64,000 bases of DNA from contig CP075497.1 in NCBI GenBank assembly GCA_021613535.1, positions 4,526,001-4,590,000 on the forward strand, given 5' to 3'. The translations under genes and the position numbers were made by a program. Numbering within the stretch: position 1 is the first letter of the stretch; each line of letters begins with the position of its first letter. Shown piece by piece: positions 1 through 64,000 of the stretch. The notes beneath the pieces were generated by a model. That model saw only the letters and a list, made by a program, of their open reading frames with translations, was not told the DNA's origin and searched no databases. The stretch is from Adineta vaga (taxonomy: Eukaryota > Animalia > Rotifera).

Positions 1-9
1 ATATACTTA

Positions 10-2013
10 TGAAAACCAAAGATCAACTGATGGAATTCAATCTATATCATAAAAATACACATGACCCAATACTTATTTATCGTGACCGTTTATCCACACG
101 ATTGTATCGTATTTTATTAGTTTTTTCGATATGTATACCATTATTATTCATTAAAATCTAACAGTTAAATCGATTAGTGAGATCGTTGCAAACCCATCTA
201 ACGAAATATATGAAGTATTGAAAAAAAATATTCATCAACATTAAGATGTCCTTGTACACAAATGTCTATTCAATATGAAGATTTTATCAACATACCAATG
301 AGATATCATCAAATTTGTTCGAGTGATTTTATTCAACCATGGTGGTACCAAAGTATACTTCCTCAAAATACTTCAGATATGGTAATACCTAAATTTGTCT
401 CATTAAGACTGAGTTTATCTATCGCATATCTTTGACGAAAACATTACTTCATAGTAATCAATATGTAAGTAATATGTAATATGTGAACATTCTTATTCAA
501 GAATAAAAACGAAACCAACATATTCTCTCAATGAAAATAATACAAGATGTTATTGTGTTATTGATTCAATATGTAATTTAGACAATCGATCTGTTAGTAG
601 TGGTCTATATATTCAATTTGATTGGCAACTTGAAGGAATACATGAAGGTTACTCCATAGTTGATTCTGTATTAAAATCATCAATAATATGTTGGTTCAAA
701 ATCAATTGTATCAATAAGTTAAAACAACTTTTGAATGAGTCGAAAATTCCAATACCTTTCTCAATTACTCCATTTAATTCAATACTACCTAGTCGATATT
801 CTTCTGCAGCACCATTTGAATCTTATTTTGTTTATTCACTTATCAGAAGGAAAATGATTTTACATACATAATCATTATCAATATTAGTTTTATTGGTGGA
901 ATCAGTATTATTACTCATTATTAACATTATTTGTAAATTGGACATGGCGATTAAACATCTATGACAATGAATCAAATGATCCTGGAACTATTAATCGCGA
1001 AAGATTGAGTACAAGATTAAATTTTGTCATCTTATTCATTTTATTTTATACCTTAACTATATATTCAATGATCGCTCAAGATAGACCTATCAATATAGTT
1101 TTTTCCAATCCAGCTGAAAGTGATTATAAAAAGTTAATGATATTGTATTCAACACAACTTCAGTATCCTCGTCAGAAAATATCTGTTGAATACAAATATT
1201 TCACTGATATTAGTACAACGTTCCATCAAATTTGTTAGTATAGTATGGCGTGAGTGTGTGTTTCTTGATGAGTATTGCTATAATTATTCAAGAACTGACA
1301 TTCGTTCACGTGGTAGTATCTATTTTTTATTTCTTTCAACTTTATGTCGACTATCCCAAACAATCGTAAATAATGCTATTGATCAATTTCTCAATAAATC
1401 ATTCATCAATACTCGAGTCATATCAAAATCTGAATGTCCTCTTCGAATTAACGACACATTATTGAATGATAATGGAAGATGGATGTTCTTCCGAAACGCA
1501 ACGTAATTGCAGTGAATCAGGTGAAATTTATTATGATACTTCAGATAAGCGAATATTTGCACTACCTGGATGGAATATTGGATGTTCAGTAGTTGAAACA
1601 ATCTTACAATCAACACTTGAATGCTTTTATGATCGAGTATGTCTACAATCCTTACTATTCTATGCAACAACAGTCTTAAATCGATATCCCTATGAAATGA
1701 ATATAACAGCTATGGATTCTTCGAAAACAAGCCGTTTCAGACGTGATACTTTCATTCAAAACATAGTTGATGAATTATTCGTTGGAGAATGCAAAATAAA
1801 TAAATATTATTCATTATTTTATCATGCGTGTGCTCCAATTTATTGTTCATATACAATTCGTAAAGAAAATTATTATATATATACAACAGCAACATTGTTA
1901 GGATTATTTGGAGGAATAACTATTGTATTGAAACCAATTGTTCCAGTTTTCATAAAACTAACCTTCAAAATTATACATCGATACCAATGAAGTAGAATTG
2001 CTCCATCTGCATA
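10..2013 (+). pseudogene. Degraded member of an uncharacterised Cys-motif multi-pass membrane protein family that appears expanded in bdelloids
   Basis: Fragments in shifting frames carry repeated family-like motifs (LRCPC..SIQY..FI..YHQICSSDF near 241-330; LQYP..ISVEY..FHQIC in ORF 1005-1238; LECFYD, CAPIYCSY and LLGLFGG in ORF 1466-1990), broken by frameshifts and stops. Family assignment is from memory. Confidence 0.6.
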
Positions 2014-2247
2014 GTTTATATTTGTCGTCGAACAGTTTTATAAAAAATGACATAAAACTTTTCTTTATCTCTATGAACTTTTTCTACCGATATTCTCAAA
2101 TTTTCTTTCAAATATAATAATCAGCGTTGATGTAATAGATGTGGATATTTCTTACGTGTTTCAACTTCACGCTCATCCTTAAGCATCACTAATGAATATA
2201 AGCTAATCCTGACATTTTTTCTTTTTTTTACCATTTATAATAAAAAA

Positions 2248-2350
2248 TGTTGCTCTGGCAGATCAATGTTACCATCGATCCGCTTGATTTCGTCATCGCA
2301 ACATGTATTCTATTTTTTTTATATATACCTTTTGGTAAGTTGTAATAAGC
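2248..2350 (-). ncRNA. SL RNA: Spliced-leader RNA gene, type A copy 1 (SL-A1)
   Basis: Minus strand reads AAGTT|GCTTATTACAACTTACCAAAAG|GTATAT. The exon (2350-2329) is 1 mismatch from the bdelloid SL and is followed by a GT donor. About 103 nt with a structured 3' stem; PSE-like box 38 nt upstream. Confidence 0.88.
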
Positions 2351-2460
2351 AACTTTCTCCACGATCAAAGATCCACGCCCTCTAGCGTGTCTCTACACTT
2401 TCTCCTTTTTTCTTTCCTTTCTATACATCAGATATATACAGAATATCATTGAATAAAGTT

Positions 2461-2555
2461 ACTTACTACAACTTATACCAAGAGGTAAATGATCTTACTA
2501 AATCAAATTCATGTTGTGTAGATTGGTGATTAACACTGATCTACCAGAGCAGCAC
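2461..2555 (+). ncRNA. SL RNA: Spliced-leader RNA gene, variant type B copy 1 (SL-B1), possibly promoter-damaged
   Basis: AAGTT|ACTTACTACAACTTATACCAAGAG|GTAAAT, a 24-nt exon at 2461-2484. 3' hairpin GTAGATTGGTG-ATTAA-CACTGATCTAC. The PSE-like remnant is only 17 nt from the start (~22-nt deletion). Confidence 0.75.
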
Positions 2556-2664
2556 TCTTTCATTCAAAACAAAGCAAAGAAAAAACAATCTAATGTAATT
2601 TCGTTTCATTACGAAATAATTCGATGACTATTTTCGTTCGGGTAAAAAAAACTAAAAATGAAAT

Positions 2665-2674
2665 GTGTGCAGAC
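2665..2674 (+). promoter_or_regulatory. PSE-like snRNA promoter element GTGTGCAGAC (U2 copy 1)
   Basis: The same 10-mer lies exactly 38 nt before +1 in all three U2 copies (2665-2674, 3792-3801, rc 5102-5111). Related boxes lie 37-39 nt before five SL genes. Confidence 0.75.
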
Positions 2675-2712
2675 ATGGTGGAGAAAAGAGAAAGGAAATG
2701 TTGCAGTTAGTT

Positions 2713-2904
2713 ATCGCTTCTCGGCCTTTTCGGCTAAGATCAAAGTGTAGTATCTGTTCTCGTCGGTTTGAAAGCCGGCGCTGGTCTCATTGAGGCCAGG
2801 CTCTTTCAAGCAGATTTTTGGACATGGGCCAGGATCACCCGAGTTCACTCGGACCTGTGCCACGGATCGTCTCGACACTGCAGTGCCGTCGAGTTTGGTC
2901 CACT
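2713..2904 (+). ncRNA. U2: U2 spliceosomal snRNA, copy 1
   Basis: 5' ATCGCTTCTCGGCCTTTTCGGCTAAGATCAAAGTGTAGTATCTGTTCT matches U2. Branch-recognition GTAGTA, stems IIa/IIb, Sm site AGATTTTTGG and SL-IV loop ACTGCAGT are all present; 192 nt. Confidence 0.97.
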
Positions 2905-2929
2905 CCCGTTTTCCTTCGGGACAACGGGA
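2904..2929 (+). other. Conserved cUUCGg hairpin immediately 3' of U2 (also 4032-4057 and rc 4847-4872)
   Basis: TCCCGTT-N-TCC-TTCG-GGA-N-AACGGGA in all three copies; only the unpaired N/N position varies. Confidence 0.75.
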
Positions 2930-3319
2930 ATCATTCTAACAAAAACTTATAATGAAAATCAGCTATAGTAATTTCCCTACTTTATTCGATCACAAAGTCA
3001 ATTCAAAGAAAACGTCTCGGAACAAATAATAAAAGAGTGAAAGAATGTTGAACAGATACTTGTTCACTTCTAATATCCATCTTCATAATCGATACATCTT
3101 ATTTTGATAAAGTATCTGTTATTTAATCCTACTATGGTTACATCTCTTCCAAATAAATCCAGTAGATGAAATACTTATACTATTTCACTTCTTATTCTTC
3201 TACATCTTTTTATCAAAGGTATATATAGTAGTGTATGTATAAAATAACTTGTTCAGTTGACTGATTGCTAATGTATGAGGACGACTCTCGTACTATTTTT
3301 CATTTATATTTGATTAAAG

Positions 3320-3425
3320 TGTTGCTCTGGCAGATTGATGATGAACATCAATCCACATTTTATCGTCATCGCAACCTATATTTGTATTCATATGGATATA
3401 TACCTTTTGGTAAATTGTAATAAGC
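3320..3425 (-). ncRNA. SL RNA: Spliced-leader RNA gene, type A copy 2 (SL-A2)
   Basis: Minus strand AAGTT|GCTTATTACAATTTACCAAAAG|GTATAT (exon 3425-3404); 106 nt. PSE-like GTGTAAAGAC 37 nt upstream (rc 3463-3472). Confidence 0.85.
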
Positions 3426-3556
3426 AACTTTCTTCTTTTCCAAGGAGAACGCCCGCTCTTCTGTCTTTACACTTTTCTCTTTTTTCTTTCTTTTACATAC
3501 ATCAGATATCTACGGACTGGAGAAACATCGTTTTCTTCACATCATCGACGAAAGTT

Positions 3557-3665
3557 GTCTATTACAATTTACACCAAGAGGTCAATGATCTTACTAGATC
3601 ACATACATGTTGCGATGACGATAAAATGTGGATTGATGTTCATCATCAATCTACCAGAGCAGCAC
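3557..3665 (+). ncRNA. SL RNA: Spliced-leader RNA gene, variant type B copy 2 (SL-B2)
   Basis: AAGTT|GTCTATTACAATTTACACCAAGAG|GTCAAT, a 24-nt exon at 3557-3580. GATC-TTACTA-GATC hairpin, then a full 3' stem. Confidence 0.8.
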
Positions 3666-3839
3666 TTTAATCAAACTAATATAAATGAAGCAATAGCAAT
3701 CATCACTCGTAGTTTCGTAACAGTGTATTTTTTCATCACGATATTACGAAAATCAATCAGTGACTCATATCGCATCAATTAGAAATGAATGGTGTGCAGA
3801 CGTAGTGCAGAAAAGGGAGAGGAAATTGTGATCGAAGTT

Positions 3840-4032
3840 ATCGCTTCTCGGCCCTCTCAGGCTAAGATCAAAGTGTAGTATCTGTTCTCGTCGGTTTGAA
3901 AGCCGGCGCTGGTCTCATTGAGGCCAGGCTCTTTCAAGCAGATTTTTGGACATGGGCCAGGATCACCCGAGTTCACTCGGACCTGTGCCACGGATCGTCT
4001 CGACACTGCAGTGCCGTCGAGTTTGGTCCACT
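3840..4032 (+). ncRNA. U2: U2 spliceosomal snRNA, copy 2 (stem-loop I loop variant)
   Basis: Identical to copy 1 except the SL-I loop reads CTCTCA instead of TTTTC; flanks are diverged. Confidence 0.96.
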
Positions 4033-4871
4033 CCCGTTCTCCTTCGGGATAACGGGAATCATCTCACCAAAAAAATAATGAAAAAAGAAAATACCTTATA
4101 ACGAACTTCTTTTGTTAAGAAGTACAAATTAGTATCATAATTGCTCTTCGTCCATTGTTTTCTTTTCCATTAAAGCAAAGTTCGTTACCGTTATGATAAA
4201 AATGAAATTCAACTGTTCAAGCCTCTTCTCGAATCATATTTAATGACAAATATGGATCAATGAATGTAGAATGTCATTCTTCACATAAGAATATCTACAT
4301 ATCGACTTACTCAATGAGAGGGTAGAGAGCGGAAGTATCATTTCAGTGTTCTTAGATAAAATATCTCGCGATTTCTTGTTCAAATAAACATCTTGAAAGA
4401 CCAGCTAATTTCAGAAATATACTTGAAAATTCTATTAACCAAAATTCATCAATAAACTTCTAATCATCATTTTGAATCGAAATGTAGGAACTTCGAAGGT
4501 AGATTTATAATGTATCGTAGACGTGCTGTTAAGACATGATTATCTTGACAGATCTAACTTTGATCATTGTAATATAAATATGATTGAATGTTGTTAATAT
4601 ATATGTAGTGCTTTCCAGTCATTTGTGTTTCAATGCTATGTAGATAATGAGTTTTTCTCTCGTACTACTTTCTCTCATGTGTCTATTAAAGGGAGCTTAG
4701 GAAGAGATAAGAGATTTCACAAGCTTCGAACGGAATCATAGCGATGATCTGTTAAAAGAGCACTATTCTGCATCTTCATTTCCTACTGCAACAAAGTAAG
4801 AAAATAAGTATATCTGATTTTCATTATAAGTTTTTGTTAGAATGATTCCCGTTGTCCCGAAGGAGAACGGG

Positions 4872-5063
4872 AGTGGACCAAACTCGACGGCACTGCAGTG
4901 TCGAGACGATCCGTGGCACAGGTCCGAGTGAACTCGGGTGATCCTGGCCCATGTCCAAAAATCTGCTTGAAAGAGCCTGGCCTCAATGAGACCAGCGCCG
5001 GCTTTCAAACCGACGAGAACAGATACTACACTTTGATCTTAGCCGAAAAGGCCGAGAAGCGAT
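4872..5063 (-). ncRNA. U2: U2 spliceosomal snRNA, copy 3
   Basis: Reverse complement of copy 1, with near-identical flanks. Confidence 0.97.
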
Positions 5064-5220
5064 AACTAACTGCAACATTTCCTTTCTCTTTTCTCCACCA
5101 TGTCTGCACACATTTCATTTTTAGTTTTTTTTACCCGAACGAAAATAGTCATCGAATTATTTCGTAATGAAACGAAATTACATTAGATTGTTTTTTCTTT
5201 GCTTTGTTTTGAATGAAAGA

Positions 5221-5315
5221 GTGCTGCTCTGGTAGATCAGTGTTAATCACCAATCTACACAACATGTATTTGATTTAGTAAGATCGTTTACCTCTTCGTA
5301 TAAGTTGTAATAAGT
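5221..5315 (-). ncRNA. SL RNA: Spliced-leader RNA gene, variant type B copy 3 (SL-B3)
   Basis: Minus strand AAGTT|ACTTATTACAACTTATACGAAGAG|GTAAAC (exon 5315-5292). PSE-like ATGTGCAGAC 39 nt upstream (rc 5355-5364). Confidence 0.8.
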
Positions 5316-5644
5316 AACTTTATTCGATGATGTGAAGAGAACGATATTGTTTTAGTCTGCACATATCGGACGTATGTAAACAAAAGAAAAGTGACGTCAC
5401 TAGGATATGATGTCATCGATCGACTGCTTGTTTAATTAATACAATGATCATGAATGACTATTGTGCATTCTCAATGAGAGTAATGATAAGATGTAGAATT
5501 AGAGATGGAGTTTTACGTAGAAAGTGTTGAATGTTAGGAGATCTTGTGTTTGGGGAAAACCTCTGATGTGATAGTTGAACGATTGTAAAGTGTAAAGTGT
5601 AGAGACACGCTAGATGGCGTGGATCGTTGACTATGGAGAAAGTT

Positions 5645-5749
5645 GCTTATTACAACTTACCAAGAGGTATATATAGAAAAAGATAAAATACATGTTGCGA
5701 TGACGAAATCAAGCGGATTGGTGGTAACACTGATCTGCCAGAGCAACAT
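5645..5749 (+). ncRNA. SL RNA: Spliced-leader RNA gene, type A copy 3 (canonical bdelloid SL)
   Basis: GCTTATTACAACTTACCAAGAG (5645-5666) followed by GT equals the published bdelloid leader GGCTTATTACAACTTACCAAGAG (recalled) minus its first G. About 105 nt; PSE-like GTGTAGAGAC at 5597-5606, 38 nt upstream. Confidence 0.93.
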
Positions 5750-8409
5750 TTTCGTTTAAAAGAAAATGAATAAAATTGATATCTATCGACCAAGGAACAA
5801 TGTGTTTGAATGTAGGTAGTATCGACTTCATTGCTATATCCTAATATCTGATAAAAGGTTAAAGACCATAAAACTTTATAGATAAGATGTTGATCGAACG
5901 ATCTCTGTTTAGTTTTTTTCCCTGATATCCATACACATACTTGACTAGAACAAGTGTATTTTCAATGAACTCAAAATGATGTGCTGAAAACCTACTCAAT
6001 ATTCAAATGAAATTCCATTCCAATATCATCAATAGAGTAAAAACTTGGGCAATGACATGAAGCGAATTGTTCCGATCTCACAAGCACGCATTTACTTATT
6101 TGAAGTATTAATCGGAAAGAAAATAAAAGATATTGCTAATTAACTTATTACACTTCACTTTTATTCATGTTCGGTCTTAGCTTATGGATGAACAATCTGC
6201 ATAATTTACATAGTTTAAATGAACACTTCGTCAGGTCTGTTTAAGTCTCTATTTTTTTTTTCTTTTTCCATCTTTGTAAACTATTGATGAAAGGTGAACT
6301 TCCTTGTCTTTCTTTGTCTTTTGATGGAAATAAACAACTAACGAAGAAGATATAAACAGAACAGAAAGTAATTGGATGTTCATGATCAGTCTTTACTCCT
6401 CCGGCGTTAGTCCATAAGAAGCAGCATCGAAATGGCTATTTCAGAAAAAATGTGTTCTTAACTCAATTCTGTTTTTATTATGATTATTGTTTTTTTTTCT
6501 ATAAAACTTTGCTAGTTTAATTAAACTCGTTATCTTATTCTCTCTTTATTTCTTTTATTGCTGATGGTTCATTATGTTATTAGTATCTTTTGTTTGTTCT
6601 TTATATGTCATTGTTGATAATATCGATCGTGAGTTATTTAAAATCTCGAATAAAACTTTATCAAATCACTAAAAACAATGATTATAACAGAATTTTTATA
6701 TTCATTTTACAAATATGTAATTCCTATTACTTTACTACCCAGTTTCTTATTTTTTGAATGAAACATTTCCAATTTATCATCAGCTGTTCAATAGATGAAA
6801 CAACACGTAAAACACGATCTTCATATCTTTGTTATAAAGAGTATCTTTTAAAATGATCGAATATTTCATGTAATAACTTAACTAAACAAAGATGAGAGTG
6901 AGTATAAAGATCACCCAGTCCAAAGGGAAAAAAACAAACACTTAGTACAAGTATTCGAATAATTTCTATGTCTGCACGTGAAATGTCGAAATTCTAACCA
7001 TTTGTATTTTACTAGCTTATTATTGAATAAAGATTTATATTGATTAGTTATGAAAAGAACTATTGCAACATTCATATGAATGATAGAAAGAAGAGATCAA
7101 ATGAGTTCTAAGTTTTTAGTAATTACATTAACACAAGCAGATCTCGAAGATGGTTAAGAACGATTGTTTGACTTGTTATATTGTCAATATAAGCTCCAAT
7201 TACGACTATATTTGTAATCAAATAGAAAAGAAACGAAGTGTTTTGCTTCATTTTGCCTTAAGCATAGCATTGTATTCTTGTTATTTGACATATTTATTAG
7301 ATCTCAAAATACTTTTAATCAAATAACTACGAAATACTATCTCGTCATTTTCTTCTAGCAAACCGATAAACATAAATACACTTCGTATCGTGAGAAATCT
7401 TTAGGATTATTTAATAAATCCTGAGAAGCATTAGTAGTGGTTTATCATGTGTTGAAATATTAGAACCTTTTATAGTTAAACGGGCCATTTTATTTTCTTC
7501 TGATAGAACAGGCACTCATCAACGTATTTTGAAGAGTTTGCAAATAGCAATTCATTGTATGTCTTTTTCTATTATATCTATAGATGTATGGATGTCTGCT
7601 AGCTTACAAACGAGTATTATATCTTAGTAAAACACGAAACTAATCCATGCCTACAGCTTGTCGATGCAATTTATATTAATAACTCTGTATATGAATATAG
7701 AATAGAAGTTTGAAGCAAAATAAAATAAAAATAGATTTATGATACTCTTCTGCAGTTTCTCATATCTAATTCAAGAGAAGCAAATGCCAGTTAGAAAAGA
7801 AAGAAAAAGATAAATTTCGTGGTTTTAATTGCAAATAAATATGGAAGAGAAGAGAAAGAAACAACCTTGATTATTTTAATGTCTGAAAAAGGACAGCTGA
7901 AGAAAGAGAGAGAGAGAGATAAGAACACGCATGAACGCCTTCGAAACAAAGTACCTTTAAAGAATCCGTTGTGAGTGCATCCTTTTCTCATTTATCTCGG
8001 CCTGGATAAAGAATAAAGAAAAAAAGAAGCAAGATTTCGACTGACAAAAAGCAAATATATTTTTGGCACTTTGTCGATGCTTTCATTCTATTCTTTAATA
8101 GAGAGAGAAAGACAAGACGAAAAAACCCAATGCCTAGATCAATATATTTTACTGATTGAAGTCGATTGGTGAGTATAAAAGAGAGAGAGAGAAAGAAAGA
8201 AAGATGATATCAAAAGTAAGAAAAAATGATTATGTTTGCGGTTGTTTTATATCAAATAGAAGAAAGTTTTATATTCAAGTGACAGCTGTTGCGTTGATTG
8301 ATTTTTATTAAATTTTATCTACTTATTACATACGTATATACTTGAATCAATCCGAGACTTATTCATTTATTAATATTTTAGAAAAAGTTCGATAGAAATA
8401 AATAATATA

Positions 8410-10797
8410 ATGGTTGATATACACGAAAGAGAAAAATGGTCAGGTAATGCTGATTTTCTTTTTTCATGTATTGGTTATGCAATTGGTCTCGGAAATGTTT
8501 GGCGATTTCCTTATTTATGTTATCAATATGGTGGAGGTTCGTCTCGTCCTAATGTATTTTCATAATGATTTTTTCCAATCATAGGAGCTTTTCTGATACC
8601 ATATTATGTAACATTAATTTGTGGTGGTATACCTTTATTTTTCCTTGAAGTGGCACTTGGCCAGTATACAAGTATTGGTGGTCTTGGTATATGGAAAATA
8701 TGTCCAATATTTAAAGGTATGTTTTTTTAACTTCATAGAATTAAAAAGTTTTCATTTGATTTTTTTTCGAGGTGTTGGTTATGCGGCGGCAATAATAGCA
8801 TTTTGGTTAAATTGTTATTATATTGTTGTACTTGCTTGGGGTTTATACTATGCCTATCATTCAATAACCAGTTCATCCTTATTACCATGGTCAACATGTC
8901 ATAATTGGTGGAATTTAGAATCATGTCGCACATTAGCAGAAATGCGTAATTATACAGCAGCATTATCTTGTTCATCATCTGATTTGACTACAAATGCATC
9001 AGTAGCTATATGTTTACAAAATGCAAGTGAAGAGTTGGCACGATATACAAGCCCTGTTAAAGAATTTTGGGAGTATGTATTTTAATGAATAGAAAACGAA
9101 GAGATTGGATTTCATTCATTTTAGACGTAACGCACTTCAAATAACAGATGATATAGGTGATCCTGGTTCATTACGCCTTCCATTAGTTATTACATTAGCT
9201 ATTGCCTGGATTGGTTGTTATTTTTGTATATGGAAAGGTGTTAAATGGACAGGAAAAGTTGTCTATTTTACATCAATGTTTCCATATTTACTTCTATTCA
9301 TATTATTGATTCGTGGTTTAACACTTGAAGGAGCTATGGATGGAATTAAATATTTATTTATTCCTGATCTATCGAAATTAAAAACATCTGCAGTAAGAAT
9401 TCTTTCAACAAAGAAATCATATACACATTTAATTTCGTTTGATTTTGAAGCTTTGGATTGAAGCATCGACGCAAATCTTTTTCAGTTATGGACTTGGTTT
9501 AGGCGCATTAGTGGCTTTAGGAAGTTATAATAAATATAATAAAAATTGTTATCGGTAAGAAGACAACTGTTTCTTTATATTCAAAATAGAATTTTAATAA
9601 TATTATGTTCTAGAGATACATTGATATTAGCTGCTTTTAATGAAGGAACTTGTTTAATTAGTGGTTTTGTCATTTTTTCGGTTATTGGATTTATGGCGAA
9701 AACTGAAGGAAAAAAAGTTAGTGAAGTCGCTGATTCGGGTAATTCAAATAGAAAAAAAATGTAGTCGTTCATTGAAAATTCTTTTTCGAATTGCTAGGAC
9801 CTGGCTTAGCATTTGTTGCATATCCAGCAGCAGTTGCTCAATTACCATTTTCACCATTTTGGTCAGCACTTTTCTTTATTATGCTGATTTTCATCGGTTT
9901 GGATAGTCAAGTAAGATACTTTTCTATTATATATTAAACAATAGTTTTACGAAATTCAACAATAAATATTTTAGTTTGTAACACTCGAAGGTTTTATCAC
10001 CGCATGTGTTGATGAATGGCCAATCCTACGTCGTCGAAAAGAATTGTTCATTGCTGCTGTTTGTTTCGTTTCATTTTTAATTGGTTTACCTACCGTTACT
10101 CAGGTACTAATTCTTGAAACGAAATATGAGAATTTAATAAGTGAATTTGCCTTGTCTGTGTTTGTTTTTTTGTAAAGGGTGGAATGTATGTTTTCAAAAT
10201 TTTGGATTATTATTCTGCTAGTGGTTGGTGTTTACTTGTCTTACTCTTTTTCGAATGTATCAGTGTATCATGGTTTTATGGTGCCAATCGATTTTATGAA
10301 GATATTAAAGATATGATTGGTTATTATCCTGGTCGATTCTGGAAATGGTGTTGGATTGTTTTTACTCCACTTCTTTGCACCGTAAGAAATATTGAAAATA
10401 AAAGAAAAATTGATTCTTAAGATTTACGTTTATAGGGCATCGCAATATTTAGTCTTATTGAATATGAACCGGTGAAATATAAAACTTATCAATTTCCTAC
10501 ATGGGCAGAATATATCGGTTGGTGTATTGCACTCTCATCAATTTTAGCAATTCCGATTTATGCTATTGCTTTATTTGCAAGACAAACTGGTTCATTTAAA
10601 GAAGTAAATAAATTAATTGAAAAAAATATTCTCCCTTTTCTATTATTATCAAACTCATTATTTGTCCTTTTAATTTATAGCGATGGAAAAAAATCACTAC
10701 ACCAACAATTGATCTTAATCCACCGATTGATGAGGACGATAATGAAACAAAACAACGTATGCTTATCGAACATACAACAGCTATGACAAACCTTTAA
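8410..10797 (+). CDS. Gat: SLC6 sodium:neurotransmitter symporter, GABA transporter (GAT-1)-like, multi-exon
   Basis: [38 protein letters not shown]; [13 protein letters not shown]; [10 protein letters not shown]; LDYYSASG; short GT-AG introns; ends ...AMTNL*. Confidence 0.92.
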
Positions 10798-11815
10798 TTA
10801 TACTTTCTATCGTTTATTCGTCGTTTTCTTTCTCTCTCGCTTTCCCCCCTTTTTTCTCGTCTTTTAATGTTTCTTTGCGCAATAATCTAGTCATTATTAT
10901 CATTCATAGATTGTAGATGTTATTTGGGATGCATTGATATCTAGATATAAATAAACTATCAACAGGCACGCTTTGCTTCTATCAACAAAACTCGTTAAAA
11001 GTCGATGATTAAAACATCAGTAAAATCAAGAAAAAGACACGTAGATTATTGATGACCTTGGGCTCAATATCTTTTCTTTTTCCCTATACATTTGGAACAA
11101 TCTACAGAAGAAAAAGAAGAAGAAGAAGAAGAGGAAGACGAAAAAAAGAAAAGGGGAGAGAACAGTTGATGATGGCCAGTGCTATGTGCTGTTCAATGTT
11201 GACTTATGGCTCTGTGACCTCGTGCCGATGTTGAACATCGTCGAGGCAAATGTAAGCAGAAAGCGAGTGAGAGAGAGAGAGAGAAAAAAAATACACACCT
11301 TTCTTTCTTCATTTTCTCTCTCTCTCTCTCTCTTAACATATCGTCGAACCATCTACGTTTACTATTCTTACCACAACTAACACATATTTCATTTCTGTCT
11401 TTTTTTATATTTCAAATGATTTTAAAATGAACTAGTGAGCAACTAGATACAACACCGTCGAAAGTAACGTGTCGATTTATACATTCGTTAAAATTTTTAT
11501 CATCACACTCGCCTTCTTTTTCTCTCTATAACAGCTGATTTTATATGTATATGTACGTTTCGTATTCGATCACGAATGAAGATACTAATATAGAAGAAAG
11601 AGAAAATAAAATGTAAATATTTCGAATGCCATGCAGTTGAACAAATGTTGAAACATACGTCTCACACTTGATAAGTATTTTAAACATTTTCTTTTTTTTC
11701 TTCTTTTTCTTTTCTCATTGCTTGATTGTTCATAACTTAACATGTAAATTTCATTTGTCTCATTCAATTAACTAACGAAACCTTATGGTAACATTGGACG
11801 TTTTTTTGCTTTTAG

Positions 11816-13628
11816 ATGAGTACTACATATGATACTTCCGATTTTACTTATAAAGCTCGATTAGTTCTCTCCAATCTTGACTCAGTACGACATGATCATA
11901 ATCTTTTACTTTCATCAACTACTGATGAAGATAAACGTCAATGTCTTCAACAATCACTTGAATCAGTTGATTTAGGTATTGATGAAGGTTTGGTTATGTT
12001 ACAACTTGGTCATCATTTCGATGATCTTGATAGTGAAACACATAAATTAATGTTACAAGTGCAAAGGTTAACACAAGAAAATAATTGGCTACGTGATGAA
12101 CTTTCTCTTACAGAAAAACATTTACAAATGAGTACACACTTACGACAAGATTATGAACGAGATATTCATTTATTAAATGAATCATTAGCAACATCACCAT
12201 CGAATACTAATCATCTGAATATATCCAATTCGATTGACATTGAAAAAGAAATGCCTATTGAATCACGAGAACAAATACAAATCAATTCGAATTCGAATCT
12301 TGAATCGAAAAATCAGTCCGATATTCCACCACGTTTTCGTACATTACATAATCTTGTTATTCAATATGCTCAAGCTGGTCGATATGAAGTTGCTGTACCA
12401 TTATGTCGACAAGCACTTGAAGATCTAGAGAAAACTCATGGTCATATACATCCAGATGTTGCGACTATGCTCAATATTCTTGCTTTAGTTTATCGTGATC
12501 AAAATAAATTTAAAGAAGCATTACAATTATTAACTGAAGCCTTAACGATACGTGAACAAACACTTGGATTGGAACATCCAGCAGTTGCTGCCACATTAAA
12601 TAATTTAGCTGTACTCTATGGAAAAAAGAATCGATATAAAGAAGCAGGTAAAATAATGATTTATTTTCCATTGATATACAAAATTTTCACTCAATGTTTT
12701 GCCATTAGAACCATTATGTAAACGTGCATTAGAGATTCGAGAAAAAATCTTCGGTGTTAATCATCCAGATGTAGGTAAACAATTAAATAACTTAGCATTG
12801 TTATGTCTCAATCAAAATAAATATGATAAAGTCGAAGAATATTATAAACGTGCAATTGATATTTATACAAAATCTTACGGAAGAAATGATTCTAATGTAT
12901 TAAAAACTAAAAGTAATCTTGCATCTGCTTATTTACGCGAAGGAAAATATAGATTAGCTGTACAATTATATCAAGAAGTTTTATCTGGATTAAATGAACA
13001 ATGTCAAACTTCATCAATAAATCGTGACATGACATCAATCACTACAACATTAAAAAATCTCGGTATGATTTTAGTCATTTTATCATTGATTTTTTTATAA
13101 AAGTTTCATTTTTTAGGAGCACTTTGTCGTCGACAAGGTCTCAATGAACAAGCTGATTTACTTGATTCATGTACAGCTAAATATTCACAAAATTCTTCGG
13201 AAGCAATCAATAGTGCATTGAATATTCTACGAAAACTTCGATTCAATGATGAAATCAATGGTGAAGTAATACGACGTTCTCAACCAAATGTTCCACAAGA
13301 ATATGGTAAATTACGTCGGAGTGGTTCATTTCAAAAGTTACGTCAAAGTATTCGACGTGGTTCAGAAAAACTTGTCCAAAAACTTCGTGGAACTCCAACT
13401 CATCTTCCATCATTAAATTCTATGCAATTTCAAGAACAAAATAACTCAATCAAACGTGCATCATCAATGTCTGTTTTAAATCATAATTTTCCATCTTATC
13501 CATTACAACAACAACAAACCAATCGAACATTGAATAATCGATGTTCAATTGATCAACAACAACAACATAAACAACAATTCATTCCCCCATCACGAGGTCG
13601 ATTGACAAGTGCAGAAAATCTTCATTAA
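11816..13628 (+). CDS. KLC: Kinesin light chain, 3 exons
   Basis: Heptad [16 protein letters not shown]; TPRs [52 protein letters not shown]; C-terminal [16 protein letters not shown] and KRASS. Confidence 0.95.
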
Positions 13629-13860
13629 TCTTTCGTTTGAATGAACGTTTACACTAGTCATACACATGAATGTGTCTCTCTTTCCTGTTACATTCCATTG
13701 ATAAACAAAAGAGGATTTTCTTTTCAGGGTGCTCAATTACAATTTTGTGAAACGAAAAAAAAACAAACGTTTTTAATTGTCATATATTGTTGTTGTTCAA
13801 AAAGGAAATTTTTTTTAAGCGCGTGTTTATATTTTATTTAAGTTTTTTTTTATTCATTTA

Positions 13861-15319
13861 ATGGCACATCTAAAACGATTTAATTCGACAAATCGTCGTT
13901 GTACAACATTATTTCTTGATAAATTTGCATTTCGAGATCAAGTATAAATATGTCTGAAAAAAAAACTTTTTTAATCTCTTTTTTGTCTTTTTGATTGTAT
14001 AGTATGGATTTATTAAAGATCCTCGACACGAAACAGTCGATGAATTTACATCGATTAATGCTATTTCATCAGCTGACAATGAAAAAAGTAGAGAGAGAAT
14101 AAAAAAAGAATTCATAACAAATGAATAGTTGTGTTTTATAGCTGATATTGAATTGGATAAGATGAATACGGAAATAAGTGAGATGTTACGTGGTTTAGAA
14201 TTACGAAAGCGTTCATATTATGTTAATATGCCGAATCTTATCTATGTTATTGGTATGATAAATTATTCGAGTAATTGTGAATCAAAATGATTAATGAGTA
14301 TCATCATAGGTGGTTATCTATTCGATCCATTTCGAAAAGAACGTCGACCACCCGATAATGATTGGAGATGGGATATTGAAGAAAAAAAGTTAGAAAAAAT
14401 ACCACCGATACCAGGTTATGGTCGAATTAATTTTGGAATTGCAGCTAATAATGGTAAAGCAATAGTTTTAGTATTGACATTTTTGATTGTAGATACGTTA
14501 TTAGGAAAAGTCGTTGTTATTGGAGGAAATACAATATTAAATAAGTATATTATTTCTTAATATAAATTTATTGAGCATATTGAAGATATGTAGACCAACC
14601 GATACTTGTTATGTCTATGAACAAAATGATGAACAATGGCAAATGTTACCATCTTTACCAAATCCATTATGTGGTAAGAAATCTTCATCTATATGAATAA
14701 TTCATTTTGACTTCTAGGTTCTGCTGTGACACTTGATGAAAAAGATTCTTTGTATGTTTTTGGTGGTTATGATTTACTTTCTGGTAATGTTCAATTTCGT
14801 AATGATTTTTTACAACTTGAAGATTTAACATCCAAAAAGTCTAAAAATCAATTTAATTCTTTTTTTCTTCGTATAAAATCGATTTGATCTGTTTCATTCA
14901 GATGGACAAAATTAAAGAATACATTCAATATGGAAAATAAATCTCAAACAGTTCTACCACGAGCACGTGCATTACTTTTAGCTTGTGGAGATGATATTGT
15001 TTCACCTGATGGTGGTCTATTTGCTTGTGGTGGTTATCATAAATCACCTACAGGTGAATTAATTCCTGTCCCAGAAATCATATGTTATGATAAATCAACA
15101 AAAGATTGGATTTTTCTATCGAGTATTCCAAATCTTAAGAAATTGAATATTTTCTCTGTTGACAATAATATATTGATTATTTCGGATAAAATTAAAACTG
15201 AAGAAGATGATGAGCTCATTCCAATATCGAAGTATGATTTTATGAATCGAAAATGGTTAATGATAGATCAAAAAGAAATTGAAGAATCTCCAATTGAAAA
15301 AACAGAAACAGATCAATGA
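13861..15319 (+). CDS. Kelch-repeat protein, multi-exon
   Basis: Spliced model starts MAHLKRFNST... and carries Kelch motifs IYVIGG, VVVIGG, LYVFGG, LFACGG with downstream Y...W. Confidence 0.75.
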
Positions 15320-15457
15320 CATTTGTATTTTTTTAAACTTTTCAAAATAGTAAAGAACTGTACACTAGATCATTCCTAGTTGTATTAATGAAAAGAAAAT
15401 ACGGTTCATGTAGACACTAAAACGAAGAAGAAAAAAAAATGAGACGCAAACTAATTT

Positions 15458-18181
15458 CTATGTTGCATTATGAAGTAATCCATCGAGAACACGAAGACCA
15501 TTTTGAGTAATGGTACCCATCGTTTGATTATAACCACCAAAATTATCTCGTGCTATCATTGATGATGTCGTGTTCGATTGATTAGCATATGTTGGACGAC
15601 GTGATGGTTGTTGATGGCTATATGTCGATCCAAAAACCGATGGTGATGCACCTATATTGGATTGGGGTATAGCCGATGCTGATTGTAAACGAGATTTGGG
15701 ACGAATATCAGCTGCTGAATTTGGTCGAAGACTTGATATCTATTTCAAAAACATAGAGAAAATATTTCTTTTATGAAAAGGAAATATATGAGTGCTAATT
15801 ATTAAATTACAAATTTTTGATTAACTCTTGCTTGTGCGCCAGTACTTTTTTCACTTGGACCAGAACGTTCATCATTGAATACAACTGTTGGACGACGAAT
15901 ATAATAATTATGAGAACCATTTTGTGATTGTTTAGGAGGTGTAGGTGTCGGAGCAGAACCTGAACGGAAAGCTCGATTAGCTATTGATGATCTTTCTCGA
16001 GAAATCGGTCCATTATTTGTTCTCTACAGAAAAGAAGAAAAATAATCAAATAAAAATGATTAGATATAGTTTTATTAGTACTTGATATGCAGTAGAAGTG
16101 GAAGGTACATTTCGTTGTTTTGCACTTATAACTCTAGGTTGTGCTAGATTTGATTGAGAACCATTATAACTATTTGATCGTGCAAGAAGTCCCGGATAAG
16201 ATGTGTTTGATTTGGAATATTCTTGTTGGCCATTTGTAAAAGTATTATTATCCGTTGTATCTTGTTTATATAACTGTCGAGTTTTATTATTCTCATTGGT
16301 ATTTGATTGAGGATGATTTGAATACGTTCCTCGTGTAGGAGCATCTTGTTTAGCTGGTGGTGGTGGCGGTGGTTGTTTATAAGTATCGTATTCAGTTTGA
16401 TCAATATAAGCACTAGCACCATAACGTTGTGGTGGATCCGTTGACGGATCACGTGATTTGGGTTGTTGAATATCTGTGGTAATAGTATTCGATGGTATTT
16501 TAGCTGAAACTTCTCGTAATCGGATGAACTAGAGTTTTAAGAAAATAGTATATTTAAATCTTTTGTTGAATAATAAATTACTTCATATAATTTTTTTCGA
16601 TATTCATCAACAGTTAATTGTATATCATCACTTAGTTGTGGAACAACATCATAACCTTTGGTAATTTCTTCTTTTGGATTATGAAATCTAAAAATTTATC
16701 ATATAAATTATGTTAACAGAAAGAAAATCAAACATACGAAGCAACATAACTATGTCGAAGACCTTCTTCTGCTGTAATTCTTTTATCCGGATTGAACTGA
16801 AGAAGACGACGAAGTAAATCAAGAGATTCATCTGTGATATTTGGAATTAAATTATCAAACGATTTCTTTGGTCTAAAATTGATCAATTATTTAATAATAG
16901 AGATGGTATTAGGCTAATAATTTACCCAGATCCAGCACGTTCTAAAACACTAGGACCGTACTGTGATGGAATACAAGCAATATCCGATTGGCTTGGTGTT
17001 GGAATATGTTGGAGAATACGCTCTAACTGATTGAATGTTGATGTGCCTTGAAATAATGGTTTTCCAAGTAACATTTCACCAAAGATACAACCTGAAAATA
17101 ATTTAATATAGATTTCTTCTATCTGATAAAAAGTCACAGCAGCGATTATAAAGACATTTAAAATATCGTTTCATCTATAAACTCCTCTTTAATATAAAAA
17201 ACTTCTCTACTCACCAATCGACCACATATCGACACCTTTCGTATATCTAAATATCAATCAATTTAATATATGCGAAAGAAAAATACATTTTACTATTACT
17301 TCGATGAAGCGAGAAGAATCTCTGGTGCACGATACCATCGTGTTGCTAAACGAAATAAACAAAAATATTTCTTACAAAATCTGATTTCTTATCAACTGAC
17401 CAACATATTCTGTCATAGCCGGATGTTGAACATCCTCATAAACATGATTTAAAGATCTTGCTAAGCCAAAATCACAAATTTTTACTCGACATTGTTGGTT
17501 CACTAAAACATTTGATGGCTACATTAGAGAGAAAAAAAACAGATATTATCAAATCTTATTCTTCGAACAAATCCTTTTTTTTACTTTCATATCTCGATGA
17601 ATAACATTTGCTGAATGAAGATATTTCATTGCTTTAAGTAATTGATATATCACATAACGTTTATGTGTATCTTTAAGAATATTTCCTTTTCGTATAACAT
17701 TATGAAGATCCGCCTCTAAATAATCGATACCAATGAAGAAAAGTCGGTATAACTGTTTTCTCTTCTTACCCATAAATTCAAAAACAAGATAAATATCTCG
17801 ATCATTATCTGCACGTAAAACATTATGTAATCGAATGACATTTGGATGTTCACCAAATTCCCGGAGAAAAACGATTTCACGATATGTTCTCTAGAAGAAA
17901 CGTATTCCAATGTATATATATATATATATATTGCTATCTAATATTCATCTTACTTGTGCATCGGTTTGATTTCGAAATGCATCGAATATTTTTTTTAATG
18001 CCACTACTTCTTTACTTCGTTTATCTGTTGCTTTCCATACAATTCCATAAGCTCCTTTTCCAAGTCGTTTTTGAATCTCATAATATCTTAATATATGTGT
18101 ATCAACTCCTAAAAATAAGTCAAACATCGTCAATAGAAATCTCGATTGATATAAACGAATTTCATGCGTACCTTCCGTCAT
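15458..18181 (-). CDS. MAPK15: Mitogen-activated protein kinase 15 (ERK7/8)
   Basis: [36 protein letters not shown]; HRDMK; [17 protein letters not shown]; long low-complexity C-terminal tail. Confidence 0.95.
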
Positions 18182-18689
18182 ATTTTCATGCAAAGTTTTC
18201 TGTGATTTATTTATTTAAAATATTAATTCAAACATTTAAGTTTTGCTCTGAAAATTATTACTAAAATATGTTATTTTGCAGTCGAGAACAACCATAAGAA
18301 ATGGTAACTGATAATCAACTACATGACAACACCCTCGAGTTTGTATATGTAAGAATAGGTAATAAGCAGAGGTCACTATACGACGAGTTTACATTATATT
18401 TTCTTTAAGAAAAAATTAGATGTTTTAGTAATCATATTGATATACTTTTAAAAGTTCAAAGATAAACGATTTCTCTGTCCATAAATCAGCTGATAAGAGA
18501 AAAAAAACGAATATATAAATCATTCTTCACAATATACACGTATATGTATATAAATACTTTTTCTTTCTGTTGTTCGCGTCTTTTTTTCTTTTTCCAAGTC
18601 AAACGGAGAAAAAAACGAACAACTTGTCTATGAATCAATAAAGGTTATAAACAATCATATATATTTGTTGAAATATTTCCTATCTAGAT

Positions 18690-20606
18690 ATGAGTACTCG
18701 ACGTAAAAGTACCATCTCTCATGGTCTTAATCATGTACGTGCATCTGTGGTTTCACTTTATTCAGCATTAGATCCACATGATGACGAACATCATCATCAT
18801 AATCGATTTACTCGATGGTTTTCAAGAAATTGTATTAAAAAAATTGATGTATATCACGTTTTGGAAAGACAAGAAGGTAAACGAACGCTCGTTTATCATT
18901 TAATCGTTTTTGCTTTAACATTAATTTCACTTGTATTTGGTTCAATATCAACAATACGAGAATGGCGACCAACATTAGATGCGCCATTATATTATGGTGA
19001 ATTAGTTTTATGTATATTCTTTGCTTTTGAATTATTATTACGTATTTGGTCAGCTGGCTATCTAACAGAATATCGAACATGGCTTGGTCGATTAAAATTT
19101 ATCACTCGACCAGTTATTGTCCTTGACACATTAACATTATTTGGTTTTACAATAACATTAGCTACAGGAATGAGAACAAGAGAATTTCCACCATTAACAT
19201 TAAAATTTCTTCCACCGTTACAAATGATTCGATTTTTACGTGTTGATCGACAATTATCATCATGGAAAATTTTAAAAGGAACCATTATTACACATCGCCA
19301 AGAACTTACAGTTACATTAGTTATTGCATTTATGTTTCTTATTACTGGTTCTTATCTCGTTTATATCGCTGAAACACCGATTGATCCAAATCTAAATAAA
19401 GGACCATTTCGATCATATGCTGATACAATGTGGTTTTCAATTATTACGGTAATATGTCTTTTACAATGAATCTGAGGTGTACATAAAAAACATTTGATAT
19501 CATTCTTATTCGATAGAAACAGGTGTTGATACATGATTGTTTTTTTTATGATCGAATATATTTGAAAGATAAAAGCATTTACATATTGTTTTGTTGATAG
19601 AAAATATAGAATAATAATGAGAATAAAAATAACAATGCATGTCTTGTCTATAAATTTTGATTTTAATTGTTTATACGAGATCCAAATATTAAACAATGTG
19701 AAGAGGAATTTTTTCGTTAGTGAAATATGTAGAAAATTGTATATTATCCATAGATGACAACTATTGGTTTTGGTGATCTTTATCCGACAACTTACATTGC
19801 TAAAATGATAACAACAACAATTTGTTTTCTCGGGGTTGCATTTTGGTGTTTACCAGCTGGTATTATCGGTAGTGTATGTATACATTCTCTTTTTCTTGGG
19901 ATAGTTTGTTTTTTTTAATATCGAACGCATTTTTCAGGGTCTAGCAATCAAAGTTCAAGAGAAAAAACGTGATGAAGCATTAAGTCGTCTTGTACCAGCC
20001 GCTGCTAGTGTCATACGTAATTGGTGGCGTTTACGATGTGCATATCAAGGTGATCGTTATGTTTCAACATGGCGTATTTATACATTAATTCAACGTCGTG
20101 TCAATGCTCTTTCGCCGTCGAAACAAAAGTCTGAATCTGCACCTTCCAGTAGTTCATCACCAGTAGGTAGAAACAATCCTATTCGATTTAATTTTACAAA
20201 TTCAACAAATCCAACTCCGAAATTAAATCATATTCGACGTAAATCGATTATGGAGATGCACGATCTACCAGAACGTTATATAACTGCAATAAAAATCATT
20301 CGAATATTGAAATATTCAGTTGCTTGTAAGAAATTTCAAGAAGCGAAACGGCCAATTGACATCAAAGATGTTGTCAAACAAAATACTCAAATGAATAATC
20401 GTCTATCAATGATGTTGAATGATGTTCAACGTCGTTTAGATTTTGCATTAGGAACAACAAAACCAGCATCGTATTTATCCGATGAACAAAAACGACAATT
20501 GAGTTTAAGTGCTCGTATTGAAAAAGTTGAAAAAATAGCAAATCAATTCGAAACAAAATTAAATTACTTAGAACAATTAGCATTAACATTAGTAGAAAAT
20601 ACATGA
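18690..20606 (+). CDS. KCNQ: KCNQ (Kv7)-family potassium channel, divergent
   Basis: RIWSAG in S2, S4 ..QMIRFLRVDRQ..W, HRQEL, FRSYAD.WF, pore TTIGFGD, LPAGIIGSGLAIKVQE, helix B KKFQEAKRP.DIKDV. Confidence 0.9.
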
Positions 20607-20670
20607 GAGAAGCAAAAGAAGCGTTTATCTTGTTTTTGTATATAATTGATTTGAAAATAAATTTTCTATT

Positions 20671-21157
20671 CTAACCTGCTGAATGAGGTCGTATAATATT
20701 TGTATGTACAGGTGGTTTATTCTTAACAATTGATGAACATGTTTGAACTGTATTGGAAATTGGTTGTTCCCAATCTGTATTGAAAAAATCCGGTGTAGAA
20801 AGTTGTACTAATGAAACTTCTGATTTCTTTTGTTCACGTAGATACGATGGTATCAATTGTCTATATTTATCATATTGAATTCTATTCAGTTGTTCAATAA
20901 GTGTTGAACGTGTACGTTCAAGATGATGTTGTTCTTTACGAAGAATATTTAAACGAATATTTTTTTCTCGTTCATAATATTTTAATCGAATATCAAGAAG
21001 ACGATCTTCACGTTTATTCTTTGCACGTACGTCATCACCTAATTCACTATAACGTTGATGAAATAATTCATTATTAACATTCTAGAAAACGACCAAAGAT
21101 TCCTTGTTTACAAATCAAAATCCTGATAATTACCGGTTTTGTTCGAGTCATTGCCAT
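20671..21157 (-). CDS. Small uncharacterised coiled-coil protein, 2 exons, ~145 aa
   Basis: MAMTRTKP, a GT-AG intron, then NVNNELFHQRYSELGDD...PHSAG* in a continuous open frame. Confidence 0.65.
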
Positions 21158-21815
21158 AAAAATATCTTACTTTGAAGAAAAAGATTTTCTTTCTTACGAA
21201 TTTGTTTAATATTCATTCACAAAATGTAAAAAATGAAAGGAATCGAAATTAGTTTCTGTTTCTCATTCAACTTAACGAACTACGTTTGGTGTACGTTATC
21301 ACTTACTGTCAATCAATTTGGTAATATGAGAGAAGACTCAAACTAGTTTTTTTTTTCTTTTCTACTTCATAACAAGTCGAGTAGACACAACGAATCATAA
21401 ATAATGTAAAGACATGCAACATTTTAATCTTTTTTGATTTCAATATCGAACAATTAATAATGGGAGTAGAGTTTATCGAGTTGGGTGATTTGAACATGTA
21501 TTTCTTTTTATAAATGTGTTAATCTCATGAGAATAGTTACTCAATTTAGAAAGCAAATGTTGTATTAAAAGAAACAAGATCAATATTTTGACACCTTTAA
21601 AGATTGTTTACGAATAATTGCATCTGATAATTTTTAGTTAAATTATTTTCTCTAGTTCTACTAGTCATCAATTAATTTTATGTTTATGCTAGATGTAACC
21701 CGATTGGTCGATAGAATTGCCTACGTTACCACGAGAGAAAAACAAATAAAGAAAAATAATCGTTCACACTTTTTTTTAGTAAAAGACGCTCATTAAAACT
21801 GCCAGAAGAGAAAAA

Positions 21816-22676
21816 ATGAAACGATCTAAAAAAAGCAAAACTGTATCCAGTGATTCTGCAAGTAAAACCAAATCTCATCTTCGTCTTGATTGGGTACCAC
21901 CACCACCTGCACTGGGAACTCAAGTAATTTATATCCGAGCTTTTAGTCATTTAAAATAATAACTTTTTGATTAAAGTTATTAGCTTCTTTAGAAAATAAT
22001 CCATTGGATGAAAGAAGCGTTGCTGGTGTTCGTCTTTCACGTGCTGTTTATAAACATTATACAGCTCAAGAGATTCGTGATCTTAAAGAAGTTTTCGATT
22101 TCTTCGATCATAAACGTCGCGGGTACGATATAGTTTATTCCTTTGGATCGATCATATAACTCCTTTTCGTCTATTGTTTTAGCAATTTAAAACCAAAAGA
22201 TATTGTCTACGTAATGAGAACATTAGGTGTGAATATTAATCTTGAACAATGTACAATTTATGTAGAAAAAGAAAGTCAAGATAAAACGTAAGATATTAAG
22301 ATTAGAAGATAATGAAATGAAGCATAATGTTACTTTAGAACATTGAACTTTGGAGAGTTTCTTCATTATCTTGCACATTATCAAGATGGAGAACAAGATG
22401 ATTATGATGAATTAAATTTAGCTTTTCAATTATTTGATACAGGCAAGAATTTTTTCATGTTGTACTGACCAGATCGCAATGTTATTTTATATTGTAGATG
22501 GTCGAAAATATCTTGATTTAGCGACACTTCGAAAGATTAATCAACAGACAGGTTTAAATTTAAGTGAACTTGAATTACAAGCAATGCTTGAAGCAGCAGA
22601 TCGAAATGGTGATGCTCGTATTGATCTTCAGGAATTTATTCGAATGATGAGACAAACAAATTTATTTTCACGATAA
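21816..22676 (+). CDS. EF-hand calmodulin/centrin-like protein
   Basis: IRDLKEVFDFFD, LAFQLFDTDG and MLEAADRNGDARIDLQEF motifs; basic N-terminal extension; one GC-AG intron (22443-22497). Confidence 0.85.
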
Positions 22677-23121
22677 GAATATCAGTTTTTCTATTTAATC
22701 TAACATACCAATAAAAATAGTTTACTATTTATCTATTTTTATCTACCTGAATACGTTGATTTATGTCGCGTAAAAGTAGGTAAGTACTTAACATAATCGT
22801 CTATTAAACTGTTAATGAAATCATGCGGAAACTATTTTGATAAGTCTCGTCTTAATTCTCATGCTGATTGCTACTACACATCATCACGCTATTATCTCTT
22901 CATGATGAACTTTTTCAAAATCTTATATATCGACTAGAAAAAACATTGACATAGGTCAAGTACATTGTTCATAATAGCATACAAGATGAACTTCAATCTC
23001 TTTCAATGATCCTTGTTTTATATCATCGAAAGATTGACATTGCATTCGATTTCATTTTATTTCAATACTAAACAAGAGAGAAAGAGAGAGAGAGAGCGAG
23101 CGAAAAACGAAACTATTTTGT

Positions 23122-24801
23122 TTACAAATCAGTCGATTTTGCATGAGTTGTCGAATCTATTGTGTCACGAAATAAATGATGTTGTTTACTCAATGAAACA
23201 ATCGAATCTTTTTTTCCATCATTGTTTGTATGCAATGGAGTTGTTGACATTGAAGTTTCAGCCGTCGGAGAATTTAATATCACAGTTGGCGACGGATGAA
23301 TTCCAATATCAGTATGTTTAGTTTCGAAATTTGTTTTACTAAGTTCAAAATTATTGTTATGATGAGATTTGGAGAGAAGTTGTGTTGTTGAAGGTAATCG
23401 AGATTGTCGTGTTTGATTTATTGCGGGACATAAAAGTTTTGTAAATGCATCTCGAAATGCTCGCGACATACGACAATAAATAAAGAAATTAATTGGATAT
23501 GATAATAATACAGCAAAATTAAGCAATTGGGCGGAAATATCTAAAAATTCTGCTATAGAATGTATATCTAAAATCTTTACTACACCAGATATAATCAAAT
23601 GAAGTGCCATCGGAATTTCCACAGTTAAAAATAACGTTACAACAATGACCTATAAAATTTAAAGAAATGAATTTTGAACATTCATTCTGTGATTTTTTCT
23701 TATCACTTACAAGCATTAATGTAACGCTTGTTTGTTCTTGTGCACGAGCTTCATGACTTCGTTTAACAATAAGTCTATCTCGATTTTGTTTGGCTTCTTT
23801 CATACGTTGAACTAAAATAGCGTTTAATATAACAAGTACTGTGCATGGACCAATATTAATTAACAGAGCACGTAAAACGTAATATATAGAATAATATGTA
23901 CTATAAGCTGGATCTCTTGAACGATCAATTACACGACAAGCATCGAAAGAAATTTTGGGATCAATTTTTGAATGTACCGGAGAAGGATAAAATGAACCTT
24001 CAAGAAACATAGGAATAGCAACAATTAATGCTAATATATTAACAACAATGACTGCTTTTAAAGCCATTGCTACTGTACACCATTGTTTAGCTTTTTCTGA
24101 ATGACAAACATAGATATATCGTTGAATGGCTAGAACAACAGTTACCTAGAAAAAAAAATATTTATAGATAATATTAAAAAGAAAATCTATTCCTTCGGGC
24201 AGATTTATTTTCTCTGACAGAATTCAATTATCTTCAATAAATAATGCATTTTTTCTGTTAAATATAATTTGCATAAAGATATGATTAGTTTATGGAGTTT
24301 GAATTCGCTGGAAAAATATTATTTATCTTTCTTTTTTAAGTAATCAATTACATACTATTAAAGCCGTATAACGCATGAGTACATCAAACCTACCCAGATC
24401 GAACATGTATGAAACATAAACGGAAGCACCTCACAATTAATTCGATGAAACCAACCATAATTAAACGGCAAGTAATCATTACAGTTTTGAAATGTAAATA
24501 CATAAATATATGATGGAAAAGGAAATAGTCCTGTCAATGTATCATAGAGCGCTAAAGCAAGTAAAAGAAGATTTGTTGGTGAACGAAGATGTTTTTGAAG
24601 TAGAACGACGGCAATTAAAGAATTTAATACAGTCGATATAATAATAATTAATGGAGCACAAACACCTTGTAAAATAATATAATAAGTTGGAGGACGATGA
24701 TCAGGATTATATGGATACCAATCATCTTGGTCAGACGAATTTGGAATAATATGAAATAGTGATGTTTGATTTAATGCAACAGCCATTGTTTGAAAGTTCA
24801 A
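23122..24801 (-). CDS. SPR: Rhodopsin-class peptide GPCR, sex-peptide/myoinhibitory-peptide receptor-like, 3 coding exons
   Basis: HTCSIWVTVVLAIQRYIYVCH...WCT resembles SPR/MIP-R TM3-ICL2; also GPC.VLV.LN and SYPINFFIYCRMSRAFR. Confidence 0.8.
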
Positions 24802-25811
24802 TGAAGAATGGGATGCAATTGTTTTATTGTTGTTACCAGTATTAAACCATTGTCTAAGAAAAATATATATAAGTACAACTTATTCTATGAAGGGAAAAAG
24901 AACCGAGTAATGATGAATGTCATTAATAACATGAAGAGAAAGCACTTCTTGGATGTTTTCAAGTGTCGAGATTATCAATGTCTGAAGTTCTCTTCTTCTA
25001 TCTAGTTAGTTTGTTGATGATTTTCTAAATCATTAGACGACTATCATTCGATCAAATGTAACAAAAAGAAGAAAAAAACACATGAAGAGAAATAACTAGT
25101 AGTAATATAATTCGCCGACGGAAACAAACAAAGAATATATATGATATACATGAATGTTTTCTGATAAAGAAAGTAAGAATATTGGATATAGTAGAGAGAT
25201 GAGTAAGAGAAAAATGTTCACGATAGCGTTCGACAACATTCAACCCTTAAGGCGCTCCTCTCAACAGGAAGAAAGAGACAGGAATAACCGAGAGAACGTC
25301 ATCAATTACGTTCTGTTGTAATTTGGTTGATGCTAAGGAAAAGATGGTTAAAATCATAAATCATTCTTACATCTTTATACCTCTGTTCTGTTCGTTCATT
25401 CATTATTTTCTCCCTCTTTTCTTTCTTATCTGAATATATACACATACACCTCGATGTGATTTCCAAATGTTGAGACAGTTCTAAACGTAGATTTGTCTTT
25501 GTTTTTCATCTAACTCTTTTCTGATATAATAAACAGTTGATAATGGTAACAAATTGTCGACTGATGAGTGAAAATGTCAGATAGAAAGCCTATGTAATAT
25601 ATAAAATAATTTGCTAGCACGGTACCGTGCACAACAAATTAATGTAGTATGTAAAGTGAAAGGAAAAGGAATTCTTTATAGAATAGATGTCGAACAAGAT
25701 CAAGCTCATGTACTAGTATAAAAAAAGCGTAAAAAAAGAAAGAAAAAGTCGCTTTTTGCTTCTAAGCTTATACATTTCTTTTATTGTTTAGCTTAGGAAA
25801 TATCTATAATC

Positions 25812-25840
25812 TATATACATATATATATATATATATATAT
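25812..25840. repeat. (TA)n microsatellite
   Basis: Visible TATATA run. Confidence 0.8.
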
Positions 25841-28800
25841 TATTGACTCAATTATCTATAGACGCGACTTCAAGTCAGATATGCTCTATTTTCTATACAG
25901 TCGATAATAAATATGAATAAATTATAATAACTAATCCATCGGATTTCTAGCCGTCATTCAAATTATTTTAATTTAATATCGATCCGACTAAGCAATAATA
26001 ATGGCAAAAATTCGGAAAATCAGATGGAAAGGAAAAAAAGGACTGAATGGTTTACTTATTGTAATTTATTCATTTTTATTATTGACTTTTTCGAACTGGT
26101 GCATGTCTACCTCAAGTTGCTTACAAATGATAGAAATTCAAAATGCACCAGTATATTTATATCTATAAATCGATACAAGAGAAAATATCAACTGTTAGTT
26201 TTCAATTACCTCGATTCTGTCAATAAGTATAATCATTGTTTTTTGAAGAAAAATACACATGATATTTATAATATAAACCTCTTTGCCAACATCGAATATT
26301 TTTCTTCTCTCATTTTACATTCAAAGGTTTATATTTCCTTTTTAGCTATTAATAATAAGATTAGACTTTTTCCCTTTGATGAACATCTAGTCAAAAAGAA
26401 AATTTGCTAATTTTATTTTTGGTCTTGTCAAACTAATAACATGCGTGTTAATTTCTCACTTATTTACTGAGTAAATTGCTGATTATATTGACTGTCTACT
26501 AAGCAGTTTAGTGCAACAAGTAAGAAAAAACTCATTTGTTCTATTGGTCTTGATAGTGAACTATATGAAAGAGAAAGAGAGAAGGTGGAAAAAACCTATT
26601 TATCGCAAGTCATCGACGGCTATATGTAATGCGAGTGGATTTATTGTATATACAGATTAGAAGAATGATATAGACAAAAGGAAAACCGTGATTTCTTATT
26701 AGAAATACATAATTATCTCTCCAGATAGCTAGAAATGGTTGATTAGTTCCTTCGTTACAATAAAATAAACTACTAACCACCCACTCACTAAATAATATTA
26801 ACGATATTGATAACAGATTTTTGATAATACACTGTTTTGCTTGCTTTTCTGTGCTTATACTATTGATATAAATATATGTAATTTAGTTTGATGTCTATTA
26901 GGAACACAGTCGTCAAAAGAAATAGAGAGAAAGAGAGAGAGAGAGTAGAAAGAAAGAAAATTCACAAAACAAAAAATGAGTTGATAAATAACAAGATCCA
27001 ATGCGCTTATTTAACATGCATGAACTAGTACAATGGGACTGCTGAGTGTATCTGTATTTAATATAGCCTGCTGTTTTTTTTTCCTTGTATTTTAACAATA
27101 AAGCTATACCGTCTCTGTCAAAATATAATTTAATCGTATTTCACACGATTACAGAGTATAATTAATTGTATATGAAAAAAAGGCGCAATTGTGTGTTTTT
27201 CTCTTTAATAGAATACAATCTTTATTCTAGAAGAGAAATATATAGGATATTATAGACTATATATCGTTTCTTATTTTATATATTTATGTATAAAAAATAT
27301 CATCGACTAAAGTGGTATCGATCAACACAATGTCTTATCATTCATGTTCTTCTCGATCGATACACCCAATCAACGAGTAGATTGATGTTTTAACTGCTAA
27401 ACTTAGCTTGTGATGACAGATGATGATGTTAGACAAAAACGAGATCGTTGAGGAACAGGAAAAAGAAACATGACAAAGGACACATTGACGTCATGATAAA
27501 AGACATGGACAACTTGTCAACTAAAAAAACTAATAGGACTACTTGCGGGACATACAAGCATATCTTTGTGGATGTATGTGTGTTTGCTTCAGATAGAATT
27601 CAACTACTATTACTTTCCTAGTACTCTTTTGGTTTATGTTTTCTAGGTAATTAATGTGCTGACAATTTTGACATCTATATATATAAACATTGAAAATAGA
27701 AGAACTCGATAGTTCAAGATCTCTTTCCTCTTTACAATTATGACTTCAAAATAACCAGAGAAACAACTATCGTATGCTTGAAATTTGTTTTTCATTCAAT
27801 GCTAAATTTGACAAAAAACATATCAATAATTGTGTCTGAAGGGAATAGAAGATTATGAGAGACAAAAAAAGAAATTCTATAGTTGCTGATCATTTGGGAC
27901 TTTGCTAACAATAGGTAGTATCAATAGAGCAAGAAAACCCGAATGTCATTTATAATTGTCTTCATCAGATTCGAAAGTCAAGAAGAAGAAGAAAAAAGAA
28001 AAATGAATAACATTACTCACATAAAGTCTTTGTCTTTAATCATCGGTAGATACATTGTTTCTTCTTGCTCGATATTACCGTTAGGATAAGACATTTTTGT
28101 AAATGATAATATGTTTTTTTCGAAAGATTACGACTCCTAATATGAGGAAAACAAGGAAAGAATTATGTATCGATGTTTTTCTATACATAACCTACATACA
28201 TTAGGCATATAAACTATGTTGTTAGGCAACAATCAGATCTTTTCTTTCTCTCTCTCTCTCTTCTTTCGATTATTATTTAAACATATTGAAATAAATATTT
28301 TTTCTATGAGAAAATAAAACAAGAAAAAAAAATCAAGAAATCAACTGAAGTATTTCCATTTTTCTAACGTTCTAATTTCATTTTGTCAAAACCGGATACA
28401 CTCAATGAAAGCGATGTGTCTTTTTATCCAGAAAAAGAAGTCTACTGAAATACTATTTTAACTATGTAATTTGATAGAAATGCAAAAAGAAAAACGACAA
28501 TCATAGACTTAAAGAATCATTTTTCTCTTTTTTATTCGAATTTCTTGAAAATAATTGATAGCAAAAAAAAACTTTTTTCTTCGTTTTAGTTACTAATTTG
28601 TATGATATTCTTTTTCCTAAGAAGTATATAATACTCTTTTAGGAAAGCAAAATCTATCGATTGACTTCGTTATCTTTCTCTTTACGTTGCCATTATCCAA
28701 CGAGAACTATTCTCATCTGATATCGATTTAGACTTTTTGTCGTATTACTTAGAATTCTAAGGTTGATGAAGAAAGAAATTAGCCAGAACAACTTCTGATG

Positions 28801-31133
28801 GTTACTTACATTGTGACAACAAGTAAAGAACAAGTCAAATTGTCATGTGTATGCCTGTATCATATTTGCTGACTGACTGACTATTTGACTGACGTTGTGC
28901 GGCTCGGTAACAGATCAAATAAACGACGAAGGGAAAGAAGGAAGAACTTGAGACATCTCTTTTTCCTTTTTCTCCATCTTACACTATGATCTCATCTAAT
29001 AAACGATCTACACTTTGTTCGCGCTTTTCTATTTTTGTCTATGTATATGTCTTCTGTTACTCTTAGAACGACAATAGTAAGACATGCAAACTATAATCAT
29101 CATCCGGTATCCATCTCGTTTTCCATTATCTGAAACGTTTTTTTTATATACGAATATCCAGAACGATTTACATGCTTGTCGTATTCAGTGCGTGTGTGAC
29201 AAGCTTCGAATATACAAAAGAGATAGAAGAAATATGAGACTTATAAATATCTAAAGTCTTACTTGTTTAGGAATACGTTTGCTTTGTCCTCTTCATTATC
29301 TTCTCTTATATGATAGTTTTATTGTTGTTGCATTACTCAAGAGATCCTTCTTTTTTGATTTTGAAGATTGATTTTCGAGAAATGTTTTACGGAATCTTTT
29401 TCTCTGTATTGATGATTGTTGTTGTTATCTTATCTGATTTCTCGTCAACAAATGATCAAAAACAGAGATCTTAGAAAATAATTTATCATAATTTCTTGCT
29501 CTTTTTCTATGAGAAGAATCTCAACGACATCAACAATTGAATCTCGAACATCTGTTAAATGGAATAATAATGGCAAACGAATAATGAATAGGATATCTTT
29601 GTTTGATTACACTCTTATACGCCATTTGGTCGTAATCTCGATGATTATAAGATTTTATGATTAAAGTCACATCTACCATTCAAATGTATCATTTTCTACT
29701 GAAAAAAGACGAAGAAAAACATCATCAGAGAGCTTTGATTAAATCACAAGCATTGATAGGCTTAAAAACGACTGCCACATTGATTTTGTCCTTAATTTTT
29801 CATTCAGTGTTTTCGTCACTTGACTTAAGACTATCTTGAATGTTATTTGAGTTTTTGCTCTTTCTGGATTTCTGCTATCTGTCAGAACTTATTTGCACTT
29901 TTGTCTATCAACGATTTTTGTTTTCTTCGCTTCTCCAACCAATATTTTATCTGGCAATGATCATTATTAGAATAAATTATACTAAAGAACGTACTCTCGT
30001 CAATACGTTAAGCTTTCTATCCACTGCACAGATCAACTTAGAAATTTATGATGATCTTTATTCTACGAGACGAAGATAGTGATTGACATTGATTAATTCA
30101 ACTGTAAAACATAATTTAACTAAGAAGAGATTAACATATTAAATAATGAATATCGAGATGAATTGTTCATCGAATAATGGAAATTATATTAGGCGCTCAA
30201 AATATCCTTTACTCTCGATTTGGTCTTTACTTTTCTAAAGTACTACGAATAATACAATTCATTCTTAGTTTTAATCTCTTTCATCAAAAGATTCTATACA
30301 AAGATAAGAACATCGCTAAGTCTATTCGAAACAAACAAAGGACAAGAATCTTCTCATTCATTTTTATCTTTCTAATTATGAATACCTTCGATCTTTCATC
30401 ATATGTTACGAATGACAGAAGTATCTGTGACAGTTTTTGACGATATCAAAGAACTATTCTGATAACATCAATCAACTTCATCTCAATCTGCTAGATGAAA
30501 TCTAATAAACAAAATCATAAGTACAAACCTGATGATAGTTATATTTCGATCATAAAATCATCATGAATAATAATTCTTTCTTCTTTTATTTGTTCAAATC
30601 AAGTTTATATTGAATCCATATAGTCTATTGAGTTGATTTGTTTTCGACAACATCGATATATCTTCATTTTCTATTGGAAATATTCTTCAACTCGAATAAC
30701 TGTCATTCGTAGAATGAATGTGAGAGATTCTTCCATATATTTGTTTTTCTTCCTCTCTCCTTTTTTTGTGTCATTTTATCTCATTAACATCAATACTGAT
30801 TTTGACAAGTGTAACATATGTTATTAATAGTAGAAGAGAAAAAAAAAGAACATTGATAATATTTAAGTCATTATTATCGTACAATTCTTTCTAAAGGGCA
30901 AAAGTGAAGAACATGTACGATGAGAGTAAAATAGAAAACTTTGTTTTCTTCATAGATCTATCGAAGAATTCTAATAGCTTTTGTCGTCGTATGTTATATT
31001 TTCAGGGACGATTACTAATATTATCATCAGCGTGTTTATACATTGTCAATCTTAATGAATGACAGAGAGGAAAAAAAAGAAAAAAAATCATAGTACACTA
31101 CAATATCTAATACAAATAACAACAGAAAAGAAA

Positions 31134-31173
31134 AAGAAGAAGAAGAAGAAGAGGAGGAGGAGGAGGAGGAGGA
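31134..31173. repeat. Compound (GAA)n(GAG)n microsatellite in the laminin 3' UTR
   Basis: AAGAAGAAGAAGAAGAAGAGGAGGAGG... Confidence 0.85.
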
Positions 31174-31195
31174 AATGAAGTTGTTTTTTTTGCTT

Positions 31196-34100
31196 TTATC
31201 TTTCTCCAGGTGTACCATCACTATTTTCAATGGGTATCGTTTTAAAACAACCAGTTGGTAAAGATTGTGCTATATTAAGTAGATTATTTACTTGTTGATC
31301 AAGTTGATCATGTTGTAGAACGAATTGATCAGTTTGATCTTTGATAAAATAAGCACCTGAATAAAATTGATCAATAGCAATGAAAACTTTTTCTAATGAA
31401 AGTTCACGAAATTCAATTTCAACTTGATCTAAATGTGTTATATTAATTTGTGTTGAATAATCTAAAATAAAGAAAAATTTGTTTTTTAAATCAATTTTGT
31501 TTTCAACATACTTAATGATGTTTGTAAAGATTTTAATTGTTCAAGTAATTTTCCAACTTGATCACGGGCTGAATTGATCTCATTGGTTAGATTTTTACCA
31601 ATTTCAGATACTTTTTCAATACGACGAACATGAATATCTGCTTGAGATTTGATATCTTTTATGTTATCAAGTGCAATTGATGAACGATTATTAACAGAAT
31701 CTGTTTCTGTTTTTAATGGAATAAGTTTTGCATCGACTTGTTCTTTGATTGTATTGGAATTTTGAACAATATTCTTAAGATATGAAATCAATCATACAAA
31801 TTTTAGTTTTTCAATATTTCTTTCTTACATTATTTTCATAAGCTAATTTCACTTTTTGATGATTATCAATTGCATTGAGAACAGTCGTATTTAATGAACG
31901 ATATTGATCATTCACAATCCAATATTGTCGTGTAATATCCGATGTACGATTTTGAATAGTATCCAAACGATTATATTGAGTTTCGGCATCTTTACTTTGA
32001 GTGTCTTTATCTTGAACGAAGGCTAAGAAAACAAATGAGAAGCGTTTCTTTATTTTTTGTATCGATTCAGAAAAAAAAGATATTACCACGAAGATTTTCT
32101 CGAATCTTATCAACATCACGTTCGATTATTGTTGATTTTTCTACAGCACGTTGAGCTTGTTGTTCAGTTTGACCAACTTCGGCAAATAAATTTTGTGTTT
32201 CCTAGTTAATAAATCAATCGATTGAGTAATAGAAATAAATTAAATTTTCTTATAAAATTACTTGACTAGCATCTTGAACGGATATTTGTAGAGATTTAAT
32301 TTCTCGATCGAAATTTTTCGATATATCTTGTAGTTTATACATTTGATTAACAAATGTTTTCATATCATTTTCAAGTTTTTTCACTTCGTTAGTGATTTTT
32401 TTAACTTGTTCTCGAAGTTGATTCGATGAATCAAGTGTTAAACCTGATTGATCAACTGAAAGATTTGTTAGATTTGATTTCCATTCTGATGTTGATACTT
32501 TCACTTCTTCAACGCGACGAAGAAGATTTGTTGATTGATCAATTAATTTTTGTCGACGAAGATCAAGTGATGTTAATCTAAACGACATAAAGAAATGCAT
32601 TTTTTAAATATTCATTTGAATAAACCTTTGTTTCATATTATTTTCCAATTGATCACGAATTAATGCTTCAGAAACACTAAGTTTTGTATTGAGAAGAAGT
32701 TCAGCTGTTTGACTTTGATTTAAAGCATCATCGTAAGATTTTTGTAACGATTTCAATGTTTCACTTAAATGATTAATACGTGTTTGCATAATTAATGTTT
32801 TGTTAATAGCCGACTCGTGTTGATTATCACTCGTACGACTGTTTGGACCAATGGTTTGTAATAATTTATTTATTCGAGCTGAAAATATATGTGTGTCTAA
32901 GCAGAAACAAAAACGAATTAAACAATTATTCTCATACTTAATTGATATGTTGTATCATTGAGAAATGTATCGTTAGCTTTTTGAAGAATATCACGAATAC
33001 GATCATTTTGGGCAATGAATTCGGGTAATTCTCGTTCTAATCGACGGTAACGTCCCTCAAATTCAGTAACATTCATTTTAAATTGAGCATCTTGTTGATC
33101 ATAATCTGTTGTATTGCGATAGATAAGTCCAGCTCCTAGCAATAGAAAACATTTGATATATATATATATATAGATGTTGAAAGAAAACAAATTTGAATCT
33201 TTTACGTTGTAAATCAATTTGTAAATCATTTAAATTCTGTGCCAATCCGTCAAGTTCACTTGTTAAACGTTTATCTTCACGGAAATTGTTCAATGTTTGT
33301 GATGAATTTAATGTCGAAATTGCATTTTGTAATAAATTAAGATCTCGTCGATAACGATTAACACGTTTTTGCACTTCTCGATAACATGGTGGACAATCTG
33401 AAATTCAATCGAAAGACAAATCATTGTATTCGCGAAGAGAAATTTATCGAATTCATACTTGGACATTCAAAACCATCTCGATATTTATTTTCTTCACATA
33501 AATCACATCGTTGCCCCATAAAATTTTCTTTGCAAGGACATTGGCCCGTGCCAATATCACATTGAACATCAAGAGAACCATATTGATCACAACTACATGC
33601 TAAAATTATATTTTCGATAAGAAAAAAATCTGGACAATATCTTTCTATGAATAGACGAACCTGAACAACCACTCGATGAAAATCCATAATGATTAGGTAA
33701 ACAACGATCGCAATATTGACCTGTAACACCTGGTTTACAGAAACATTGACCAGTATTGACAGAACAGGAAATATTATAAGCACCAATTGGATTACATTTA
33801 CACGTTTCACAACCTATGAGAAAGGAATGAGGTAAAAAAAAGTACAGAGATATTGAATGAAATCAATTTTACCTCGATCTGAATTTAAATTCCAGTAACC
33901 GTTTTCACAACGATCACATTGACGTCCTTGTACATTGGATTTACATGGACAATGACCTGTTTGAAGATTACATTGAACAAGTGAATTATCACTATGACGT
34001 TGAGTGCCTTTTGGATGACAATTACAAGCTATAAACATCAAATCAAATAAATTTTAATCAAGTTCACATATGGTCAATAAACAATTTCTTTACCATGACA

Positions 34101-37100
34101 TTTTATATCAAGTAAAGCATCACCCCAATGACCAGGTAAACATTTTTCACAATAAACACCATATGTATTTCGTGTACAACGTAAACAATGTCCAGTAGTT
34201 CTATCAAATTATTAAACACACGAACACGTATATATTAGAAAATATCAGGTTGAATAACGTACGTATTACAATTATTAATAGTATTGGTATCAATATTTCC
34301 ACTGCAACTACATAATTCACAAGGTCTTCTTACACCCGTGACAAGACCTTCTGGATCACCAAAATATCCATCATCACAATATTCACAACGATCACCTTTC
34401 AAAAAAGAATGTTATAGATAGCGACAATCGTATCTTTTTTTTCTTTCAAAGATCTACCTGTATATCCGGCCGGACAATTCAAACAAACGACATGTTGGCC
34501 TGGTAGTGATAATTGTGTGCAAGAAACACCAGCAGGACACGGGCACTTTTGACAATCATCTGGTGTTCCACGGAGAGCTTCGCCATAATATCCTGGTAAA
34601 CAACGTTCACAATTATCACCTGTTGTATGATGTTGACATGCACATCTTCCCGTTTCAACATCACAAGAAAACGAATGATTATGACAATCACAAGGTACAC
34701 AACTAGCAAATGGACCACCAAAGGATGGTTCTCGACGATAACCAATAGCACAATATTCACATCGTTCTCCATAATAACCTTGAGGACATGGCGAACAAGT
34801 TTCAACATTACCAACAGGAAACAAACCAGCTGATGGTGTTGAATGTCCAAGAGAAATTTCACCAAGAAAACTAACAGCATTATCAATACCAAATGTTGCA
34901 TGAACACGAATAGCAGTAACATTTGATAGAAGACGCATAAATTCAAGAAACGATAAAGTGGGTGACCATGATTGTTCATTTAATCTTAAATAAAAACAAA
35001 CATGTCATCGATAGTTATAATATAATCAATAGTATATTTACCGATAGCGAAATGTGTGAGGTTCTTCAGAAGGAATCGTTTGTTGAACACCTCCATAGAT
35101 AACGACACCAACTTTTACTCCATTAGCACCTTCAATAGCAACATCAGCATGTGTATACATACGATTGACATTTGCTGGTGCACGTAAAATCAATATAAAT
35201 GTTAAGAATTGATTGTATGACAAAGTACGATCACCCAAATAACGAGCTAAAACACAAGTTATTCATCCTGGTCAACAAATCATCAAAGGAAAATATACTT
35301 TCTTACCTGGTGCTTCAAATGTGAGATCTTGACCAGGTAATGGCTGAACATAAATATAACTACCAGTGTCACTATAAATAGATGCTGCATGTCCTGTTTG
35401 ATTTACTGCTCGCCATCCATCAGTACCTAATAAAAATACATCGTTATTTGTAGCAATGAAATATCCAAATTCATACCTTGTGAAAAAGAAGATCGTATAG
35501 GATTAAAATAATAATTTGATGCAGATTGACATGTTGAAGCATGTCCATAACAAAAACATTTGGTACAACCATCTGGATTCGTCGGGTCCAAATTAAAATA
35601 ACCTGATCGACATCTGTATCATACGGGAAAAGAACAAATAGTATAATCGAAAATCAAATCTATTTATAGATAATTACTTGTCACAATTTTGTCCTTCTAC
35701 AAAGGTTTTACAAGAGCATTGACCTGTTTTTGGATTACACTGGAGTGGTTGTGAAGCACCCGCTTCATAACAAGTACATCGACTATATAAGAAAGAACAA
35801 AAAATTCAACAATAACAAAAACAAACATAAGAGAAATATACGTACGCGCAACCATTCGGCCCAAAATTATAATGATATGGTGCACACTGATTACATTTAT
35901 CACCAATAACACCCGGTTTACATCGACATCGACCATCCGTTGCACATTGCACACTTTCCGAACCTATGTTCATTGAACATTATGATTATATTCTATTCAT
36001 ATAAACTATAACTTACCGATTGGGTCACATCCGCAAGCTGAACATTCACCTTCACTCTCAGGTAATCGATAGAAACCCAATTTACAACTTTCACAATTGG
36101 GTCCACCACGATTACCAGCGCAATCAATGCATACACTACCATGTCCCGTACGTTCAAATAGTTCTCGGTTGAATGTACAATTTTTCGCATAACCATTACA
36201 AACACAAGCTAAAGGAAAAGAAAACGTTATTCATTCTATCTATCTTTTCGACTATATCTTCATCAATGAAACCTTTGCATGGATGTGCATCGAGAACACC
36301 AGCAGGTTTCCATGGTGCATCATTATAAGCTGGATGACACGTGTCACAATCTCCACCGATTGTATTATGTTCACATTCACATCGTGTTTCATTTTTATGT
36401 TCACCACCTTTTTTCGTACATTTATTTGCATGACCATTACAATGACAACTGAAAGACGATGAAAAAAAAACAGATATCCTTAATGAATAAAAACATATCT
36501 ATTTGATTCAACTTTACCGGCCACCAACAGCTAAATCTGAAATAGCGTAGAAATAAGTTCGAAGTACAGCAGGTTGACCAAACATTTCATCTCCAAATGT
36601 GTTCATTCGAACAAGTTGAATACGAATTTGAGAAGCTGTTATCCAATCCTTTGAAATAAATGATATTTATATATATATATATATATTAGTCATTTCATCA
36701 ATGAATGAATTCTTCATACTTGAAGATCATTACGCATTTCAAATGTTATTGCACCTGGTCGCCAATCAAGTGTTCCAAATGCTACTTCTGAACCATGTAA
36801 GGGTGTTAAATCACTAAAATCTTCTGAACAAATAGCTTCTGTATCAAAATCAGGATATTTTTTTGCTGGTAAGCCAAACGTAAGCATACACGATGCACTA
36901 TAATACTGATATGGTATCCAAGAACTATTTTCATTTGTACGTTTATAAATAACAAAACTTTCAGGTTTAGGTGATTGAAATGTTAGTTTAATATATGTGA
37001 CATCATAAGTTTTTCCTAAATTAAATAAGACACAGAAAACTGAGTTTTTTTTTCAGAAAAGAATGTGGCTTACCCAAATCAAGTGTTAAATTAACTGTTT

Positions 37101-37638
37101 GTGGATAATTAATGCCTTCGAGCATTGTTTCACTTTGCCACCATGTAAGATTACCTCGTTGATTGAAATCAGTCATATAATCAGGTGGATGAGCTCGTGG
37201 TGAATCACGACTATCACAAACTAGACAATTTTTCTGTTCATTACCCGACAGATAATCATCAAAAAGGGCACTTTGTGGTGGACCTGTTTGGATACAATAT
37301 TCTGTGCCAGTATTTGTCGAATCAATTTTCCAACGTTCACCACAAGTATTCGATGCATTAACTGGCCGACGAAATGCCGCATTAATAAATTCGGGTAGAC
37401 AGCGAATAGCATCACCAGTTGATTTATTATAGCATGTTTGTTCTTCGATTACAATAGGCGGAGGAGTTAAAATTTCTAATGGCTTTTTTGTTGTCGTTTT
37501 TTTGGGAATCGCACGATTTGAAGCGGATTTTGAATTCGATCGACTTTTTTGTGCGGAAACATTTGAAAATTCACCGAGTATAATTAAACATAGGAAGAAA
37601 AACGTTCTAGTTATTGTAAATACACCACACACTGTCAT
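31196..37638 (-). CDS. LAMC1: Laminin gamma chain, multi-exon
   Basis: Signal peptide; LN domain ([27 protein letters not shown]); LE repeats; L4 domain; NIDTNTI at the nidogen-binding LE; coiled coil; C-terminal LPTGCF...PIE. Confidence 0.93.
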
Positions 37639-38307
37639 TGTTGCCTCGATTGCGATAAAAAGACGTATGCCGTATTTATATGAATGAGGAGTGTTAATGT
37701 TCACACTAGTCTTGATTACGGCATGTGGTTTCGTCGTATAAAGATTGATTTCTTGCACTCTTTCTATTCGCGTAATACACACACAGACACAAAAGCTTTT
37801 TTCTCTTCCCACCACTACTCTTCTAACTGTTGAACGTCTATACTAACGTAGAGATATTGCGTTCATTCATGACCAGATATGACTCTCTGTTCTTTCACTC
37901 CGTTTTTTTTTCGTTAGTATAGACGAGAAGAAAGGCGAGTATCATCATCAATGCGTTAAGAAGAAAAAAACTCCGAGTAAGAGAGATTGAACGAACGCGT
38001 ACCACCCTAACCATCCACTCAACCGCAGAAACGATGGACGATAACTGACCCAGTACGTGTATTATTATTATATATGGATATGTACGTATACATCGAATGA
38101 GAAAGAAAGGAAAAGAAAAAGTACGAGACTACCATTAGTATCAAGACTGACCATATACACGTAATCACTTCGTTTTTTTTTCTTCTTTTCTTTTATTCAT
38201 TATTTCAAAAGTACAATAAACACACCGAGCAGTTCAGATAAAGATTAAAAACTTTGATTGCAAAATTGAATCGTTATCGAGACGAAAAAGACATTCGAAA
38301 GAAGTTA

Positions 38308-41300
38308 TCACACTGGTGGTACTAAGAGTGGTGTACTAGTTGAAGCTGCTGTTGCAGATGATGATATTGATGTTTGTGGTTGTTGTTGTTGTGACGATGT
38401 TGCATTATCTGTTGTTTTAGTTGCATTTTTTGAATGTCGTTCACGAATTCGTCTTAAAAGTTCTTCACCTAAATTATTTCAAAAGAGAAACTTCATCACG
38501 AATATTCTACGGTCATAAATCAAAATATACTTCGTCGTTTTCTTTCATTTGGTTGAACAAGACGAGCTGTATCGATATTTTCACCACATAATGGACATGC
38601 TTTCGTTTTTAAACATTGTAATTCTTTTGGTGTTGTCCATTCACCCTAAAGAAATCAAGTGCTTTTTGAATAGAACAATAGGCATAAAATACCATAAACG
38701 AAAATTCTTTGCAATTTGTACATTGAACAGATCGTTCAAATTGATTACCTTAAAAATCATAAAATTCAACAACTCAATCTTAGTTTTTGATTAAAATAAA
38801 ATCTTACTTGGAGCTAATTGTGTGAACATTTCTTCAAAATGATTCAATATAGGCATGAGAACATTCCAGATTTCTTCAAAAGCTTGTTCTGCAGCAGCAG
38901 TTCCACAATGACATTTAATAAACGTACGATGATCAGTTTCTATAATGAATCTAAAGCAAAAGTATAAGATGAAGAATAAAATTCATCATTTCATCATCGA
39001 TGATTCTTTTCTTTTTACCTCGTTTCTCTCTCTTCATGTTCACCAAGAATAAAATCATTCCAATGTTTCTTATAGATAATATCTAGTCTTAAAATAGCTG
39101 AAACAGAAAATCGATGAAAAAATCCTAAGGGTAATGATTGACTTGTATAACGAATTGTAATAATAGTTTTTAAACGATTATTAAAACGTTTAAATTCACC
39201 TTCTTGTTCTTTTCCATTGATAAAGGGTAAATAATATGGAACAATAGCATAATCAAATTTAATATCTTCTTTATCGTCAGGATTTTGTTTCATATCAATT
39301 AAACGTGTATAACTTCGTTCTCCTCTCGAAAGTGAATCCAATGATTCAACATGAACGAGACGTTTCAATTGTATTTTATTCATTTTTGGATATGCAACTA
39401 GAAGAAAACGCATAATTGTTAACCATAAATGAAAGAAATGTTCTTTTTTATATAATGAATTAAACCAGAATGAACGAAGTAATTCAGAATGTAAAAGTCC
39501 ACTTTTTAAAAATTCCGTTTTATGTCCTTGAAAACGTGCTTCAGGAAGATTACTTAAAGAGAATATATCATTCTTTTCATAATCAAGATACGTTGTAGAC
39601 ATATCATGACGAAATATACTATATAATAGATCCGTTAACCAAGATGGTCGAAGAAAAACGACACGATCATTTGTACCGATTTCATTAATTACAATAATTT
39701 TACCTTCATCACGTACAGACATAGTTATATCATTAATTAAATGTGGAAGACCATGTTTATTAATCACTCGACTAGCATAATTATCCCAAAGAAGATATGG
39801 AACAGGCAGGAGATCAGCTAATGATTCAATATATTGATTTGCATCGGCCCAAAGACCTGGCAAGATTCGATCAACGTGTGGAAAGATTGTTTTTTGTGTT
39901 AAAACATTGTGTTGAATAATACGATTCAATTCATCAATACCATGAAATGTCAATGAACTTATTGGATGACATGGTTCAATTTGAATATGAATATTAAGTA
40001 ACGAAGAATAGGTTTTTAATCGATCGGAAAGTGATGAAGATATTGTTGATAATGAATGAATTACTTCCATATCATGTTTAATTCGATCAACACGATGTTG
40101 AAGATAAAGTTTAAAAAATTGATTTATTTTTTCTATCGCATCAATTCTAAAAAAAACCGGATTCATATGATAACTAAATCACGTGAATATTATTACTTTT
40201 CTTCATTGGATCGTTTATCATAAAGATCGATACATGTTGCAAGAGGTATAATCATAATTGCACGTGTTCTAGTTGTCTTTTCACATAAAAGTTGTAATAA
40301 TTGAAATAATTGTGTAATGATCGGTGATGATGATCTATCATATGTCTCATTGAATATATCTTCAATAGTTGTAGGCGTCGCTTGTTGAAACTCAAATGTA
40401 TGAATACAGAGTAGATGAAGAGCATTCGTATCGATAAATGGTGACATATGCTCATAATATTCGGATGATCCATTAAAATCATAGATGGTTAATGGAAGAA
40501 ATTTCATTGGTTCAATTGGCGGAGGAGGTGTTGCGGGTGGTGGTGGTGGAACTGGTGATTTTGGTGGAGGAGGTGTAGCTATGGCAGGTTGTTTCGTTGT
40601 TTGCGCAGAAAGATTTCTTTTTTTGCGTGTATTACTTTCTGTACGTTGCGGTTGTATTTTAGATAGTTCAACAATATTTGTTTTTGATGAAGCTTTTGTT
40701 TTTCCTGTTGAAGCAGTTGGCACAGGCGGAGGTGGTGGTTGTACTGGTGGAGGTGTCGGTTGTTCAGTAGCTGTTTGTATTCGAAATGAATATTGATGAA
40801 CTATAAAATGAAATAATTACATACTGATCAGTTCAGTAAATAGAGTATAGAACAAAATATAAGTGAAAGATTGTGTTTTGAGGGCAAACTAATGATGCAG
40901 ATAATGATAAAAAAAGTGTTAGAAGCATTTTTACTTGTTTGAACAGTAACTATTGATGGTAATGTGTTAATTCGATCATTTAAAACGCAATCTATAATAT
41001 TTGTTATTTAAGTCAACTCATACAACTCAAAGAAACCATTCTTGTGTTTAATATAGTTTACTTACCATGAACAATTCTTTCTTGGACTTCTTCTTCATTT
41101 TCGTTGACAGTTAACGGTGCATTTTCTTCTAAACAATTTGCTAATGCTGTTTTACCACTATTCTTTAGGCCAGTTATACATATTTTAAAACCTTGCCGAA
41201 CATGTACATCTGTTAATTGTTCTTCTAAACTATTTTTTACCATTCGAAGTACATTAACCGTATTCGAAACATCTTCATTCAGTACTTCTGGTGGAAAAAT

Positions 41301-42567
41301 TGGTTGTCCAATTGGATTTGTGTAAAGTTTCAGTTCTCGTGTTGTAAGTATTTCATTCGTTAAAATTTTCAATAAATCATTTGAAATTAATCGAATATTA
41401 TTATTTGATACATCGACTTTTTTAGCAATTAATAATAAATAATCCGGAAATTTAGTTAATTGATTAAATGAAAGATCAATAGAAAAAATCATCGATGCAC
41501 GTTTATAAGCAATTGGCATTGGAGGTAGTTTAACAATTAAATTATGACTAAGATTAAGTACATCAAGTGTACTAACTTGTAAGAGATCAACTGGAAATGT
41601 TGCAATTCGATTGTAGGATAGATTGACATTTTTTAAATGATGTAAACGATGTAAACCACGTGGGAATCTTATTAATTGATTATGTGCAACGTGAATATAT
41701 TCAAGTTTTTTCAATTGTCCAAAATCACATGTATGAAGAGATTCTAATTGATTATGATCCAAAACTAGAAATTTTAATCGTTTTAAATTTAATAATTCAT
41801 TATCAATTTTTGTTATACAATTATGTTCAAAATTTAATCGAATTAAAGATTTTAATGTATAGATAACATTAGGTATTTGATTGAAAAGATTAAATGATAA
41901 ATCTAATTCTTTTAAAAGCTTCAATTGTTCAAAGGAATCATTCATATCAGTTAATTGATTTTGTGAACAATTTAATGATTCAAGTTCAATTAAATTGCTA
42001 AGATCAGATGGTAAATCTTTTAATTCATTCTTACTTATATCAAAATGTTGTAAAGTTTTTATCGATGTACAAACATTACGAATCATATCTACACTTGTAC
42101 ATAATTCTGTTGTTGATGTACGAGAACTTAAACGAGATATTGGACGAATAAATGAACCAATATTAACATCGTCATTAATTAAATGAATAGGAAGAAGATG
42201 TCGATTACCAGATGTACCAGCTCGAATAAATAATGTTGGATCAGGTGGACGTGGTGGTGCAGAAACATCAATGTCTATTTCATTCATAGATTTCAAAGAA
42301 TTTTTTGTTGTATTTGCTTGTTGACTATGATTAGCAGTAGTTCGTGCTGATTGGCCGCTACGTTTCTCCGATGATCCACCCGATTTTGTACTTCCCTTAT
42401 GAAATAAACGTCAGTTTAACGAAGCAAAAATATTAAGAAAATTTAAAATATTTTGTTGCTATTTTTTCTGAATGACTTACTTTAGTAGCACTTGTCGTTC
42501 GGCGTCCTACGGCCGACGACGAGGCTTTTCCCGTTGTTGATGGTATGGCTGGCATTGTAGATCTCAT
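38308..42567 (-). CDS. LRR-Roc-COR (Roco) protein, MFHAS1-like
   Basis: About 10 LRRs (LDLSFNLF, LNLSHN); P-loop GLKNSGKT; G3-like YDFNG; COR-like VFLRPSWL and LPLGFFHRFSV. Confidence 0.85.
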
Positions 42568-43238
42568 TTTTCTTCAACACCCCAACTACAAAAAAGTTGG
42601 CAACAACAGGACGTCAAATGATTGAAATGTTTGATTCTTCTCTTCTGTGATTTTGTTTTACTTTTCTTCTCGCATTTTTTTTTCTTCTTTTTAAATTCAA
42701 ATTGACGCCTTCTTGTCAACAATTCAATCGGCTGTTAACGACAATGCACTTATTCTTATTTTTTCTTCTTATAGTATTTAACTACTCAAAGTTTTATTTG
42801 ATCTCTTGTCACTTTTAGTGTGGTCTTTTTCATAATGAAGAAGAAATTTTCTTCAGTAGGATCTTCTTAAATCACTGAGCAACGAGAAAAAAAAACATAT
42901 TTTCGATTCTGTTTGCAACGAAAATAAACGCAAGAGAATGAAATTTACTCCATTTTAAGTCTTTTACTCAAGTGTATTTGTTTTATTAACGAGAAAAATA
43001 TTTTTTTCTGTTGTCTCTTAAATTTTAGAAAGATTATTTAAAACAAATCTTTTCTTAGAGGAAGATATACCCAATGTAATTTCATCACTTATAAGATCAT
43101 CAGATTTGTATAAAGATATTGAATAGTTCTATTTCACGAAGTAATGTTTTAGTAAAGTGGATATGTCGTATGGTGAATGTTGGAGAATCATCGGAAACGT
43201 ACGTTGTCTCATATCTAAATATGAATTTACTTTTTAAT

Positions 43239-44072
43239 TCAAAGAATTGATTTTACAAATGAAATAATCATTAATGCAAAAGAAATCAAAATTTTTGATC
43301 CATGATTGACGACAATGTCAACATCAACTAATCGTCCATCTAATGTTGCTGTAACACCATGTTTGAATAGAATTCCTTTGACGCTATTCAATGTTGCTTC
43401 ATCATTACATAGAGATCGATTACAGTGAAGATCAAATGTTGCAGAATAACCATCATATTGGTGTATATATACACTGATCTCATTTAAAATACCTAGAGTA
43501 CTACAAGAAAATGTGTTTTTTTTCTCATAGATATCATTGGAAATTCGACATAAACCATATTGTGTGCTTGATCCACATTGATGAATAGTTTCATTTCTAT
43601 CATAGCAAGACAGATCAGAATTATTTAATATTGAAGAAGAATTTGAAAATAAAGGCGCCAGTTCAGTCCAAATAGCACGAAAATCATACTGTCGCTTGTT
43701 GATTTCATTAGTCAAATTTCTTGCTAATTCTCGACTACAATCATCTTTATCCTGACATCCAGTATAGATACTGAAAAGAAAAAAATTTCCAAGAAGCGAA
43801 TTAGCGAATAGATTGCAAGTACGAATACTTATGGGACTAATCTTCGATGATAGATTCCAAGCAGAAAAACTAACTGTGTATGTTCCCTCTTCACCGGTAC
43901 TTTGCAAAAATACAGTACAGAAGCGAGCTATTGTTGTTTGATTACAATGAGCAGGAATGAGCAATGGTGTTGTTACATTCGAAGTGTAGAAACAATTCGT
44001 CAGACATTGAAGTGCATTGCAGATAACTAAGCAATGGAAGAATCCAATGATTAGAGTTCGAATAAATAACAT
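43239..44072 (-). CDS. Intronless secreted, probably GPI-anchored Cys-rich protein with two Ly6/uPAR-like modules
   Basis: Signal peptide; LQC..C and LSCY module starts; C..DDC and CNRSLCN module ends; hydrophobic C-terminal tail. Confidence 0.7.
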   Translation of the reverse strand: MLFIRTLIIGFFHCLVICNALQCLTNCFYTSNVTTPLLIPAHCNQTTIARFCTVFLQSTGEEGTYTVSFSAWNLSSKISPISIRTCNLFANSLLGNFFLFSIYTGCQDKDDCSRELARNLTNEINKRQYDFRAIWTELAPLFSNSSSILNNSDLSCYDRNETIHQCGSSTQYGLCRISNDIYEKKNTFSCSTLGILNEISVYIHQYDGYSATFDLHCNRSLCNDEATLNSVKGILFKHGVTATLDGRLVDVDIVVNHGSKILISFALMIISFVKSIL

Positions 44073-44538
44073 TGAACAAATTCAAAACCAACAGGTGGAT
44101 AAGATCAGAAGAAATGAGTTTGTTTTGCTATTTCGACTCATTTTTATAAGAGATACAACGGCGACGAGTGAGAGCGATAACTACGAGTCATTTTTCGTCG
44201 TCAAAACAAATCATGAATATCTTTGACACTTTCGCTGTTATCACGCTTAGCAACGGTTTTTGTTGATGTCGTTAAAAATCATTATTTATGATAACATACA
44301 ATAAATGACGCCAATGCTTTTAGATACTGCGGATTATTCACTTTCTAGATCTTCCAAGTGATATACAATAGTAAATTGTTTTCATGTGTCTTTGTTTCAA
44401 TGCATTCTCTATACAATATCTCACACGAAAAAGACGAGAGAACAGAATTTGTTTTCTCCAAAATAGGACAGGCAACAGTACATCAACAAAATGAAAGAAA
44501 AAAAACTATAAAAACAAAGAAAAACCAACAAAAACAAA

Positions 44539-46815
44539 TTAAAGTAATCGATGGCGACATTCGTCGGAACCGCAACGACAATGTAGCACACGATTTTCCA
44601 CTGTATCAACCTAGAATAAAACAATACAAGATAGATTCACAGACGAAAAAAAATGACAACTTACTTCATATGAATAATCCCAAACAAGTTCAGTACCTGC
44701 TTTAACACTAGATGTAGTGAAAAATGCAACCCATGGAAATCGCACATCCCATGTTTCAATAAATACATTTTGAACAAAAACGTTTGGTGCACAGGAATGA
44801 TTGTAGAAACGTGAAATATTTCCTTTGTAATGAGCGTCCATAACATAGACTCCTGAATCATAATTAATGTGTTGATAATTAGATAATTCTTTATTTTTAT
44901 CTTCCGTAGACATATGCGTATCTAAATAATAAATAATATTTGATTGATTCTATTCTAAATCATAAATACATACTTCCATTCGATTGTATTTCAGACAATT
45001 CATTTGAAATATTGACTTGTTCATCGAATTGATCTATATAATTGCAAATAAATGATATTTATGAATATTTAGTTTAATCACAAACCTTTTTGAATATTTG
45101 TTTTTATTTTCTTCTGAAAGAATGATGCTTTCAACGATGTTATAAAATCTAATGCAGTAAAATAAACATCACCCATTGTTTTTTCTGTACCACGTCGATT
45201 AGCATCTTCATCATTAAGTATTTCTCCAGCATAAAAACTTAGAAAAGTTCCAGCTGGTAAATCGTATAGAGTTCGTACACCCCAACCTTTTTCTGATGTA
45301 TTATAGATTTGTAGTAGAGTATTCAAACCAAATTGCACACAACGATTTATACAACGTGAATCACATTTACATTTACCATTGCATTCATATATGCCTGAGT
45401 GAATTTTTTCAAGTAATCTTCCATTTTTATAACTAAAATTTCTTTTTGCTAGTGCATCATAAAGAAATAAACGCATATCATCTGTATGATCAATAGTATC
45501 ATCTTCTATATCAATCGATTGTTGAAATAATTCTTTTAATGAACCAATCAAATCTTCATAATAATGTGATCGAATAATTCCATCATATGTTTTCTGCCAA
45601 CATGCACATTTTGTTGTATCAATACAACCATCAGTACATGAACAACCTTTGATATTGTCTTTATCAATACTAATATCTGATGTATATGGAATTCGTTCAG
45701 TAATATATTCAAATGATTTTGGTAATGTTGAATCAATTTCATTGACAAGCATCAATGGAACATTATCTTTTCCAGATGTATAATCTTCCAGATTCACAAA
45801 AGCTGTGTTTGGTGAGATGAATTTCTGTGTGACACGACAATTCATATCAAATGTAAATTGTCGAATTGATAATAATGATTCTGTTTGATAAAGAAAAGCA
45901 TGTAAACGTTCACCATCAGTAAACATTTGTCCACATGGTGATATATATACAATTGTACCGAGATCATTACGTATTTGACGTTTCCATCCATAATTTAATG
46001 GTATTAAAAGAAAATGACATTTATTATTATGATTTATTGTCAATGATTTTTCCGATGCAAATCGTTTACATGGTGGTTCATATGTTGATAATGAATTAAA
46101 TAATGGTTGAAGACGTAATGAACCACGATAAAGCCATTCATGTTTATTTAATACAGGTAAAAAGACACGCATAAGACTAGCATCAACTTTCGAAACAATA
46201 GCATCAATCCATTGTCCATTCAATTCAATATTAATATGATCTTTAACAGAAATATTTACTAAGCGTCGTTTTGGATATGTTAAAACATAATTTTCTATAT
46301 ATTGTTTTGTTCCTAAATCAACCTTCGATAAATAATTTGATAATGGCTCAAGTAACAATCGAATAGCAGTTGAACGTAAATAAAATGGTGAATCACTGTC
46401 AGCAAATATTAAATAACGTTGATCATTATCATTTGCTGGTTGTTCAGCAATTATTCCACGTAATGGTTTATCTATATATCTCGATGTATCTGCATCACCA
46501 CTTGGCATACAAAGTACGCGTGTACCAACATTAACTTGTTCATTAATACTATCATTTAAAGCGACACGTTCAGGTGGATAACGATAATGATCTTGAGATG
46601 TTGGTTTATGATGACAATTCGATAAACGACATGTCTATTAGTAGAAAAACAATAAGAATTTGTTTTTCTTTGTATGTTAATTTTATTGATTGACTTACTA
46701 ATATTTGAAGTTTATTATCATTTGTTTGTTGCGCTCGTACAAAATATGCCATTGTCCATCCATGTGAAGGATTATAAACAAGAACGCGTTGGCCAACATC
46801 GATAGCCAAAGGCAT
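44539..46815 (-). CDS. SETDB1: H3K9 methyltransferase SETDB1/eggless-like (Tudor, MBD, pre-SET, split SET, post-SET)
   Basis: EWLYRGSLRL (Tudor); GWKR..YISPCG (MBD); IYECN..C.C..C.NR.VQ; KGWGVR; GNISRFYNHSCAPN; ELVWDYSY; post-SET C.CG..CRHRLL. Confidence 0.92.
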
Positions 46816-47664
46816 AATGAAAAAATTTTCCTATGTTTAAATTGTGTTTTTTTGTTAATTAATTCAAGAAAATTGATGAAGTTTTTTCTTTGTGAAATAT
46901 CTTAATTCATTTATTGGTTTAATCAGATTTGCTACTAAAAATAGAAAAATAAATATTTTTTTCTTGAAAAATTTTTTCATTTCAATGAAAATAATGAAAA
47001 TTTTAAGAAAAACAATATGTTTATTACTAACAAAGAGATAAACTAACTGATCAAAACGATATATGTGACATTTATGTTATGTACAAAGAGGCTCTACAAT
47101 CAACTTTAATTGGAGAATATTAGCTAACCAATCATTAGAAGATTTCTTTTGTAAATGTAAATGTGAATATCAAAAGACGAAAATCTTTGCTTCTTTATTT
47201 ATACAACAATAGGATGCATGAAACATGTGAAATCTTCTAATATTTTATTTATAAGTTTAAAAAACATTGAAAATAAAAGTTGAAATATGTTTTAATTTAC
47301 GAAAAAACACTGGAATGAAACAATCTTTTATTTAATAAAATTCTATTGAAAAATACTCACATTGAAATTCATACGAAATAAGATCAGAAATTCAATAAAT
47401 AAAATTATGTCAAATTTGCATGATAAATTATCGATATTTAATAGAAAGCAATATATCATCATTTCAAATCAATAGTTCTACACTTGACTCGAAAGATAAG
47501 TATGATTAATTTCAATTGGTTCAGTTCATTATTCAACTTTCTCACTATTTTTGTTTTATTTGAATTAAAAGCAAAGCCTTGATTTTATCATAAATCATTT
47601 GAAATCTATATTAACAGGAGTTGTATTATCTGTTAGCATGCATTATTAATTTTCTATCGTCAAT

Positions 47665-48723
47665 ATGAATTCTACACTAGATGAAGTTATTGATGAAATA
47701 TGGCCTAATGAAGATTGGATGATTCCCTATTTATTCTTTTTACTTACTGTAGGCACTATTGGTAATAGTTTTAGTTTAGTTTTATTTCGAAGTTATTCAA
47801 TGCGACAATATTCATGTTCATTATATTTTTCTCTCATGGCTATATTTGATGAATTAACATTAATCTGGTGGATCGTCAATCGTTTATCAAGTCAATTAAC
47901 TGATACTACACTTCGTGATCGTTCAACACTATTATGTAAATTATTTGTTGTTATCTATTATAGTTCATCACAAGCATCGATTGGTATGCTTGTCTTAGCT
48001 ATGTTCGATCGATTATATACAGTTTTTAAAATTGCCCATGGATATTTTGATACACGTATTTTCACTCGTCGACAACGCTTTCAACATACTTGTTTAGGGT
48101 TTTTTTTCTTTATACTTATTGGATTAAATTCTCTACTATTTGGCTCGCAACTTATTTTATCACCGGAAAATAATGAAGAATATTGTGTCATTATCGATCT
48201 ATATTTTAATCGTATTTATTCAATTATTGATCTATGTGTATATGCTATTATACCTTGTATATGTATGCTGATAGGTGACACACTTATATTATTCTATATT
48301 CGAAAAACAAGAGCTCGTGTTATTTCAATAACTAATATAAATAAACGACATGAAACACAATTATCCATTATGCTTGTAATTACATCTCTTGTATCATTAT
48401 TTATTGTTAGTCCATATAGTGTTCTCAATCTTTTAGTTAATTTTTCCAATATTCTCAATAATGATTATCGTACATTGCATACACTTAATGATGCCTTTGG
48501 TCTTTTATCAACATTTACACATGCTATGCACTTTTATCTTTTTCTTATGATTAGTAGTACAATTCGAAAACAATTTCGATGTATCTTAAATTCATGTTTT
48601 ACTACTTGTTCGAATGCAAGAAATGTTTTTCGACCTACAGCAATCACACCCATAAAAACAACAGCATCATCTCAACCAACGATCAATACGATTCCTCCTT
48701 TACTTAATCAACAAACAGTATAA
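47665..48723 (+). CDS. Intronless orphan rhodopsin-like GPCR
   Basis: Seven hydrophobic segments; GTIGN, FDRL and HFYLF motifs. Confidence 0.85.
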   Translation: MNSTLDEVIDEIWPNEDWMIPYLFFLLTVGTIGNSFSLVLFRSYSMRQYSCSLYFSLMAIFDELTLIWWIVNRLSSQLTDTTLRDRSTLLCKLFVVIYYSSSQASIGMLVLAMFDRLYTVFKIAHGYFDTRIFTRRQRFQHTCLGFFFFILIGLNSLLFGSQLILSPENNEEYCVIIDLYFNRIYSIIDLCVYAIIPCICMLIGDTLILFYIRKTRARVISITNINKRHETQLSIMLVITSLVSLFIVSPYSVLNLLVNFSNILNNDYRTLHTLNDAFGLLSTFTHAMHFYLFLMISSTIRKQFRCILNSCFTTCSNARNVFRPTAITPIKTTASSQPTINTIPPLLNQQTV

Positions 48724-49025
48724 TTACTTGTTTATAGTTTCTATCATGGCTTTTGTAGTTTGATATACAAATAAAACTAAATACATCGGTAGATTTAAGG
48801 TTCATAATATTTCAGTTAAAACACTTGCTTTCGTATTCTAAGCAATGTTTTATTATACACGAATTTATTAATTGTTTAGTTCTATCACAGATTTGTCTAC
48901 AAATCAAAGTTACAATTCACAATTATGCATATCACTACATATTCTATTGATTAGACTATAATATCTGATTTGATCAGAAAAAGAAAATCATTAAAAAACA
49001 AGCTTTGTAAAAATATAGATTGCAT

Positions 49026-50459
49026 TTAATCACGAATTATACCACGAATCGGTTCACCTGGTAGTTTTATATTCTTATCTATAGTTACCAATTTTTCATT
49101 ACGTACAACAAATATTCCATTGACAAGTACGTGTACTATTCCTTGTGAAGGAAGTTTTGGTTCTTCATAAGTAGCACAATCTTTTACTGTTAATGGATTA
49201 AATATACATAGATCTGCTATTGCACCGATACAGATACGACCTCTGATTTTCATTTGTAACGAAGCACTTTCTAATCGCTGTGCGGGAAAAAGAGACATTT
49301 TTCGGATAGCTTCCATCAATGTGATCAGATGACATTCACGAACATAATGACCAAGAACACGTGCACAAGAACCAGCTGCACGTGGATGACCACGAAGTGC
49401 ATCACTACCCATCAAAGTAATTGGACTTTGAAGGCAATCTACAACTGCTTGTTCAGGTATAGAATTAATAATAATCAATCCACCTTCTTTACGATATCTA
49501 TTGAAACTATTGATATCTAATTGCTCTTTTGTATTAACATAGGTCAAACTATTATAACCAATACCTAATTGTTCTTGCCAAAGCTCATCATTGAATAATG
49601 CCGAATCTATTGAACTACAACCAGCTAGATACGGATCTACAATACAATGATTTTATTACTACTAGTTTCTGTATTTAATTGAAGTAGGCTTACAAAATTC
49701 TGTTGTGATATCCATTCCATTCTTATGAGCATCATGAATAAGTTCGAGAGCCTTGTTGGTTGCCGATAAACATGTACTATGTATATGGCAAACATTAATT
49801 GCAGCTTTTGTACATGCACCTAGAGCAAGAACTTCTTGTAGAGCAGCTAAGCTACCATTTTTTTCTTGTGCACCAAAATGACGCATATGAACATGACAAC
49901 AAACATTATATGTTTTTGCTAAACGAAAACATTCAACAATTTCCCATCGTGTTGCTGCTGGAACATAATGAATACCAAAACCCATTGCCATTGCACCACG
50001 GCGAAGACCATATTCCAATTCTTTTGTAATCTGATCAATTCTGTCTGGTTGTAGTGCTGCTGGTGAATCACTTTGTGGTAAGAAACCAGGTGGATGATCA
50101 AATACTTTCATTCGTACCTGAATATGTCCAATACCAACTCCATAATTGACTAAAGTTTTATTTTCTCTTTCAGCATACCATTGATCAATATCATTGGTGC
50201 CAACTTCTAATTCAAATACTGATGTCACACCATCTTGACATTTCAATGCATAGTACTCATCTGTATGTTCATGAGAATGAACATCGATAAAACCAGGACA
50301 AAGAATTAGATTTGAAATATCAACTTCAACATGTCCTTTTAGAACTTGTTCACTAATTGCTACGATGAATCCGTTACTAATACCGATAGATCGGATAGCA
50401 TCAAGATTTGTTTCAGGATCCATAACTCGACCATTGAGAAAAACGAGATCATAAATCAT
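49026..50459 (-). CDS. Bacterial-type amidohydrolase (N-acyl-D-amino-acid / D-glutamate deacylase-like), one 57-nt intron; HGT candidate
   Basis: YDLVFLNGRVMDPE..LDA.R.IGI; PGFIDVHSH metal motif; HVHMR; EF|YPY across intron 49637-49693; GSD..GHPRAAGS.ARVLG.YVRE; EAIRKMS.FPA. Confidence 0.9.
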
Positions 50460-50596
50460 CTTTTCTTGCTTAAAATAAGATTTTCTAGAAAAGAAAAATA
50501 AATAATAAAAACAAAACAATCTAAAGATTGATTATAACATATTAACACTTGATCAATATATACAAAAAACGGCAAAAAAAAATACAAAAAACGAGT

Positions 50597-52709
50597 TCAA
50601 TCTAGTATAACAATTTCAGAATGTTCTTTGAATTTCTTTGAAGGTGATCGTTTTTGAACAATAGATGAACTATTCTTTGTTGTTTCTCTTTTGTAATAAT
50701 CATATAATGTTCTTTTAGTAGATGTAATCTGTTGTTGTTGTTGTTTTGATCGTCGTCGAGGAATAAGTGTTTGGACCTGACGTTCTTCTATGATTGTAAT
50801 TGATTGCGATTCTTGAGTATCATGCGAATCAAGAATAGTATAAACATCTGGTTCAGTTACAGAAGTTTGTGAAAGAGACCTATCTCTTTTCGGTGGAAGA
50901 GATGCTGTTGATAGAATTGTTACTCTACTACTGTTCAGTGAATCTTCATTTGTTTCTGTTTCATTGATTAATTGTTGTACAGGAGATGCAGATCGAGATA
51001 CTAAAGTTATTGAAATAAAAAAAAACACTTTTTCAGATAGGAAATGTTGGAAAATTTACATGGAGGTGGAAGAATATCGACAATATCATATTCATATTCA
51101 TCACATTTCTCATGGAATGGTTCGACAACAAGTTCTATTTCCGCTTCGATTTCTTCTCGATCATCTTCACTGTTGGATTTTTCCGATGTTTCGATATTCT
51201 CTTCTGATTCCAATTCTGGATCAATTTGAGAAAATTCTTGTAAAATCTACATTGAAAGAAAACGAGAAATTTATTTCATAATTTCATATTCAATTACTTT
51301 TTCTGTTTTAATCACAGCTTCACGTTTATTTTCATTCAATGTATTTTCAAGCTCAATACTATTCGATGCTGGATCATATTGTTCAATACTAATAAAATCA
51401 AACTATTGTAAACTAATAAGAAATATTCTTATGAATTTTACTCGAAATCTTCAGGAAGACGACTGCTCATAATATCATTAAAATCTGCCATTCGTCGATT
51501 TTTAACTTTTGTACCAATCAATTTAAATATTTTTTCCGCAAGAGTTTTTCGGTTATCCGCCCTAGAGATCCATATGCATTGATTAATAACCAAGAAGTAA
51601 AACAATGTCTTACTCGAGATTTAGTTTACATTTATCATTTGTTTTTTCTACAGTTTGAAGAACATCATAGAATGAAGGTAAATATTTTGTTTGATTTATC
51701 ATTTCTTCAACAGCTTGATGTATTGATGGATAAAAAATATCATTTTCTACAAAATAACGATAATATCGAGAAATAAACTTTCGAAGAATTGAAACTTACC
51801 GGAAAGAGTTATAGGTTGATCAAGAATTCTATTTGCTGATGCTGATTCATTATTCAATTTTGTAAGTTTAGCATACATCTATATCAAATATTTCTGATGA
51901 TATTTTTCAAAAAAATCAATAGCTAGAAGTTACTTCACAAGCTTGTTTTTTTAGACTTGATTCGACTTCGTACAGATCACAATGTTCCATTTCATCTAAT
52001 GACATGTCTTTTTCTTCTAATTCTCGAATTAATTTTGATAAACTAGTGAGTCGTCGTTGTAATTTATTGATTTTCTTCTCTCGTTTTAATTCACATGGAT
52101 TCGGTGTTATTTGTGTTTCGACATTTCTGAGAGGTTGACGAGCTTCATCAAATATTGTACAAATATCATTACAAGAATTTAGAAGTTGTTCAACTGTTTG
52201 TTCTTCAGTAGTCGATGACGTTAAATGTACAGCAGTGTTAGTAGAACATTTCGATGATATAATTACAGTCTTTCTACTTGTTGATAATGTTGTTTCAACT
52301 AAATCGGTATCTTGAATAGAACTAGAAGTTAAAAAGAATGAATAGTAAATCAATCGTTTATCGTTCCATCGTACCCTTTTAATTTGATGCTATGCTTTTT
52401 TAATTGTTGATCGAATGAAGATAGTAATGTGAAATATTTTGTCGATTTATCATTTTTATTGAACAAATCATGAAGATAATCGAATGATGATTGAAAATCT
52501 GTTGAACATAAATAAGATGATGATGCTGCATTAAAGTGACGACGAAGTTTATTTTCAAGAATATTGATATCTTTTTCATGTGCAAGAACATGATTAACCG
52601 ATAAAAGAAACTAAATAAGAAGAAGAAAAAAAATCATTATCTTACAAAGAAATCTTTAACACACTTGTTCAAATTGAATTTTAATATTATTAAATATTAC
52701 TTCCGTCAT
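50597..52709 (-). CDS. DAXX: DAXX-like histone H3.3 chaperone
   Basis: Histone-binding-domain-like IRELEEKDMSLDEM...YEVES.LK; F.LIG.KVKNRR..D; acidic tract; terminal SIM EIVILD*. Confidence 0.8.
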
Positions 52710-53781
52710 CTAGAACGAAAATCACGAAAAACTCAATTATTTATCATGATAATCATTCCAGAAAGTGTGATTAATTGTATACTGTATTAAACTGATATTT
52801 CTATATCTATAAAAGATATCAAACTTTACAAAGTTCAGTATATTCTCACATATAATTCCAATGAATGCGTTATTTGTGATCCAACATAACTTATATCGTT
52901 TACTGAATTGTATATTAGATTTCGTTGAGAACTGTATAGTTGATCTTTATTTTGATAAAAGTAAAACAGATATTTCTACATAGATGAAATAGTCTTTATT
53001 CTTACATTTATGATTATCTTGTAAGTTCATAGAGTATATTGAACGATAAAACCGAAATTTTATTCACGATCAAGGTAGATAACTAGTAATCGATATTGAA
53101 TATCATCATATTTATATTTGAATTAATATTTTCACTGTATTATACATAAGAACAGAATTATATCCCATAAGTTTTCTTTGAAAAGTGAGCGTTAACTAGA
53201 TGTTATTTCTGATATGATTCTATAATTGAGTCTTTCTCGTTATTATCACGATTATTTAATATATGAAAAGAAAGAATTTTATAATTAACAGCTCAGAAAG
53301 TATTTCGTTTTCAGGCCGCAATCGCCTCTATGATGGACGCAGGCATGTGTCCAGAGCTCGACTGGATCAAACGCAAATTAACTCATCACCGCTGTTGTTT
53401 TATAGTACAAAAAAAAAAGAAATACGATTCAACTTTAATAAATAAATGAATGAATGACCAAATACAATAAACATTCAACTATCCATTCATTGAATCGTTA
53501 TCAGACTATTTCGACTTTTCAATGTCCTCTATCTTTCTATATATTTGTTTTCACGAAATAAATTATTTTTGAATAATTACTAAATTATTTTAAATATTTC
53601 ATTATTGAAAATTGTCTATTTATATTTTCTAACGACATCTTTTCAACTGATATTAGAATATCAACCAATAAATCGAAATAAGTATTTATTTGCTGACTCA
53701 TCGTTATCGTTTCTTAAATCGAATTTACATTACATACATACATCTTTTACTTACAATTATATCGTTTGAAACGAATCAATC

Positions 53782-55944
53782 ATGGTTGAATTACACGATG
53801 TAGAAATGAAAGAAGCTGATCCATCAAATGGATCAAATTCAACAACAGTAACAAAAGATGACAAAAAAGATGCGAATACATTGACACTTGATGGTTTAAT
53901 TTAATTACTTCCTATGATTTTTTCTTCATCTTAAACATTTCTTTCATTATCAATAGATATTAAAGAACAAGTTCGTACAATAGAAAAAGCTGTGAATTCC
54001 AAAGAACCTCGTTACATTCTTCGTGTTTTACGTGGATTAGCATCAACACGAAAACGTTTAAATGAAGATATCATTCGACGTTTGATTTTATTTTATTATG
54101 GTTCGAATTCAAGTGAACGAGAAATTCTTCTTGGTTTCGCACAATCGGTTGCTCAAGTACATTCTTCTTTTTACAATACAAATTCATTCTTTCTTTTATG
54201 CCTCATTTAGTCGATGGATGTTGATATGGAAAAAGGTAATAGTTCACCAGCACCAGTAGTTAGTGAAAAACAATTGGTCTCACGTCCTCATACATCTCGA
54301 ACACGTGCTGCTTCATTGCCAGAAGTTGATCTTTATATACATTTAATCGTTCTTCTTTATCTCATTGATCGAAATTCATTAAAATCGGTAATTGAAATAC
54401 CAAAAAGAAGATAGATCTCGTCGTTTATTTACATAGATTTTGTTATTTTTATTAGGCTTTAGATTGTGCTAAACGTTTAGTAGATAAAACAAGTGTTCTC
54501 AATCGTCGAACGCTTGATTTATTATCAGCAAAATGTTATTTTTATTATGCTCGTATCTTTGAATTAAACGGTATGCTTGATTCTATTCGACCGTAAGTTT
54601 TCTACGTATTCCGAACTATATCATTCCTAAAAAAAATGTATTGTTCTGTTTTTTCAATTCAGATTTTTACATAGTCGGTTACGTACAGCAACATTACGAA
54701 ACGATTTCGAAGGAACAGCTGTATTAATTAATTTGTTATTAAGAAATTATCTTCATTATAATCTATATAGTCAAGCACAAAAACTTGTTCTTAAATCAGT
54801 CTTTCCGGATCATGCATCGAATAATGAATGGGCTAGATATCTTTATTATCTTGGTAACAATCTTTTAAGAAAATTAATAGATTGCAAAGAATATTTACGA
54901 ACCATTTAGGTCGTATACGTGCTATACAATTGGAATATACGAAAGCTCATCAACATTTGCTAACAGCTATTCGAAAAGCTCCACAACAAACAGCAATTGG
55001 ATTTCGACAGAATGTATATAAGATGTTTGAAATGATAAATCATCTCTAGAATTATTATTTTAGGCTCATAAATTTCTTATTACCGTGGAATTATTACTTG
55101 GTGACATTCCTGATAAAGCAACATTTAATAATCCTCAACTTAAACGTTCATTAGATCCATATTATCAATTAACATTGGGTACGTGAGAACAATTTGTTTG
55201 TAGTTGTCTCGAAATAATTAATTGTGTTATTTTTAGCTGTTCGTGCTGGTGATTTAGGTCGATTTAAAGAAGTTCTTGAAACTTTTTCTGATCGATTTCA
55301 ACAAGAAAAAACTTGGTCATTAATTATTCGGTTAGTAAACCGAGAAGATTTCAAAGTTATGGATTTGTTTTTTTTTATCTATAAAATATAATTAGATTAC
55401 GACATAACGTCATCAAAACAGGTATCAAAATGATTAGTTTATCCTATGCGAAAATATCATTTTCTGATGTGGCTCAAAAATTACAACTTGATTCACCTGA
55501 AGATGCAGAATACATCGTCGCAAAAGTAAGTTTAAATGTATGAATCCGAATGTGAACACAAATCAATGATGTTCTATTCTTATTCTTAGGCTATTCGTGA
55601 CGGAGTAATAGAAGCTAATATTAATCATGAACAAGGTTATGTACAATCACGTGAAATCATTGATGTTTATACAACACGTGAACCAATGAGTGCATTCCAT
55701 CAACGTATTGAATTCTGTCTTAAAGTTCATAATGAAGCAGTTAAAGCAATGCGTTATCCACCAAAGAAATATAATGAAGATTTAGAAACTGCTCAGGTAA
55801 GATTATATGAAATGATTGATCTATTTGACTCTTTCATTTGATGATCGTACTTTTGCTTTTTGCTTCTCTTAGGAACGACGAGAACGTGAACAAGAAGAAT
55901 TGGAATATGCAAAAGAGATGGCCGATGATGAAGATGATTTTTAG
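53782..55944 (+). CDS. PSMD3: 26S proteasome lid subunit Rpn3
   Basis: [63 protein letters not shown]. Confidence 0.96.
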
Positions 55945-56084
55945 GAAAAAAAATAAGCAGAAGAACAAAATTAAACATAGACTTCATCATGTCTTTTCAT
56001 TTGTTACTTTTTTTTTTCTTTTAACTTAAATAAAATCGAGATACTCGAAAAATAGATAAATTTAAATTCCAATCCTTTTTCTAG

Positions 56085-59034
<2,950 letters not shown>

Positions 59035-59503
59035 TTCAATGATAAATATTCACATTGTTTAGTATTTGATGTACAGGGAGAAAATCTATTTTATTTATAC
59101 ATGAATGTTCCACTATATTTTATAATCATATGACTATTAGTGACGAGAGTGCTACGAAGTGATAATCCATTACTTAGTTGTTTTCTTTTTCTTCTTTCAT
59201 TATTTATTTTTCGTGAATTTTATTAATGATTTTGTTTTGTTGCAATAAAAAAAAGGAAGAAAACTTTATTGACATGTTACTCACAAAAAAGAAACGAATA
59301 AATAATTATATTCAGAAATTCCACTTCAATTTTCTCGAAATCGGGCCTGGATTATAATGTTTTTCATCTTGTTTCAAAGAAAGAATGAATAAGACCATTC
59401 TATGTCATTAAGTATACGAATGTATATATGTTTATAATACTTAAATATATGTTCTTATTCGTTTCTTTCGTCATTTCGATTAGTACATTTTTTGTCGAAA
59501 AGA

Positions 59504-60009
59504 ATGCATCGACTATTTTCAATAAGTGAGCAATAATTTTCAAAAATTTGTATATAGAGTTTTGTTCTATAGGTTTTATATTAATTGTGTTATGTGCATC
59601 AACAATGGCATTATCGATCGACAGACCAATGGATACATTCTCTAAAAGAGGTTTAACTGATTGGTTCCATGAATTTCTATCAGAAAATTCGAATAAAGAA
59701 AAAAATTCGGATTCATCTAGTAAATTGTCTATATTAAAGAAATTCCTGTCTTCATCAGGTGATAGTAATGGTAATCTTGATAAACTTTTTCAAATTTTAA
59801 ATCATGTTGCTGAAGATAAGAAGAATGAATCAACTTCATCATCGACTAAATTAGATCGTTTACTTGGATTTTTTAAGAAATCTGACTTATCTTCATCAAA
59901 TAATCTTCAATTAGCAATGAAATTAATGAATCTTGTACAAGGCAAAACTGGTTTCAGTTCATTCTCTGCTAGTGATCTCCAATCACTTTTCAAATTTGCA
60001 AGTGGTTAG
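59504..60009 (+). CDS. Small secreted precursor with a KR site and repeated amphipathic helices
   Basis: Exon 1 MHRLFSI, intron 59526-59572, then SFILIVLCASTMA (signal peptide); ...FSKR|GLTDWFHEFLS...; ends in G*. Confidence 0.75.
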
Positions 60010-60352
60010 ATCGACCAGTGAATAATCCATTCATTAACATCAACACTTTCCGTCCCTTCTCTTCTCTTCTCCTCTCATTTTTTTTTTGTTCTTTACTTAA
60101 TAATGAATAAATAGATGTGCAAATTATCCTTGTATTGTCTTTCTATAGTGACATATGTTTCTATTGCCTTGTCTTGTTTCAATTCAATCATCATTCATTC
60201 CCTCACTCATAGTCGTTTTTTCCTCTCTCGCTTTAATTGTTTCTATTCGATGTACCTCCTGCTGATTGGATTGAACATAAAGAGAGTAGATAGAGAAGTG
60301 TACGTGACGCCCATGTCTGATGATGGAAGTTATTTTGATTTCCTTTTTATTT

Positions 60353-61545
60353 TTATTTTGAAGAAGAATTATTGCTGTAACATTCATCATCACTGACAAC
60401 ATCAATATCATTCTCCTCACAACATTCATCTTCATCGACACCTTCGGATAACGGACTACCCGATGTATTTTGTAATTGTCGACGAACTTGTTTCTTATGT
60501 TTCATACGACGATTTTGAAACCTAATCGATATAAAAATGAATTGTATAATGAAAATTTCTAAAAGACAAACTCACCATGTTTTGACCTGCGAATTAATCA
60601 ATCAATAGAGAAAAAGAAAAGATGAATGTTGAGATCAAATATTCCAAATATTGTTTTACCTGTGCTTCGGATAAATTAAGTGCATTAGCCAATTCTACAC
60701 GTTCTGGTGTACTTAAATATTTTTGTCCATCGAATCGTTTTTCTAGACCATTCAATTGATGATCGCTGAATACGGTGCGAGCTTTACGTCGGCGGCAATG
60801 TTTGAGCGAATGTTCACTGTTAAGATAGGCGTGAAAACTCAAACCTAAAATGACAGACATTACAGATGGTCATTCAACGTAATATCTTTTTCGATAGACA
60901 CGCCCTGTCTGACCTTGAGAAAGATATCTCCGTCTGCTTTTTCTCTCAACAGGTGTGTGACTTTTTCTTTTGATTAAATAATTACTTTATGAATAGATCA
61001 CTAGGCAGATAATGTTCATTGAAAAAATGAAGAATGAAATGAGAATGACGATCTTCTTTTTTCTTCTTCTTCTTTTGTAAAGTAAAGAAAGATGTTGAGC
61101 CGATTAGGAAAATAGTCTCATTAGAATAACTATTCGTCATACTCATTAGTCACCTCATCATCATTCGACGACGACATTATTGTCGTCTTAGTGGACATGC
61201 AAGAACAAAACGAAAAAAGAAAAGAAAAGAAAAGAAGATGACGACCACCCGTCGTTCTTTTTTTTTTCTGGAACAGAAATGTCAACTTTATTTTTTCGAT
61301 TTGTACATACCATGAAAAAAAAAAGGATGTAGTTCAGGTTTAATAGCAGCATATTGATTAAATTGATTAGGTGGTTGAAAAAAGTTTAGTGATAATGGTG
61401 CAACATCACTTGTTAATGTTGAAATCGATTCTTTTGGTGGATTTGGAGGATTTGATGATGTTGAAATAGGTAAAGAGGATGTTGGTCGTTTAAAAGCAGA
61501 GAGTAAATCATCAATCAAAAAGCTTGTCTTGATAGTTGCAGTCAT
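60353..61545 (-). CDS. Bsx: Brain-specific homeobox, 4 exons including an 11-nt microexon
   Basis: eh1 motif TSFLIDDLL; homeodomain [41 protein letters not shown]|VKTW|[11 protein letters not shown]. Confidence 0.93.
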
Positions 61546-62709
61546 AGTTTATGTTTGAATTTCAATCAAGTGATAATAGATGCTCATCAACATTTTTTTT
61601 TCTTTCTTGTGTATGTCTCAATGGTAATACTAATAATAAGAATTTCCATAACAAATTGCAAGCAATCAAAACGAGAAAGAGAAGGAGAAGAAATTTCATT
61701 GGTAAGTTGAAATTCAAATGAGAAAACATGATCCTCATTGGATGATAAAAGTACTCACTCTCTCTCTCGCTCTCTGTTTCTCTTTCTCTCATTCTCGCTC
61801 TTTTCCCTAGTTAATTTTATACTAATATGCTTTGAAGAGAAGAAAAGGGAAAAGAGTTTCATTCGATTCGACGTCTTAGTTAGCATATTGGAGGATTTAC
61901 TATATAAGTTGATGTATTTTGGTCCTCTCTTTTCTAATTAGTACGGATGATGTTTGAATAGCATGCAATGCTTTTACAAGTAGAAATAATTAAATCAGAT
62001 CAATCCTGAGTATTATTTTTTTAGACATAAGAATAGAAGAAAAGAAAAGGTAATAACAAATGATGAAGAGATCCGGAAATGAACACAGATTGGCCAATTT
62101 AAATATGTCACTAAAAGATATGTATAACGTTTATAGAATCTTGATGAAAACATTTTGTAATTCATTGTCTTCACTAATGAAACTATCAATAATCATGATG
62201 AACTGTTTTCAGAATTCATCCGAACATCTTTTCGAACTTTTCAATCAGATATATTTCTATTCTAATATGTAATCCATACTTATTAAATTAGTATTTTCAA
62301 GACAGTACTCATTTTTCTCAAAATAATCTATTTATTGTTCTCGTCACACAATTTCGCTAGTCCTATTTAACGATATCTAATTAGAAAATTTTGACTAAAA
62401 GATATTTTCTTACTTTCTTTCTTTCCATTAGTCTGTTCTAACATGCAATACTTTACTAAGTAAATATAATTGAATTAATGTCGGAAAAAAAGTAAGATAA
62501 ACTATTTGATAAAAAGGTAACGAATTGGAAATGAATAAAGACAATATGAAATTTTCTTTTTCTATTAAATCAGACATGTCATTCACATACACAAATACAC
62601 ATAGACATACATAAAGCTTGTAAGAAGAATGAATATACTATCAAGAAAAGATAAACTAATGTTTGAGAATAATCAGTAGAGAAACAAATTTACAAAGAGA
62701 ATATTTAGT

Positions 62710-64000
62710 TTATGATGAACGTTGTTGTAAAGCATTTGCTTCGAGACTTGCTAATTCTTCTTGTGTCATTTCGTGTTGTTTATTAAGTTCAGCAATTTGT
62801 TGAACAAGAAGAAGACGTTCTTGTAAGATTTTTTCTAAGATTGTTTCATTCTACATAATGAAAAAAGAACTAATGAATATTTACATCAAAAGAAAAGACA
62901 AACATACATTTGAAGCTGTTGTTGTTAGACTATTTGATGCACCTGTTAAACCATTATTAGTTGCATTTCGTAACATACTCGTTGTTGAATTACTTTTCGG
63001 AAGACCTGATTCAAATAAATCATAGGATGATGGTAAATCAATTGGACTTATCATTGATGAACGTGATTCTTGTTCAAGGATTCGTCGTTGAGGAATTTGT
63101 CGAGAAAAATCATGGGTATGATTATCATTTGTTGAAATAGCTGAACCTGGTCGAGAATATTTGTTTGATATCTCATTTGATTCACTATATGTCGAATAAC
63201 GATATTGATTCATATCTGTTGGTGTCGCTATAACAAAAGAAAAGGCATTGAAATATAAATATATTAAATAAAAGAAACGTAACAAACCTGTATTCATCCG
63301 TTGAGTATAGCTGAGTAATTCATCGGTCGAAATGATTTTTGTTCGTTGTGGTTGAGAATTGTTATTATTTGTATTTGAGAAATGTTGTCTTGGTTCAGCT
63401 ATTTGATGTTCGATTCGATCTCGTTGTGTACGAGCTGAATTCATCGGTGTTGGTTGAGAAATCGAATTATTTGTTGTTTTCTTTGTAGAAATTATTTCAT
63501 TATTAACAAGTTGACAAACAGTTTGCATCATTGTTTGTAACATTGATATTTGATTTTCGATTTTTTGTTGAAAATCTAATTGAGCTTTGATAACAACTGA
63601 AAGTTGATCTTTAAGAATATTTGTATCTTGATTTGCTTGTTGACCTTTCGTACTAAGTGCACACTTAAATGAATGGAAAAAAAATAAAATCATATAAATA
63701 AAAGAAGAATTTTTTTGTTTTTACCTGTTTAACATGACCTGTTAATGAAATGAGAGCAGTGAGAAGAGCTGTACTACAAGTATTTGCTTGATTATGTAAT
63801 GATGAATTCGTTTTCTCGGATTTGAATCCTGTTATAGTTTCTAAATCATTTAATTCATAAGATAAACGATCAAGTAACTAAATAAATCAAAGGGTATGTT
63901 TTTTAGTGTCTAACAGAGAACAAAATTGACATACCGTTTTCAATTGATTTGTCGATGAAGTATTGTTAGTCAAGTCTGTTGGAGTAGTAGTTTTACCAAT
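62710..64000 (-). CDS. Coiled-coil protein, 3' part only; possibly SPICE1-like
   Basis: Spliced exons LSYELNDLETITG...TALLTALISLTGHVK and C-terminal QQIAELNKQHE...SS*. The SPICE1 resemblance is from memory; the 5' end is outside the window. Confidence 0.6.

Follow-up and report, generated by a model that had tools for sequence, protein, structure and literature searches.

At least half of the mRNAs of bdelloid rotifers receive a leader by trans-splicing, a process that requires U2. In the 64-kb window (the whole stretch of DNA analysed), U2 genes lie beside what look like palindromes, and the question is whether these are pairs of spliced leader (SL) RNA genes, as an earlier note on this DNA had claimed, and how they come to be joined to U2. 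We found positions 2247–5749 to be a small-RNA gene cluster of three U2 genes and six SL RNA genes, in which each U2 adjoins one back-to-back SL gene pair in the cassette order SL-A <- -> SL-B -> U2. The three-unit architecture of the earlier note, with its spacers and gaps, proved exact to the base (Rfam U2 matches, exon matches and measured distances). From +1 to +1 the SL spacers measure 110, 131 and 329 bp in units 1, 2 and 3, and U2 +1 follows the 3′ end of SL-B after gaps of 157, 174 and 157 bp. As had also been proposed, units 1 and 2 are direct repeats (blocks D1–D8, 78–97% identity) and unit 3 is inverted, with arms at 2445–2986 and 4790–5331 (542 nt each, 98% complementary).

The U2 genes were called with Rfam cmscan (RF00004, gathering score 46). 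They lie at 2713–2932 on the forward strand in unit 1 (Rfam match 2713–2908, 141 bits), at 3840–4060 on the forward strand in unit 2 (match 3840–4036, 134.9 bits) and at 4844–5063 on the reverse strand in unit 3 (match 4868–5063, 141 bits). All three matches are full-length (model positions 1–192 of 192), and the branch-point recognition sequence GUAGUA and the Sm site AUUUUUG are present in the cmscan alignment (GUGUAGUAUCUGUUC, AGAUUUUUGGA). Units 1 and 3 do not differ over the part matched by Rfam, and that sequence recurs in one copy just upstream on C6, the chromosome of the window, and in three copies on C5; in the unit 2 gene, a variant, the loop of stem-loop I is longer. The unit 1 gene has an additional 3′ stem-loop with a UUCG loop (2905–2929), a feature kept in 15 genomic and 15 metagenome copies. 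A AAATGAAA-like motif 15–25 nt beyond U2 is a candidate 3′ box, only suggestive against the AT-rich background. At gathering thresholds, Rfam returned U2 only and no SL RNA match within the window.

For SL-A, the query was the published bdelloid SL exon (PMC3795323 Table 1) followed by GT, with a chance expectation of 0.00 matches. It placed SL-A genes on the reverse strand at 2247–2350 in unit 1 (exon plus GT match 2327–2350, one mismatch) and 3319–3425 in unit 2 (match 3402–3425, two mismatches), and on the forward strand at 5645–5749 in unit 3 (match 5645–5668, no mismatches; 105 nt). The three copies are 104–107 nt long, and only the unit 3 gene, among the six SL genes of the window, has the exact canonical exon. 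In part, the SL-A arms carry lesions at otherwise invariant positions. The unit 1 gene has a 22-nt exon with one change (CCAAAAG before GT) and the donor GTATAT; its stem-loop II has decayed into an A run, and its 3′ domain is intact, with no mismatches in the long stem. In unit 2 the 3′ domain has an unusual loop common to the partner SL-B, and the arms (3309–3411 and 3573–3675) are 83% complementary. Homogenisation within pairs was rejected as a general rule: partners are most alike in only 4 of 32 pairs, unit 2 among them.

After AGTT, unit-3 SL-A and 139 of 173 wild copies continue with the 22 nt that make up the published 23-mer minus its first G. The base preceding GCTTATT is T in every one of ~250 SL genes. 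Thus, the genes of these genomes do not template the first G of the published leader, and we infer that it is derived from the cap.

RNA structure bore out the claim that the palindromes are divergently transcribed SL RNA genes. Across 101 distinct SL sequences, 94.8% of cells pair, compared with 23–45% when the partner columns were slid as a control; compensatory changes occur in 214 cells, and the observed score was reached by none of 500 shuffles. The 3′ stems covary across these sequences, and SL-A is a structured RNA of ~105 nt. Two pairs of the long 3′ stem are G-U, one in 95 and the other in 69 of the 101 sequences; on the opposite strand they would read C-A, so they are valid outward only, as the earlier note had held. 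A GT donor abuts the exon, and each side of the palindrome has its own element at −48. No canonical Sm site (U run) was seen between the SL RNA stems.

The arms might instead be a dispersed palindromic repeat or mobile element in which the SL exon is a relic. In keeping with that, ~13 solitary SL pairs without U2 are dispersed on C1, C3, C4 and C6, and homology reaches 150 to >500 bp past the genes of a pair on both sides, so that a pair travels as a DNA segment of ~0.65–1.4 kb. However, the covarying structure with G-U pairs that fit one strand, the invariance of exon and donor across 250 SL copies and the promoter element at a fixed distance argue for genes, as does a gene length that agrees with the 105–106 nt reportedly given for the bdelloid SL RNA in the 2005 abstract of Pouchkina-Stantcheva and Tunnacliffe. 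Around the SL pairs, neither sharp common boundaries nor target duplications were seen. Arms occurring genome-wide without U2, which the earlier note had listed as evidence against its own reading, do exist as these ~13 pairs, but the pairs are themselves genes and the linkage to U2 is statistically overwhelming. The mobile-element reading is largely refuted, and we give it next to no credence.

The promoters add to the case for genes. The divergent spacers span 2351–2460 in unit 1 (110 bp against the usual 132–135), 3426–3556 in unit 2 (131 bp, standard geometry) and 5316–5644 in unit 3 (329 bp, ~200 bp over standard); the long unit-3 type recurs in a copy upstream of the window. The motif RTGTRNAGAC stands at about −48 in seven of the nine window genes, and AGTT directly precedes +1 in SL and U2 genes alike. 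In unit 1 the element lies at 2389–2398 on the reverse strand for SL-A (GTGTAGAGAC at −48) and at 2665–2674 on the forward strand for U2 (the proximal sequence element, PSE, GTGTGCAGAC at −48, with AGTT at −4 to −1); in unit 2, at 3463–3472 on the reverse strand for SL-A and 3792–3801 on the forward strand for U2; in unit 3, at 5102–5111 on the reverse strand for U2, 5355–5364 on the reverse strand for SL-B (intact ATGTGCAGAC at −49) and 5597–5606 on the forward strand for SL-A. The element of unit-2 SL-B has two mismatches, and on the SL-B side of the unit 1 spacer 23 nt are absent between element and +1.

Exact copies of the motif starting at −50 to −46 occur in 37 of 55 SL and 6 of 10 U2 upstream regions, and seven of its eight occurrences in the window are at these SL and U2 genes. 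The eighth, at 21404, was rejected as a promoter and read as chance, since AGTT is absent and no RNA gene follows. The genes thus have the snRNA type of promoter, a fixed-distance element (about −45 to −55) common to different snRNA genes, and this architecture suggests putative use of RNA polymerase II and SNAPc. The claim of co-regulation did not stand as worded: its sole basis is the common promoter type, and each gene has its own element.

The SL-B genes differ from the published leader. Their exon is 24 nt long, with a 2-nt insertion (AC or AT ahead of CCAAGAG) and substitutions, and was found with a variant query 2 nt longer than the published exon (chance expectation 0.01). The genes lie at 2461–2555 on the forward strand in unit 1 (exon plus GT variant match 2463–2486; 95 nt), 3557–3665 on the forward strand in unit 2 (match 3559–3582) and 5221–5315 on the reverse strand in unit 3 (match 5290–5313; 95 nt). 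In unit-1 SL-B the 14-nt box CGATGACGAAATCG is missing and the promoter-like element, with two mismatches, is displaced to −27; this gene is probably a pseudogene. Unit-2 SL-B retains the box, with an exon that begins GTC and the donor GTCAAT. In unit-3 SL-B, ACG replaces ACC in the exon and the box is deleted. Across the three genes the damage comprises two box losses, one displaced promoter element and one weak donor. With lesions in the window SL-B arms, and in part in the SL-A arms, some of these copies at least are probably weak or dead. In the damaged SL-B copies the long stems remain free of mismatches, so these copies may be young or in continued use.

Nematodes have two leader classes, SL1 and SL2, and a functional two-leader module can be imagined here as well, with SL-A and SL-B both active, supplying 22- and 24-nt leaders, and U2 linkage coupling leader dose to U2 dose for trans-splicing. 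The SL-B lineage is coherent: the exact 24-nt exon occurs in eight copies, each followed by the donor GTAAA, and SL-B is the U2-adjacent arm in 11 of 11 cassettes. Its stem-loop II departs from the canonical one through paired changes, its 5′ intron is similar to the wild-bdelloid consensus and the long stems are retained. Against such a module, a box with little or no variation in 101 other SL sequences is absent from two of the three window SL-B genes, four SL-B copies are missing 23 nt between promoter element and +1, stem mismatches are more frequent in SL-B than in canonical copies, and the U2-proximal SL genes of metagenome contigs carry the canonical exon. No contig from an RNA-like run falls on SL-B, the contigs being neutral as to SL-B expression. 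No retrocopy with the 24-nt leader was found, and none with the exact 22-nt leader either, so the retrocopy searches carry no evidence on SL-B use. We consider two functional leaders unlikely.

The 100.8-Mb genome holds 76 SL genes of three types, 66 of which form 33 head-to-head pairs, with spacers of 132–135 bp in 26 of the 32 pairs measured. The SL-A/SL-B/U2 cassette occurs 11 times in two clusters, four copies on C6 (region 4,519,000–4,533,000) and seven on C5 (region 10,911,000–10,936,000), which upholds the claim that it was co-duplicated. The cassette is not peculiar to the window; the universal SL unit is the head-to-head pair, in most cases lacking U2. A second design, SL <- -> U2 back to back, is found on C2 and among the wild contigs. 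Each of the 15 high-scoring U2 genes has an SL gene within ~180 bp (for the fifteenth, a degenerate one 125 nt downstream), compared with none of 12 U1, U4 and U5 genes, and 14 of 19 U2 matches lie 137–181 nt from an SL gene. This adjacency in repeated copies is far beyond chance, with an estimated expectation of ~0.01 in 100.8 Mb. No other Rfam families were found in 114 kb of SL clusters.

A truncated ORF beside SL-A (window 1466–1987) has a 73%-identical copy at the equivalent position in the C5 cluster, which points to segmental copying between C5 and C6. The two clusters were rejected as simple partners of a whole-genome duplication: the closest paralogue of a flanking gene (window 11816–12718) is on C3, not C5.

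The pairing recurs in wild relatives, none of whose SL genes is more than 93% similar to any in this genome. Among 97 metagenome contigs, head-to-head pairs occur 66 times (spacing 125–139 bp, mode 134). U2 lies beside SL in 24 of the 97 (12 divergent, 10 tandem), a count that shows that the linkage exists and not how frequent it is, as the presence of an SL gene was the criterion by which the contigs had been selected.

One or two real units could also have been inflated or flipped into three by repeat resolution during assembly. Units 1 and 3 are 98% alike over 542 nt, no short-read contig spans a whole unit and, of 30 bins, one (120 bp) has no contig from an independent DNA run. However, contigs of that run cover the other 29 bins and show allele-like differences at half depth that extend through the DNA between units, and DNA runs of four studies contain 65–73% of the sampled words of the stretch. 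Furthermore, units 1 and 2 are only 78–97% alike, the three spacers are distinct, the DNA between units is unique and the seven C5 cassettes carry sequence differences of their own. An assembly artefact is thus very improbable.

Contigs of three RNA-like runs, whose RNA nature is guessed, fall on U2 but leave its flanks bare; they show no ends, strand or levels. On unit-3 U2 they cover 4834–5064, 4866–5042 and 4866–5020, in a copy identical to unit 1 over the Rfam-matched part. A 164-nt contig from one of these runs matches 5641–5748 (unit-3 SL-A) with four differences and fits the C5 copies of SL-A. It overhangs the gene by 4 nt on the upstream side and 56 nt on the downstream side and may therefore be DNA or a read-through precursor.

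We hold it highly probable that this is a real bdelloid snRNA/SL gene cluster of independent units, in which a standard SL pair is joined by U2 and spread by duplication. Gene identity, geometry, linkage, promoter motif and RNA structure are its observed side; the polymerase, joint use of the spacer and the choice of active copies are what we infer. The nine genes would be nine separate snRNA-type transcription units, presumably transcribed by RNA polymerase II, and the fixed spacer of ~133 bp between back-to-back SL genes, the standard bdelloid SL unit, holds both promoter elements. U2 may have joined the pair by two routes, either behind one arm, as in the window, or by replacing one arm. 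Direct and inverted duplication would then have spread the cassette locally, and it would also have been copied between C5 and C6. On this account the window U2 genes are intact and among the main U2 copies of the genome, SL-A would be largely intact with the canonical exon in one of three copies, and the U2-proximal SL-B arms would be a diverged 24-nt-exon lineage that is decaying in the window. A stronger proposal, in which the 133-bp unit is an obligate bidirectional snRNA promoter module with a slot for SL or U2 that ties U2 to leader supply, and SL-B is a second, functional leader class made from the U2-proximal slot, is speculative and unlikely.

The organisation of bdelloid leader genes appears to be unreported: in the literature searched, whose scope did not take in the 2005 SL paper, we found no description of it or of SL-U2 linkage, in agreement with the earlier note, which knew of no account of this architecture in rotifers. 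The result is solid genome organisation and no new mechanism. It provides a catalogue of 76 SL genes of three types, together with a promoter motif and an RNA structure backed by covariation, and a rule, also seen in wild relatives, that SL genes are inverted pairs at a fixed distance and that every good U2, unlike U1, U4 and U5, sits on such a unit. The rule makes it testable whether the constant distance serves as a working bidirectional promoter and whether U2 and leader output are coupled. Annotators gain a means to find SL genes and to tell live from decaying copies.

The known bdelloid SL RNA is ~100 nt long (PMC1925144). The genes described here likewise have a GT donor after the leader and an RNA of ~105 nt; SL-A has the published leader and donor at its 5′ end, exactly in unit 3 and with one and two changes in units 1 and 2. 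Unlike the single published leader, SL-A with the donor GTATAT and SL-B with its 24-nt exon are further gene variants; the canonical type has the donor GTAAAT.

Nematode SL and snRNA genes have a common PSE, the type of element to which SNAPc binds. As in metazoan snRNA genes of the PSE class, a 10-nt element lies here ~48 nt upstream of short, structured, non-polyadenylated RNAs. The RTGTRNAGAC motif and the AGTT before +1 are lineage-specific by comparison, and two elements lie ~35 bp apart, pointing away from each other.

In C. elegans, SL1 and 5S genes are divergent within a 1-kb tandem repeat. Cbr-SL1 is also linked to 5S (PMC7986045). SL-5S linkage is known from other lineages as well. 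As here, each unit of the Caenorhabditis SL1-5S repeat combines an SL RNA gene with a second gene for a small structural RNA. However, the partner here is the spliceosomal U2, with the same promoter type, and not 5S, which is transcribed by RNA polymerase III; the basic unit consists of two SL genes in inverted orientation around a fixed spacer of 133 bp; and small clusters of mixed direct and inverted units, together with solitary pairs, stand in place of a single long tandem array.

The nine genes of the three cassette units, each a divergent pair of spliced-leader RNA genes (SL-A and SL-B) with a U2 gene behind SL-B, were located in the window, C6:4,526,001–4,590,000 of a 100.8-Mb, six-contig assembly. 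The U2 genes of units 1, 2 and 3 (2713–2908, plus strand; 3840–4036, plus; 4868–5063, minus) match the Rfam model over its full length, with scores of 141, 134.9 and 141 bits (threshold 46). The rotifer leader has been published as a 23-nt sequence (PMC3795323, Table 1). Searching with this leader from its second base, followed by GT, a query for which no match is expected by chance, returned an exact SL-A exon and donor in unit 3 (5645–5668, plus), one with a single change in unit 1 (2327–2350, minus) and one with two changes in unit 2 (3402–3425, minus). A leader form with two additional bases ahead of CCAAGAG gave the SL-B exons at 2463–2486 (plus), 3559–3582 (plus) and 5290–5313 (minus) in units 1, 2 and 3. 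With +1 defined as the base after AGTT, the SL-A/SL-B spacers are 110, 131 and 329 bp and the gaps from SL-B to U2 are 157, 174 and 157 bp, respectively. Units 1 and 2 are direct repeats and unit 3 is inverted, matching unit 1 over 542 nt at 98%. When rechecked, the numbers in an earlier note made from the sequence alone were all correct. The unit 3 spacer contains ~200 bp of additional sequence (5391–5590), common to a copy upstream of the window and including a perfect TGACGTCA palindrome.

The head-to-head pair is the general SL unit, and the cassette observation reaches further than the earlier note supposed. Searched with a pattern built on the conserved 3' domain, the genome gave 71 matches and a reversed control gave none; with five variant copies, the total is 76 SL genes, 66 of which form 33 minus-plus pairs. 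Among the 32 pairs measured, 26 have spacers of 132–135 bp, which makes unit 2 standard and units 1 (111 bp by this count) and 3 (330 bp) outliers. Metagenome contigs were scanned for exact matches to the leader plus GTA, which recovered 99 DNA stretches, with dataset names given for 80 and 31 different prefixes among the matches listed. These yielded 202 SL matches in 97 contigs and 66 head-to-head pairs with spacers of 125–139 bp (mode 134). The metagenome genes are at most 93% like their closest gene in this genome (median 86%), and thus come from other taxa.

We aligned 47 distinct SL genes of this genome, and in a second alignment took in 92 distinct metagenome copies. Across the 101 sequences of the second alignment, stem-loop II, the outer stem and the long inner stem were 94.8% paired, compared with only 23–45% in a control with the 3' partners slid. 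There were 214 compensatory cells, and neither the observed covariation score nor the paired-cell share was reached in any of 500 shuffles. G-U pairing occurs at two positions of the long stem, in 95 and 69 of the 101 sequences, and confines the structure to the outward-reading strand. The earlier claim that the palindrome-like arms are divergently transcribed genes, with G-U pairs that work only outward, is therefore borne out by both covariation and strand. The exon, the GT donor, GUUGC-R-AUGACGAAA and CUGCCAGAGCAAC were invariant or nearly so in both alignments, the last two standing in place of a canonical Sm site (U run), which no SL gene of either alignment possessed between the stems. 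GA opposite AGA beside the outer stem suggests tandem G-A pairs. The first G of the published leader is encoded in none of ~250 SL genes.

Upstream regions aligned at +1 revealed one block common to SL and U2 genes. In this genome, the exact element RTGTRNAGAC begins at −50 to −46 ahead of SL genes in 37 of 55 distinct upstream regions, and ahead of U2 genes in 6 of 10; it never starts elsewhere within these 75-nt regions. AGTT lies just before +1 in most genes of both kinds. Seven of the eight occurrences on both strands of the 64-kb window are at cassette genes, which gives every gene an element to itself. The two elements of a standard pair point outward and lie ~35 bp apart. The eighth occurrence, at 21404, was rejected as a promoter, having no gene behind it.

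The condition of the nine genes varied. All three U2 genes have an exact promoter element at −48 and every core motif, and in units 1 and 3 the part matched by Rfam has exactly the sequence of four other copies. SL-A is canonical in all respects in unit 3; in units 1 and 2 it has A for G at a nearly invariant exon position four bases before the donor, and in unit 1 stem-loop II is decayed. The unit 1 SL-B has a promoter element with two mismatches, placed at −27 through the loss of 23 nt, and its RNA lacks the otherwise invariant 14-nt box. In unit 3 the SL-B element is good, but the gene shares the 14-nt deletion and its exon reads ACG instead of ACC; in unit 2 the element is weak and the donor reads GTCAAT. 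Half of the window's SL genes look impaired, and SL-B is probably non-functional as a leader donor in units 1 and 3. The long stems are perfect in all six SL genes, so the damage is recent or selective. Genome-wide, lesions are commoner in SL-B than in canonical copies. The exact 24-nt SL-B exon has eight genome copies, each followed by a donor, and SL-B stem-loop II and 5' intron are nearer the wild bdelloid consensus than are those of this genome's canonical type. In wild contigs the U2-proximal SL gene carries the canonical exon.

Linkage to U2 extends well beyond the window. Fourteen of 19 U2 matches genome-wide lie 137–181 nt from an SL gene; a fifteenth high-scoring match (C6:5,166,562, on the window's contig) is followed 125 nt downstream by a degenerate SL gene, and the other four, on C3 and C4, are diverged (49–115 bits). 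For eleven U2 genes, the gene immediately preceding on the same strand is of the SL-B type, giving 11 cassettes: four on C6 (three in the window, one 4 kb upstream) and seven on C5 (10.912–10.934 Mb). In a second design, found three times (two on C2, one on C5), U2 is itself the divergent partner of an SL gene, across a spacer of ~118–130 bp that is near the SL-SL spacer. No SL gene lies near the U1 (six), U5 (three) or U4 (three) genes of this genome, no Rfam family other than U2 was found in 114 kb of SL clusters, and the large canonical cluster at C5:9.88–9.93 Mb, counted in those 114 kb, has no U2. U2 accompanied SL genes in 24 of 97 metagenome contigs, divergently in 12 (seven at exactly 133 bp) and in tandem in 10 (at 142 or about 300–345 bp); as these contigs were chosen for SL content, they prove both designs elsewhere and do not give their frequency. 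G-rich GGGTGA/GGGTGT repeats ~50 nt downstream of U2 in four of the contigs (L053, L060, L062, L140) look telomere-like in sequence. Separately, two U1 genes stand back to back (minus, then plus) at C6:4233946–4234518, 248 bp apart; snRNA genes here may more generally tend to pair divergently. Within C6:4.2–5.3 Mb, genes for U1, U2 and U5 are clustered as well.

Public sequencing runs containing this stretch are mostly DNA. We examined four, all as contigs, three of which were guessed to be RNA. In these three, contigs lay on U2 alone, at 4834–5064, 4866–5042 and 4866–5020, with two exceptions. One run also held a 164-nt contig on 5641–5748 whose four differences match C5 SL-A copies, so an SL-A-type gene is represented; with 4 nt upstream and 56 nt downstream, it may be precursor or DNA. 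A 192-nt contig on 5430–5599, in the long spacer of unit 3, came from one of the three runs, its kind likewise only guessed, and has 22 loose letters that match the copy upstream of the window. No contig in the three runs lay on SL-B. U2 extends past the Rfam model with an extra 3' hairpin (2905–2929, 4033–4057 and, on the minus strand, 4847–4871) with a CCCGUUU stem, a UUCG loop and then AACGGGA. It is covered by an RNA-like U2 contig and conserved, with paired changes, in 15 of 15 genomic and 15 wild copies examined.

A truncated 174-aa ORF adjoining SL-A (1466–1987) has a 73%-identical truncated copy at the equivalent place in the C5 SL-U2 cluster, so it was as a DNA segment that the cluster passed between C5 and C6. 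The ORF has no Pfam match and belongs to a very large family (>150 genomic matches, mostly ~430 aa). The RNA genes are still 93–100% alike, a difference from the 73% of the ORF fragment that fits selection or gene conversion acting on them. Solitary pairs have 150 to >500 bp of flank in common, without sharp common ends, and are likewise copied as DNA segments. The gene flanking the cassettes (11816–12718) has its best paralogue on C3. Of the "co-duplicated, co-regulated trans-splicing module" first proposed, the genes and the co-duplicated cassette (11 copies on C5 and C6) stand, and co-regulation stays a proposal. The literature searched, a scope outside which the founding SL paper fell, contained no earlier description of the SL-SL-U2 architecture.

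A locus that precedes the window by 3.3 kb, C6:4522560–4522900 (stretch L034:6560–6900), has an SL-A promoter followed by a 22-nt leader carrying a single change. The leader continues directly, with no GT donor, into non-intron sequence containing an ORF with a signal-peptide-like start; the locus resembles a trans-spliced mRNA that was copied back into an SL gene. Three further SL genes carry ~5.06-kb insertions (C6:1428235–1433294, or L153:1735–6794; C5:9902142–9907221, minus; C5:10915977–10921052, plus) at one common site, stem-loop II of the intron, each with a poly(A) end and ~11–14 bp of duplicated SL sequence. ORF1 (428 aa) has a zinc knuckle and ORF2 (1137 aa) an APE-type endonuclease and a reverse transcriptase, and the insertions look like an SL-gene-specific non-LTR retrotransposon. 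We found no paper on this element in the literature searched. NeSL, SLACS and CZAR are restriction-like-endonuclease elements, whereas the rotifer SL insertion is of the APE type.

Follow-up and report, generated by a model that had tools for sequence, protein, structure and literature searches.

A class of spliced-leader RNA genes with a 24-nt exon, linked to U2 snRNA genes in Adineta vaga, a bdelloid rotifer

Adineta vaga has a second class of spliced-leader (SL) RNA gene, here called SL-B, which is not reported in the literature that we searched. Its members have a 24-nt exon and their own intron start. An initial annotation of the DNA had proposed such a class, and the genome-wide count of 12 genes shows that it is real. 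Published descriptions give bdelloid rotifers a single 23-nt spliced leader, and a review list contains one rotifer leader, the bdelloid one being given as GGCTTATTACAACTTACCAAGAG (PMC3795323). Our literature search found no report of a second bdelloid leader or of a 24-nt rotifer leader, and the SL-B exon string was absent from the papers searched. The published leader has an extra 5' G that the genome does not encode; we infer that this base derives from the cap. We tentatively regard SL-B as a low-use or decaying paralogue carried in a U2 cassette, a redundant variant of the main leader, and we place this reading, drawn from gene sequences, just short of an even chance.

Three SL-B cassettes in the window

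The window is the whole stretch of DNA analysed, 64,000 nt of the chromosome-scale contig C6. It contains three cassettes at 2245-5751, each with a 22-nt-exon SL RNA gene, a head-to-head 24-nt-exon SL RNA gene (SL-B) and then a U2 snRNA gene. Their parts, with scores from the covariance model R1 or from Rfam, are as follows.

2245..2350, minus strand: SL RNA gene of class A2, cassette 1 (C6:4528245-4528350); 22-nt exon 2329-2350 ending CCAAAAG, intron GTATATAT; PSE GTGTAGAGAC at 2389-2398, 38 nt from +1; R1 113.9 bits
2461..2557, plus strand: SL-B copy 1, probably impaired; exon 2461-2484, intron GTAAATGATC; R1 68.5 bits
2665..2674, plus strand: PSE-like promoter element GTGTGCAGAC of U2 copy 1; 0 mismatches, 38 nt from +1
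2713..2908, plus strand: U2 snRNA gene, cassette 1; Rfam RF00004, 141 bits
3317..3425, minus strand: SL RNA gene of class A2, cassette 2; 22-nt exon 3404-3425 (CAATTTACCAAAAG); PSE GTGTAAAGAC at 3463-3472, 37 nt from +1; R1 108.1 bits
3557..3667, plus strand: SL-B copy 2; exon 3557-3580, unusual donor GTCAAT, full 3' domain; PSE ATCTACGGAC with 2 mismatches at the correct 39-nt spacing; R1 93.2 bits
3840..4036, plus strand: U2 snRNA gene, cassette 2; Rfam 134.9 bits; PSE at 3792-3801
4868..5063, minus strand: U2 snRNA gene, cassette 3 (inverted); Rfam 141 bits; PSE at 5102-5111
5219..5315, minus strand: SL-B copy 3; exon 5292-5315 ending ACGAAGAG, intron GTAAACGATC; perfect PSE ATGTGCAGAC at 5355-5364, 39 nt from +1; R1 68.6 bits
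5645..5751, plus strand: SL RNA gene of class A2, cassette 3; canonical 22-nt exon 5645-5666; PSE GTGTAGAGAC at 5597-5606; R1 124.9 bits

The exons were read directly. GTATATAT stands after each 22-nt exon, and the 24-nt exons of copies 1, 2 and 3 are followed by GTAAATGATC, GTCAATGATC and GTAAACGATC, respectively, and next by TTACTA[A/G]ATC. The two extra bases of SL-B are TA or CA, placed in the leader after TTA and before CC/CG. A loose leader pattern matched the window five times as compared to 0.82 matches expected, and none of 100 shuffles reached five. A U2 gene follows each of the three SL-B genes (Rfam, 135-141 bits); the motif class of the PSE-like element of U2 copy 1 is also found upstream of SL genes. 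Direct reading, pattern statistics and the U2 neighbours thus confirm that all three units contain SL RNA genes with 22-nt and 24-nt exons.

Other parts of the original description need amendment. The genes called type A do have the GTATATAT intron after their 22-nt exons, but they are not the main class, whose intron is GTAAATATCC. The hairpin assigned to SL-B is a perfect GATC/GATC stem in copy 2 but in copies 1 and 3 a G-to-A change weakens it. All three units do keep A and B apart as described; block duplication of the whole cassette largely accounts for this, and the units are therefore not independent witnesses.

Genome-wide census and U2 linkage

The covariance model found 86 SL-like genes in the A. 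vaga genome, in three intron classes. The major class (intron GTAAATATCC) has about 40 copies at C5:9.88-9.93 Mb, at C2:8.68 Mb and in dispersed pairs, and class A2 (intron GTATATAT) is minor. SL-B accounts for 12 of the 86 genes, all in two paralogous clusters at C6:4.52-4.53 Mb and C5:10.91-10.93 Mb; the SL-B pattern matched these 12 true genes genome-wide as compared to a single match of the reversed-pattern control. Every SL-B exon (12 of 12) aligns to the known 22-nt rotifer leader with one 2-nt insertion and has a GT donor directly after it. Seven different exon sequences occur among the 12 copies, with leader endings TTACACCAAGAG, TTATACCAAGAG and TTATACGAAGAG, whereas the roughly 40 genes of the major class have one dominant exon. 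SL-B intron sequence includes GATCTTACTAGATC. Exon-length variants of 21, 23 and 24 nt exist in the SL family, and other variant exons contain CCAAAAG, CGAAGAG, TTAAAAC and CAAATTACC.

A U2 gene lies directly downstream of 11 of the 12 SL-B genes, at 130-180 bp. An orphan gene adjoins the cassette; its C5 and C6 paralogues have 69% amino-acid identity, and an exon-by-exon search found no relative of it outside A. vaga.

This linkage may explain how SL-B has survived. The genes could be non-donating relics, in which a 2-nt duplication arose in an already redundant copy and no meaningful amount of SL-B leader reaches mRNAs; they would persist by sitting between A2 and U2 in a block-duplicated cassette selected for its U2 gene and perhaps for A2. 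The two SL-B clusters contain 12 of the 15 high-scoring U2 genes, and one cassette (L004:3248-3672) has lost SL-B and retained U2, both of which favour this account. It is also supported by the scattered and partly decayed SL-like genes with 21- and 23-nt exons elsewhere in the genome, and by the absence of a 24-nt rotifer leader from the literature. We give this account appreciable weight but consider it less likely than not.

The fixed position and orientation of SL-B upstream of U2 in 11 cassettes would also suit a unit that acts as DNA, as a U2 enhancer or spacer, or a non-donating decoy RNA for SL RNP proteins. The start of SL-B and the start of the U2 promoter, downstream of it, are about 200-260 bp apart, and the spacer from SL-B to U2 is fairly well kept within cassette subtypes (identity 0.89-1.00). 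However, on C2 and at C6:5.17 Mb there are U2 genes that work beside different neighbours, and the cassette that has lost SL-B still has its U2 gene. We consider such a role very improbable.

Promoter, RNA elements and lesion load

SL genes have a promoter element of the snRNA type, RTGTRNAGAC, which lies 37-40 nt upstream of +1. An intact PSE was found in 5 of 12 SL-B copies as compared to 40 of 42 major-class copies, the copies not being independent. Four SL-B copies have a 22-nt promoter deletion and three have a PSE with 2 mismatches. Two parts make up the conserved 3' domain of SL RNA: a closing stem (GTTGC/GCAAC, with GATGACGAAA and CCAGAGCAAC) and a long hairpin that covaries. In the common SL structure 97.9% of cells are paired, and the long hairpin has both-side changes in 7 of 11 pairs. 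Window copy 2 and most C5 copies have the full 3' domain. In three SL-B copies (window copies 1 and 3 and L001:4321) 14 nt of a motif that is otherwise nearly invariant are deleted, GATGACGAAA included, and these copies score 67-69 bits; SL-B as a whole scores 67-112 bits with R1 as compared to 114-131 for the major class. Eleven copies have the donor GTAAA and window copy 2 has GTCAA; CCAGAGCAAC is mutated in L002:4820. Between 8 and 10 of the 12 copies have at least one lesion in a promoter, donor or RNA element. Within the window, copy 1 has lost the conserved CGATGACGAAAT motif through the 14-nt deletion, and its promoter element reads ATATACAGAA and stands 17 nt from +1 instead of the usual 38-39 because of a 22-nt deletion; the 14-nt deletion is present in copy 3 as well. 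Of the window copies, two look impaired and the third is without the conserved motif. These lesions and the low model scores are in agreement with non-donating relics.

Other copies argue against a class made up of relics. A perfect promoter element stands at the right distance, 39-40 nt, in four of them (window 5315, minus strand; L001:4321, minus strand; L003:3282, minus strand; L003:7402, plus strand). L003:3282 and L003:7402 keep every conserved RNA element, the sole lesion being a weakened small hairpin in one of them. The best-kept copies have RTGTRNAGAC 39-40 nt upstream, a GTAAA donor directly after AG, the closing stem with GATGACGAAA and CCAGAGCAAC, and the covarying long hairpin. 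Because they share every element of working SL genes, transcription by the snRNA machinery is probable, as is an ability to donate the 24-nt leader, at a low level, to ordinary AG acceptors.

Sequence conservation also bears on this question. In the two cassette subtypes that have diverged most from each other, the SL-B exon is 0.88 identical and intron bases 1-30 are 0.85 identical, as compared to 0.55-0.60 for the spacers and 0.95 for U2. That the exon and early intron outconserve the spacers speaks against relics, but the cause may be gene conversion or a recent common origin and not selection. In cassette 2 the SL pair differs at 2 of 59 aligned columns in the 3' halves and strongly in the 5' halves, a pattern suggestive of recent gene conversion in this inverted pair. 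Despite such 3'-half conversion, none of 11 pairs has been homogenised to A/A, which likewise counts against the relic account.

Our preferred reading is a low-use or decaying paralogue. SL-B would be a paralogous lineage of the bdelloid SL RNA gene in which two bases were duplicated (TTAC to TTACAC, and in some copies later TTATAC), bringing the leader to 24 nt, and the intron diverged over its first ~30 bases. This lineage would then have been copied within the three-gene cassette of class A2, head-to-head SL-B and U2, which now carries most genomic U2 genes at the two paralogous loci on C5 and C6. Individual copies, including at least two of the three in the window, would be decaying under relaxed constraint, and the class would persist mainly by travelling with U2, partly refreshed by gene conversion from its partner.

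Leader use and relation to known systems

Nematodes offer a precedent for a distinct function. A leader of the SL2 kind would prefer downstream operon genes or some other defined set of genes or condition. SL-B resembles the nematode SL2 family as a separate and more variable SL gene class beside a dominant uniform one; it has an intron start of its own, and 11 of 11 pairs retain the A/B distinction. However, relaxed constraint predicts the same pattern of a separate class more variable than the main leader, and the retention of SL-B is explained just as well by its place in the cassette that holds most of the best U2 genes. What defines nematode SL2 is use on downstream operon genes together with RNA features of its own, whereas SL-B is described here from its genes. 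SL2 differs from SL1 along its length; SL-B, in contrast, differs from the main leader by the 2-nt insertion only. Heavy lesions, leaving about 2-5 intact copies, also fit poorly with a job that serves many genes. We therefore consider an SL2-like role quite unlikely.

Operons in Rotifera are not reported in the literature searched. The genome does contain operon-like clusters, which would suit an SL2-like leader: COX7C/TRAPPC2 has tight same-strand spacing and AG acceptors, and two junctions of candidate operons in the window have the same two features. RNA data for these two junctions were assembled contigs (Logan) of four RNA-type runs, on window 50300-56299. Introns are spliced in the contigs, and therefore the runs are RNA. 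None of 17 listed loose ends (of 21) has leader letters, 22-nt or 24-nt; as the 22-nt leader is likewise absent, the comparison is uninformative either way. The DAXX-like contigs have 51 unplaced letters at the 5' end. Contigs for bL36m and TRAPPC2 fetched by exact protein were genomic-type only, and in an exact-protein look-up three window ORFs were present solely in the NCBI genome record. A genome search for retro-copies of the 22-nt leader (leader followed by non-G) found none; a single SL-B-like retro-copy match at C5:6051403 was without the upstream leader bases and was rejected as chance. We saw no sign that SL-B is reserved for operons, and the evidence from the genes leans against a specialised role.

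Four loci with the SL-B exon were found in a metagenome scan. Two (L019 and L020) are bacterial and were rejected as chance. The others (L017 and L018) are copies of one bdelloid contig, in which the SL-B-like exon, the only one found beyond A. vaga, is part of a decayed gene with no PSE, a score of 41.8 bits and a folding z-score of -1.2. Its decayed state argues against a long-lived functional class and supports the relic account. The metagenome scan contained no trans-spliced SL-B transcript. Viral-contig scans contained no rotifer SL genes, their single match being a chance one inside a giant-virus coding region. The C5 SL-B cluster is flanked by a DNA-PKcs gene, and three contigs of other bdelloids anchored on this gene contain neither an SL nor a U2 gene.

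The bdelloid SL RNA was reportedly described by Pouchkina-Stantcheva and Tunnacliffe in 2005. SL-B can be aligned with the known leader over all 22 positions that the genome encodes, and the two RNAs have in common a GT donor, a length of ~105-110 nt, the 3' domain and the promoter element. SL-B differs by the two extra bases, by beginning with A and not G in most copies, by the first ~30 intron bases and by its U2 linkage. SL genes are linked to other small-RNA genes in several groups, for example in the SL-5S rRNA repeats of nematodes and other SL-using groups. The A. vaga cassette is similar in that SL genes lie in a repeated unit with an abundant small-RNA gene under the same promoter grammar; unlike those repeats, its partner is U2 and two different SL genes stand head-to-head. 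Chaetognaths are the closest phylum studied, in the Gnathifera, which also includes rotifers. The chaetognath Paraspadella gotoi has three leaders with no operon specificity (PMC12460157), which argues against an SL2-like role for SL-B. Like A. vaga it has several leader variants in one genome; its variants were seen on transcripts, whereas SL-B is known from genes.

There is a slim chance that the 24-nt leader is made and trans-spliced to a defined subset of mRNAs, for example those of downstream operon genes or desiccation-recovery genes. If this were true, rotifers would have a two-leader system independent of nematode SL1/SL2 and physically coupled to U2 cassettes. If SL-B had a defined gene set, it would be a second, independent division of labour of the SL1/SL2 type, and the question of rotifer operons would become directly testable. 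Searches limited to the canonical leader would miss variant leaders, if these are used. Regardless of its function, the census of intron classes, exon variants and SL/SL-B/U2 cassettes is useful for mapping trans-splicing in bdelloid RNA-seq data.

SL gene classes and their structure

Direct reading of the window gave exon and intron-start sequences identical to those of the initial annotation, which had described spliced leader (SL) RNA genes with 22-nt exons (type A) and with 24-nt exons (type B, here SL-B). The loose leader pattern matched the window 5 times, compared to 0.82 expected. Nine small-RNA genes form three cassettes (window 2245-5751). Each consists of a 22-nt-exon SL RNA gene, an SL-B gene starting 110-330 bp away on the opposite strand, and a U2 snRNA gene 130-180 bp downstream of SL-B; cassette 3 is inverted.

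SL-B copies in the window, one per cassette
2461-2557 (+), copy 1
3557-3667 (+), copy 2
5219-5315 (-), copy 3

The census covered the A. vaga assembly (100.8 Mb, six contigs). Pattern searches found 62 genes with a 22-nt leader and 12 with a 24-nt leader. A covariance model was built from 52 distinct copies, with 24 pairs in its structure; 97.9% of cells were paired, and in the long hairpin 7 of 11 pairs were changed on both sides. The model found 86 SL-like genes genome-wide, in three intron classes.

Intron classes, with covariance-model scores
A1 (major class): canonical exon, then GTAAATATCC; 42 copies read; 114-131 bits
A2: intron GTATATAT; 11 copies read; 104-125 bits
SL-B: 24-nt exon; 12 copies; 67-112 bits

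A1 genes, mostly in head-to-head pairs, lie at C5:9.88-9.93 Mb, at C2:8.68 Mb and at dispersed sites. A2 and SL-B always occur together and are confined to two clusters.

A2/SL-B clusters
C6:4.520-4.532 Mb, the window and locus L001
C5:10.913-10.935 Mb, loci L002-L004

The 24-nt exon is confirmed and extended to 12 copies genome-wide with 7 exon sequences, and SL-B stands as a second SL RNA gene class. The type A of the initial annotation is also a real class, but it is A2 (11 copies read) and not the major class A1 (42 read). Scattered SL-like genes picked up by the model have exons of 21 or 23 nt, and some of these genes have good promoters (for example C3:5966214, C3:5966453, C3:4975623, C3:6910429, C6:5166884 and C4:11308178). 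Hence SL-B is not a lone second class but the commonest among several length variants.

Divergent SL-like genes (L037-L047), 62-89 bits
C3:5966214-5966558
C3:4975623-4975730
C5:10664627-10664976
C3:6910429-6910537
C6:5166884-5166992
C4:11308178-11308517

Their exons are of 21 nt (CATTTACC) or 23 nt (TTACTGCAAGAG, CAATTGTACC, AAAAACTTTCC and one strongly diverged form), and several have a good promoter element.

The closing stem and long hairpin are common to A1, A2 and SL-B, and all three classes have a short hairpin directly 3' of the donor, in differing letters (ATCC/GGAT, TATC/GATA, GATC/GATC). In the alignment-based fold the first stem-loop takes up SL-B's two extra bases in its loop, then 5 nt instead of 3; when major-class genes are folded as single sequences, these bases would break a UUACC/GGUAA stem across the donor. 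Under either fold the insertion is predicted to change the donor's local structure.

History of the U2 cassettes

A U2 gene follows SL-B in 11 of 12 cases. Genome-wide there are 19 U2 matches, 15 of them scoring >126 bits, and 12 of these 15 lie within the two SL-B clusters. Each locus has a copy of an orphan protein gene beside the cassette, the two being 69% identical in amino acids, and the two clusters thus lie in anciently duplicated contexts; a length-limited search found no relatives of it outside A. vaga.

Orphan protein gene, tail-to-tail with the cassette's A2 gene
Window 1472-1942 (+)
L003:3850-4299 (-)

Some parts of the cassettes lie far above the 69% of the orphan gene, spacers within subtypes for example having 0.8-1.0 identity, which suggests that blocks were duplicated or that the C5 and C6 clusters exchanged sequence. 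Two of the three distinguishable subtypes are present on both chromosomes. The constant A/B pairing reported for the three window units was seen, but because of this history it mostly reflects inheritance of one cassette, not three independent cases. The two SL genes of window cassette 2 are nearly alike in their 3' halves, with 2 differences in 59 aligned columns, whereas their 5' halves are distinct. Gene conversion is probably active; nonetheless, it has erased the A/B difference in none of 11 pairs.

Several rearrangements were observed at these loci. At L004:3248-3672 a U2 gene is head-to-head with A2, no SL-B lies in between, and the spacer between SL-B and U2 runs directly into the A2 proximal promoter, indicating that a deletion took out SL-B and the A2 promoter element. 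At L001:4651-6182 (C6:4,522,651-4,524,182), where an SL-B gene would be expected to have its A2 partner, an open frame of 501 codons with matches to immunoglobulin I-set directly follows a 22-nt leader-like exon (TTAACAAGAG), with no GT intron between them. A non-LTR retrotransposon lies inside an SL RNA gene (L002:4936-10000 on to L003:1-129; C5:10,915,936-10,921,129). Its ORF1 has a zinc knuckle and its ORF2 encodes an AP-endonuclease and reverse transcriptase. The 5' junction is past the exon, some 18-20 nt inside the SL intron, and at the 3' junction a poly(A) run joins the remainder of the intron. Identical junctions occur at three other SL genes (L006:462(-), L039:166-275 and L041:162-258), and the element looks like an SL-gene-specific LINE. 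The flanking 5' and 3' SL pieces are of different intron classes, as if the element carried the SL 5' end along with itself.

Candidate operons and leader use

The initial annotation proposed SL-B as a possible SL2 analogue for operons. Logan contigs from four runs were aligned to window 50300-56299, which covers two candidate operon junctions (DAXX-like/amidohydrolase and PSMD3-like/PI4KB). Introns were spliced out on both strands, so the four runs are RNA; no leader letters were found among the loose ends listed. Contigs retrieved by exact protein were genomic. In the literature searched, one rotifer leader is known and the SL-B string is absent. A specialised, SL2-like role is a putative function that we consider improbable on indirect grounds.

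The amidohydrolase (window 49026-50531 (-)) is of bacterial type (Amidohydro_3/Amidohydro_1), with counterparts of 82-89% identity in A. ricciae, A. steineri and Rotaria and bacterial relatives at 40-50%. Its AG acceptor is 27 nt before the ATG and about 110 nt beyond the stop codon of the DAXX-like gene that precedes it. Elsewhere (L026:888-1790; C4:7,334,465-7,335,367), two-exon COX7C and intronless TRAPPC2 form an operon-like, head-to-tail arrangement with about 150 nt between them, and a polypyrimidine-AG acceptor precedes each ATG by a few bases.

Maintenance and decay of SL-B

Decay is suggested by the 7 exon sequences among 12 copies, by the scattered length variants noted above and by the promoter. 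The snRNA-type element RTGTRNAGAC is intact and correctly spaced in 5 of 12 SL-B copies vs. 40 of 42 of the major class (Fisher p = 1.3e-4, the copies not being independent). Four copies, including window copy 1, have a common 22-nt promoter deletion that leaves the element 17 nt from +1; in three others, including window copy 2, it has two mismatches. The donor of window copy 2, GTC, is unusual too. A stretch of 14 nt including GATGACGAAA is missing from three copies, window copies 1 and 3 among them; this motif is nearly invariant in all other SL genes, those of another bdelloid included. That bdelloid's metagenome contig (L017/L018) has the only SL-B-like exon found outside A. vaga; this gene faces a normal SL gene head-to-head, lacks a promoter element, reaches a score of 41.8 bits and has a fold no better than those of shuffled sequences (z = -1.2). 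The same contig carries four SL-type genes and a 5S rRNA gene (L018:1050-2442 and 14330-14448), the introns being unlike those of A. vaga and the 3' motifs identical; no U2 gene lies within 14 kb. The lesions would also fit a non-donating relic, a reading that we hold to be possible but less likely.

Other features count for a working gene, among them the A/B difference kept in all 11 pairs despite gene conversion. Four SL-B copies have a perfect RTGTRNAGAC 39-40 nt upstream of +1, an element and spacing also found at major SL genes and U2, and two C5 copies (L003:3282 and L003:7402) have all conserved RNA elements. Between the two most diverged cassette subtypes, identity is 0.55-0.60 in spacers, 0.88 in the SL-B exon, 0.85 in its intron bases 1-30, 0.73 in its 3' domain, 0.73 in the A2 gene and 0.95 in U2. 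A role at the DNA level or as a decoy seems very unlikely. With features of both kinds in one gene class, we tentatively favour, at a little under even chances, that SL-B is a low-use, redundant and partly decaying paralogue that may be kept in the U2 cassette.

What the first reader, a model, noticed from the sequence alone, without database searches (positions are those of the whole stretch)
49026..52709. Bacterial-type amidohydrolase only 137 bp behind DAXX: an HGT gene possibly domesticated through an operon and trans-splicing
Seen: DAXX stop at 50597 and amidohydrolase ATG at 50459, same strand. The gap is almost all U-rich sequence ending in a strong acceptor (TTTTTCTTTTCTAG, AG at 50486-50485) 25 nt before the ATG, with little room for a promoter and no AATAAA. 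Established: bdelloids carry many foreign genes, and SL addition can supply cap and 5' UTR to promoterless cistrons. Inference: the foreign gene is expressed from the DAXX promoter and released by trans-splicing, a concrete route for activating HGT genes. A cis 5'-UTR intron from a GTATAT in the gap is an alternative.
Basis: partly seen in the sequence, partly recalled or inferred. Interest (0 to 1): 0.8.

Follow-up and report, generated by a model that had tools for sequence, protein, structure and literature searches.

The report
Bacterial amidohydrolase gene tucked behind rotifer DAXX
A bacterial enzyme gene taken up long ago by bdelloid rotifers is now an expressed, intron-bearing animal gene that has stayed 80-230 bases behind the DAXX gene across many species, which fits but does not prove that it is transcribed as the second gene of an operon and released by spliced-leader trans-splicing.

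Summary
In Adineta vaga (chromosome 6), a DAXX-like gene stops at 50597. A PRK09061-type amidohydrolase starts at 50459 on the same strand. The gap is 137 nt, 55% T, has no AATAAA, and has a 12/12-pyrimidine acceptor 25 nt before the ATG.

Horizontal transfer is well supported:
- Bdelloid copies form one clade nested in soil-bacterial sequences.
- Codon use matches the host, one intron was gained, and the bacterial signal peptide is gone.
- RNA contigs from three studies show the intron removed; a fourth covers only exon 2.

The operon reading is neither shown nor refuted:
- No RNA contig covers 50459-50551, so neither a leader junction nor a two-gene precursor was seen.
- Nine intact loci (Adineta, Rotaria, unnamed bdelloids) keep DAXX upstream and an acceptor before the ATG.
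- A Rotaria sordida copy cut off from DAXX about 200 nt upstream has a stop codon and evolves neutrally.
- One unnamed bdelloid keeps an intact, constrained copy without DAXX.

I put the operon at about 0.45 and an own compact promoter with trans-splicing at about 0.35.

The scan has reported spliced-leader operon candidates elsewhere in this genome. It also raised the same transfer-via-operon idea once (s1-490074), which was not followed up.

The parts
50597..52709 (-). DAXX-like gene: 9 coding exons, 560 codons plus stop, ATG at 52709, TGA at 50599-50597
   Evidence: Pfam DAXX_hist_bd is split over two exons (E 9e-5 and 3e-5, consecutive profile positions) and the Daxx N-terminal domain scores weakly. 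Orthologue proteins carry PF20920. All 8 introns appear as GT..AG joints in RNA contigs. A codon walk gives one stop, at codon 561.
52710..52711 (-). AG acceptor directly before the DAXX ATG; probable leader addition site of DAXX itself
   Evidence: The X11 contig aligns only up to 52711 and has 4 more letters that do not fit the genome. The depth bin also ends there. This is inference; the 4 letters were not shown.
50552..50596 (-). DAXX 3' UTR, at least this far
   Evidence: The 1733-nt spliced X11 contig ends at 50552. X1 and X14 contigs stop at 50584, beside polymorphic T-runs.
50557..50564 (-). Conserved TGTATATA inside the DAXX 3' UTR (Pumilio-site-like, or a polyadenylation element)
   Evidence: TGTATAT(A/T) is present in A. 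ricciae, A. steineri, Rotaria, L006 and L013. A related GTATATATA lies after the stop of the chromosome-3 DAXX ohnologue.
50518..50537 (-). Conserved block TTATAATCAATCTTTAGATT in the gap; function open (promoter/initiator-like, DAXX cleavage region, or intercistronic signal)
   Evidence: Conserved in three Adineta species and, as TCAATGATCAGATT, in Rotaria. It is not a common genome motif: 77 hits against 11 for the reversed control in 100 Mb.
50485..50498 (-). Polypyrimidine tract plus AG: candidate spliced-leader acceptor
   Evidence: 12/12 pyrimidines, which is rare in the window. The position is conserved in the bdelloid loci read. No cis joint ends here.
50460..50484 (-). Predicted 25-nt 5' UTR after leader addition
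   Evidence: Inference from the acceptor. No RNA contig covers it.
49694..50459 (-). Amidohydrolase exon 1 (255 codons plus the first base of codon 256)
   Evidence: NF006560 E 4.6e-71, profile 25-288. 100% identical to A. vaga protein UJR35948.1.
49637..49693 (-). 57-nt GT..AG intron, phase 1, gained after the transfer
   Evidence: Joint 49636/49694 in X1, X11 and X14. An intron sits at the same exon boundary in every bdelloid copy compared. Bacterial homologues are colinear across it.
49026..49636 (-). Amidohydrolase exon 2, including the stop at 49026-49028
   Evidence: NF006560 E 7.5e-47, profile 291-513. 100% identical to residues 257-458 of UJR35948.1.
48810..49025 (-). Amidohydrolase 3' UTR with AATAAA at 48869-48864 and 48854-48849
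   Evidence: RNA contigs reach 48860 (X11) and 48810 (X5). Sequence read.

Best explanation
The downstream gene is a bacterial metal-dependent amidohydrolase of the PRK09061 subfamily, related to D-aminoacylase and N-acyl-D-glutamate deacylase. The ancestor of Adineta and Rotaria acquired it once, and it is now fully domesticated: host codon usage, one gained spliceosomal intron, bacterial signal/lipoprotein peptide lost, metal ligands intact, and transcribed. It was inserted, or has stayed, directly behind the histone-chaperone gene DAXX. I take the pair to be a two-gene spliced-leader operon. On that reading, transcription starts upstream of DAXX and DAXX is cleaved and polyadenylated near 50552. 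The U-rich remainder of the gap serves as downstream element and polypyrimidine tract. The 22-nt leader is then spliced onto the acceptor at 50485, giving the foreign cistron its cap and a 25-nt 5' UTR. Shown: gene identity, bacterial origin, expression, splicing, conserved adjacency, conserved acceptor, and leader genes in the genome. Inferred: leader addition at this acceptor, and co-transcription. The confidence given is for the whole statement including the operon; the transfer and domestication part alone I hold at above 0.95.
For: Identity: the whole public protein scores 420.8 bits on NF006560 against a cut-off of 340. The exons match it separately. H61, H63, H191, H225 and D334 are invariant across 22 homologues. 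The nearest solved structures are an amidohydrolase family protein (9g5m), N-acyl-D-glutamate deacylase (3gip) and D-aminoacylase.
Origin: seven bdelloid proteins form one clade (SH-aLRT 100, stem 0.87). It lies inside a 99-supported clade of Acidobacteriota, Planctomycetota, Chloroflexota and Gemmatimonadota MAGs. The best non-rotifer hits are 48-53% identical and bacterial or metagenomic. GC3 is 0.15, against 0.14-0.15 for DAXX and the neighbouring GPCR gene. Bacterial homologues carry 14-35 extra N-terminal residues with lipobox or signal features that the rotifer protein lacks.
Expression: spliced RNA contigs in X1, X11 and X14, and an exon-2 contig in X5.
Operon-type anatomy: same strand, 137-nt gap, no canonical poly(A) hexamer, and an unusually pure acceptor. 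There are 58 leader-gene matches in the genome against 0 for the control.
Conservation: DAXX lies upstream at 81-228 nt in nine intact loci. In Rotaria both outer neighbours differ from Adineta, yet the pair is kept.
Natural experiment: the R. sordida copy whose upstream homology stops about 200 nt before the ATG, at telomere-like repeats, has Q75 changed to a stop. It shows 32 nonsynonymous to 9 synonymous changes, against 17:14 on its DAXX-linked sister (Fisher p = 0.044).
The chromosome-3 DAXX ohnologue has no downstream amidohydrolase and has an ordinary AATAAA about 200 nt after its stop.
Against: No RNA contig covers 50459-50551 in any of four runs. Amidohydrolase contigs stop at 50450 (X1, X11) or 50458 (X14), and no loose end with leader letters was reported. 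The junction and the precursor are therefore unseen. Contigs drop rare forms and short tips, so this is absence of evidence only.
An unnamed bdelloid (L015) has an intact copy under purifying selection (20 nonsynonymous to 35 synonymous unique changes). It has no DAXX, a 570-nt upstream region unrelated to the gap, and an upstream gene with its own AATAAA.
A conserved 20-nt block in the gap could be a core promoter.
A gap this short is a small target for rearrangement, so conserved adjacency is weak evidence. The decayed R. sordida copy coexists with an intact one and may simply have been redundant.
Confidence: 0.45

Rival explanations
1. The gene has its own compact promoter and is a monocistronic gene. 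Transcription of the amidohydrolase starts in the gap or in the last DAXX exon. The short outron is replaced by the spliced leader at 50485. The closeness to DAXX is only tight packing.
For: A conserved 20-nt block with TATAAT- and TCA(A/G)TC-like initiator features lies 35-50 nt upstream of the acceptor. The L015 copy works without DAXX and still has an acceptor 20 nt before its ATG, so the acceptor does not depend on an operon. No bridging RNA was seen. A short gap is rarely hit by breakpoints, which explains the conserved adjacency without selection.
Against: After subtracting at least 45 nt of DAXX 3' UTR and 25 nt of 5' UTR, at most 67 nt remain in A. vaga, and the whole gap is only about 81 nt in L102. 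The R. sordida copy that keeps about 190 nt of the gap, including the block and the acceptor, decayed. The block is not a recurrent promoter motif in the genome.
Confidence: 0.35
2. There is no trans-splicing at this site. The mRNA starts in the gap and keeps a genome-colinear 5' UTR. The pyrimidine tract plus AG would then be part of a T-rich intergenic region or of the DAXX polyadenylation downstream element.
For: No leader was seen on this gene. The gap is T-rich throughout.
Against: RNA contigs of depth 9-28 never extend into 50459-50484, which a colinear UTR should allow. An acceptor is seen 11-30 nt before the ATG in all the loci read, including L015 with wholly different upstream DNA. 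DAXX itself appears to lose genome colinearity exactly at an AG before its ATG.
Confidence: 0.12
3. There is cis-splicing. A 5' UTR intron runs from the GTATAT at 50563 (or from a donor in DAXX) to the acceptor at 50485, giving a read-through or fused DAXX-amidohydrolase transcript.
For: GTATAT is conserved in the gap.
Against: No joint ending at 50485 in four runs, although all 9 other introns of the two genes are seen. The X11 DAXX contig reads through GTATAT unspliced. The motif also follows the stop of the DAXX ohnologue that has no downstream gene, so it belongs to the DAXX 3' UTR.
Confidence: 0.05
4. The gene is not a transfer: it is bacterial contamination or a vertically inherited metazoan gene.
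For: None beyond the formal possibility. Only bacterial and rotifer sequences were available for the tree.
Against: The gene lies between metazoan genes on a 13.9-Mb chromosome. It has a spliceosomal intron removed in RNA and host codon usage. It keeps the same neighbours in at least 9 bdelloid assemblies. No non-rotifer eukaryote appears among the 120 best of 369 hits. It is nested in bacteria.
Confidence: 0.02

Closest known systems
Nematode (C. elegans) operons resolved by spliced-leader trans-splicing
   Same: Same-strand genes about 100-200 nt apart. A U-rich intercistronic stretch lies between the upstream 3' end and a strong acceptor just before the downstream ATG. The leader would supply the cap. 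(Established knowledge; Spieth et al. 1993 is cited in PMC6053224.)
   Different: No operon-specific leader is known in rotifers. The upstream gene lacks AAUAAA here. Neither leader addition nor the polycistronic precursor is shown for this pair. Operons had not been reported in rotifers according to PMC7986045.
Tunicate (Ciona, Oikopleura) and chaetognath operons with a single leader
   Same: One leader class serves both monocistronic and operonic genes. Candidates are defined by gaps under about 250 nt (PMC12460157).
   Different: In tunicate operons the poly(A) site abuts the next acceptor. Here the DAXX contig ends 67 nt before the acceptor, although contig ends are unreliable.
Leader trans-splicing as an aid to expressing transferred genes (Paulinella micropora, Matsuo et al. 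2018, PMC6053224)
   Same: The same concept: the leader gives cap and 5' UTR to a foreign coding sequence. That paper names rotifers as a likely case.
   Different: That proposal concerns leader addition only, not use of a neighbour's promoter through an operon. No rotifer locus was analysed there.
Bdelloid horizontally acquired genes (Gladyshev, Meselson and Arkhipova 2008, cited in PMC6053224; later genome papers, from my own knowledge)
   Same: A bacterial enzyme gene that has gained an intron, taken on host composition, and is expressed and conserved across bdelloid families.
   Different: It is not in a subtelomeric foreign-gene cluster in A. vaga. Instead it is wedged between conserved metazoan genes, and its linkage to one of them is conserved.
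N-acyl-D-amino-acid deacylases / D-aminoacylases (PDB 3gip, 1m7j) and NCBIfam PRK09061
   Same: Same fold family by sequence. The HxH, His, His and Asp metal ligands are conserved.
   Different: Only about 25-30% of the sequence is alike to the solved enzymes, and the match covers residues 94-440. The Cys ligand of D-aminoacylase is not the conserved residue here. The substrate is unknown.

Membership tests
NCBIfam NF006560 (PRK09061) amidohydrolase subfamily | Whole-protein HMM score at or above the curated cut-off (340 bits) | tested here: met
   P0001, which is identical to both window exons, scores 420.8 bits over profile positions 25-513 of 517.
NCBIfam NF006560 (PRK09061) amidohydrolase subfamily | Metal-binding residues of the amidohydrolase superfamily (HxH, two further His, Asp) | tested here: met
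   H61, H63, H191, H225 and D334 are invariant in an alignment of 22 rotifer and bacterial proteins.
NCBIfam NF006560 (PRK09061) amidohydrolase subfamily | Hydrolytic activity on an N-acyl-D-amino acid or related amide | not testable with these tools
   Needs expression and an enzyme assay.
Horizontally acquired bdelloid gene | Groups inside a non-metazoan clade | tested here: met
   The bdelloid clade (support 100) is nested in a 99-supported bacterial clade.
Horizontally acquired bdelloid gene | No orthologue in other animals | tested here: inconclusive
   None among the 120 listed of 369 hits, with candidate lengths limited to 157-499 aa. No named eukaryote collection could be searched.
Horizontally acquired bdelloid gene | Integrated in the host chromosome and expressed (not contamination) | tested here: met
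   Flanked by DAXX and a GPCR gene on chromosome 6. The intron is removed in RNA contigs.
Spliced-leader-resolved operon | Same-strand genes separated by a short intercistronic region | tested here: met
   137 nt in A. vaga and 81-228 nt in eight other loci.
Spliced-leader-resolved operon | Leader RNA genes present in the genome | tested here: met
   58 matches to the leader followed by GT, against 0 for the control. Three of them lie in this window.
Spliced-leader-resolved operon | Downstream mRNA carries the leader at the acceptor | tested here: inconclusive
   Contigs stop at 50450 or 50458 and no loose end was reported. Two pattern scans of JGI contigs found nothing.
Spliced-leader-resolved operon | Polycistronic precursor spans the gap | tested here: inconclusive
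   No contig covers 50459-50551 in four runs. Contigs do not keep rare precursors.
Spliced-leader-resolved operon | No independent promoter for the downstream gene | not testable with these tools
   Needs mapping of capped 5' ends or promoter deletion.
DAXX histone chaperone | DAXX histone-binding domain (PF20920) | tested here: met
   Two consecutive exons match profile positions 14-49 and 51-80 (E 9e-5 and 3e-5). Each is below the gathering score on its own. Whole orthologue proteins have PF20920 on record. The joined A. vaga protein was not scanned.

The most novel reading that the evidence does not exclude
A bacterial gene has been kept for tens of millions of years as the promoterless second cistron of a DAXX operon. 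Leader trans-splicing supplies its cap. Copies cut off from DAXX die unless they land behind new transcription. This would be both a documented rotifer operon and a concrete, reusable route by which bdelloids switch on foreign genes.
Probability: 0.35. Interest if true: 0.75.

Novelty: new variant of a known kind. Interest (0 to 1): 0.5.

Why it matters
Bdelloid rotifers hold more foreign genes than any other animals, and how a promoterless bacterial coding sequence first becomes expressed is an open question. If this pair is a true operon, it gives a testable locus for the idea of activation by landing behind a host gene and being released by the spliced leader. It comes with built-in natural controls: a severed and decayed copy in Rotaria sordida, and a relocated, living copy in another bdelloid. 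It would also add to the case that rotifers have operons, which the searched literature does not report (PMC7986045). If the gene has its own promoter, the locus is simply one more well-domesticated transfer.

Tried and rejected
1. Reads: the single read-laying run returned Logan contigs only. These cannot show 5' ends or rare precursors, and the gap is a hole.
2. I looked for RNA-derived full-length or N-terminal protein fragments whose contigs might carry the leader. Cluster listing found only genome-derived members. A short N-terminal query found no A. vaga fragments.
3. The 474-aa product P0011 looked like leader plus UTR read in frame (16 extra residues). It is the intron read through in frame, so this was rejected.
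4. I tried to reach the A. vaga DAXX protein id through a stop-free ORF of L006, in order to fetch RNA contigs of DAXX. That search found only two ENA proteins.
5. Two JGI pattern scans for leader plus the conserved N-terminus gave 0 hits.
6. The conserved gap block as a genome-wide promoter motif: only 77 copies, so it is not a general element.
7. Homology between the L015 upstream region and the DAXX gap: none above shuffled controls.
8. Rfam found no RNA family in the gap.
9. Paper searches for the run accessions and for leader-bearing foreign transcripts in bdelloids found nothing usable.
10. The large representative-protein search was not used.
Exons were searched by reference and the public protein P0001 stood in for the whole enzyme. 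The joined DAXX protein was never built for a search. Its frame was checked by a codon walk that printed only counts.
Full report
WHAT IS THERE
The window is Adineta vaga chromosome 6 (G000:C6:4526001-4590000). The downstream gene's public protein is UJR35948.1, 'hypothetical protein I4U23_028689'.

On the minus strand a nine-exon DAXX-like gene runs from ATG 52709 to TGA 50599-50597. A two-exon amidohydrolase gene follows:
- ATG at 50459; exon 1 runs to 49694.
- A 57-nt intron lies at 49693-49637.
- Exon 2 runs to the stop at 49028-49026.

The gap between the genes is 137 nt and 55% T. It has no AATAAA or ATTAAA. A 12/12-pyrimidine tract ends in AG at 50486-50485, 25 nt before the ATG. Only 4 of 2937 AGs on this strand of the window have a tract this pure.

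GENE IDENTITIES
The amidohydrolase exons match NCBIfam NF006560 (PRK09061) separately, with E 4.6e-71 and 7.5e-47 over consecutive profile ranges. The whole public protein is identical to both exons. It scores 420.8 bits against a cut-off of 340.

H61, H63, H191, H225 and D334 are invariant across rotifer and bacterial homologues. The nearest solved structures are an unnamed amidohydrolase (9g5m), N-acyl-D-glutamate deacylase (3gip) and D-aminoacylase.

The upstream gene carries the DAXX histone-binding domain split over two exons. Its orthologues' whole proteins have PF20920 on record.

Exons were searched by reference, and the joined DAXX protein was not scanned. Its reading frame was verified by a codon walk: 561 codons, with one stop at the end.

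EXPRESSION
Four runs from four studies were laid. All are Logan contigs, and they are clearly RNA because introns are cleanly removed.
- The amidohydrolase intron joint (49636/49694) appears in X1, X11 and X14. X5 covers only exon 2.
- All eight DAXX introns appear as GT..AG joints, each in one to four runs.
- Amidohydrolase contigs reach 48810-48860 at the 3' end, past two AATAAA signals.
- At the 5' end they stop at 50450 (X1, X11) or 50458 (X14).
- DAXX contigs stop at 50552 (X11) or 50584 (X1, X14).

The depth figures show that nothing at all was laid on 50459-50551. So there is no bridge, no leader and no colinear 5' UTR. Polymorphic T-runs and tip clipping in contig assembly can produce such holes, so this shows nothing either way.

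One useful detail concerns DAXX. The X11 DAXX contig aligns only up to 52711, the A of the AG that directly precedes the DAXX ATG. Four further letters do not fit the genome. That is what a leader ending in ...AG would give, so DAXX itself is probably trans-spliced (inference).

LEADER GENES
The leader recalled from the literature, followed by GT, matches 58 places in the genome against 0 for the reversed control. There are C and A variants at position 10. Three copies lie in this window, next to three U2 snRNA genes.

BACTERIAL ORIGIN
The best non-rotifer hits are 48-53% identical. They are metagenomic 'N-acyl-D-aspartate/D-glutamate deacylases' and MAGs of Pyrinomonadaceae, Bryobacterales, Pirellulales and others.

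In a 93-protein tree the seven bdelloid sequences form one clade (support 100, stem 0.87). That clade sits inside a 99-supported clade of soil-bacterial phyla.

Signs of domestication:
- GC3 is 0.15, the same as DAXX and the neighbouring GPCR gene.
- Most bacterial homologues begin with 14-35 residues of signal or lipobox type. The rotifer protein lacks these and starts two residues before the conserved YD motif.
- An intron at the same exon boundary is found in every bdelloid copy compared, and bacteria are colinear across it.

The haploid assembly holds one copy. The chromosome-3 ohnologous region keeps PSMD3 and a DAXX copy but has no amidohydrolase. Its DAXX has an ordinary AATAAA about 200 nt after the stop. 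This is a single, ancient transfer and contamination is excluded.

COMPARATIVE TEST OF THE LINKAGE
DAXX lies directly upstream, on the same strand, in nine intact loci:
- A. vaga (the window)
- A. ricciae (L002)
- A. steineri (L005)
- two contigs of one ENA metagenome (L006, L102)
- two Logan contigs (L016, L103)
- Rotaria sp. Silwood2 (L003/L004)
- R. sordida (L104/L105)

The gaps are 81-228 nt. In Rotaria the outer neighbours on both sides differ from Adineta.

The gap alignment shows three conserved elements:
- TGTATAT(A). It also follows the stop of the DAXX ohnologue, so it belongs to the DAXX 3' UTR.
- A 20-nt block at 50537-50518. It is not a common genome motif.
- The pyrimidine tract plus AG 11-30 nt before the ATG.

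Two loci break the rule.

(i) R. sordida carries a second copy (L013/L014) that is sister to its DAXX-linked copy (94% DNA identity). Its homology to the gap ends about 200 nt before the ATG, at CCCACA/GGGTGT telomere-like repeats.
- In both assemblies this copy has Q75 changed to TAA.
- On its own branch it shows 32 nonsynonymous to 9 synonymous codon changes, against 17:14 for the linked sister (Fisher p = 0.044).
- The database model of 438 aa skips the stop.

(ii) A Logan contig of an unnamed bdelloid (L015) has an intact copy under purifying selection (20:35 unique changes).
- It lies 570 nt behind an ART-domain ORF that has its own AATAAA.
- Its upstream DNA shows no similarity to the DAXX gap.
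- It still has an acceptor 20 nt before its ATG.

READING
The acceptor is seen in every context read, including wholly new upstream DNA. No cis joint ends on it, and colinear RNA is missing from the 5' UTR. Together these make leader trans-splicing the most likely origin of the mRNA 5' end (about 0.7-0.8).

Whether the precursor starts at the DAXX promoter is open.

For the operon:
- the very short gaps, down to about 81 nt
- at least 45 nt of the A. vaga gap taken up by the DAXX 3' UTR
- the missing poly(A) hexamer
- conserved linkage despite rearranged flanks
- decay of the copy that kept 190 nt of upstream sequence but lost DAXX

Against the operon:
- the living copy without DAXX
- the conserved block, which could be a core promoter
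- the small breakpoint target that a short gap offers
- the redundancy of the decayed copy
- the lack of any direct RNA link

I put the operon at about 0.45, an own promoter with trans-splicing at about 0.35, no trans-splicing at about 0.12, and a cis intron at about 0.05.

COMPARISON WITH WHAT IS KNOWN
Leader trans-splicing in rotifers and massive transfer in bdelloids are established; both are cited in PMC6053224. That paper already speculates that the leader eases expression of transferred genes, and it names rotifers.

Operons had not been reported in rotifers as of PMC7986045. PMC12460157 lists rotifers among trans-splicing lineages without operon data.

Earlier follow-ups of this scan report leader-resolved operon candidates at other places in this genome. 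One first-stage note (s1-490074) raises the same transfer-via-operon idea elsewhere. These are unchecked AI notes. I used them only as leads.

VERDICT
The transfer itself is an ordinary, already annotated kind of bdelloid gene. The operon reading is a good but unproven candidate. The comparative data found here make it directly testable.

Noticed in passing
window 2327-5668: A cluster of three spliced-leader RNA genes (2327-2350 minus, 3402-3425 minus, 5645-5668 plus) is interleaved with three U2 snRNA genes (2713-2908 plus, 3840-4036 plus, 4868-5063 minus). Two of the leader copies end in AAAAG instead of AAGAG before the GT.
   Followed up: partly
window 52828-53100 (minus strand): Low-depth spliced RNA contigs in X14 and X5 lie upstream of the DAXX ATG, with a GT..AG intron at 53005-52945. 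This is probably the DAXX outron or non-coding 5' exons, which would place the DAXX start site at or beyond 53100, towards the divergent PSMD3 gene. It could also be a separate non-coding RNA.
   Followed up: no
window 52710-52715: The X11 DAXX contig loses genome colinearity exactly at the AG before the ATG, with 4 unaligned letters left. This suggests leader addition directly at the DAXX start codon.
   Followed up: partly
L013 4740-4800 and L014 (Rotaria sordida): Inverted telomere-like repeats (GGGTGT and CCCACA runs) mark the point where homology to the DAXX gap ends, about 200 nt upstream of the amidohydrolase pseudogene. This looks like a healed chromosome break.
   Followed up: partly
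L015 534-2129: A 531-aa intronless ORF with an ADP-ribosyltransferase (PF01129) domain lies 570 nt upstream of the DAXX-less amidohydrolase copy, on the same strand. A 3-hydroxyacyl-CoA dehydrogenase gene converges downstream.
   Followed up: no
L004 1-4773 (Rotaria sp. Silwood2): The database model fuses a Flavoprotein-domain gene with DAXX (660 aa). This may reflect another very tight same-strand pair upstream of DAXX in Rotaria.
   Followed up: no
L101 4187-6104 (A. vaga chromosome 3): The DAXX ohnologue is 52-56% identical in its conserved exons. The match to exon 3 contains one TGA, which may be an intron or a defect.
   Followed up: no
window 51388-51444 and 51557-51614: Alternative DAXX joints carry 2 or 4 extra letters (TT, TACT) in some runs. 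They are either allelic indels at intron ends or alternative acceptors.
   Followed up: no
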